A stretch of 64,000 nucleotides of DNA, from the NCBI GenBank assembly GCA_030679955.1, contig JAUXSF010000026.1:112981-176980 (forward strand), given 5' to 3'. Source of the stretch: Chlamydiales bacterium. Lineage in GTDB: Bacteria; Chlamydiota; Chlamydiia; Chlamydiales; JAJFMA01. The position numbers were made by a program, and so were the translations under genes. Below the pieces are notes generated by a model. The model saw only the letters and a list, made by a program, of their open reading frames with translations. It had not been told where the DNA came from and ran no database searches. Of the stretch, positions 1 through 64,000 are shown piece by piece; position 1 is the stretch's first letter, and each line of letters begins with the position of its first letter.

Positions 1-8518: not shown

Positions 8519-9601
8519 TCACACTGTAATGTATTGCTGTTTAACAAGTAGCTCTGCGATTAAAACTCCGCCGCCAGCAGCACCTCTGATGGTGTTGTGA
8601 GAGAGACCTACAAATCTGTAGTCCAGCACAGGGCATGGACGCAGACGGCCAACCGTAACCGCCATTCCCTCGCCGGCCATGCTGTCGAGTCGAGGTTGTG
8701 GACGATCAAATTCATCTCTAATTATGATAGGTTGTGATGGAGCTGAAGGCAGTCCAAGGTGTTGCGGCTCTGCCTTAAAATCCTTCCAAGCTTGGATAAT
8801 ATCCTCAGGCGAGGGAATATTCTTAAATTGTACCGACACGCAGGCGAGATGTCCGTCAGTCACTGGGACTCTATTGCAATGAGCAGCAATAGCGATATTC
8901 TCAGCATCAACGATTACGTCACCTTTAATAGACCCTAAGATTTTTAGCGGCTCGCTCTCCGACTTTTCTTCCTCACCAGCGATATAGGGGATCACGTTAT
9001 CTGTAATAGCCAAGGCTGGCACACCAGGATAGCCAGCACCGCTAATCGCTTGAAGCGTAGTGACGATGATTTTGGAGAGACCGAAACGCTGGTGAAGCGG
9101 CCATAGGGGAATCAGATAACTCTGAAGCGAGCAATTGGGCTTGGTTACTATAAAGCCTTTCCAACCCCGCAGCTCTCGTTGGCGTGGCAAGATATCTAAA
9201 TGACCAGCATTTACCTCGGGAATGATCACAGGAACATCCGGATCGCGCCGATGAAAGGAGGCGTTAGAAACAACCGCCAGACCTTCCTGCGCATACTTTG
9301 CTTCAAACTGTTGGGCAACTTCACCGCCTAGGGCAGAAAAAACCAATCGGCAAGAGGCTTTGGCAGCGGCAATATCATCAACATTATGGACAGGCAGATT
9401 GGCGATATCGATAGGAAGGGGAGTCACTTGTCTCCAGCGATTTCCAAGCGCATTAGCATAACTTTGGTTGGCAGAGCGCTTAGAAGAGGCTAAGAAAGCA
9501 ATTTCAAACCACGGATGGTCAGCAAGTGCTGCGATATAGTGCTGACCGACAACTCCTGTGGCTCCCAAGATTCCAACAGGAATTCGGTTCATCGATGACA
9601 T
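8519..9601 (-). CDS. asd: Aspartate-semialdehyde dehydrogenase
   Basis: GILGATGVVGQ Rossmann motif, active-site KPNCSLQ, and SHNTIRGAAGG near the C-terminus. Confidence 0.9.
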   Translation of the reverse strand: MSSMNRIPVGILGATGVVGQHYIAALADHPWFEIAFLASSKRSANQSYANALGNRWRQVTPLPIDIANLPVHNVDDIAAAKASCRLVFSALGGEVAQQFEAKYAQEGLAVVSNASFHRRDPDVPVIIPEVNAGHLDILPRQRELRGWKGFIVTKPNCSLQSYLIPLWPLHQRFGLSKIIVTTLQAISGAGYPGVPALAITDNVIPYIAGEEEKSESEPLKILGSIKGDVIVDAENIAIAAHCNRVPVTDGHLACVSVQFKNIPSPEDIIQAWKDFKAEPQHLGLPSAPSQPIIIRDEFDRPQPRLDSMAGEGMAVTVGRLRPCPVLDYRFVGLSHNTIRGAAGGGVLIAELLVKQQYITV

Positions 9602-10467
9602 CCTGTTATTTGTTCTAAAACAGCCTGTAACTTTTTACGCGTCTCCGGTTGAACCTCGCACAAAGGCAGACGACACGATCCTGCTGGCTTGCCTGACAGA
9701 CGCATCATTTCCTTAACAGGCATGGGATTTGTTTCCAAGCCTGAAGCTAGAAAAAGTGGCAGTAATTCAAAATGCAATGCTCGGGCTGTCGATAAGTCAC
9801 CTCTCTGCATCGCCTCTACCAATGCCACCATACGCTCTGGCACAAGATTTCCCATGGTTGAGACCACTCCATGACAGCCTAGGGCCATGGTTGGAAAGGC
9901 CATGATGTCGTCGCCACTCAGAACGCTGAATTCGTCACAAATAAGCAACATTTCAGAAATCACTGTAGTGGATCCCGAGCAGTCCTTGATTGCAACGATA
10001 TTTGGAATCTCGCTCAGGCGTTTCAACGTCTCTATCGACAAATTCACAGCTGTTCGCACAGGATTGTTGTACAGCATGATCGGTAGGTCTACCGCATTCG
10101 CTATGTTGGCGAAATGCTGATAAAGACCCTCTTGCGTGGGACGATTGTAATAAGGAGTGATGAGAATTAGGGCATCAGCTCCCAACCGCTGGCATTTGAT
10201 TGCTTTATCAATAGTTGTTTGTGTGCAGTTGCCTCCGCAGCCGGCAATAACAGGGATTCTTCCTGCGACGGTTTGTAGGGCCAGTGTGATGGCACGCTCT
10301 TGCTCTAGCGGCGAGAGGGTAGGGCTTTCTCCTGTCGTCCCTAAGACGACAAGCCCGCTTACGCCAGCAGCAAGTTGATCATGGATGTTTTGAATGAAGC
10401 CTGCTTCATCAAAACATCCATCCTTAAAAGGAGAAATAAGCGCCGTAATCAAGCCACGAAAACGCAT
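9589..10467 (-). CDS. dapA: 4-hydroxy-tetrahydrodipicolinate synthase
   Basis: GTTGESPTLS, YNRPTQEGLYQHF and IVAIKDCSG (Schiff-base Lys). Overlaps asd by 13 nt. Confidence 0.9.
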   Translation of the reverse strand: MRFRGLITALISPFKDGCFDEAGFIQNIHDQLAAGVSGLVVLGTTGESPTLSPLEQERAITLALQTVAGRIPVIAGCGGNCTQTTIDKAIKCQRLGADALILITPYYNRPTQEGLYQHFANIANAVDLPIMLYNNPVRTAVNLSIETLKRLSEIPNIVAIKDCSGSTTVISEMLLICDEFSVLSGDDIMAFPTMALGCHGVVSTMGNLVPERMVALVEAMQRGDLSTARALHFELLPLFLASGLETNPMPVKEMMRLSGKPAGSCRLPLCEVQPETRKKLQAVLEQITGCHR

Positions 10468-10484
10468 TAGAACCCTCCATCAGC

Positions 10485-11138
10485 TCAAGCGAAGTAAGGA
10501 ATCTTGACCCAACCCATCTTGTTAGCCCCTGCAGCAGCGCCGACGGCACCGGCGCCAAGCGCTGCCATAGACACTGTCTGGACAGCTAGCGAAGAGATCA
10601 TAGGTCCTTTAGCAAATTTATATGCAGCATTGAATGGGGCAGCGGCATATCCGAAAGCGCCCTTAGCAAACGCTCCAACCTTGTCAGCGAACGTTGCGGG
10701 TTTAGCTTCTTCAACTTTGGGCTTAGGAACATGAGGCGAGGCAAGCTTGAAGTAACGCATACTGCCTGTGGCCCAGTCAGGTACGACGGCACCGACAGGA
10801 GCCAAGATCGTACCCGCGACAACACATTCAATCGCCTTTACAAGGTGGCGTGCCGCTTCACCGCGATTGAATGTTGGAGCATTCAAAGGATCGATGCTTC
10901 TCCAACGTACAGTGAACGCATTAAACAATATTTCCAAAGTACCGGTTATCAAGGCATATAAAGTCTTGAAGACGCACGCGGCTACGTGACAGACTGCATC
11001 GATGTATGCCGAGAGGATAACCGTCGGCGCAACGATACGCGTCGTTAAGAATGCTCCGCGCTTTTCTGCAAAGAAATCTACGGTATTGGCCCACGTGGAT
11101 GTTGCTGGACTCATTAAAGAATTGACTTTGTCTAACAT
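10485..11138 (-). CDS. Hydrophobic/Ala-Gly-rich membrane protein, unknown function; first gene of the dapA-asd-dapL transcription unit
   Basis: ATG 11138 is preceded by AGGAGGGAG. It has hydrophobic segments (VAPTVILSAYIDAVCHVAACVF, SSLAVQTVSMAALGAGAVGAAAGA). Only 17 nt separate its stop from the dapA start. Confidence 0.55.
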   Translation of the reverse strand: MLDKVNSLMSPATSTWANTVDFFAEKRGAFLTTRIVAPTVILSAYIDAVCHVAACVFKTLYALITGTLEILFNAFTVRWRSIDPLNAPTFNRGEAARHLVKAIECVVAGTILAPVGAVVPDWATGSMRYFKLASPHVPKPKVEEAKPATFADKVGAFAKGAFGYAAAPFNAAYKFAKGPMISSLAVQTVSMAALGAGAVGAAAGANKMGWVKIPYFA

Positions 11139-11270
11139 GCTCTCCCTCCTTGTACAAGGCATAAAATTGTAGCAGGGTTTCCAACTCTTCGCACCTACTT
11201 TTTTTCCCTAGGTGGGAATAACTTTTAATAGACAATATTATCAACTTCAGTTAATCTCCCTTGAAAGGCG

Positions 11271-11299
11271 TTGACATTTGTATGATGTCATACGTAATA
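11271..11299 (+). promoter_or_regulatory. Candidate sigma70-type promoter for the yacL-like/acpS unit
   Basis: TTGACA (11271-11276), a 17-nt spacer, then GTAATA (11294-11299), about 30 nt upstream of ATG 11331. Confidence 0.35.
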
Positions 11300-11330
11300 A
11301 GAATGAAATGCTTATTTAGGTTTACTAACT

Positions 11331-12455
11331 ATGAAACTCTCAGTTGCTTTTGTTCGAAATTTTTTCCTCGTGCTTAGCGTGCTTTTTGTGACGGCGTTTG
11401 TAATAAACACGAATTGGGATTTGGGTTTCACAAACAAACTTCTGCTGGGAGTTGGTGGTGGACTGGCCTTCGGAGTTGTAATAGCCCTCGTAGGACGCAT
11501 TTTCGAGCGCTTTAATCTTCGAATGTTCAATCTTGCAGCCCTAGGTCTTTTATTTGGATACCTGATGGGTCAGGCGATTCTTCTGGTGTTTGAGGCTGTT
11601 CTAGGTGCCTTTACAACACAAGTTGATGCAGCGACCTTGGGTTTAATCCGTACACTTGTTTTCCTATCAAGCATTTACGTCAGCATGATCTTCGCGGTCA
11701 GAGCAGCTGAAGAAATTTCCTTAAGCATCCCCTTCGTTCAATTCAACCAAGACACTAAGAAGAAAAAAGACATCCTGGCTGACTCCTCGATTCTGTTAGA
11801 CAGCCGCATTATCGATGTCGTCGCTTCTGGTTTAGTGGACAACTACCTAATCATCCCAAGATTTATTCTTAGCGACCTTCATATGCAGTCGGAATCAGAA
11901 GATGAGTCTGTGAAAGCTCGCGCTCGTCGTGCTCTTGAAGTCATTAAGAAGATGGAAGGAATGTCAGCTCTCGGCCTACGCTTTACTGACACAGATCTAC
12001 CAGACATTAAGGATCCTGTATTAAAGCTTATCCGCATAGCGCGCATGCTCGATGCGAATATTCTGACAGCAGATATCAGCCGCATTCAGCAATCGGAAGT
12101 TGAAGGTGTACGCATCGTAAACATCCATAGCTTGGCAAATTCTCTAAAACCTGTTGCACAGGCTGGCGAGTACATTCACATTAAGATTCAGCGTTACGGC
12201 AAAGAGCCACGTCAAGGCGTTGGTTATCTTGAAGACGGTACAATGGTCGTGATTAATGGTGGCGCTGAGTTCATCGGTGAAACCATCCGCGCTCGTGTTC
12301 TGTCTGTAAAGCATACAAGTTCAGGACGTATGATCTTCTGCAACACGGCAGAAGAGTGGGCAGCCCAAGAGGGTGCGGCAGCAGCCGCTGAAGCCGCTGG
12401 AGCAGCAGCAACGTCAACACAAGACTCCGCTTCGAAGAAGTACTTCTCGGTATAA
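11331..12455 (+). CDS. PIN/TRAM domain membrane protein (YacL-like)
   Basis: Four N-terminal hydrophobic helices, a central PIN-like region (ILLDSRIIDVVASG, ANILTADIS) and a C-terminal TRAM-like beta domain (GETIRARVLSVKHTSSGRMIF). Confidence 0.65.
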   Translation: MKLSVAFVRNFFLVLSVLFVTAFVINTNWDLGFTNKLLLGVGGGLAFGVVIALVGRIFERFNLRMFNLAALGLLFGYLMGQAILLVFEAVLGAFTTQVDAATLGLIRTLVFLSSIYVSMIFAVRAAEEISLSIPFVQFNQDTKKKKDILADSSILLDSRIIDVVASGLVDNYLIIPRFILSDLHMQSESEDESVKARARRALEVIKKMEGMSALGLRFTDTDLPDIKDPVLKLIRIARMLDANILTADISRIQQSEVEGVRIVNIHSLANSLKPVAQAGEYIHIKIQRYGKEPRQGVGYLEDGTMVVINGGAEFIGETIRARVLSVKHTSSGRMIFCNTAEEWAAQEGAAAAAEAAGAAATSTQDSASKKYFSV

Positions 12456-12459
12456 ATTC

Positions 12460-12831
12460 ATGATCAAGGGCCTTGGTAGCGACATTATTGCAGTGGAACG
12501 CATCACCAAGGCTCTTGAACGACATGGCGACCGTTTTTTAGACACCGTTTTCACAGAGCGCGAAGTTGCCTATTGCCGGCGTTATCAGGAAGCCGACCGA
12601 CACTTTGCTGGCCGGTTTGCCGCCAAGGAAGCAGTAGTTAAGTCGTTAGGGACTGGCTTTCGCCAAGGAATCACATTTGTAGATATTGAAGTGATCAACG
12701 ACGGCTACGGTAAGCCGGAGATCCATCTTTCAAAAAAAGCCGCAGAAACCATCGGTCCCGGCCGCTTTTTGATTACCATCAGCCATTGTCATTCGTACGC
12801 CACCGCCACCGCCATCTGGGTGGATGAGTGA
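12460..12831 (+). CDS. acpS: Holo-[acyl-carrier-protein] synthase
   Basis: MIKGLGSDIIAVERI... and FAAKEAVVKSLG motifs, about 123 aa. ATG 12460 follows the upstream stop directly. I reject the track's longer 12373 start, which overlaps the previous gene. Confidence 0.9.
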   Translation: MIKGLGSDIIAVERITKALERHGDRFLDTVFTEREVAYCRRYQEADRHFAGRFAAKEAVVKSLGTGFRQGITFVDIEVINDGYGKPEIHLSKKAAETIGPGRFLITISHCHSYATATAIWVDE

Positions 12832-12833
12832 CC

Positions 12834-13421
12834 TTAAAGTTCCTTTTCCGCGGCATGTCGATCAAGCCAGCCACTATACCAGCAGACGGCGGGCATAAAA
12901 ATAAACCAAACGATACCGATAACAATAAGTGAGTGAGCGCCTGGCATTAAGAAAGTGGCTGCCCCTAAACGCTCGCCAGCTGCATAGCTGGACATACCTC
13001 CAAGAGCTCCTAACACCGCTGCGGCGACAGGATAGTTACGAAGCCAAAAGAGTGAGTAGTCTACGGCAGCAGCAAAAAGAAGGTAAACGCCAGCCATCCA
13101 AACAGGCGGTGCCCACCAAGCCCAACCGTTAGGGCTAGCGTAGGTTAAGACTCCGCTAGTTATAAGGCCAATGTCAATAAAGCAGCCGGCTAAGGTCACG
13201 CTTGATAGAAAGAGCAGATCTTTACCGCGCTGATGAGAGAGGACAAAATGAACAAGCATCAGTGGCGTTAAGATAGCCAACCCCATGTATGGGCGTCCGG
13301 AGGCGGCGTAGACGACTAGAGCTGTCCATCCTCCATAAAAAGAAAGGCTGTTAAAAATACGCGCGACAATAGGGTGTTTAATTGTGCGGTGAAGATGAGT
13401 ACCGATTTGTCTAAAGACCAT
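12834..13421 (-). CDS. DUF2878-like integral membrane protein
   Basis: Multi-pass hydrophobic protein with a C-terminal GALGGMSSYAAGERLGAATF pattern, which I recall as typical of DUF2878. Confidence 0.5.
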   Translation of the reverse strand: MVFRQIGTHLHRTIKHPIVARIFNSLSFYGGWTALVVYAASGRPYMGLAILTPLMLVHFVLSHQRGKDLLFLSSVTLAGCFIDIGLITSGVLTYASPNGWAWWAPPVWMAGVYLLFAAAVDYSLFWLRNYPVAAAVLGALGGMSSYAAGERLGAATFLMPGAHSLIVIGIVWFIFMPAVCWYSGWLDRHAAEKEL

Positions 13422-13427
13422 GAGGAA

Positions 13428-14819
13428 TCACTTGGGAGTCGTTGCGCCTAATAGATGACGTAGGCAGGTTTCGAGATCAGCATAAGCAAAAGGATAAAGT
13501 AAGTCAGTCAAACGTTTTGGTTGCACTCGCGTACTAGAGAGCAGCAGTGCATCCCCCATCTCTCCAAAAGCTAAACGAACTATAGCTTCTGGCATGGGTA
13601 TTAGGGTTGGCCTATTGAGAACTCTACCGAGTGTTTTGGTAAAAATGGCGTTAGTAACTGGATGTGGAGACACAACGTTGACGGGACCGGTTAAACGTTC
13701 ATCCATCAGCGCACGGTACAGACTGTAAACAGCGTCATCGATACCTATCCAGCTGTAAAACTGCTCACCATTGCCTAAATTTCCACCGAGACCAAATTTA
13801 AAAGGCGTTAGCATTTGCTTTAATGCGCCATGTTTGGGGCTAAGTACAATACCAAAGCGTGCTAATACCACACGGGTTGATGTTAGCTTGGAGGTAGCAT
13901 GTTCCCATTGGCCCGCCAGATCGGCCAGAAAACCTTGGCCTTTGGAACTGCTTTCATCGACTAACTCGTTACCGCGATCTCCATAGAAGCCGATTGCTGA
14001 GGCATTTATGAAGACTTTGGGTGGATGGGTAAGATTAGCGCAGGCAGAGACTAATAAATCAGTGCTATTGACCCGGCTAGAACGTAGTTTTTCTTTTTTT
14101 GCCTCTGTCCATCTACCAGAAGCAATGTTGTCACCCGCTAGATTGATAATGGCATCAAACTTCTCTAGCTTTTCAGATTGGATAACATTCTTTTCCGGAT
14201 CCCAAAAGACATCTGTAGGGGAGGTGGGCGCGCTTCGCACCAAGCGGTGGACAGTGTGGCCAGCGCATTGAAGAAATGGTATCAAAGCTGCGCCAATTAG
14301 GCCGGAAGTACCCGAAATGAGAACACGCTGTGGAGGCGAGTCAACGAATGGAAGCATTGCCTGAAGGTCATTGTTTAACATGCTATGTCGGTAAGCAAGT
14401 AGGCGGTCTACATCGCGGCACACAAACCCATCCAATAAAGCATCGCCAAAAAAGCCTCCAGGTACACGGTAGGAGACTTCGTCCTCAATGGTGCAATGGC
14501 CAGCGGTAGCATTCTGGAATCGATGTTCATGGTGCCAATAGGCAAAGGGACCTTTAATCTGCGTGTCAGAGAAACGCGCGCCTTCGACGACATCGTCGAT
14601 TTCAGCAACCCAATCAAAGGTTAAGAATCCCTTCTTAACCTTCAGATACAGTCTATTTCCCTTAGCAAGGCCGGAATCCATGCGGGTGACCTTGACGTTG
14701 CTCCATGGAGGAACAAGGCGTTCAAAGGCCCCTGGTTGCTTATGCCAGTCGAAAATCCTTTCAGCTGTGGCCGTTAAGGGACTGCGTAATGAAACTGAAT
14801 GTACGTTAGAATCTGTCAT
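13428..14819 (-). CDS. SRPBCC (cyclase/dehydrase) domain fused to a YfcH-type NAD-dependent epimerase (TIGR01777/DUF1731)
   Basis: N-terminal AERIFDWHKQPGAFERLVPPW, then a Rossmann motif VLISGTSGLIGAAL, then a C-terminal LLLSSTRVQPKRL. The start is ambiguous: I prefer ATG 14819 because ATG 14915 (track) leaves only 33 bp to the divergent gene. Confidence 0.7.
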   Translation of the reverse strand: MTDSNVHSVSLRSPLTATAERIFDWHKQPGAFERLVPPWSNVKVTRMDSGLAKGNRLYLKVKKGFLTFDWVAEIDDVVEGARFSDTQIKGPFAYWHHEHRFQNATAGHCTIEDEVSYRVPGGFFGDALLDGFVCRDVDRLLAYRHSMLNNDLQAMLPFVDSPPQRVLISGTSGLIGAALIPFLQCAGHTVHRLVRSAPTSPTDVFWDPEKNVIQSEKLEKFDAIINLAGDNIASGRWTEAKKEKLRSSRVNSTDLLVSACANLTHPPKVFINASAIGFYGDRGNELVDESSSKGQGFLADLAGQWEHATSKLTSTRVVLARFGIVLSPKHGALKQMLTPFKFGLGGNLGNGEQFYSWIGIDDAVYSLYRALMDERLTGPVNVVSPHPVTNAIFTKTLGRVLNRPTLIPMPEAIVRLAFGEMGDALLLSSTRVQPKRLTDLLYPFAYADLETCLRHLLGATTPK

Positions 14820-14948
14820 GTCTCTATTACGTCTCAAATGAGCGATTCCGTCAAACAGTTTCAGTAGGGAGTTCAACAACCACGCTCCCTTTGCCCCTTC
14901 AGCAGTAAAAAACATTCTACATATTGTTTTTTTTGGTTAAGCTGAGCC

Positions 14949-16298
14949 ATGCGGGAGATAATTGTGAAAAAAGCTAGAATTGCTGTTATCGGTGCCGGCC
15001 TTTCCGGCTTAGCGTGTGCCTACGAGCTTACGAAGGCTGGTCAGGATGTTGTCGTTTATGAAAAAGCAGGCAGGGTAGCTGGGCGCTCGCTAACTCGGCG
15101 TGATGGCCTCTATCCTTTTGATACCGGAGCACAGTTCCTCAACAATGGCTACTCACAATGCCGTGCATACTGCAAAGAACTAGGGATAAGTAATCTGTGG
15201 CGTACCATGGACGTCAGCACCCACCATCTTTACAAGAATGGAAAACTGCACTGCATATCCTTTAAATCCATCGGGGAGTTCCTAGGACTTTCATTCTACT
15301 CCACCTTAGCACGTGTTCGGTTGTTGATGTGCTATCTACGTCTGCAGCGCGACGCCAAAGGTATTGATCTTTACGATCTTAGCAAGGCCAATACTAAGTT
15401 TGATCAGATTAGTGCACGCGATTACATTCTGAAGTGGGGTGGCCAGGAAGTACTAGACTATGCTTTCGATTCGCTCATCGCTACCTACCATTTTCATGGC
15501 GCCCATGACCTAAGCCTGAGCTGTCTTTTAGGCGCCATTTCCGCCATTGGAAAAGACTTTTCTTACGATTACTTTGAAGGTGGCCTGGATATGCTTGCCC
15601 AGGCCTTGGCTAAAAAAGTGCTGGTTAACTGCGGCCGTGAAGTGCAGAAGGTTGTTCCAGGGCTTGGAGGCATTATAGTCGAAGAGGCGCGCTCTAAGGA
15701 GGTTTTTGACCATGTGGTGATCGCCACTACAGCATCGGTGGCCAAAAGCATCTTAAAGGGCGCAAGTCCAGACCAAAAGCAGCTGTTAGACGCCGTTAAC
15801 TACTCCTCTACCGTTACTGCTGCCTTCCGCGTACCTTCTGCTGCAGTATCAAATCTGGCAATGGTTGCGGTACCTGCATCTCAAAATCAGAACATCTGCT
15901 GCTATTTTAACCAGAACAGCAAGTATGTTGATCTTCTATCAGGGGAGTATACCTTGATAAACGTCTTCTTAAGGGATGAATGCGCCAAAGAATGGATCAG
16001 CGCGCCCGATGAACAGTTGTGGGAGTTTATTAAGGCGGAACTCATCGAGGTTTGTCCTCCTCTAAAATCCTGCGTCGGTAAGGTTGAGCCCTACGATCTG
16101 CAGCGTTGGCCAGAGGCTATTCCCAAATACTCAGTCGGCTTTGTTTCACATGCGGGACGCTTCTGGCAGGAAGGTCAGGGTGACAATAATGTCTTTATGT
16201 GCGGAGATTACCTCAACGCTCCATGGATGGAAGGCAGCACGCGCTGTGGTAAAAAGGTTGCGGAATCCGTTCTCGCCTCTATTACTGTTAATAAGTAA
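14949..16298 (+). CDS. FAD-dependent oxidoreductase (amine oxidase / protoporphyrinogen oxidase superfamily)
   Basis: IAVIGAGLSGLACAYEL dinucleotide-binding motif at the N-terminus and GDYLNAPWMEGSTRCG near the C-terminus. An alternative GTG start at 14964 has GGGAGA upstream. Confidence 0.7.
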   Translation: MREIIVKKARIAVIGAGLSGLACAYELTKAGQDVVVYEKAGRVAGRSLTRRDGLYPFDTGAQFLNNGYSQCRAYCKELGISNLWRTMDVSTHHLYKNGKLHCISFKSIGEFLGLSFYSTLARVRLLMCYLRLQRDAKGIDLYDLSKANTKFDQISARDYILKWGGQEVLDYAFDSLIATYHFHGAHDLSLSCLLGAISAIGKDFSYDYFEGGLDMLAQALAKKVLVNCGREVQKVVPGLGGIIVEEARSKEVFDHVVIATTASVAKSILKGASPDQKQLLDAVNYSSTVTAAFRVPSAAVSNLAMVAVPASQNQNICCYFNQNSKYVDLLSGEYTLINVFLRDECAKEWISAPDEQLWEFIKAELIEVCPPLKSCVGKVEPYDLQRWPEAIPKYSVGFVSHAGRFWQEGQGDNNVFMCGDYLNAPWMEGSTRCGKKVAESVLASITVNK

Positions 16299-16414
16299 TG
16301 TCGCGTAATTAGTTAACTAATTAACCAATTCTTAACGAACATTTAATTAAACGATTATTATTCTGTATTACAATAATGCCTATAAGTTAAATAACTATAT
16401 AGGAGTTTAGTAAG
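16299..16414 (+). promoter_or_regulatory. AT-rich leader upstream of the coiled-coil orphan
   Basis: About 115 bp of nearly pure A/T containing TTACAATAAT, with a TAGGAG RBS before ATG 16415. Confidence 0.35.
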
Positions 16415-17683
16415 ATGGATAATATAAATAGTAATAATGTTAGTTTTATTTCTTCTCACGAGTCAAAGTCATTCGAAATTGCGAATGATGCAAATACGGA
16501 AGCATTCGAGACCGTCGTTTTGGAAGAGAATACTCCTCCCGTGGCGAGTGGTGAATCTCAGTCCTACGCTCGTTGGATGTGGGAAGGTATGTTTCACTCT
16601 CATAAAGTGGCGTCTCAAGTTACCGATAGTCAACCAGCGGTTATAGAGAACAAAGAAAATGGCTCTTGGTGGCCTAAGACTTGGAGCAGCAGCAATCGTG
16701 CAGCAACTAAGATGCAGCGAGTGGTCGATGCCAATATGAACAAAATTACCGAATCGTGCCGAGTCCTCACAGACCTTCACCACCTAATCTTGGAAAATGC
16801 GGATAATATTAGACAATGGACAGGCCGTGAGTTAGCAGAATCAACAGTTGGTGTACAAGAGAACCAGGCTAGTGTGGAATATGCCCAAGGCAACGTGGAC
16901 TTATATAGAGCTGAGCTTTCCGAGCTTAAAGCGATCGTGCATGCACTGCGATCTGGCGATATTCAGTTGAGTATCACCGCATTGGATAATCGACGTGAGG
17001 CGCTGAATGTAAGACTTAGTGAGACGGAGGCCCAGCTAGAAAGGGCCAAACAAGGTATTGTCGACCTGACAGCAAACCTGCCAAATCTTGAAGGCGAGTA
17101 CATTCAAGGATTACGTGTCCAGATAGAAGGTTTAAAGCCAGCTCGTGATAAGGCTTACCAAACACATAAAAGTGAACCAACAGAAGAGTCTAGAGCAATG
17201 TGCGACCGTCTTCAAGGCGAGTTGGATGGTTTGAGTTCACGCGTTCGTAACGAAATGCCCGAAGCAGCAAAGGATGCTCATGACGCAATTAAAGGCCTTA
17301 AGCAAGACCGAGAAACATTAGAAGGCAAGATTCGCGTGTTGACAAGTTCAGTAGAGCAAGTACAAGGCATGGTCCAAGAAGTCAATCAGGGATACAAGCG
17401 CAAGGTCAGAAAGACCATAGAGGCTCAAATTGCGAAGACAGAACCGCGTTTAGAAACCTTCGAAGGAGCCCTGTTGGTTGCTAAAGCGCCATTGTTACGT
17501 CAAGAACGCGCTAACACCATTTCGCAATTGTTGCAAGGATGGCTTGACGGCCGATTGGATATGCTACAAGTACCCGATTTCACCAATGCGACGCATGTTG
17601 ATGTGTGGGTACAGCAAGCTGCAAATATTCGTAAGCAGGCTGTAGATGTATTCAAACAGGTTCCCAATCTGGTTATAAGCTAA
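16415..17683 (+). CDS. Orphan 422-aa coiled-coil protein, effector candidate
   Basis: No signal peptide. Long heptad-like Glu/Lys/Leu/Gln-rich stretches (e.g. RREALNVRLSETEAQLERAKQGIVDL). Own AT-rich leader and a strong downstream hairpin. Confidence 0.65.
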   Translation: MDNINSNNVSFISSHESKSFEIANDANTEAFETVVLEENTPPVASGESQSYARWMWEGMFHSHKVASQVTDSQPAVIENKENGSWWPKTWSSSNRAATKMQRVVDANMNKITESCRVLTDLHHLILENADNIRQWTGRELAESTVGVQENQASVEYAQGNVDLYRAELSELKAIVHALRSGDIQLSITALDNRREALNVRLSETEAQLERAKQGIVDLTANLPNLEGEYIQGLRVQIEGLKPARDKAYQTHKSEPTEESRAMCDRLQGELDGLSSRVRNEMPEAAKDAHDAIKGLKQDRETLEGKIRVLTSSVEQVQGMVQEVNQGYKRKVRKTIEAQIAKTEPRLETFEGALLVAKAPLLRQERANTISQLLQGWLDGRLDMLQVPDFTNATHVDVWVQQAANIRKQAVDVFKQVPNLVIS

Positions 17684-17705
17684 TAACCAATATAGTCGAC
17701 ACAAG

Positions 17706-17729
17706 GCGCAGAGGGAATTCCCTTTGCGC
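17706..17729. terminator. Bidirectional hairpin between convergent genes
   Basis: GCGCAGAGGG (17706-17715), loop AATT, CCCTTTGCGC (17720-17729), giving a 10-bp stem with one G-U pair, followed by TTTC. Confidence 0.55.
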
Positions 17730-17774
17730 TTTCATTGTAGCCGCGAATGCAGCTAAAGGGACGGCATAAAAAAC

Positions 17775-18656
17775 CTAAGAAATTAGCCAGATAGTTAACA
17801 GGATCCATGTGACAGCGGTAGCGACCATATGCTTATCACCCAGCAGCTCCTTGGCAGGGTTTTCCCCAGCATGCCACTTGTGCAACAAATACATGTAGCG
17901 GAAGATGCCGTAAGTAACCAATGGCACGGTGGCAATAAGATTAGGGGTGTGATGGATACGAATGGTTTCCGGATTAGTAGCGTACAGGCTATATGAGAGA
18001 ATTGTACACGCTGCTGTGATACCAATTAAGCTATCGAGTAGTTCTGGAGTGTAGTGAGAGAGTACCTTACGTCCAGTTTCATTGGTTTCCGCCATCACAA
18101 TAGCTTCAGCGCGTCGTTTTGTGAAGGCTAGGAATAATGTTACCATAATGGTGCACAGTAGAAGCCATTGAGAAGGGGGAATACCTATTCCTAAGGTACC
18201 TGCAAGGACTCTAAGAATAAAGCCGGTAGCGATGACGAAGGCATCCACTATAACGACATGTTTTAAGCGGATAGAATAGGCGAAATTCATCAGGCAGTAG
18301 ATGGCGATGATAATTAGAGCAGTCCAAGAGACCATCCAAGCTGCGGCAAAGCCAACTGTCCAGAGAATTGCCGCTAGAATGCTAGCTGCCTGAACCGACA
18401 CGGTGCCGGCTGCAATAGGTCGAAGTCTCTTCTTGGGATGATTCCTGTCGGCTTCGACATCCATGATATCATTGATAACATAGACACCGCTAGAGACTAG
18501 GCAGAAGGCAAAAGCACATAAGAGGGAACTCCACAGAATGTGAGGTTGTGTCCACGCATGGCCGAAGAACAGTCCAACAAAGACAAAGCCGTTTTTCCAC
18601 CATTGAAAAGGGCGCATCAGCCGTATTAACTGTCTAACATAGCTCAATGAACTCAC
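17775..18656 (-). CDS. UbiA-family polyprenyl-phosphate phosphoribosyltransferase (decaprenyl-phosphate 5-phosphoribosyltransferase, Rv3806c-like)
   Basis: Multi-pass membrane protein with NDIMDVEADRNHPKKRLRPIAAG (NDxxDxxxD plus the HPxK-RP motif of the DPPR-synthase subgroup). Overlaps the upstream SDR gene by 4 nt. Confidence 0.75.
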   Translation of the reverse strand: MSSLSYVRQLIRLMRPFQWWKNGFVFVGLFFGHAWTQPHILWSSLLCAFAFCLVSSGVYVINDIMDVEADRNHPKKRLRPIAAGTVSVQAASILAAILWTVGFAAAWMVSWTALIIIAIYCLMNFAYSIRLKHVVIVDAFVIATGFILRVLAGTLGIGIPPSQWLLLCTIMVTLFLAFTKRRAEAIVMAETNETGRKVLSHYTPELLDSLIGITAACTILSYSLYATNPETIRIHHTPNLIATVPLVTYGIFRYMYLLHKWHAGENPAKELLGDKHMVATAVTWILLTIWLIS

Positions 18657-19396
18657 AGCTTCAACCTCTTAAAGATCTTTTCTGGAATACACGTAATGAT
18701 CAACATGATGTAGCGCCAAAACCAGGGGAGGTAAACGATATCCTTTTTGGCCTCGATCGCCTGTCCTATTTTTTTGCCCATCTCCTTGGGATCAGCCACC
18801 AAGAACATTCCCTTTTTCCCAAAGGTCATGCCAGTGTCGACAAAACCGAGCTTTACAGTTAGTACGTTGACGCCGGATGAGTATAGGCGATTTCGCAACC
18901 CTTGTAGGTAGGTCGTAAGCGCACTTTTGGCAGTACCATAGCAGTAGTTGCTTTGTCGCCCACGATCTCCAGCAACGGAGGACAGACCAGCGATAAAGCC
19001 TGAGCCCTTAGCTTCGAAGTAATTGGCGCACTCATCTAAAATGGAGACTGCTCCCAGGAAATTGCGGTTAAGAATCTTCTGTGCTTCTGAAGGGTCTTTT
19101 GAGGCTTTGGATTGCTCTCCAAGATATCCAAAGGCTAGGACAACCCCCTCTAAGCCACCTGTTTCGCGCACGACTTCTTGGAAGAAGGGTGTGTGTGTAT
19201 CTAGTTTTTCTGCATCGAAAGAGGCTTCCCACACTTTGACGTCGTAGCGGTGCTTGATATCAGAAGCGATGCGTCGTAACTCTTCAGGATCTCGGCTGGT
19301 AAGGTACAGGCTATTTCCCTTTGCTGCCAGGTAGTTAGCCAGGGCACGTGCAATAGGAGAAGTAGCTCCTAGAATAAGAATGACACCTGTTTTCAA
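18653..19396 (-). CDS. Short-chain dehydrogenase, DprE2-like (decaprenylphospho-2-keto-ribose reductase type)
   Basis: ILGATSPIARALA Rossmann motif and YGTAKSAL catalytic Tyr/Lys. The C-terminal WRYIMLIITCIPEKIFKRLKL closely resembles my recollection of the Mtb DprE2 tail [21 protein letters not shown]. Confidence 0.75.
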   Translation of the reverse strand: MKTGVILILGATSPIARALANYLAAKGNSLYLTSRDPEELRRIASDIKHRYDVKVWEASFDAEKLDTHTPFFQEVVRETGGLEGVVLAFGYLGEQSKASKDPSEAQKILNRNFLGAVSILDECANYFEAKGSGFIAGLSSVAGDRGRQSNYCYGTAKSALTTYLQGLRNRLYSSGVNVLTVKLGFVDTGMTFGKKGMFLVADPKEMGKKIGQAIEAKKDIVYLPWFWRYIMLIITCIPEKIFKRLKL

Positions 19397-20775
19397 CGGA
19401 AACCTCCAATCTGTAGCCTTTGCGACAAATCGGACCTAATTCTGTTTTTCGGATCCACCTTAGCTTTAATTAGTTGGAATTCCTGATAGCGTGGGTACAT
19501 AGCGCGGAACATGTCTGCCTTCATGCGCGCATCCTTAGCCAGGTAGACACGTCCGTCATACTGCAGCACCAACTGATCTAGTTGGTCTAGGAAGGGAAAG
19601 AGATCGGAATCTGTCACAGCAATATCCAAAGCGAGAGTAAAGCCCTCTGTAGGAAAGGAGAGGAGGCCTTGGTCTTGTTTACCAAAGCGCTTAAGCACTG
19701 CTAGGAAGGACGCGCGCTTGCTGCTAGCTAGTCTGTCCAGAATAGCACGTAGGCCTTCTGCAGCTTTTTGCGTGGGTATAACAAACTGGTATTGGATAAA
19801 TCCCTTCTTGCCGTAGATCCTATTCCAATGCGCAATAGCATCGAGAGGATAGAAAAATGGATCGAAGCTAACCAGCCGAGGTTCAGTCTTGCGACTTTGT
19901 CGGCTGTAGTACAGATCATTAAAGCGTTGTACCGACCAGCGGTTCACGGCTGAAAAGGGCAAGGCCATTGGCACAGTAAGTTGTAGGGGGCGCTTGATTT
20001 GTAGAGGCTTCGCTCTGGTTGCGGTAGGCAGCATATCGAGCTTGGCGTGGTGACCTAAAATAACAACGCTGCGTCCAAGATCTTTGCCAGTGGCTAGGCA
20101 ATCTATCCATGCTACGGAGTATTTATCGTCGGAGCTTTCTTCCGAAAGTAGTTTAATAGCCTCATCCAAATTTCGTGCAGCGCAGTGGCGCGTGGAAATA
20201 TAGGCCGTATCAATGGGTTGTAGTTGCAGGGATACCTCTGAAATGATCCCCGTTAAACCCATGCCGCCAACAGTTGCCCAAAAGAGCTCTTGATTTTGCG
20301 TTGCAGAGCAGCGCTGAGCGGTTCCATCGGCTAAAATAAGCTCTAACTCTTTTACATGTGCACCAAAGGATCCATCGCGATGGTGGTTTTTGCCATGCAC
20401 ATCAGCGGCGATACATCCACCCAAAGTGACGAATTTTGTTCCAGGTGTGACTGGTGGGAACCATCCTTTAGGGACAAAGTACTTGATGATGTCATCGATA
20501 GTTAAGCCAGCTTCAGCTTGCAGCAAACCTGTGGAGGCGTCAAAAGACAGCACGCGGTCCAAACGCTCTGTGACGATGACATTTTCACCACTCAAAAGTG
20601 CTGCATCACCATAGCTACGTCCCAGCCCGCGCGGAATATATGGGTCTGGAAGGTCAAAGAGATCGCGGTAGCGCTCTGGCCGCACCACATTGGTGGTAAC
20701 GACAGGGTAATTACCCCAACTGGATAATGCGGCATTGTGTTGGACGGGCAGTGTCACAGGCTTCTCCTCCTGCAC
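19393..20775 (-). CDS. FAD-dependent oxidase, DprE1-like (decaprenylphosphoryl-beta-D-ribose 2-oxidase type)
   Basis: GLGRSYGD, VTLGGCIAADVHGKNHH, ELFWATVGGMGLTGII, GFIQYQFVIP and GGRVYLAKDARM all match DprE1 blocks as I recall them. Overlaps the SDR gene by 4 nt (ATGA). Confidence 0.8.
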   Translation of the reverse strand: MQEEKPVTLPVQHNAALSSWGNYPVVTTNVVRPERYRDLFDLPDPYIPRGLGRSYGDAALLSGENVIVTERLDRVLSFDASTGLLQAEAGLTIDDIIKYFVPKGWFPPVTPGTKFVTLGGCIAADVHGKNHHRDGSFGAHVKELELILADGTAQRCSATQNQELFWATVGGMGLTGIISEVSLQLQPIDTAYISTRHCAARNLDEAIKLLSEESSDDKYSVAWIDCLATGKDLGRSVVILGHHAKLDMLPTATRAKPLQIKRPLQLTVPMALPFSAVNRWSVQRFNDLYYSRQSRKTEPRLVSFDPFFYPLDAIAHWNRIYGKKGFIQYQFVIPTQKAAEGLRAILDRLASSKRASFLAVLKRFGKQDQGLLSFPTEGFTLALDIAVTDSDLFPFLDQLDQLVLQYDGRVYLAKDARMKADMFRAMYPRYQEFQLIKAKVDPKNRIRSDLSQRLQIGGFR

Positions 20776-20874
20776 ACACTGTTACCAGTTTAGGTATTTA
20801 TCGCAAAGCGGTATGCAGCGACTTTAATCCCATTTACAATGCGTAAAAGAGGTCAACGTGGTAAAGTACTTACT

Positions 20875-21663
20875 ATGAATACGAACTTAAGAGTTTTTTT
20901 CGGTTTAGAGGTTGAAGCGCCATGGCCAGAAAGGTTACCCGCTGGAAGACTCGTTCCTGCTAATGGCAGGCATATGACTGTGGCTTTTCTCGGTAATGCA
21001 AGCGAAGAACGTATTCATCAGCTTCTGAATGCTATGCCCCAACAACCTTTTTCTGTTGGAGGAGTAGGGGTTACGGACAGATGTTTTTTCACTCCAAATG
21101 TTGTTGCCTGGCATTTAAAATGGTTAGGAGATGGCTCACCCTATGAGTGCTACATAGCGGCGATTAAAGATCATTGTAAAGGCCTCAATTTTGAGATCGA
21201 TGCACGACCATTTCTTCCGCATGTGACAATAGCGCGGCAACCATTTGAGGCGGATGAATGGAAAGCAGCATTTAGTCCCATCCCGGTTGTTGTTAAGGCA
21301 TTGCATCTTTATCAAAGTTTACCGCAATTGGACTATAGGCCTATTTGGACGTCTGAGTTTATCCCTCCTTTTGTAGAGATTGAGCACGAAGCTGATATAG
21401 CTTTTCATATCCAAGCGGAAAATATGCAACAGTTAGGCTGCAATGCACAAGCTGCGCTATTGTTTAAATTTCCCGATCTAATTCCATTCCTAGAAACTAT
21501 CCCTGAAGGGGTCACTTTGGACAAGATTATTCAATCCTTGAATAGGACCATTGCAATAGCTGATAGTCAAATAGGCAGCAGTGTTAAAGCCGTTAGTTAT
21601 CACGGAGAGGTGACGAGCAATGCTGATGGCTTGCTAAGCTGGGAAATGATCATCGATGTTTAA
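20875..21663 (+). CDS. Fusion protein: 2H phosphoesterase (LigT / 2'-5' RNA ligase-like) N-domain plus archease C-domain
   Basis: Two HxT motifs (HMTVAFLG, HVTIARQ) after an RVFFGLEV start make up the 2H fold. The C-terminal 100 aa carries EHEADIAFHI..., VKAVSYHGEV and a terminal WEMIIDV, matching the archease EHTADIG / VKAITYH / ...DI pattern. Start is ATG 20875; the track start is 20839. Confidence 0.7.
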   Translation: MNTNLRVFFGLEVEAPWPERLPAGRLVPANGRHMTVAFLGNASEERIHQLLNAMPQQPFSVGGVGVTDRCFFTPNVVAWHLKWLGDGSPYECYIAAIKDHCKGLNFEIDARPFLPHVTIARQPFEADEWKAAFSPIPVVVKALHLYQSLPQLDYRPIWTSEFIPPFVEIEHEADIAFHIQAENMQQLGCNAQAALLFKFPDLIPFLETIPEGVTLDKIIQSLNRTIAIADSQIGSSVKAVSYHGEVTSNADGLLSWEMIIDV

Positions 21664-21742
21664 TGCTTCTTTGCGTTAAATACCCCCAAAATTCAAAAAT
21701 CTTACATAATGCGGCTTACTAACGCGATACCCCGGAAGACCC

Positions 21743-23170
21743 ATGTCGGATTTAGAGAAGAAAAGCCCTGGAATTTACATTCTTCCCATGCGCGGAGGCA
21801 TGCGAGTGCCGGGCCTTATAGTCGCTAATGAAGAGCTATTGGCTGACATGGAAATCGACAAACCGCTAGAGCAAGTGGCCAACGTTGCTTATCTACAGGG
21901 CATTATTGGTTATAGTATAGCGATGCCTGATATCCATTGGGGTTATGGGTTTCCGATTGGCGGCGTGGCGGCTATGGATGCTGACTATGGCGTCATTAGC
22001 CCGGGCGGTGTTGGATACGATATCAATTGTGGCGTACGCCTAGCCATGGTTCCTGAGAAGTTTACTAACTTGAACGAGAAGATTCAAAAGCAACTACTTG
22101 ACCGTATTTTTAAGCTGGTGCCTTCTGGAGTAGGCAAGGGCCATGGAAAGGCTCGTGAGCTATCTGATCAAGAGATGCGTGATCTGACTACTCAAGGGGC
22201 CCGCTGGTCTATTCAAAAGGGCTTTGGTTTTGCTGAAGATTTAGATCATATGGAAAGTCATGGCGTGATCGAAGGAGCTGACGTTGATGTAGTGAGCCAT
22301 TATGCTCTCGATCGCGGCAGGGGACAGCTTGGGACCATCGGTTCTGGGAATCACTTCGTAGAGATCGGAGCCGTCGACAAAATTTACAGATCGGATATTG
22401 CCGAAGCATGGGGTGTCGAAGAAGGGCAAATCTATATACTGATTCACTCTGGATCGCGCGGCTTTGGTCATCAGGTGTGCCAAGAAACGCTAGATAGTTT
22501 TATCTCTCAAGGTTATGCCAAAGACCTTCCCGATAAACAGCTTGTCGCAGCACCACTAAAGAGTCATGCAGGGCAACAGTACTTTAAAGGCATGGCTGCG
22601 GCGGCGAATTTTGCCTTTAATAACCGACAGCAGATTCTCCATGGCGTGCGTAAAGCCATTCATGATGTGCTGAATATAGCGCCGCAAAAAGTTAGGCTAA
22701 TCTACGATGTATGTCATAACATCGCTAAGTTTGAAACTCACGAGTTCGAGGGAGTCCAGCGTCGCTTGTGTGTGCATCGCAAAGGTGCCACTAGGGCTTT
22801 TGGACCGGGAAATTCCGAGCTCAACCCTGTTTTCCGTAAGACTGGTCAGCCAGTTCTTGTTCCGGGTGATATGGGGCGTGCCAGCCATCTGATGGTAGGT
22901 TGCGGCAATCCTATCACATGGTCCAGTGCCTGCCATGGTGCAGGACGAGCGCGCAGTCGCCATGCCTCTAAAAAGGCGTGGGAGGGGCGAGACCCTCTAC
23001 GACATATGGAGTGTCAGCATGTTCGCGTGATGGCAACATCATTGAAGACAATTGTGGAAGAGATGCCCGATGCTTACAAGAACGTCGATGTAGTTGTAGC
23101 CGCCGTGGAAGAGGCTAAGCTAGCAAATATGGTCGCAAGACTTCGCCCACACCTAGTCGTGAAAGGATAA
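21743..23170 (+). CDS. rtcB: RNA 3'-phosphate ligase RtcB
   Basis: GYDINCGVR, GSGNHFVE, HSGSRGFGHQV and CHGAGR motifs, 475 aa. Confidence 0.95.
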   Translation: MSDLEKKSPGIYILPMRGGMRVPGLIVANEELLADMEIDKPLEQVANVAYLQGIIGYSIAMPDIHWGYGFPIGGVAAMDADYGVISPGGVGYDINCGVRLAMVPEKFTNLNEKIQKQLLDRIFKLVPSGVGKGHGKARELSDQEMRDLTTQGARWSIQKGFGFAEDLDHMESHGVIEGADVDVVSHYALDRGRGQLGTIGSGNHFVEIGAVDKIYRSDIAEAWGVEEGQIYILIHSGSRGFGHQVCQETLDSFISQGYAKDLPDKQLVAAPLKSHAGQQYFKGMAAAANFAFNNRQQILHGVRKAIHDVLNIAPQKVRLIYDVCHNIAKFETHEFEGVQRRLCVHRKGATRAFGPGNSELNPVFRKTGQPVLVPGDMGRASHLMVGCGNPITWSSACHGAGRARSRHASKKAWEGRDPLRHMECQHVRVMATSLKTIVEEMPDAYKNVDVVVAAVEEAKLANMVARLRPHLVVKG

Positions 23171-23200
23171 CGAAATCCAGGCATCTCTCCCTTAAGTACA

Positions 23201-23725
23201 TTAGTCTTTGACAGCTTGTGTTTTCAGCATGGTCTTCATTGCAGATACTGAAGCATCAGGCTTTGGCAATTGTCTTAGCAAATCTACCATCTCAATTGCT
23301 ACCAGAACAGCGTCGAAGCCTTTGTTGCCAGCTTTTGAGCCTGAACGCTCGAGACCCTGCTCAATCGTTTCTAGAGTTAAAATTTCATAGATGATAGGTA
23401 TGCCAGTCTCAAGACCTACTTGGTGAACACCTGAAGAAGCATTGTTAGCGACGTGGTCGAAATGTGTTGTCGCTCCGCGGATAACAGCGCCTAGACAGAT
23501 GATGGCATCATAGCGTCCTGACAAGGCTAAACGCTTGGTAACGATAGGAATCTCATGTGCGCCAGGAACCCATGCAACTGTGACGTGGTCATCTTCCACA
23601 CCAAAGCGTTGAAAGCCATCGAGGGCTCCTTGTAGCAGGCCGCGAGTAATCAGTTCATTGAAGCGGCTGACAACGATTGCAAAGCGCATGTTTTTGGCTT
23701 GTAGTTTGCCGATAAATTCTTGCAT
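23201..23725 (-). CDS. ribH: 6,7-dimethyl-8-ribityllumazine synthase
   Basis: RFAIVVSRFNELIT, WVPGAHEIP and LGAVIRGATTHFD. ATG 23725 has GAGGTGA upstream; the track's 23782 start overlaps ribBA. Confidence 0.95.
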   Translation of the reverse strand: MQEFIGKLQAKNMRFAIVVSRFNELITRGLLQGALDGFQRFGVEDDHVTVAWVPGAHEIPIVTKRLALSGRYDAIICLGAVIRGATTHFDHVANNASSGVHQVGLETGIPIIYEILTLETIEQGLERSGSKAGNKGFDAVLVAIEMVDLLRQLPKPDASVSAMKTMLKTQAVKD

Positions 23726-23735
23726 GGTCACCTCG

Positions 23736-24962
23736 TTATGATGGTATGGACAACAAATGCCCAAGTTTTTGCTGTTTTGCACGCAGGTAGTGAATGTTAT
23801 CTTCGTTGATCGTTGGAGTTATGGAGATTCGCTCAACGATTTCCAGGTCATAGCCGTCTAAACCACCATACTTAGATGGATTGTTGGTCATCAATCGCAT
23901 ACGCGTGACGCCGAGATCAACAAGTATTTGCGCCCCGATGCCATATTCGCGAGAGTCTACTGGCAGGCCTAATTCTAAGTTAGCCTGAACAGTGTCATGA
24001 CCGTCATCTTGTAACGTATATGCTCGCATCTTATGAGCTAAACCAATGCCGCGACCTTCATGACCACGTAGATAAACAACCACGCCACAGCCTTCCTTGC
24101 CAATCAGTTCCATGGCATGATCCAGCTGCCAGCCGCAATCACAGCGACGCGACGCAAAGACATCCCCAGTTAGGCATTCTGAGTGGACGCGAACTAAGGT
24201 AGGGGTTTGTGCATCGATGTCGCCTTTTACCAATGCCAAATGCTCAATACCATCTAGTAAAGAACGGTAGGCATAGGCAATGAAGTCTCCATGCTTGGTG
24301 GGTATACGTGCGCTGGATACACGAGTAACAAGTTTCTCTCGCTTGCGTCGGTAGCGTACCAAATCAGCGATGGTCAAAAATGGAAGATCGAATTTCTTAG
24401 CGAATTCCAACAGATCGTCGCCACGCATCATGCTGCCATCATCATGCATCAGCTCGGACACTACAGCGACAGGTTGAAGCCCGGCAAGTTTACACAAGTC
24501 AATAGAAGCTTCAGTATGTCCGGCGCGTTTTAGAACACCTCCTTCAGAATAGCGAAGCGGAAAAACGTGCCCGGGGCGAGCAAAATCACTTGGTTTAGAT
24601 TTCGAATCTACCAAAGCGCGAATTGTCTTAGAACGATCACTCGAAGAGATACCTGTGGTCGTTTCATGTACATAGTCCACAGAGACAGTAAATGCAGTAC
24701 GGTGGGCTTCGGTATTTTCTTCAACCATTTGCGGGAGGCGTAACTCATCCAAGCGCTCTTTGGTCATAGGCACGGTTAAAACTCCGGGAGTGTAACGGAC
24801 CATGAAGGTTGTTGCTTCCGGGGTCATAAATTCTGCTGCGATGACGAGATCGCCCTCATCTTCCCTATTTCTATCATCCGCTATCAAGACAAAGCGACCA
24901 GCTTTTAACGCTGCGATGGCTTGTTCGACGGATTCGTCAGGGGTACGAGGTTGATTTGGCAT
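23736..24962 (-). CDS. ribBA: Bifunctional 3,4-dihydroxy-2-butanone-4-phosphate synthase / GTP cyclohydrolase II
   Basis: DDRNREDEGDLV (DHBPS) and RVHSECLTGDVF...RCDCG (GCH II). ATG 24962 is preceded by GGAGGGAG. I reject the track's longer 25085 start. Confidence 0.95.
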   Translation of the reverse strand: MPNQPRTPDESVEQAIAALKAGRFVLIADDRNREDEGDLVIAAEFMTPEATTFMVRYTPGVLTVPMTKERLDELRLPQMVEENTEAHRTAFTVSVDYVHETTTGISSSDRSKTIRALVDSKSKPSDFARPGHVFPLRYSEGGVLKRAGHTEASIDLCKLAGLQPVAVVSELMHDDGSMMRGDDLLEFAKKFDLPFLTIADLVRYRRKREKLVTRVSSARIPTKHGDFIAYAYRSLLDGIEHLALVKGDIDAQTPTLVRVHSECLTGDVFASRRCDCGWQLDHAMELIGKEGCGVVVYLRGHEGRGIGLAHKMRAYTLQDDGHDTVQANLELGLPVDSREYGIGAQILVDLGVTRMRLMTNNPSKYGGLDGYDLEIVERISITPTINEDNIHYLRAKQQKLGHLLSIPS

Positions 24963-25083
24963 TGGGCTCCCTCCAAACTGTTGGAACAATATGATGCCTG
25001 AAGGCAGGCAAAATGAAAAGACGTTATTTCGCCGAAAACAATTAGGTGCTATGCTGGTTGTTTTTTCAGCATTGGTATTACAC

Positions 25084-26037
25084 ATGAGATCACTCCTCCT
25101 CTTTTGTGCCCTATTCAGTCACTCCCTTCAACCTCTTTATGGCGATGAAGTTCAAACTGAGATAGCCGCTTATAAAGTCATTCTTGTGACAGGAGCATCA
25201 AGGGGGATAGGGTTGGAGACCGCCAAGAATTTAGCGTCTCAAGGCCATCATGTCTATGCCTCCATGCGCTCACCAAAATCTTTTCTTACCGATGAATGCC
25301 TTCCTTCTTTGTATCTGTTAGAATTAGATGTTACAGATGACCTGAGCATCTCTAAGGCTTTTGAAATTATTCGTGAGAAAGAAGGTCGACTTGACGTCTT
25401 AGTGAATAATGCTGGATGCGCTGTATTTGGCCCTCTTGAAATGGTTACCGTTGATCAAGCTAAGAAGACCTTTGAGGTTAATTTTTTTGGAACCATGCGC
25501 TTGATGCAAGCTGCACTGCCATTGATGCGCGAGCAGGGTAAAGGTTTGATCATTAATTTAAGCAGCACGTCTGGTATCCGCCCCTCACCAGGATGGGATT
25601 TGTACGGGGCCTCTAAGTTTGCTGTGGAAGGTCTATCTGAAGCTGTTGCCGCAATGTCGCGTCAGTGGAATATAGATGTGGTTGTTATTGAACCAGGTAC
25701 TACATCAACAGAATTTATGCAGCAATCCACGGAAATTGGAAGTAGGCAGACAGATACAAGCTGTGTATATAATGATTTTATGAGAAATGCATTAAAGTGG
25801 ATGAAAGAGCGACTTGCAGAAGGGCAGAGCCCCGCAGAGGTTGCAAACGTTATCTCTGGTGTAATAGCAAACGAACATCATCACTTGCGCTATCAAACTT
25901 CTGAGAAGGGAATGCAGACAGTAGCGAAGCGTCATTGCGATCCAACCGGAGAAGCTTCCATTCAAGAACAACAAACCTTAATTAAGCAGTTGTGGCAAGG
26001 TCCGCTGAACTCTCAAACAGGCAGTTCTTACCGCTAA
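25084..26037 (+). CDS. Short-chain dehydrogenase/reductase with N-terminal signal/anchor
   Basis: VTGASRGIG, NNAG and YGASKFAVEG. ATG 25084 gives the signal-peptide-like MRSLLLFCALFSHSLQP. Alternative starts are 25051 and 24991. Confidence 0.8.
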   Translation: MRSLLLFCALFSHSLQPLYGDEVQTEIAAYKVILVTGASRGIGLETAKNLASQGHHVYASMRSPKSFLTDECLPSLYLLELDVTDDLSISKAFEIIREKEGRLDVLVNNAGCAVFGPLEMVTVDQAKKTFEVNFFGTMRLMQAALPLMREQGKGLIINLSSTSGIRPSPGWDLYGASKFAVEGLSEAVAAMSRQWNIDVVVIEPGTTSTEFMQQSTEIGSRQTDTSCVYNDFMRNALKWMKERLAEGQSPAEVANVISGVIANEHHHLRYQTSEKGMQTVAKRHCDPTGEASIQEQQTLIKQLWQGPLNSQTGSSYR

Positions 26038-26041
26038 CCTT

Positions 26042-27298
26042 ATGGCCAATACTATCCTTGGAAATATCTATTCTGGCGGAGCGGGATTGTTTAACTGGGG
26101 TTCCCGGTTAGGTAAAGATAACTGCTTCTCCATAGGACAAGAAAAACTTGATCCCTCTAGTGTTGCCTATGCTGTCAAAAATTGCCCTTTAAATTGCTTG
26201 CCTTTGGTTTCGGCTAAAAACTTGAATTTCCCCGGCAGCCAGTCTTTTATGGGTATCGGCGCCATGCAAGAAATTATTTCGTTGGCTATCTGTAGCATTA
26301 ATCGACCTCTTTACGACAAGATTAGTCTGGAGGATATTGTCACAGTCCGCGAGCTTGTTCACCGTGTTGCTAACGAATCTAGTTGGCCAATGGAATTGCG
26401 GGCATTTATAATTCATAGTCTGCTTGCATACATCATTCCCTATCGCAGCGAGCTAGTGTTGAAAAAAAATATGGTCTTCACTCTGCCCGTATGGGTGAAC
26501 GGCAAATATTGCCTTAAGCCTTGTCGTTTCGATCGTACCGTAGACATTTGTGGCGGTGTTGTTACGCGTATTTTTGTTCCGGAGGATGGCTACGGATCTC
26601 CAACTTACCTGTTTCACGGCACAATATGTTGGAATATGGGAAGCGGTATGGGTGTCACACTAGCAGACGATTTTAATCCTCTTGGTATCGGAGAAGAAAT
26701 TCGTCAAGGTGCCCGTGAGACTCTTTACGCGATGCTTCGAGAGGATAAAAAAAAGTATGGCGTTGCTGCCATAGCTATCGGACATAGCCTTGGTGGGCTG
26801 GTATCTACTAGCCTTGGGATCGACCTTCCTGATCTGATAAGTAAGGTCATCTCTTTCGCGCCGCCAAGAGCTTCTTACAGTCTTCGCAAGCAATGGCGCG
26901 CTTTACAGGAATCTGGCAAGTCATGCCCAAGCATTAGCACATTTATTGGTCGCTTTAGCGCTTGGACCGATCCCATCACTAATCTGGGTGATGTATGGAT
27001 TGGCAAGTTGTTTGAAATTCACGATAGCAAAAAAGGCTTCATCGAAAGCCATGTTTTTCCTTTAGGACGCTCTTTGGATTTTTCTATTCATGAAATCGAT
27101 GTCGAAGGTGTGAACAATGCTTGGTGGCGCCGAACACGTGTTTGGTGGCTAGCACAGCGAGTGGTCGCCGCTATGGTCTATTGCGTTCTACAACCCATGC
27201 TTATTTTAAAGCGTACACTGGTAGGCTGGAATGCTGGAGGTGCGTGGAAATATGGCGTTCTCGGTCTTCCTTTCCGTCTATTTGGAAAAACCAAGTAG
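26042..27298 (+). CDS. Lipase-like alpha/beta hydrolase (GHSLGG nucleophile elbow), C-terminal hydrophobic segment
   Basis: AIAIGHSLGGLVS is a class-3-lipase-type GxSxG. The C-terminal WWLAQRVVAAMVYCVLQPMLIL is hydrophobic. Confidence 0.55.
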   Translation: MANTILGNIYSGGAGLFNWGSRLGKDNCFSIGQEKLDPSSVAYAVKNCPLNCLPLVSAKNLNFPGSQSFMGIGAMQEIISLAICSINRPLYDKISLEDIVTVRELVHRVANESSWPMELRAFIIHSLLAYIIPYRSELVLKKNMVFTLPVWVNGKYCLKPCRFDRTVDICGGVVTRIFVPEDGYGSPTYLFHGTICWNMGSGMGVTLADDFNPLGIGEEIRQGARETLYAMLREDKKKYGVAAIAIGHSLGGLVSTSLGIDLPDLISKVISFAPPRASYSLRKQWRALQESGKSCPSISTFIGRFSAWTDPITNLGDVWIGKLFEIHDSKKGFIESHVFPLGRSLDFSIHEIDVEGVNNAWWRRTRVWWLAQRVVAAMVYCVLQPMLILKRTLVGWNAGGAWKYGVLGLPFRLFGKTK

Positions 27299-27414
27299 GA
27301 GATTGGGCGTATCGAACGGACTTTTATGGACGAAGTGGCAACGAGTGGACGATATGGACCTTAAGACAGAGTTTGATCATTGTCTACAAGCTCTAATTCA
27401 TTCATGAATCGACC

Positions 27415-28185
27415 TTAGCCTGATGCGTAGGATGCCGCTTCCACTCGGGAATGGACACCAAACTCTAGAAATAGGGGGGAGTGATCAGAAACTTCGTCAT
27501 CCCATTTTTGAAAATCTTGTACGATAATTTCTGGCGATGTAAAGACATAGTCCGCGTACTTTTCGTCTTTTTCGTACCAACTTGTACGTGTAGAAGTCAC
27601 GTTATGTGTTCGGATTAAGTTGTTCATTCCTTTTTCAAGGATGTTTATGCTTTCGGTATCGGGTCTTAAGTTTAAATCACCACACAGTATTTTTGGTGCA
27701 TCGACGTTATCTAGAAAATTTCTGATTTTCTGAGACTGAGCTGTTCTTGCAGGGCTATCGGATTTGCCCATACCATTCCAGAGTCCATGAACATTCAAAA
27801 TGAAGTAGTTCTGGTCATCTTCTGTACGGCATTCCACCCATTGTAGTTTTCTGGAATGAGTGGGCCCACGTCCGTGATAATTAGGATTTTCATGAATACT
27901 AATATCGCCCTCAGCTATTACTTCAATATCCTTTTTGACGAAAATTCCAATGCCGTAGGCATCCTCGGTGACGGGCATAAAAATAGCCCGATGGTTTGGA
28001 AGCGAATCTTGCAACTTTGAAAAGATATCAAGGCAAACTTCTCTATCATCGTCGGACATCTTATTCGAAGCATTATGATAGACCTCTTGAAGGCAAAAAA
28101 TATCAATATCCTGGTGGGACGAAATAAACTTCAAAAGTGGCTCCAGAACATGCCCACCCCAGATATTAAGCGTGACTAGCCTCAT
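27415..28185 (-). CDS. Endonuclease/exonuclease/phosphatase (EEP) family protein
   Basis: MRLVTLNIWGG, FCLQEV, LNVHG, GDLN and the C-terminal SDHSPL motifs of the EEP fold. Lies 9 nt downstream of the AsmA-like gene on the same strand. Confidence 0.7.
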   Translation of the reverse strand: MRLVTLNIWGGHVLEPLLKFISSHQDIDIFCLQEVYHNASNKMSDDDREVCLDIFSKLQDSLPNHRAIFMPVTEDAYGIGIFVKKDIEVIAEGDISIHENPNYHGRGPTHSRKLQWVECRTEDDQNYFILNVHGLWNGMGKSDSPARTAQSQKIRNFLDNVDAPKILCGDLNLRPDTESINILEKGMNNLIRTHNVTSTRTSWYEKDEKYADYVFTSPEIIVQDFQKWDDEVSDHSPLFLEFGVHSRVEAASYASG

Positions 28186-28194
28186 GTCTTCCTC

Positions 28195-31100
28195 TTACTT
28201 AAACGAGTCCAAGAGCTTTTTTGCGCCCTTTTTTAAATTCTTCTGTAGCTCGTCTCCAATAATTCCAGCCTGGTTAGGATTATGTGGAGTGGTTGTCTGC
28301 TCCTGATCTGTGGGTGCCCACGGAGCTTGTCCGGAGGGGGGAGGCACGCTGTCTTCGTGTCCTGCACCGCTCAAGAGGTCGAGCACACCACCAAAAACAA
28401 CTCCTTCACGGGAGCCATGAGCCTGAGCAACCAAGGCTGTGACGCGTGTTGTTGTCTTGGCTTTATCGATAACGGGATTATCGATAGTGCCGGTAAACGG
28501 TATCTGCAGAACATAGTTGTTAGCTAGGTTGTTGAGGCCATATGCCTCTTTCAACGCTTGTGCTGTTAAGCCTACAACCAGTCGAACTCGGTCTTTCATC
28601 AGGTCGATCTTACCCCACATAGCAATGGGAAAACGGTTAGCGACTAGCGCATCCATACGATCAAAGCGTATAAGGCCGTCATAGATAGACATATTCAAAG
28701 GTGTAAACCAAATGGAAGTAGTGTCTGTCAACTTGCGATCGGCTTGCAGGATGCTGACAATGGTTCCCAATGGGCTGTTATTTTCGAGTTCTACCTTGCC
28801 AAGATCTAGCGTCGCACGTGGTACTTTCATCGCTTGGAAGTTAGATGTCTGTAGTGGGAAGGCAAAGCCTTTAGGATCGATGGTAAAGCGAACAGGTTGG
28901 TCTGTAGAACGTGCCGCTGCCATATAGGGCGCCAAGTCCTTTAGCAGCCCCTGACGCAGTTGCGGCGTTACTTGCAGTTCCAATGCCATCGGTTCGTTCA
29001 ATGTTAAAATTTCATTGTCAATCTGGCCGTTTAGCTTAAAGCTACCGCTCTGACCTAAGAATTGAGCATTGATTGTGCCATTGTGTCCAACAAAATCAAG
29101 GTTCAAAGTGCCGCCAACACGCTCACCGATCAGTCCTGCGATGTGACGGCTGGCAGATGCGCGCTGTAAGGGGTAACGTAGAATGTCTGTCAATGCCAGT
29201 TCTTTGGCTTCAAGTGCCGCATGAACCTTCATGGCATGTGTTTCAAACCATCCATTGGCGCTCTTAAGTCCTTCCAATGTGCCGGCAATCGCTAGCGTTG
29301 AAGGTTCGCGTTTTAATTCTGCTGCGCTTTCCTTGGTTGCAAAAGCGAAGTTAACGGTTTTTGCTATGCTAGGGGAGTCAAATGTCAGTGCAACTTGCTC
29401 AAGGGTTGTCTTTTCTTGCGTATCGCGATCCACTAAAACGACGTTATCCGCTGAGAGCTTGCCTTCCAACGAAGGGGAATCCCAGAAGGATATAGAAGAT
29501 CCATCCAACACAATGCCTTGGCGAGAATGCCATGGTAAAGTGAATTGGTTTAATGTCGCGTGGATTGTAGTGGGCTGCGCAAGCTTCCATGGTAATGGTG
29601 TTGCGTAGCCATAATGCTCGAGAAGTTCTTCAGCGGCTTCTGCACGTTCCGGTGTCGCATTCCAAGTGACGATTACTGGCTGAGTGTTTCTGGCAAAGGC
29701 TGTAGAGTCACCCAATGCCATTACTAGCGAACCTTGTAAGTCTGCTGCGTGGAAAGATGCTTGTAATGTTCCGGGAGTATCTTTTTGGCTGAATTCATAG
29801 TTCGCACGTCCGCAAAAGTCTACAGTTTCACCGAGTAACTTTTGCCATCCGTTTTTGCCAGTGGCAGCACTTATGAAGGCCACTGGTAGTTTTTCAACAT
29901 TTACATCTGCTTTAACAATAGCGTTTTGATGACTTTGCCACCCGGAAAGATCAACGGTGGCGTTTAGAGAACCCTGTTCACCTTCATGCTCATATTTAGC
30001 ACGCATGATGATACCGGCGAGGTATTCTGCACCGTCGTAGTTCCAAGAAATGCTTGCATCGCGTAGCGATGCAATTGGTGCGGTCTTGGTATCCACGATA
30101 TCCATTTGACCAATTGCTATCTTGCCTTGGGCAAAGGAGGGGAATCCACCATCTGTCTTGGGATTCCATGCGAGCTGCTCAATACGCAGCTCTAGTGGTG
30201 TCTTTTGGATAAAGTGGGGGGCACCTGGTTCGATTAATCCCAACGAAAGCAACAGTTCTGGCTTGGCATTGTAGCGTAATGTTGCCGGTGTTGTAAGAGC
30301 AAACACACCATCATTAAGGTGGAAGGAGGAGCGGAAGTCCAAAAGCTCGCTCTGAAGGCTGATGCGTGTTTCTGCCACGGCATTGTTTTTTATACTTCCC
30401 TCAACCGTTAGAGAGGCTACGTTACCAAGTCCCGCTGTTAACATAGGGGTAACACCGTCCGGTGCCACATCGGTTGTTGTCACATAACTTAATTGTTCGG
30501 GCTGGCCAGATATGCGTGATTTAAAATTCGAAAAGCGAAGGCGACCATTATTAGGACTGACAAAACCGGACAAAATAAACGGCGCTGTAGCTGCTTCCAT
30601 ATTGATGGAAGCCTTTCCCGCGGTTGGGAAAGATAGTTCATTCAATGTCAAGAGAACGCTTGTGCGATCCTCCAAATTGATTGAACTTTCAGCTCCAAGA
30701 ATGTAGTGAAGTAGAGTTGGTGTAATGTAAAGCTGTACTTGAGCGGGTTGTGCTAATGCTACACCATCATGCAAATCAAATAAAATGCTAGGCGCAGCAA
30801 GGCTATCTGAGCCAATCTGCAGTTCTGCACTAGCATTCTTACCGGACAAACGCGCCTTAGCTTGTAAGTCAAAGTTTGGTCCAATTGTATCGTTCAATAC
30901 GTTTTCAGCTTGAGCAATGTAGTCGACAACGGCTGTTGGTATATTCTTTGCTGTCAAAACGAGGTCTGAAATTCCTGCATCGCCTTGGCTTCCATCAAGC
31001 AACTTACTTCCTAAACGCAGGGTACCTGTTTGGTTTCCTTGCGTAACCGAGCCATTCAAACTGAGTACAAAGGCTCCGCTTGCTTCTAAGCGTTCAAGGA

Positions 31101-32400
31101 GTCCTGAAACGTTGTGCAATTTAACTTCACCCAAAGATCCTTGACCTATCAAGATAGCATCGTTCAGGCCAATTTTAAGACGTACGGTTGGCTGGGCGTC
31201 TTGCGATGACAAGCGTGTGGGCAGGGTCATGCGATCAAATTCAAGATTGATATTCAGATCCTGCTTGAGCGCAAATAATGGCTGTTGTGCGGGATTTGCG
31301 ATCAGAGCCACGCGCTTAAATAGGTCTGGAGAGACTTGAAAGGAGACCTTTCCGGCTTTCTCTAAGATAAGTTTGCCATCGCGAACCTCAGTGATAAGCT
31401 CCGCATGCATGTGCTTGCTGTCACCAGCTATCTGAACGGATGGGCCCGATCGAGTCAGAACGGTATCTAACCTCAGATTAAGTGTCGAGCCTAACGCTTC
31501 GGAAAGGATTCCTGTAAGTTTTGGATTTCCAATCGTTAGCAGTTGGTCAAAAACATCTACAGAAGCATTTTCAATATCTAGCTTAAGGCGTACGAGTCCT
31601 TGGTTTTCGATAGGAAGTGGAATGCCTGTAGAGTTAGGGAGTAAAGCTAAACGCCCTTCGGCATCCAAACCCTGCAAAGCACCTTCAACCGCAAAATGAC
31701 CTGATAATTCATCTTGATGTGATAAGCCTTGAACTTTAGCTGTCGCGCAACCCTTGCTTAGGTCGGAATCGATAACTGCGACAATCTTGTCGAAGCTGAC
31801 AAGATCCATGTCTGGGCCGCTAAGAGCGACGGACGCATCCTTAATGGAGAGGTGACCTGAGAAGGGGACTTGTAGATTGATTTTGCCGGAGGAGAGGTTA
31901 GATTTGTCTGTAACAGCTGAGGCGGTAATCGCTGCTGGAGCAAAGGCGCGGTGTAGATTAGAAACACCCTTTCCGTCCTGCACCAGATAGGCATGTAAGC
32001 CTGTTATCTCCGTGTTACCGATGTCGGTCGAACGAAAGGCTAAAGTTAGAGGGGAGATGTCGGTCTTTAGATTATCCACCGTAGCGACAATGCGGCCATC
32101 TGGATCCTTAACAGTGATCTGGTTCGCCTTTTGGCCGCCAAACCATGCTAGACTTAGATTTCCGATCTCCACGGTTCCCGAGGCATTGTTGTTGACTTTG
32201 CTAAGAATCCATTTTTTACCCCATTCACTACTAAACAGGGTGGGAAGTAGCAAAACAATGAGCAAAATTGCCCCAAACACTGCACCAAGTATGCGCAAGT
32301 AAAAAGTGCTTTTTGGCAAGGTGCAACCAGTACTACATATCGTAGGCTCAACAGGCGGTTGGGGAACGTGTTTTCCAGCTGGGGAATTGTGACGGGCCAT
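28195..32400 (-). CDS. AsmA/TamB-like giant envelope protein (1401 aa)
   Basis: A single N-terminal TM helix (ILGAVFGAILLIVLLLPTLF) followed by SEWGKKWILSKVNN...GTVEIGNLSLAWFGG. The long beta-rich body is repetitive in character. The C-terminal IPFTGTIDNPVIDK resembles the AsmA-family C-terminal motif. Confidence 0.55.
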   Translation of the reverse strand: MARHNSPAGKHVPQPPVEPTICSTGCTLPKSTFYLRILGAVFGAILLIVLLLPTLFSSEWGKKWILSKVNNNASGTVEIGNLSLAWFGGQKANQITVKDPDGRIVATVDNLKTDISPLTLAFRSTDIGNTEITGLHAYLVQDGKGVSNLHRAFAPAAITASAVTDKSNLSSGKINLQVPFSGHLSIKDASVALSGPDMDLVSFDKIVAVIDSDLSKGCATAKVQGLSHQDELSGHFAVEGALQGLDAEGRLALLPNSTGIPLPIENQGLVRLKLDIENASVDVFDQLLTIGNPKLTGILSEALGSTLNLRLDTVLTRSGPSVQIAGDSKHMHAELITEVRDGKLILEKAGKVSFQVSPDLFKRVALIANPAQQPLFALKQDLNINLEFDRMTLPTRLSSQDAQPTVRLKIGLNDAILIGQGSLGEVKLHNVSGLLERLEASGAFVLSLNGSVTQGNQTGTLRLGSKLLDGSQGDAGISDLVLTAKNIPTAVVDYIAQAENVLNDTIGPNFDLQAKARLSGKNASAELQIGSDSLAAPSILFDLHDGVALAQPAQVQLYITPTLLHYILGAESSINLEDRTSVLLTLNELSFPTAGKASINMEAATAPFILSGFVSPNNGRLRFSNFKSRISGQPEQLSYVTTTDVAPDGVTPMLTAGLGNVASLTVEGSIKNNAVAETRISLQSELLDFRSSFHLNDGVFALTTPATLRYNAKPELLLSLGLIEPGAPHFIQKTPLELRIEQLAWNPKTDGGFPSFAQGKIAIGQMDIVDTKTAPIASLRDASISWNYDGAEYLAGIIMRAKYEHEGEQGSLNATVDLSGWQSHQNAIVKADVNVEKLPVAFISAATGKNGWQKLLGETVDFCGRANYEFSQKDTPGTLQASFHAADLQGSLVMALGDSTAFARNTQPVIVTWNATPERAEAAEELLEHYGYATPLPWKLAQPTTIHATLNQFTLPWHSRQGIVLDGSSISFWDSPSLEGKLSADNVVLVDRDTQEKTTLEQVALTFDSPSIAKTVNFAFATKESAAELKREPSTLAIAGTLEGLKSANGWFETHAMKVHAALEAKELALTDILRYPLQRASASRHIAGLIGERVGGTLNLDFVGHNGTINAQFLGQSGSFKLNGQIDNEILTLNEPMALELQVTPQLRQGLLKDLAPYMAAARSTDQPVRFTIDPKGFAFPLQTSNFQAMKVPRATLDLGKVELENNSPLGTIVSILQADRKLTDTTSIWFTPLNMSIYDGLIRFDRMDALVANRFPIAMWGKIDLMKDRVRLVVGLTAQALKEAYGLNNLANNYVLQIPFTGTIDNPVIDKAKTTTRVTALVAQAHGSREGVVFGGVLDLLSGAGHEDSVPPPSGQAPWAPTDQEQTTTPHNPNQAGIIGDELQKNLKKGAKKLLDSFK

Positions 32401-32540
32401 TCCTCTCTCTCCTTTTGTCTAAAGCTCCCTATTCTAGCAATCTATTTACATTTAAAGCCAAGAGGATTTGCACCGCTCAAGCACTATTAATTTTAATTTT
32501 CATGGACTGCAAATCTTTGCTGTGTTGTGTTACTAAAAAA

Positions 32541-32631
32541 ACAAAGCCTTTCGTTAATTATTTACTTGCTTTATATATACATTTTTTATAATATCTACGA
32601 TATATTTTAATCTTATAGTAAGGAGTTCGTA
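32541..32631 (+). promoter_or_regulatory. AT-rich leader with TATAAT (32587-32592) upstream of the 950-aa orphan
   Basis: TTTTTTATAATATCTACG, then a TAAGGAG RBS before ATG 32632. Confidence 0.4.
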
Positions 32632-35484
32632 ATGCAACTTAACTTGGATTTGGGTCAAATAATACGTTCATTCAGCAATCAATCCAACACGCTAAGTGTC
32701 ATCCCAAACTCCTCCATAACCCCTCTCGCAGCAATGCATATCCAGCAGGCTATTCGAGTAGAGAAAGAAAACGTCGATACTCAAAAAATCCTTCAGAATG
32801 TCGACTTAGATCAGTTGTTGCCAACTTTAAGCCAATGTCCGGCAGCATACCGCTTTATGTCGTTAAATTGTTTGTTTAAAAATCTTATAACGATGACTTT
32901 GAATAAGCACTTGAGAGGAGATAAGGCCAAGTTAGAATCGATTTTGATAGATTTGGGGTTTTTTATTACTAATCTCTATAAAGGGGAAGTTCAAGAAAAA
33001 CAGTTAGCCTTTGATTCTCATAGTTTGAGAGGAATAGATATCTTAGCAGAGGAAAGTGAAGATGAAGAAATGAAGCGCTTTCTACAATCTCTACGCGAGT
33101 CTCTCCCACAAGTTATCAGCTCAAATTTCCCCACTTCTGTAAGGAGCGATTTTTATTGGGTTCCGGAAGACAGAAACTTTTTTAATGTTACAGTTTCAAC
33201 ACTTTTGGGGAATGGATCAGAGTTTCAAAATATAGAAGAAAAGGAACGTACGCGAGTCTACTTGGGTACGTTTTTCCCCATAGCGGCTCGTACAGCGTTC
33301 GAGACTGCACTATTCACTAGAGAGAAGATCTGCGAAAAGTTGAATGCAATTGTATTTCAAAAATTAGATAAATTTATTGATACCTCCGATTACTTTCCAG
33401 ATAAAAAGAAGAATGGCGCGTGGTTGATGAAAAAGCGCTTACTTAGTTTTGCTACCAAATTAAAAGGCATAAATGAAGAGCAAGCCAAATTTTATGAATC
33501 CTGCGTAAAACCAAGTTTAGAAATTCTAGCACCATCCTATATGGCGGATTTGCTAAAGGAGGGTCAAATGAAAACCCTCAAAGATGAATTGGAAATTTTC
33601 TCATCTGAATGTGAAAAACTTTGTCAGTCCATGGTTGGTCATAACGATTTGGTGAGTGAAGCCTTGTTGATGTTCTATAATGACGTTGAACGTTATGAAC
33701 TTTTCCTGATTTGGACTAATAAAACGTATGAAGGTAAGACGAGCTTTGTAAGATTTTTAAATGAGAATCGCACGGCGGTTTTAAAAGAAAAAAATCACGA
33801 TGAGCATTGGAACAGGTTTAATGCTTGGCTGTACCGATATTCTCAATCTAATGGAATGGACGCCACATGGAAGAAAATTATCACAGGCCATGGGTCGCTA
33901 GGGCTAGACATGTCACCCGAAGTTTTGGCGCTGGCAGATGAAATATCTTTAGATTTGGAAAAAGTACGAGACCTCACGACAGCATTAAGATTACAAATTC
34001 GATCTCATGTCAATCTCGTGGAAAATTACCGAAATTTGGAAGAGACGAAGGTATTGATCTCTCTTGACGATACCGATAGTAGTATCGAGTCTATAGTGCA
34101 AGATCTCGCTTTTGAAAAACTGGGGGAGCAAAATCCTGTAGGATTTTCACCATCGATAAACATCGTGATAGATGAGCAAACCACAGAAGCGTCTTTAGAA
34201 TCCGTTGATTCGCATAGTTATGGCGAATTAAATGAGATGTTTATGACAGCATTTCAAAAGTTCTCCTTGAGCCATCCTTTGGCAAAACAGGCATTCAAAG
34301 ATGCAAAACAAGCATACAAGAATCTTATTGCAGAGCTTAGATTCCCATTGGAGGCGTCTGACTCAAATTCTCATGCCCATGCGTTAGTTCGCTTTACCTG
34401 TATTATGATGGAAGAAATAGCTACAACACTCATCTTAGAGAAAAATCAACCAGACCAAGATGACCTTAGATTTATAAGGCATAGTATTTTAAGAGACCTA
34501 AATCATAGTAATTTAAATCCAAAATTTATTGAGGTAGCATCGAGGGGATATCAGGTGGAGCAACGTATGAGATATCCGCATACGGACGAGACCTCTGACG
34601 AGAACCAGATGTTGACCACCTTGCGTCAACTCGTGCGAACAACTGCTCCTGCTGAAAGTACCGCACTTTTAAAGGGAATTTACACCTATGTGGAAGAGAA
34701 TCTGAAGGCTGTAGGATCTATACTGGGTTTGGATGAAAATACTATCAAAATTAGAGCCAATCAGGAATCTAATGCAATAGACATCAACTTACCGAGTCAG
34801 ATACTAGCGCACAGTCTAGCAGCAAGCTTAGATGAAATGCGCCTAGATATCGGTCAATTTCTATCCGCATATCCACCGTCAGATACCCCAACCAACAACT
34901 CCGTAGCTAACCATATCGCAGACGCCGCGCATTTACTGGATTTGGTTAAAAGCCGACTACTTAGAAGCTCTGAAATGAGTGCAGAGTATGCGGAGCTTTC
35001 AACTCTCTTACCTTTAGCGATTGAGTCGCTCATTATAGCTATCGCGGGTCGGCAAGGTGGGACACTAGATCTTTCTAAACTAGATCGAAAATCAATGGGC
35101 CATAACTTATTGGAGTTGTATAGCAGTAACAAAATCGCTCAACTACTCTCCAAGAACTGCGGAATTGGAGCTCAGTCGCACGTGAGATTCATGAGGGAAA
35201 CAAGATCGCTTCTTTCCCTAACTCGCTACACTAACGTCCAACAAGCAACGAAGGGTAAAAAACTGGACCAAACGTTATTGAAGCAGGTAAAATTAAGTTC
35301 TACCTTAAGCTATAGCACAAATGCTCCTGTTTCGCAGGATGGTTGGATCTCCGTGCAGGGCACCCGAGCGAAAAGAACGAAGCATGCGCAGCGTGGTCTA
35401 AAAGGTGAGCTGTTAAATCGCACTCAAGGGGGAATTTTAATGGCCCGTGACCTGTTAAAGTTATTTAATACGCTTCACGCTTAA
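32632..35484 (+). CDS. Orphan 950-aa largely helical protein, effector candidate
   Basis: Long uninterrupted ORF with a good RBS, no signal peptide and no motif I recognise. Confidence 0.7.
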   Translation: MQLNLDLGQIIRSFSNQSNTLSVIPNSSITPLAAMHIQQAIRVEKENVDTQKILQNVDLDQLLPTLSQCPAAYRFMSLNCLFKNLITMTLNKHLRGDKAKLESILIDLGFFITNLYKGEVQEKQLAFDSHSLRGIDILAEESEDEEMKRFLQSLRESLPQVISSNFPTSVRSDFYWVPEDRNFFNVTVSTLLGNGSEFQNIEEKERTRVYLGTFFPIAARTAFETALFTREKICEKLNAIVFQKLDKFIDTSDYFPDKKKNGAWLMKKRLLSFATKLKGINEEQAKFYESCVKPSLEILAPSYMADLLKEGQMKTLKDELEIFSSECEKLCQSMVGHNDLVSEALLMFYNDVERYELFLIWTNKTYEGKTSFVRFLNENRTAVLKEKNHDEHWNRFNAWLYRYSQSNGMDATWKKIITGHGSLGLDMSPEVLALADEISLDLEKVRDLTTALRLQIRSHVNLVENYRNLEETKVLISLDDTDSSIESIVQDLAFEKLGEQNPVGFSPSINIVIDEQTTEASLESVDSHSYGELNEMFMTAFQKFSLSHPLAKQAFKDAKQAYKNLIAELRFPLEASDSNSHAHALVRFTCIMMEEIATTLILEKNQPDQDDLRFIRHSILRDLNHSNLNPKFIEVASRGYQVEQRMRYPHTDETSDENQMLTTLRQLVRTTAPAESTALLKGIYTYVEENLKAVGSILGLDENTIKIRANQESNAIDINLPSQILAHSLAASLDEMRLDIGQFLSAYPPSDTPTNNSVANHIADAAHLLDLVKSRLLRSSEMSAEYAELSTLLPLAIESLIIAIAGRQGGTLDLSKLDRKSMGHNLLELYSSNKIAQLLSKNCGIGAQSHVRFMRETRSLLSLTRYTNVQQATKGKKLDQTLLKQVKLSSTLSYSTNAPVSQDGWISVQGTRAKRTKHAQRGLKGELLNRTQGGILMARDLLKLFNTLHA

Positions 35485-35495
35485 CTGTCTTTTGG

Positions 35496-35527
35496 GTGGG
35501 CCTCATTGACTAGACAATGGGGTCCAC
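35496..35527 (+). terminator. 13-bp stem hairpin just after the 950-aa gene stop
   Basis: GTGGGCCTCATTG (35496-35508), loop ACTAGA, CAATGGGGTCCAC (35515-35527), giving 13 pairs including two G-U. No U-tract. Confidence 0.45.
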
Positions 35528-35639
35528 TACACTTAATTCCTTCCCCTTTGCGCCTCTATACGACTTTGCGTTACATTCTTTCCTTTCCCCAACCCGAGCT
35601 TGATGCTCGCGGGATCTCATCTAGAGCATTACCTATATT

Positions 35640-35720
35640 TTAAATTTACTCACCATAAATAAATAATTTATATTATAATAATGTTATGGTAGTTTACTAT
35701 AATTTAATTCGAGAGCAACT
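35640..35720 (+). promoter_or_regulatory. AT-rich leader with two TATAAT boxes upstream of the 740-aa gene
   Basis: TATAAT at 35674-35679 and at 35698-35703. Confidence 0.4.
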
Positions 35721-53064: not shown

Positions 53065-53967
53065 ATGCTGGAGATTAGACGACTAGATCTGAAAACGCTG
53101 CCTGAGACAGAACAGACCGCTTTTGCCTATATGTCCGGCAGTTACACACAATACACAGAAGTCATACCCCACGTTACTATTGGTGCGTATTGGGATGATA
53201 AGCCTGCAGGTATCCTTGCAGCTAGCTATATACCTATAGCCAAAAAGGGAGAGGTTGAGCTGCTCTTTGTGCTAGAGCCATACCGCAGACGAGGGATAGC
53301 CTTAAGGATGCTTTTAGCCTTAGAAGAGATCCTTCGCGACGAATTAGACTGTTCCGTTTTAGTATTATCCTATTCCGGTGACAACCCCGACAAAATACCC
53401 CTAGAACATGTACTGCGACTACATAACTGGCGTCAACCCACGCTTCTACTGCGACGCTATTACTATAATGTGCAAGACTTCCATGCATCCTGGTTTGAAA
53501 AGCCGCGACTACTTCCCCCTGATGTTTCACTACATTCCTGGAGCGAACTGAAGGATGTAGAAAAGCACAGGCTGGAGGTTCAGGCAGCCCAAGGTGCCTA
53601 TCCTTATGCTGTGTATCCTTATGGTAAAGGTGGGCTTCCCGAACCTATCAACAGTGTGTTCTTAAGGCACCAAGGTAACGTGATAGGATGGCTTGCAACA
53701 CATAGGCAAGATGCTGAAACAATTGTTTACTCTGGTCTATATGTACATCTAGACTACCGTAGTAAGGGTTATAGCATGCTCCTGATGGCCGAAGGAATCA
53801 AGCGGCAAAAGGACTCACCAGTGCCTACAGCTATGTTTGAACTGAATGCCACGCAAGTTAGCGAAATATGGCGTCGCTTTGTTGCTGGTAGCTTAGCTCC
53901 CTTCGCTTTCAAGCAAACAGAAGTTTTCACGACATGGAAGGAGCTACGCGAGAACCTTGGAGAGTAG
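53065..53967 (+). CDS. GNAT-family N-acetyltransferase-like protein (two GNAT-like halves)
   Basis: LFVLEPYRRRGIALRML is the acetyl-CoA-binding R/Q-x-x-G-x-A motif. The second half has LYVHLDYRSKGYSMLL. Confidence 0.5.
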   Translation: MLEIRRLDLKTLPETEQTAFAYMSGSYTQYTEVIPHVTIGAYWDDKPAGILAASYIPIAKKGEVELLFVLEPYRRRGIALRMLLALEEILRDELDCSVLVLSYSGDNPDKIPLEHVLRLHNWRQPTLLLRRYYYNVQDFHASWFEKPRLLPPDVSLHSWSELKDVEKHRLEVQAAQGAYPYAVYPYGKGGLPEPINSVFLRHQGNVIGWLATHRQDAETIVYSGLYVHLDYRSKGYSMLLMAEGIKRQKDSPVPTAMFELNATQVSEIWRRFVAGSLAPFAFKQTEVFTTWKELRENLGE

Positions 53968-54693
53968 CTCCGTCAAGAGTTTAATGCGTGATGCATCAGA
54001 CTTCTCCAATAGCTCCACCAACTCATCAGGAACCTGATTTTTCACACATTGCGGACGGTAGTCGAGGTGAACACCACTGAGAATAACCGTTCCCTTGCCT
54101 ACTTGGCATTGGATAATCGCAGCCAGGGGCTTGTCCCCTGCATCCTGGTAAGAGCCCAAGACGTTTATAGAAGGTTCAAAAAGGTGAACGTCTCGAAACG
54201 AGCAACCGCCGTTATAGTAAATATGTAAGGTTTGCCCTTGAATATTTACCAAAGCTGCTTTTCCAGATTCTTCGCTGTCGTAACGATAACGCCCTAAGCC
54301 ATATACAGGTCCCTCAGCCAGGCCTGGGAAAAATGCCAGCTCCCGAGTTCCTTTGACTTCTAGAGGATGACCATTTTCGAATAGCACTTCCCCAGCTCCA
54401 AAGTAAGCGCCAGCGCAAATACCCAAAAAGCCCCCGCCACTATTAACAAAATGGCGCAGATTGTTATTTCCAGCACCTGCAAGATCCTCATGGTAAGGAA
54501 CATCTCGTCCGCCAGGTAATACAAACAGCGCTGCATCATCAAAAACATCGCCTTGGATAACAGCTGCAGCATTCACAGAATTAACCTGATAGGTGCTGGG
54601 AAGACAAGCGCGCAAGGAAAGCAACGTTTCCTTAAAGGACAAAGGACCAACGCCCCTGTCTTTGTAGATAAGTACATATTTTTTTGATGTCAT
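53944..54693 (-). CDS. BPL_N / class-I glutamine-amidotransferase-like domain protein
   Basis: YVLIYKDRGVGP, LFVLPGGRDVPY and GGGFLGICAGAYF form a nucleophile-elbow-like pattern. I prefer ATG 54693 over the track's GTG 54741. Confidence 0.5.
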   Translation of the reverse strand: MTSKKYVLIYKDRGVGPLSFKETLLSLRACLPSTYQVNSVNAAAVIQGDVFDDAALFVLPGGRDVPYHEDLAGAGNNNLRHFVNSGGGFLGICAGAYFGAGEVLFENGHPLEVKGTRELAFFPGLAEGPVYGLGRYRYDSEESGKAALVNIQGQTLHIYYNGGCSFRDVHLFEPSINVLGSYQDAGDKPLAAIIQCQVGKGTVILSGVHLDYRPQCVKNQVPDELVELLEKSDASRIKLLTELLSKVLA

Positions 54694-54846
54694 GCTCACA
54701 AGATTAGCCGATCCCCTATTAAATGACAAAAGAGACTTCACTGGCAGGATCTAGACAGCTCTGCTAGGATTTTTAAAATATTTATTGTATTTAGATGGGC
54801 GTTTGGTAGTATGCGAGATAAGAGAGAAACCCCGGGGAGGTTCAGT

Positions 54847-55059
54847 ATGGCTCGTGGAAAATGTAACTTTCGCGCGACCTCAGAATGCGCATGTGATACG
54901 ATCACATTGTCGGCAACGGAACTGCAGCAATTGATCGGCAACCGTCAAAACAAGCGTAAGCCGGCCGAAAAGCACAAGATATCCAGCGGACCAGCCAAGC
55001 GCACACCGAAAAACCTTCTGAAAGTGCTAAAAAACGTTTTTGCTCAGCAAACTAAGTAG
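54847..55059 (+). CDS. Small basic 70-aa protein (hypothetical)
   Basis: ATG 54847 lies 6 nt after GGGGAGG. Candidate promoter: TTGTAT (54785-54790), 16 nt, TAGTAT (54807-54812) with TG upstream. The product MARGKCNFRATSECACDT...KRKPAEKHK...KRTPKNLLKVLK is Lys/Arg-rich. Confidence 0.35.
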   Translation: MARGKCNFRATSECACDTITLSATELQQLIGNRQNKRKPAEKHKISSGPAKRTPKNLLKVLKNVFAQQTK

Positions 55060-55060
55060 G

Positions 55061-55783
55061 TTAGCGCATCTCCAAAGGCTTGTAGTTACCTACACAGCCT
55101 TTGCAGCTCTCTGGATTTTTCATACAGCTCTGTTTTGAGCAGGCGTCCTCTTTTCCATTAGATGACACTGCGTTTTGCCGTCTTTCTAAGCAATAACGTC
55201 GAGTGAACTGATCAGACAGTTCCTTAACTGCTTGCCGAACGCTACATATTAGGTCACCTTGAGGAACATACCAATAGGTTTGTCTTTCCCAGGTGATGAC
55301 CTGCCAGGATTCAGGAGCTTTCAAGCGTCCCCTCTTCACACCTTCATCGCGCTCGAAGAACCGCAGGTTCATATGGACAGCGTAGCCGCCGTCTAACGGC
55401 AAGACGAAGATGAGCAAGTGCAGGAAGGGTCGATAAGGATCTTCCGGTTTCATTTCTGGGCCACGCACTCTGATACCAACACACTTCAGATCCCATTCTA
55501 GTTCAGCCTGTGCCTCTTCGGGTGGTAGCCAAAGACGCGCACCTGGATCAGCGACAATTTCTGTGACAACACGAATGCTATCTGGTAAGTCGGCGAGGTT
55601 ATCCTGTCCGTGCCATACATCTCCTTGAAGGGAGACTACTCCCGGATGACCATAAACCTGTGGTTCTACATAGGGTCTAAAGGTAACCGCTGGTGTGATG
55701 GGAACATATCCCCAGTAAGCGTAGATAGGTTCAACACATGCTAGCAGTAACGTCGAAGCGATTGCAGCGGAAACCCAGCGCAT
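55061..55783 (-). CDS. Secreted hypothetical protein with Cys-rich C-terminus
   Basis: Signal peptide MRWVSAAIASTLLLACVEPIYA. The C-terminal sequence is CSKQSCMKNPESCKGC. No recognised domain. Confidence 0.55.
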   Translation of the reverse strand: MRWVSAAIASTLLLACVEPIYAYWGYVPITPAVTFRPYVEPQVYGHPGVVSLQGDVWHGQDNLADLPDSIRVVTEIVADPGARLWLPPEEAQAELEWDLKCVGIRVRGPEMKPEDPYRPFLHLLIFVLPLDGGYAVHMNLRFFERDEGVKRGRLKAPESWQVITWERQTYWYVPQGDLICSVRQAVKELSDQFTRRYCLERRQNAVSSNGKEDACSKQSCMKNPESCKGCVGNYKPLEMR

Positions 55784-55938
55784 TTAGTGGCCCCCTTAAA
55801 TTGGAAAGCTGAAAAATACATTAACCATGGATTAGAGAACAAGGGTGAAGAAAAACATCAACTCTTTATTTGCGAAATTTTGATCTTTTTGGTTAGCTTT
55901 TGTGTGCTCAAAATATTTAATTGCCGCTTACAAGGCTA

Positions 55939-56046
55939 TTCTCGTCGCGGAGCGACGACCGTGCTTAGCCCCGCGTGACTGAGGAGCAAAGCGACGAAGG
56001 AACGTGGGGTAAACATCGCAAAAATAATTAGCCACGTTAGTGGCGA
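55939..56046 (+). repeat. Left inverted-repeat arm of the RAYT unit
   Basis: Its reverse complement matches 56516-56625, except for a 6-versus-8-nt patch (TAATTA vs TCTCATCA) and two substitutions (my alignment). Internal palindromes: TCGTCGC-GGA-GCGACGA, CCCCGCG...CGTGGGG and GCCAC-GTTA-GTGGC. Confidence 0.9.
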
Positions 56047-56057
56047 AAGGAAAGTGC

Positions 56058-56510
56058 ATGGCGCATTCATTTCGATCTCACCGCTTTCATTTGGTGTGGT
56101 CCACAAAAAACCGACAACCTTGGATAACAAGAGATGTACAAACACGTCTTTATGAGGTTATTGGGGGGATCGTGAGGAACAATAAGGGCATCCTATTAGA
56201 AGCTGGAGGTATGCCCGATCATATTCATCTTCTATTGGAATTAGGTGTTCTGGATAAGTTCACTTATTTGATACGCGATATGAAGGCTTATTCGTCTGGA
56301 TGGGTACACAAAACATTCAATCATTTGGCGGCATTTGCATGGCAAGAAGGTTATGGGTCATTTTCCGTTAGCCATTCGGTAACGCCTAAGGTAGGAGCTT
56401 ATATACAAAATCAAGAACAGCATCATAAGAATCGTACATTTGAGGAGGAGTATATAAAATTGCTACAGGTTCATGATGTTCCCTATAACCCGAAATATGT
56501 GTTTGATTAA
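56058..56510 (+). CDS. tnpA: IS200/IS605-family Y1 (HUH) transposase, REP-associated tyrosine transposase-like
   Basis: MAHSFRSHRFHLVWSTKNR..., the HUH motif PDHIHLLLE, and a catalytic-Tyr region AYIQNQEQHHKNRTFEEEY. About 150 aa. Confidence 0.85.
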   Translation: MAHSFRSHRFHLVWSTKNRQPWITRDVQTRLYEVIGGIVRNNKGILLEAGGMPDHIHLLLELGVLDKFTYLIRDMKAYSSGWVHKTFNHLAAFAWQEGYGSFSVSHSVTPKVGAYIQNQEQHHKNRTFEEEYIKLLQVHDVPYNPKYVFD

Positions 56511-56515
56511 CGCGA

Positions 56516-56625
56516 TCGCCACTAACGTGGCTCTCATCATTTTTGCGATCTTTACCCCACGTTCCTTCGTCGCTATGCTCCTCAGTCACGCGGGGCTAAG
56601 CACGGTCGTCGCTCCGCGACGAGAA
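56516..56625 (-). repeat. Right inverted-repeat arm of the RAYT unit
   Basis: See the left arm. It begins 6 nt after the tnpA stop codon. Confidence 0.9.
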
Positions 56626-56688
56626 CAGACATTATGCAGAGGGAAGATTGTTTTAATCACGGAGCTATGAGCACAAACCTCATGTTGA

Positions 56689-56709
56689 GCTCCTCTCAGT
56701 CACGTGGGG
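56689..56709. repeat. Partial third copy of the arm core
   Basis: GCTCCTCTCAGTCACGTGGGG versus GCTCCTCAGTCACGCGGGG in the right arm, immediately downstream of the stop of the 722-aa paralogue. Confidence 0.5.
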
Positions 56710-56714
56710 TATCG

Positions 56715-58883
56715 TTACGCAGCGCGACGCTGTTCAGGGAGGGGTTTGGTGCGAATATAGCGTTTGTAAAGATGGCTGATGGGCTTTAGAACAATTCTAT
56801 CGATGAATCCATAATGGTCATGGTTATGCATAAGACCGACAGCTTTCTTGAAACGTTTCTGATGCCGTCCATGTGGATCCGTGACAATGGCTTGTGCCCA
56901 TTCTTTGGGTCCCCAATCGTCTGGGAGAGATGGATATTTGGTTTTTAGGACTTCGAACATTAAATGTGCGGTTGTTTTAGACTCAAGACCAGCAGCCTCG
57001 ATGGTATCCCAGTGGCGTACTTCGTGCTCTAATCGATTCATCACTTCCTTGGTTAATGTAGCAGTACGAATACGGTTATCTCCAAGCTGCAGATGGCGTA
57101 ATTTTCGTATAAGTAAATTCCCACCTATTTGACCAACGCTAGCTGTGATTCCTAACATTGAGGATGCAACCAAAAGAGGCACGCCTGCTCCATTAATTAC
57201 CGATAAGCCAAATCCTGCTACTCCCACGCCAATAGATACTGTGAAAAGTCCGTCGCAAAGGCCTCTTAGCGTTTCCAAACCCACCTTGGTAGCTGCTTTT
57301 TGGCGAATATAGGGACCTATAGTTTTCTGAATCGTCTCTGTGGATGAGACGACAATTCTCTTTCCGGTAACACAAGACATGATGTTCTCGAGAAGCTTCT
57401 TCTCACCATCGTTGGTGGCGTGAGCAATACGTTGGATGATTGCACCATCGAGTTTAGTGCAATCAACAACTAACTGTGCCTGAAGCGATTCTCGGCGTTC
57501 TTTTAGAGCCACTACGTCTTCTTTGTCTTTTTCGCCCTCTACTAATGCCTGCTCTATACCATGCAATTCTTTATGTATAGCGTGGGCATTTTGATTAGCC
57601 TCTACCAACAAATCATGTACTTCAGGATGTTCTGCAAGGGCATCTCCTTGTAACTCTATAATATCGTCATATTCTTCATATGTTTCCTTTAAGGCTTCCA
57701 GCTGGTTGTCACGGTATCCCTTAACGAAAACGAGATCTTTCACCGATGTTGCAAGGTTATCCAGCGTACCCATAATTCCTAGCGCATTTAGTATTGTAGC
57801 GAGCGGGATAGAAACCACTGCTGTAGCAATGCCAAAAGCTTGTGAAGCAGTTACAACGTGCGAAGCCGCAGTCCCCGAGACCGCTCCGTAGCTAACAAAT
57901 AGCGGTACCAGTGTATTGAGTGCACGAGCCATGCCTGTAAATTTATAGGCAAAACTCAGATGACCTGTAATCACTTTCCTAAGTTGAGAAATCACTTGGA
58001 CGCCTTTCAAATCGTCCTGTAGAAACTCAATTGCTTCATTAATATCCTGACGTTGCTGCTTGAGGTCATGAATTTGAGGATCATCAAGTGGTAAAACAGC
58101 CAGTTTTTCTTCAATTTCATGCAGTTTATCAACACCCTTGTTGATCAAGTCCTTCGTCGCTGACACCTGATGGCTCATGTGTACCAGTTTCTTCGCTGCG
58201 CTTATATTCTTAATTCCTGAGCGAGCGAGCTTTATCCAAGCGATTGGGCCAGGGGGCAGCTTGAGTTCCTGGTTTCCTCCTGGTTCCTGTTCCATTTTAT
58301 GCTTACGCGTGGTACGGAGCTTTACGCGCTTATGTTCAGCTCGAACAACCTTCACTTTTTCTAAGCCTCTGACTGCTAGCTTTTTGATAGGATTTGTTAC
58401 GATTTCCTTCAAGGCCGAGAGTTCGCCTTTCTCAACCTTCAACTGTTTTTGGGCATGCGTAAGTTGGACATAAGCAGCCATTCGCACATCTATTGGGGCC
58501 TTTTCCTTGATCTGCCAGTTAAGCTTCCCAATCTTTACTCTGCTTTTGCCTGTGGGTTCAGCTTTGTCGATAACTTTTTTTAGCCCCTTTATTCTTGTCT
58601 GTATATCCTTCTTAGCTTGCTTGTGAACAGCTATCTGCGCTTTGGCTTCTTTCTTGGTTATGGCAGTCCATTGGTGAACAGCTTTTTGTTCTGTGCGAGA
58701 GAGTTTTATCGTGTGCATCTCCGCATCTAGAACCTTAGGCTTTGAAGAATTTTTGACGGGTGGTAGTGACTTAAGGGCCACATGATGCAATGGGTGAGGG
58801 TTGCCCTCCGCGGTTGGTGGCTTAACGGGGACGGAATTGTCCCATAGTGGAGATCTGTCAGCTCCTGTAGCTTCTACTGACAT
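56715..58883 (-). CDS. WGPKEWAQ-family paralogue 1 (722 aa): coiled coils, two hydrophobic hairpins, conserved C-terminal module
   Basis: ORF track, with a GAGAGGA RBS. Hydrophobic blocks: ALNTLVPLFVSYGAVSGTAASHVVTASQAFGIATAVVSIPLATILNALGIMGTL and GLFTVSIGVGVAGFGLSVINGAGVPLLVASSMLGITASVGQIGGNLL. C-terminus: HWDTIEAAGLESKTTAHLMFEVLKTKYPSLPDDWGPKEWAQAIVTD. Confidence 0.75.
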   Translation of the reverse strand: MSVEATGADRSPLWDNSVPVKPPTAEGNPHPLHHVALKSLPPVKNSSKPKVLDAEMHTIKLSRTEQKAVHQWTAITKKEAKAQIAVHKQAKKDIQTRIKGLKKVIDKAEPTGKSRVKIGKLNWQIKEKAPIDVRMAAYVQLTHAQKQLKVEKGELSALKEIVTNPIKKLAVRGLEKVKVVRAEHKRVKLRTTRKHKMEQEPGGNQELKLPPGPIAWIKLARSGIKNISAAKKLVHMSHQVSATKDLINKGVDKLHEIEEKLAVLPLDDPQIHDLKQQRQDINEAIEFLQDDLKGVQVISQLRKVITGHLSFAYKFTGMARALNTLVPLFVSYGAVSGTAASHVVTASQAFGIATAVVSIPLATILNALGIMGTLDNLATSVKDLVFVKGYRDNQLEALKETYEEYDDIIELQGDALAEHPEVHDLLVEANQNAHAIHKELHGIEQALVEGEKDKEDVVALKERRESLQAQLVVDCTKLDGAIIQRIAHATNDGEKKLLENIMSCVTGKRIVVSSTETIQKTIGPYIRQKAATKVGLETLRGLCDGLFTVSIGVGVAGFGLSVINGAGVPLLVASSMLGITASVGQIGGNLLIRKLRHLQLGDNRIRTATLTKEVMNRLEHEVRHWDTIEAAGLESKTTAHLMFEVLKTKYPSLPDDWGPKEWAQAIVTDPHGRHQKRFKKAVGLMHNHDHYGFIDRIVLKPISHLYKRYIRTKPLPEQRRAA

Positions 58884-58898
58884 AAGATTAGGTCCTCT

Positions 58899-60920
58899 CT
58901 AAGCCGCTTTAGCGCTCTTTGGTGGTGACGCCCAACGGGAATATAATTTTCGTGCCGGCCATAAAGCGACCCTACGCACCACGCCAAAAGTATCATGCTC
59001 ACCGATCGTCGATAGAGCTGCGCCGTATCGAGCACGTTCAGGCCCACTGGAGTCATCATTTATCAAGGACTCAGCCCATTCCTTAGGCCCCCAATGAGGT
59101 GGCAAAATCATATAGTTCTTCTTGAGAACAGAGAACATGACTGCAGCGGCTGTTTTATCCTCTAGACCTGCAGCGGTTAAGTTGTCCCAGTTTTTGACCT
59201 CTTCGCGGAGCCTTTTCAGCATTTCTGTATCCAGCTGTTTTGTTCTGATTCGTGTTCCTTGTATGTTCAGCTGCATAATACGGAGCCTCTTGACCAAGAA
59301 GCCGCAGCTTATTTGCCCATAGGTGCCTATTAGGCCTAGCGTTCCAGCAACAGGAAGCACTACAGCGCCGCCTCCCCCAAAAACCATCGATCCAAAGCCA
59401 AAGAGCGTCAAACCTGTAGCGGTAAGAGTGATGCAGTCGAAACTAGCTCGCACAGTAGTGCTAACTAGCTTTGTGGTAGCTTTTTGACTGACATAAGGGA
59501 TAATTGTTGTTTGTAGTGCTTCAGCACTACGTTCAGCCACACGACGTGTTTGAAACTGGATCAAAAGGCGTTCTAGTGGCGGCCTTTCAGCAGGGTCGAG
59601 AGATTCAATATGAGCTTGAAGCTCCATCTCACAGCTATGTTGCCAGGCTTTTATTTCACGTTCATACTCAGCATGAAGAGCTTTTAGAGTCTTTTGCGAA
59701 GCTTTATCTTTAAATTCAATTCGCGCTGTTACGGTAGCACGGAGTTTATCTTGAGCGGTGCGAATGCCGTCGTTGGCTCTGCTCAAAATATCTACAGCCG
59801 TAGGATCGGTAATATTTTGATCAAGCAAATCGTCGAGCGCTTGTAAATTAAGCTTATGGCCTTCGAGTTTTTTGTCGCTGTAACCTCGCACGAGAAAGAG
59901 GTCCCCTATACAGGTTCGGAAGTTATCGATCGTTCCAGCAATTCCTATAGTTGTAAAAATAACAGCTAACGGCACGGTCACTCCCGCTGCAGCTAGCCCA
60001 ACAACCTCTGTGACACGCAAAATCTGTGTAGATACCACAAGAGTAGGAAGTATTGAAGAGACGATGTGTGTTAAGGCGGCAACATCAAAGCTCATCGATA
60101 ACAGCCCGATTGCTGTTTGACCAGCCGTTTCTATGACTGGGGTTTTCATTAACTCTTCATGCAGTTTACCAATCACTTCTCGGGTGAATTTCTCCTCCTC
60201 AACAAGTGCGGTGTACTCAGGAGTACCGCTAATATGCTGCAGTTTTTCCTTAGCGATCTCTTCTAAGCGCTTATTGCCATCTTTTTGTAATCCTTTAAGA
60301 GTACGAGCACGGGAAACATTCTTAACTGCGGCGACGGCCGTTTCCGCGGTATTTAGCCATGCTTCCGCCATTTTGTACCATTGCCATGGAGAGGGTAACT
60401 TTGCTGCTGCTGTTGCGGGCGTGGCTCCGGGTGTTAGTGATTTTGGTAAGATTGGACGCCTACCTGTCTTGGGCTTGAGGCCTCTGTAACGCCTTCTGCC
60501 AAGCAATACACCTCCAACAACATATTGTCCGACCTTAATGACCGGGTTCTTAACGAAGTTCTGTAGTTGGCGTAATTCTTTCTGCTGGATGCGTATTTCT
60601 TTGCGCAGTTTAGTTTGTTCCACAAAGGCCACCATCCGGTGAGCGATTGGAGTACGCACTTTTGCATGCCATTTCCAATGACCTATTTCGAGATAAGTTC
60701 TATCAGATGGTTGGCTTTTACCTAGCTGTCCTTCAATGACTTTTAGGCGGACTTTAAGTTTCTTAAGCTCTGCCTTGCGCTGCTTTATCTCTTCTTTAGC
60801 CAGCTTAATTTTCTCTTTTTTCTTTAGCGGGATAATGTAGAGGCCGTCTTTGACAAGTTCGGGCTGCCTAGGCAGAGCATTTTGTTCATGGTGCGGTTGC
60901 ATTCCTGGGACTTCCATCAT
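58899..60920 (-). CDS. WGPKEWAQ-family paralogue 2 (673 aa)
   Basis: Lies 15 nt upstream of paralogue 1, with an AAGGAGA RBS. C-terminus: NWDNLTAAGLEDKTAAAVMFSVLKKNYMILPPHWGPKEWAESLIND. It has two hydrophobic blocks, as in paralogue 1. Confidence 0.75.
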   Translation of the reverse strand: MMEVPGMQPHHEQNALPRQPELVKDGLYIIPLKKKEKIKLAKEEIKQRKAELKKLKVRLKVIEGQLGKSQPSDRTYLEIGHWKWHAKVRTPIAHRMVAFVEQTKLRKEIRIQQKELRQLQNFVKNPVIKVGQYVVGGVLLGRRRYRGLKPKTGRRPILPKSLTPGATPATAAAKLPSPWQWYKMAEAWLNTAETAVAAVKNVSRARTLKGLQKDGNKRLEEIAKEKLQHISGTPEYTALVEEEKFTREVIGKLHEELMKTPVIETAGQTAIGLLSMSFDVAALTHIVSSILPTLVVSTQILRVTEVVGLAAAGVTVPLAVIFTTIGIAGTIDNFRTCIGDLFLVRGYSDKKLEGHKLNLQALDDLLDQNITDPTAVDILSRANDGIRTAQDKLRATVTARIEFKDKASQKTLKALHAEYEREIKAWQHSCEMELQAHIESLDPAERPPLERLLIQFQTRRVAERSAEALQTTIIPYVSQKATTKLVSTTVRASFDCITLTATGLTLFGFGSMVFGGGGAVVLPVAGTLGLIGTYGQISCGFLVKRLRIMQLNIQGTRIRTKQLDTEMLKRLREEVKNWDNLTAAGLEDKTAAAVMFSVLKKNYMILPPHWGPKEWAESLINDDSSGPERARYGAALSTIGEHDTFGVVRRVALWPARKLYSRWASPPKSAKAA

Positions 60921-60939
60921 ATCTCCTTTCTCGCTTGAA

Positions 60940-64000: not shown

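Follow-up and report, generated by a model that had tools for sequence, protein, structure and literature searches.

Does a member of the Chlamydiales carry the genes for a lipid-linked donor of D-arabinofuranose, a sugar best known from mycobacterial cell walls and, to our knowledge, absent from eukaryotic hosts? The question is raised by three adjacent genes in a 64 kb window, the whole stretch of DNA analysed here, taken from a 186 kb contig of a bacterium whose group is usually described as having only minimal Kdo-lipid A glycans. The original prediction had read these genes as a complete DprE1-DprE2-UbiA operon of the polyprenyl-phospho-arabinose type. Judging from homology and gene linkage, it is likely that the trio constitutes a single, translationally coupled operon and that it makes polyprenyl-phospho-β-D-arabinofuranose, which would serve as the donor for glycosylation outside the cytoplasm.

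Organization of the operon

The three genes lie on the minus strand with intact reading frames and a 4-nt overlap at each of the two junctions. They encode, in the order of transcription, a predicted DprE1-like FAD-dependent polyprenyl-phospho-ribose 2'-oxidase (19393–20757, 454 aa from a GTG), a DprE2-like short-chain dehydrogenase (SDR) predicted to act as the 2'-keto reductase (18653–19396, 247 aa, TTG start) and a predicted Rv3806c-like UbiA-fold polyprenyl-phosphate 5-phosphoribosyltransferase (17775–18656, 293 aa, GTG start). Translational coupling through ATGA-type overlaps had been proposed; the length of 4 nt holds at both junctions, but the letters are TTGA between DprE1 and DprE2 and GTGA between DprE2 and UbiA. 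Likewise, the end of the gene block had been placed at position 20775, which is indeed the start of the longest DprE1-like open reading frame (20775–19393, minus strand, 460 aa, GTG start), but translation probably begins at the GTG of position 20757, because it is preceded by a Shine-Dalgarno-like GGAGGA (20765–20770, minus strand, 7 nt upstream, read directly from the sequence), the public annotation P0001 also has 454 aa and the relatives have 451–454 aa. This GGAGGA falls within a divergent spacer of 63–81 bp that the DprE operon has in common with a LigT/RtcB operon. Shine-Dalgarno-like sequences were also present at the downstream starts, namely GGAGG upstream of the DprE2 TTG and AAGAGG upstream of the UbiA GTG.

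Consensus scans for sigma-70 promoters and terminators gave no convincing promoter and nothing above shuffled expectation. The 91-nt convergent spacer that follows the operon (17684–17774) contains two GC-rich hairpins (RNA fold −27.9 kcal/mol, z = −2.1), which the terminator scan missed because a T-run is absent, and might possibly act as a bidirectional terminator closing the operon.

The predicted oxidase, reductase and phosphoribosyltransferase

In HMMER comparisons with the sequences of solved structures, the DprE1-like protein matched Mycobacterium tuberculosis (Mtb) DprE1 with E 5e-100 and 42.5% identity (338 bits vs 47 bits for the next family), its residues 47–456 aligning to residues 52–460 of the Mtb enzyme. 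It contains the Pfam domains FAD_binding_4 (PF01565) and ALO (PF04030), and all motifs quoted in support of its identity (GLGRSYGD, HGKNHH, ELFWATVGGMGLTGII, YQFVIP and TLALDI) were found. The score with the NCBIfam DprE1 equivalog NF053785 was 479.2 bits and thus slightly below the cutoff of 500, which in our judgement reflects the characterised actinobacterial enzymes and which we treat as a product of curation rather than as a biochemical criterion. Among the residues that were checked, Y60, H132, K134, Q334, Q336, K367, D389, Y415 and K418 (Mtb numbering) are invariant in 85 of 85 DprE1 homologues, the window protein included; His132, Lys134, Gln334, Gln336, Lys418 and Tyr60 are, as we take it, the active-site residues that surround the flavin in the Mtb structures. 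The window protein is predicted to oxidise polyprenyl-phospho-ribose to the 2'-keto intermediate.

The predicted replacement of Mtb Cys387 by Ala was borne out by the HMMER alignment, which pairs TLALDI with NICVDF of the Mtb enzyme and in which Asn385 is replaced by Thr as well. Ala occupies the Cys387 position in 73 of the 85 sequences and is the norm of the family outside the actinobacteria, not a peculiarity of the window gene. Cys387, the residue to which benzothiazinones bind, is dispensable for DprE1 catalysis. With Ala at this position, the window enzyme, like most non-actinobacterial homologues, would be expected to be insensitive to covalent benzothiazinones, so that the locus has no direct drug relevance.

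The DprE2-like protein found its best solved-structure match in Mtb DprE2 (21gq_C; E 8e-27, 32% identity, 97 bits vs 50 bits for the next family and E 1.6e-12 for the next SDR). The alignment runs from end to end (residues 5–246 of 247), with LSSVAG...YGTAK opposite MSSAAG...YGSTK of Mtb; the Pfam domain is adh_short and the Ser/YxxxK catalytic motif is retained. The C-terminal tail had been described as nearly that of Rv3791, and the alignment does reach the last residues, but with 11 of 29 positions identical the description was overstated. The protein passed the generic SDR model PRK07102 (291 bits vs cutoff 267) and scored 172 bits vs a cutoff of 250 with the actinobacterial DprE2 equivalog NF053786, so that we do not claim strict membership of the latter. 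That it works like DprE2 is suggested by its linkage with DprE1, since 62 of 72 loci from various phyla have a DprE2-like gene close to DprE1; a UbiA gene is close to it in 56 of the 72.

Could the oxidase and reductase instead carry out another redox or epimerisation reaction on polyprenyl-phospho-pentose, and so yield a different donor such as a 2-keto sugar or another epimer? The modest identity of DprE2 to Rv3791 and its score below the equivalog cutoff leave room for this, as do DprE1 positions 385, 387, 228 and 314, which differ from Mtb across the whole non-actinobacterial branch; furthermore, another SDR, ORF13, turns the identical ribose lipid into the xylofuranose form (PMC11127046). 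However, epimerases of the ORF13 type are single GalE-like SDRs that lack an FAD oxidase partner, every Gram-negative case in PMC11127046 pairs DprE1/E2 homologues with Araf glycans, and the checked flavin- and substrate-site residues are invariant. We thus regard another sugar product as quite improbable.

The third protein, which carries the UbiA Pfam domain and the quoted motif NDIMDVEADRNHPKKRLRPIA, matched the Rv3806c structure 8j8j with E 3e-37 and 33% identity. It passed the cutoffs of the decaprenyl-phosphate phosphoribosyltransferase equivalog NF008977 (271 vs 234) and of NF008978 (218 vs 207). The PRPP/Mg2+ site of Rv3806c consists of R22, K28, Y70, N73, D77, K87, R90, Q135, Y138, K143, Y157 and K208, which are absent as a conserved feature from ordinary UbiA prenyltransferases (PMC10994848). 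Ten of these 12 residues are identical in the window protein; the exceptions are Q135N and Y157F, and Phe at position 157 also occurs in some mycobacteria (PMC10994848). These results agree with the predicted phosphoribosyltransferase.

Were the UbiA protein a prenyltransferase of the common aromatic or isoprenoid kind, the flavoenzyme and the SDR could act with the adjoining genes in isoprenoid or lipid metabolism. Genes for an amine oxidase (PPO/HpnE/CrtI-like), an SRPBCC-YfcH protein and a DUF2878 protein do adjoin the operon in all four genomes of the window clade, and the amine oxidase has a weak similarity to HpnE/CrtI enzymes. This neighbour block is, however, absent from all loci outside the clade and is transcribed convergently or divergently to the operon, for which reasons we regard it as lineage synteny and not as part of an operon, and rejected a functional link. 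Together with the conserved phosphoribose-specific residues of Rv3806c and a score of 41 bits for the best non-PRTase UbiA match vs 132 bits for Rv3806c, this makes a prenyltransferase role very improbable. The DUF2878 protein (4 TM) was also considered as a GtrA-like flippase, and no supporting evidence was obtained.

Each of the three proteins thus has its Mtb counterpart as its top solved-structure match by a wide margin and retains the conserved active site, in line with the predicted arabinose-type pathway; with the E-values given above against Mtb DprE1, DprE2 and Rv3806c, chance similarity is no issue.

Chlamydial context of the locus

The source is a metagenome-assembled genome, and the DprE2 and UbiA proteins are at least as similar to those of two betaproteobacteria-like metagenome loci (L089 and L093) as to those of another chlamydial clade. 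In a neighbour-joining tree, too, where the Mtb sequence sits on a long branch outside all others, the two chlamydial clades do not come together. These observations would suit a binning or assembly artefact that placed the operon on non-chlamydial DNA, or a very recent transfer. On the other hand, a CPAF equivalog (720 bits) and a DapL of the chlamydia/plant type are encoded in the window, and an exact protein match belongs to a metagenome-assembled genome labelled 'Chlamydiales bacterium'. In independent assemblies, one of them labelled Chlamydiae, the housekeeping genes around the operon are again ribBA, ribH, RtcB ... BipA, and the GC content is unremarkable. The chlamydial nature of the contig is thereby supported, and an artefact or recent transfer hardly deserves credence; an ancient transfer into the ancestor of the clade is possible and compatible with the arabinofuranose donor pathway. 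The original prediction further took the host to be obligately intracellular with a minimal envelope, which is an assumption; the contig of one clade relative measures at least 3.9 Mb, and in a sister chlamydial clade the module sits in a sugar cluster of O-antigen-like type.

Intact reading frames, 4-nt overlaps and synteny are kept in L001/L006, L003 and L086 at 64–73% identity, and this persistence argues for purifying selection on the operon and for its long residence in the clade.

Accessory genes and related loci

An arabinofuranose donor pathway that feeds a glycan would call for a phosphatase, a flippase and a membrane glycosyltransferase, and searches for them covered the window and the loci of three clade relatives. 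Pfam scans of 43 window proteins revealed no PMT/PMT_2/GT-C, PAP2, HAD, GtrA or LPG_synthase_TM domain, no window ORF of at least 330 aa had six or more hydrophobic segments, and custom HMMs for the accessory genes that occur at related loci gave zero matches in the 64 kb. In particular, the window contained no 5'-phosphatase (HAD/PRP domain or PAP2) by Pfam or custom HMM and no lipid-pentose flippase (MATE, GtrA/SMR or flippase-like PF03706), and neither the window nor the 21 kb loci of the three relatives had a large polytopic protein or PMT/PMT_2 match indicative of a GT-C enzyme. In these relatives none of the three functions was encoded within 10 kb of the operon. When the flippase-like PF03706 protein of the other chlamydial clade was used as query, no orthologue from the window clade was among the best 120 matches, all of at least 54% identity. 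Within the sensitivity of these tests, the predicted lack of GT-C and phosphatase genes in the window was therefore confirmed.

DprE1 relatives form about 2100 clusters at 50% identity and occur in many phyla. In a metagenome scan with the clade alignment, which was used for context statistics, the matches listed were all of at most 56% identity and from other phyla, and a scan of a genome collection with peptide patterns from the single protein returned mostly Bacteroidota and one chlamydial representative, L006, which is the same contig as L001. The closest non-chlamydial loci, from environmental betaproteobacteria-like genomes, have a six-gene module in one operon: a GT-C (PMT_2), DprE1, DprE2, a HAD phosphatase, a UbiA-family phosphoribosyltransferase and a flippase-like gene (LPG_synthase_TM). 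A second, large chlamydial clade has five of the six genes, situated inside an O-antigen-like polysaccharide cluster (Wzx/WbpA-B-D-E-like). These modules are the nearest relatives outside the window clade (identity 53–58% for DprE1, 58–62% for DprE2 and 48–58% for UbiA) and share the gene order DprE1-DprE2-...-UbiA, whereas the window clade has the three-gene core only, syntenic in four genomes, without the HAD, flippase-like and GT-C genes and, unlike the five-gene chlamydial version, outside any polysaccharide cluster. The operon had been called complete, which is true of the core, but not when measured against the linked genes of these modules; as phosphatase, flippase and GT-C are absent from the locus, we class it as a donor-synthesis core and not as a complete system.

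The same comparison could be taken to mean that the operon is an orphaned remnant, in which the lipid chemistry is unchanged but the clade has shed three components (HAD, flippase and GT-C) that an ancestral module of five or six genes contained, so that there is no glycan output, or the product (polyprenyl-phospho-ribose-5-phosphate, -ribose or -arabinose) serves a purpose other than glycosylation. The five or six linked genes of the relatives, the lack of accessory genes in the window and within 10 kb in the three clade relatives, and the missing flippase-like orthologue all fit such a loss. A pathway that consumed PRPP and carrier lipid to no benefit would be expected to decay, however, and reading frames, catalytic residues and overlaps have been kept in at least four genomes at the divergence given above. 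Moreover, among the 72 loci in other phyla, 27 likewise have no large polytopic membrane protein in the vicinity, so that a transferase is often unlinked, and mycobacteria can do without their dedicated phosphatase, Rv3807c. We therefore consider a remnant unlikely.

Discussion

The three genes, with their order, overlaps, homologies and conserved site residues, form a locus conserved in four chlamydial genomes. A D-arabinofuranose donor pathway is supported because the trio is linked across phyla and the nearest loci match the architecture of the systems described in PMC11127046; against it speak the lack of a linked phosphatase, flippase and GT-C gene and the DprE1 and DprE2 scores below equivalog cutoffs trained on actinobacteria. 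The chemical steps, the carrier lipid and the acceptor of the pathway are inferred, and so is that a phosphatase, a flippase and a transferase exist and which proteins they are. In this pathway, the 5-phosphate would be removed from the phosphoribosylated lipid by a phosphatase encoded outside the operon. The FAD enzyme would oxidise the ribose 2'-OH to a ketone, which the SDR would reduce with inverted stereochemistry to give the arabinofuranose lipid. After flipping, this lipid would be used by a membrane glycosyltransferase (GT-C type) encoded elsewhere in the genome, which may modify a surface glycan or protein. The analogy with the sister clade of chlamydiae makes an LPS- or O-antigen-like polysaccharide the most likely acceptor.

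The M. tuberculosis pathway (Rv3806c, Rv3807c, DprE1/Rv3790, DprE2/Rv3791, Rv3789 and Emb/Aft GT-C) shares the three core families, at 42%, 32% and 33% identity for DprE1, DprE2 and Rv3806c. It differs in the linked PAP2 phosphatase, GtrA/SMR-type flippase and Emb/Aft transferase that the window operon lacks, in Cys387 and Asn385, which are Ala and Thr in the window DprE1, in the carrier lipid, presumably C55 and not C50 in the window organism, and in the host, here a Gram-negative-type chlamydia without arabinogalactan. Closer in setting are the three-component polyprenyl-pentofuranose glycosylation systems of Gram-negatives, such as Citrobacter youngae ORF15/ORF14/ORF12-GT136 (Kelly et al., 2024; PMC11127046), which DprE1/E2 homologues accompany wherever the glycan contains Araf. 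These systems likewise combine a PRPP-dependent polyprenyl-phospho-ribose synthase with auxiliary epimerases that set the pentose, and the window operon would be expected to feed a similar periplasmic, post-polymerisation glycosylation; however, a HAD phosphatase domain is fused to ORF15, and the locus of these systems also includes genes for a MATE flippase and a GT-C, none of which is present at the window locus. D-Araf pilin glycosylation in Pseudomonas aeruginosa/paraeruginosa PA7-Pa5196, as cited in PMC11127046, involves PPPRS, DprE1/E2 homologues and TfpW, and puts the same donor pathway to work in a Gram-negative. Its genes occur together with the transferase TfpW and the acceptor is a type IV pilin, whereas the window has no pilin or TfpW-like gene.

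The pathway is already known and the gene set is widespread in environmental bacteria, so that the novelty lies in the host and in the architecture. Searches of the literature retrieved no D-Araf glycan from Chlamydiota and no assayed enzyme of the Gram-negative or chlamydial branch. A broader proposal, that environmental Chlamydiota widely make D-arabinofuranose surface glycoconjugates and that the window clade does so with its three-gene core and a non-canonical phosphatase, flippase and transferase, possibly of an unrecognised transferase class, is speculative and we hold it doubtful. If the pathway is active, D-arabinofuranose would count among the surface sugars of at least two environmental chlamydial lineages and would provide Chlamydiota with an additional antigenic or phage- or host-interaction determinant, and the operon would be a marker for choosing strains for glycan analysis. 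The six-, five- and three-gene versions form a natural series that could reveal which of the accessory proteins are truly required.

Organization of the operon

Inspection of the minus strand confirmed the proposed three-gene operon and supported its interpretation. The longest ORF for the DprE1-like protein (20775..19393, FAD_binding_4 and ALO domains) is followed by the DprE2-like ORF (19396..18653, TTG start, adh_short) and the UbiA-fold ORF (18656..17775, GTG start, UbiA Pfam domain). Both junctions consist of a 4-nt overlap as originally predicted but, instead of being of the ATGA type, read TTGA and GTGA, with the respective TTG and GTG starts lying across the TGA stop. Shine-Dalgarno-like sequences were found 5' of the DprE2 TTG (GGAGG) and of the UbiA GTG (AAGAGG). 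The DprE1 start is likely the GTG at 20757 rather than 20775, because it is preceded by GGAGGA, because the public record P0001, annotated with 454 aa, is 100% identical to the 454-aa product from this position, and because relatives have 451–454 aa. Only ~63–81 bp separate the 5' end of DprE1 from divergent LigT-like/RtcB genes, and on the 3' side a convergent ORF follows after 91 nt, a spacer that contains two GC-rich hairpins.

The divergent genes (20839–23170, plus strand) encode a LigT-type 2',3'-cyclic phosphodiesterase domain and then RtcB, an RNA-repair pair; residues 178–208 of the LigT-type ORF weakly match archease. A 422-aa ORF (16415–17683, plus strand) is placed between the UbiA and amine-oxidase genes in this genome only, and a family search with it gave no significant match, only sub-threshold matches to helical domains. 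In the clade relatives L001, L003 and L086, the 3' ends of the UbiA and amine-oxidase genes meet directly or overlap.

Relationship to the mycobacterial enzymes

A search against all solved structures served as the reciprocal comparison suggested in the original prediction, and the Mycobacterium tuberculosis (Mtb) counterpart was the top match for all three proteins: DprE1 (E 5e-100, 338 bits; next family 47 bits), DprE2 (8e-27, 97 bits; next SDR 50 bits) and Rv3806c for the UbiA protein (3e-37, 132 bits; next 41 bits). Identities across these alignments were 42.5%, 31.7% and 33.3%, respectively. The third protein scored above the NCBIfam equivalog cutoff for decaprenyl-phosphate phosphoribosyltransferase (271 versus 234), the first reached 479 with the DprE1 model (cutoff 500), and the second scored 172 with the DprE2 model (cutoff 250) and passed the generic SDR model PRK07102. 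All motifs quoted at the outset were found in the sequence; the description of the DprE2 tail as nearly that of Rv3791 was too strong, with 11 of 29 residues identical.

In an alignment of 85 DprE1 sequences, Y60, H132, K134, Q334, Q336, K367, D389, Y415 and K418, which we take to line the flavin/substrate site in Mtb structures, were invariant, the window protein included. The predicted replacement of Cys387 by Ala was borne out. As Ala occupies this position in 73 of the 85 sequences, with Cys in Mtb only, and Thr replaces Asn385 in 83, the alignment marks the substitution as a trait of the whole non-actinobacterial branch and not of this gene in particular. The SDR retains the Ser and the YxxxK motif. 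Ten of the 12 Mg2+/PRPP-binding residues listed in the Rv3806c cryo-EM study (PMC10994848) are identical in the UbiA protein, the exceptions being Q135 (Asn) and Y157 (Phe); the study also notes the latter variant in some mycobacteria and states that conservation of the phosphoribose sites does not extend to ordinary UbiA prenyltransferases (PMC10994848).

An extracytoplasmic route of pentofuranose addition to bacterial glycans, described as widespread, relies on a polyprenyl-phosphoribose synthase, a flippase and a GT-C enzyme, with auxiliary epimerases setting the identity of the sugar (Kelly et al., 2024; PMC11127046). A pentose product other than D-arabinofuranose is quite unlikely for the present operon; DprE1/E2 homologues are reported in systems of Araf-containing glycans, and the D-Araf pathway of Pseudomonas aeruginosa pilin is cited in the same paper (PMC11127046). 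A full-text literature search combining DprE1 or decaprenyl with Chlamydiae retrieved nothing relevant.

Host genome and conservation within the clade

The description of the genome as chlamydia-like is supported, because P0001 is annotated from a 'Chlamydiales bacterium' MAG (186,645-bp contig), the window encodes a full-length CPAF homologue (50277–51989, minus strand; NCBIfam equivalog 720 bits, cutoff 250; PDZ_4 and Peptidase_S41) and a plant/chlamydia-type LL-DAP aminotransferase, and the GC content near the operon (0.48) is similar to that of the remainder of the window. CPAF (chlamydial protease-like activity factor), a virulence protease regarded as a hallmark of chlamydiae, is here encoded in an environmental MAG. 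The minimal envelope ascribed to the host is an assumption; one relative in the clade, labelled Chlamydiae, has a contig of 3.9 Mb.

The same trio, with the same overlaps and neighbours, was present at 64–73% identity in three other assemblies (L001/L006, L003 and L086), so the operon is of long standing and conserved in this chlamydial clade. A binning artefact or a very recent transfer is extremely improbable. The neighbours common to the four genomes are ribBA, ribH, RtcB and LigT on one side, and amine oxidase, YfcH-type SDR, DUF2878 and BipA on the other. In relatives, a GFO_IDH_MocA gene (with a Ser/Thr kinase gene in L001) is found upstream of DprE1; the present genome has no such gene at this position.

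The block at 12834–16298 encodes DUF2878 (four TM segments), an SRPBCC + YfcH/TIGR01777 SDR fusion and a PPO/HpnE/CrtI-like amine oxidase. A non-sugar isoprenoid role shared with such neighbouring genes is very improbable: each of the four clade genomes has this block beside the operon, whereas no other locus examined has it, an arrangement more suggestive of lineage synteny than of a functional link.

Two further gene groups were noted. Four tandem paralogues, 28–36% identical, occur at 56715–58883, 58899–60920, 60940–62859 and 63096–63983 (all minus strand); the three longer ones (56715–62859) have two to three hydrophobic segments each and gave no Pfam family match, and the group may represent a membrane or effector family (Inc-like) that has expanded. 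Two adjacent ~530-aa proteins (44943–46523 and 46731–48368, minus strand) are 60% identical, their sole recognisable feature being an internal GIY-YIG nuclease domain.

Distribution of the family and larger modules

When 1.84 billion representatives clustered at 50% identity were scanned in full with HMMER, 2,145 clusters fell into the DprE1 family at E ≤ 1e-30, some of them DprE1-DprE2 fusions of ~690–700 aa, and a word-indexed search with DprE1 gave at least 8,000 candidates at E ≤ 1e-20. Some genomes (Chryseolinea, Cyclobacteriaceae, Rickettsiella, some Gammaproteobacteria) have a lone DprE1 homologue, the fetched locus (≤10 kb each side) containing neither a DprE2 nor a UbiA homologue, and others encode fusions of this length (both kinds seen among L049, L051–L056, L060–L064, L074, L077, L079; P0255, P0267, P0278 and L072). 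In a rough neighbour-joining tree, calculated without bootstrap support, the window clade was monophyletic and nested among widely radiating Gram-negative sequences from the environment; Mtb formed a remote outgroup, and a second chlamydial clade was not joined to the window clade. The window DprE2 and UbiA proteins are at least as similar to those of betaproteobacteria-like loci as to those of the second clade. Either one or two ancient acquisitions may underlie this pattern.

Some of the second-clade loci (L004/L005, L087, L168, L169 and L170) stem from MAGs that bear the name Chlamydiia or Chlamydiales. The loci have the order DprE1-DprE2-HAD-UbiA, in most cases with a PF03706 flippase-like gene next; the HAD and PF03706 genes are both missing from the window operon. 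In L170 (2768–20961), the module adjoins Wzx, AsnB, UDP-sugar dehydrogenase, DegT aminotransferase and GFO+hexapeptide (WbpA/E/B/D-like) genes, a context that points to a polysaccharide locus of the O-antigen-like type in environmental chlamydiae. Since the named proteins among the best 120 matches to the second-clade flippase-like protein were all from Chlamydiota, the module is common in environmental chlamydiae. The second clade is apparently large. The nearest non-chlamydial loci (L093, 8477–14490; L089; the context of protein match P0024) contain a six-gene operon, PMT_2 (GT-C)-DprE1-DprE2-HAD-UbiA-PF03706, apparently an uncharacterised module for arabinosylation that is complete in itself. 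Compared with it, the window operon has no linked PMT_2, HAD or PF03706 gene; the three core genes of the operon predicted as complete are thus present, but as the reduced core of a larger module and not as a complete pathway.

The prediction that no GT-C enzyme or phosphatase is encoded in the window held: Pfam searches found no GT-C, PAP2, HAD, GtrA or PF03706 protein there, no large polytopic membrane protein was detected, and HMMs built from the accessory genes of related loci gave zero matches. These results would suit an orphaned core without glycan output, which we nevertheless consider unlikely. Of the 72 loci in which DprE1 was flanked by 5 kb or more on each side, 62 had a DprE2-like gene within 7 kb of DprE1, 56 had UbiA and 30 had a HAD gene; as 45 had a large polytopic membrane protein in this range, a transferase unlinked to the DprE1 locus is not unusual. 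Bacteroidota loci (L007–L046) have the order UbiA-DprE1-DprE2 and a divergent ~550-aa polytopic membrane protein (e.g. L017, 7356–9005, minus strand), which may be an unclassified transferase partner; Pfam analysis of three such proteins (L017, L058, L061) gave only a weak Wzy_C match for L017 and none for the other two.

Discussion

Homology to the mycobacterial enzymes and conservation of their residues were established here; the chemical steps, the identity of the carrier lipid and everything downstream are inferred. The operon probably makes a polyprenyl-phospho-D-arabinofuranose donor. PRPP-dependent transfer of ribosyl-5-phosphate would be followed by dephosphorylation through an unlinked phosphatase, FAD-dependent 2'-oxidation, and reduction by the SDR to polyprenyl-phospho-D-arabinofuranose, which a transferase encoded elsewhere would use to decorate a surface glycan. 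Because of the gene context in the sister clade, an LPS-like polysaccharide would be the most likely target. What is new is the host lineage, the system itself being of a known and very widespread kind.
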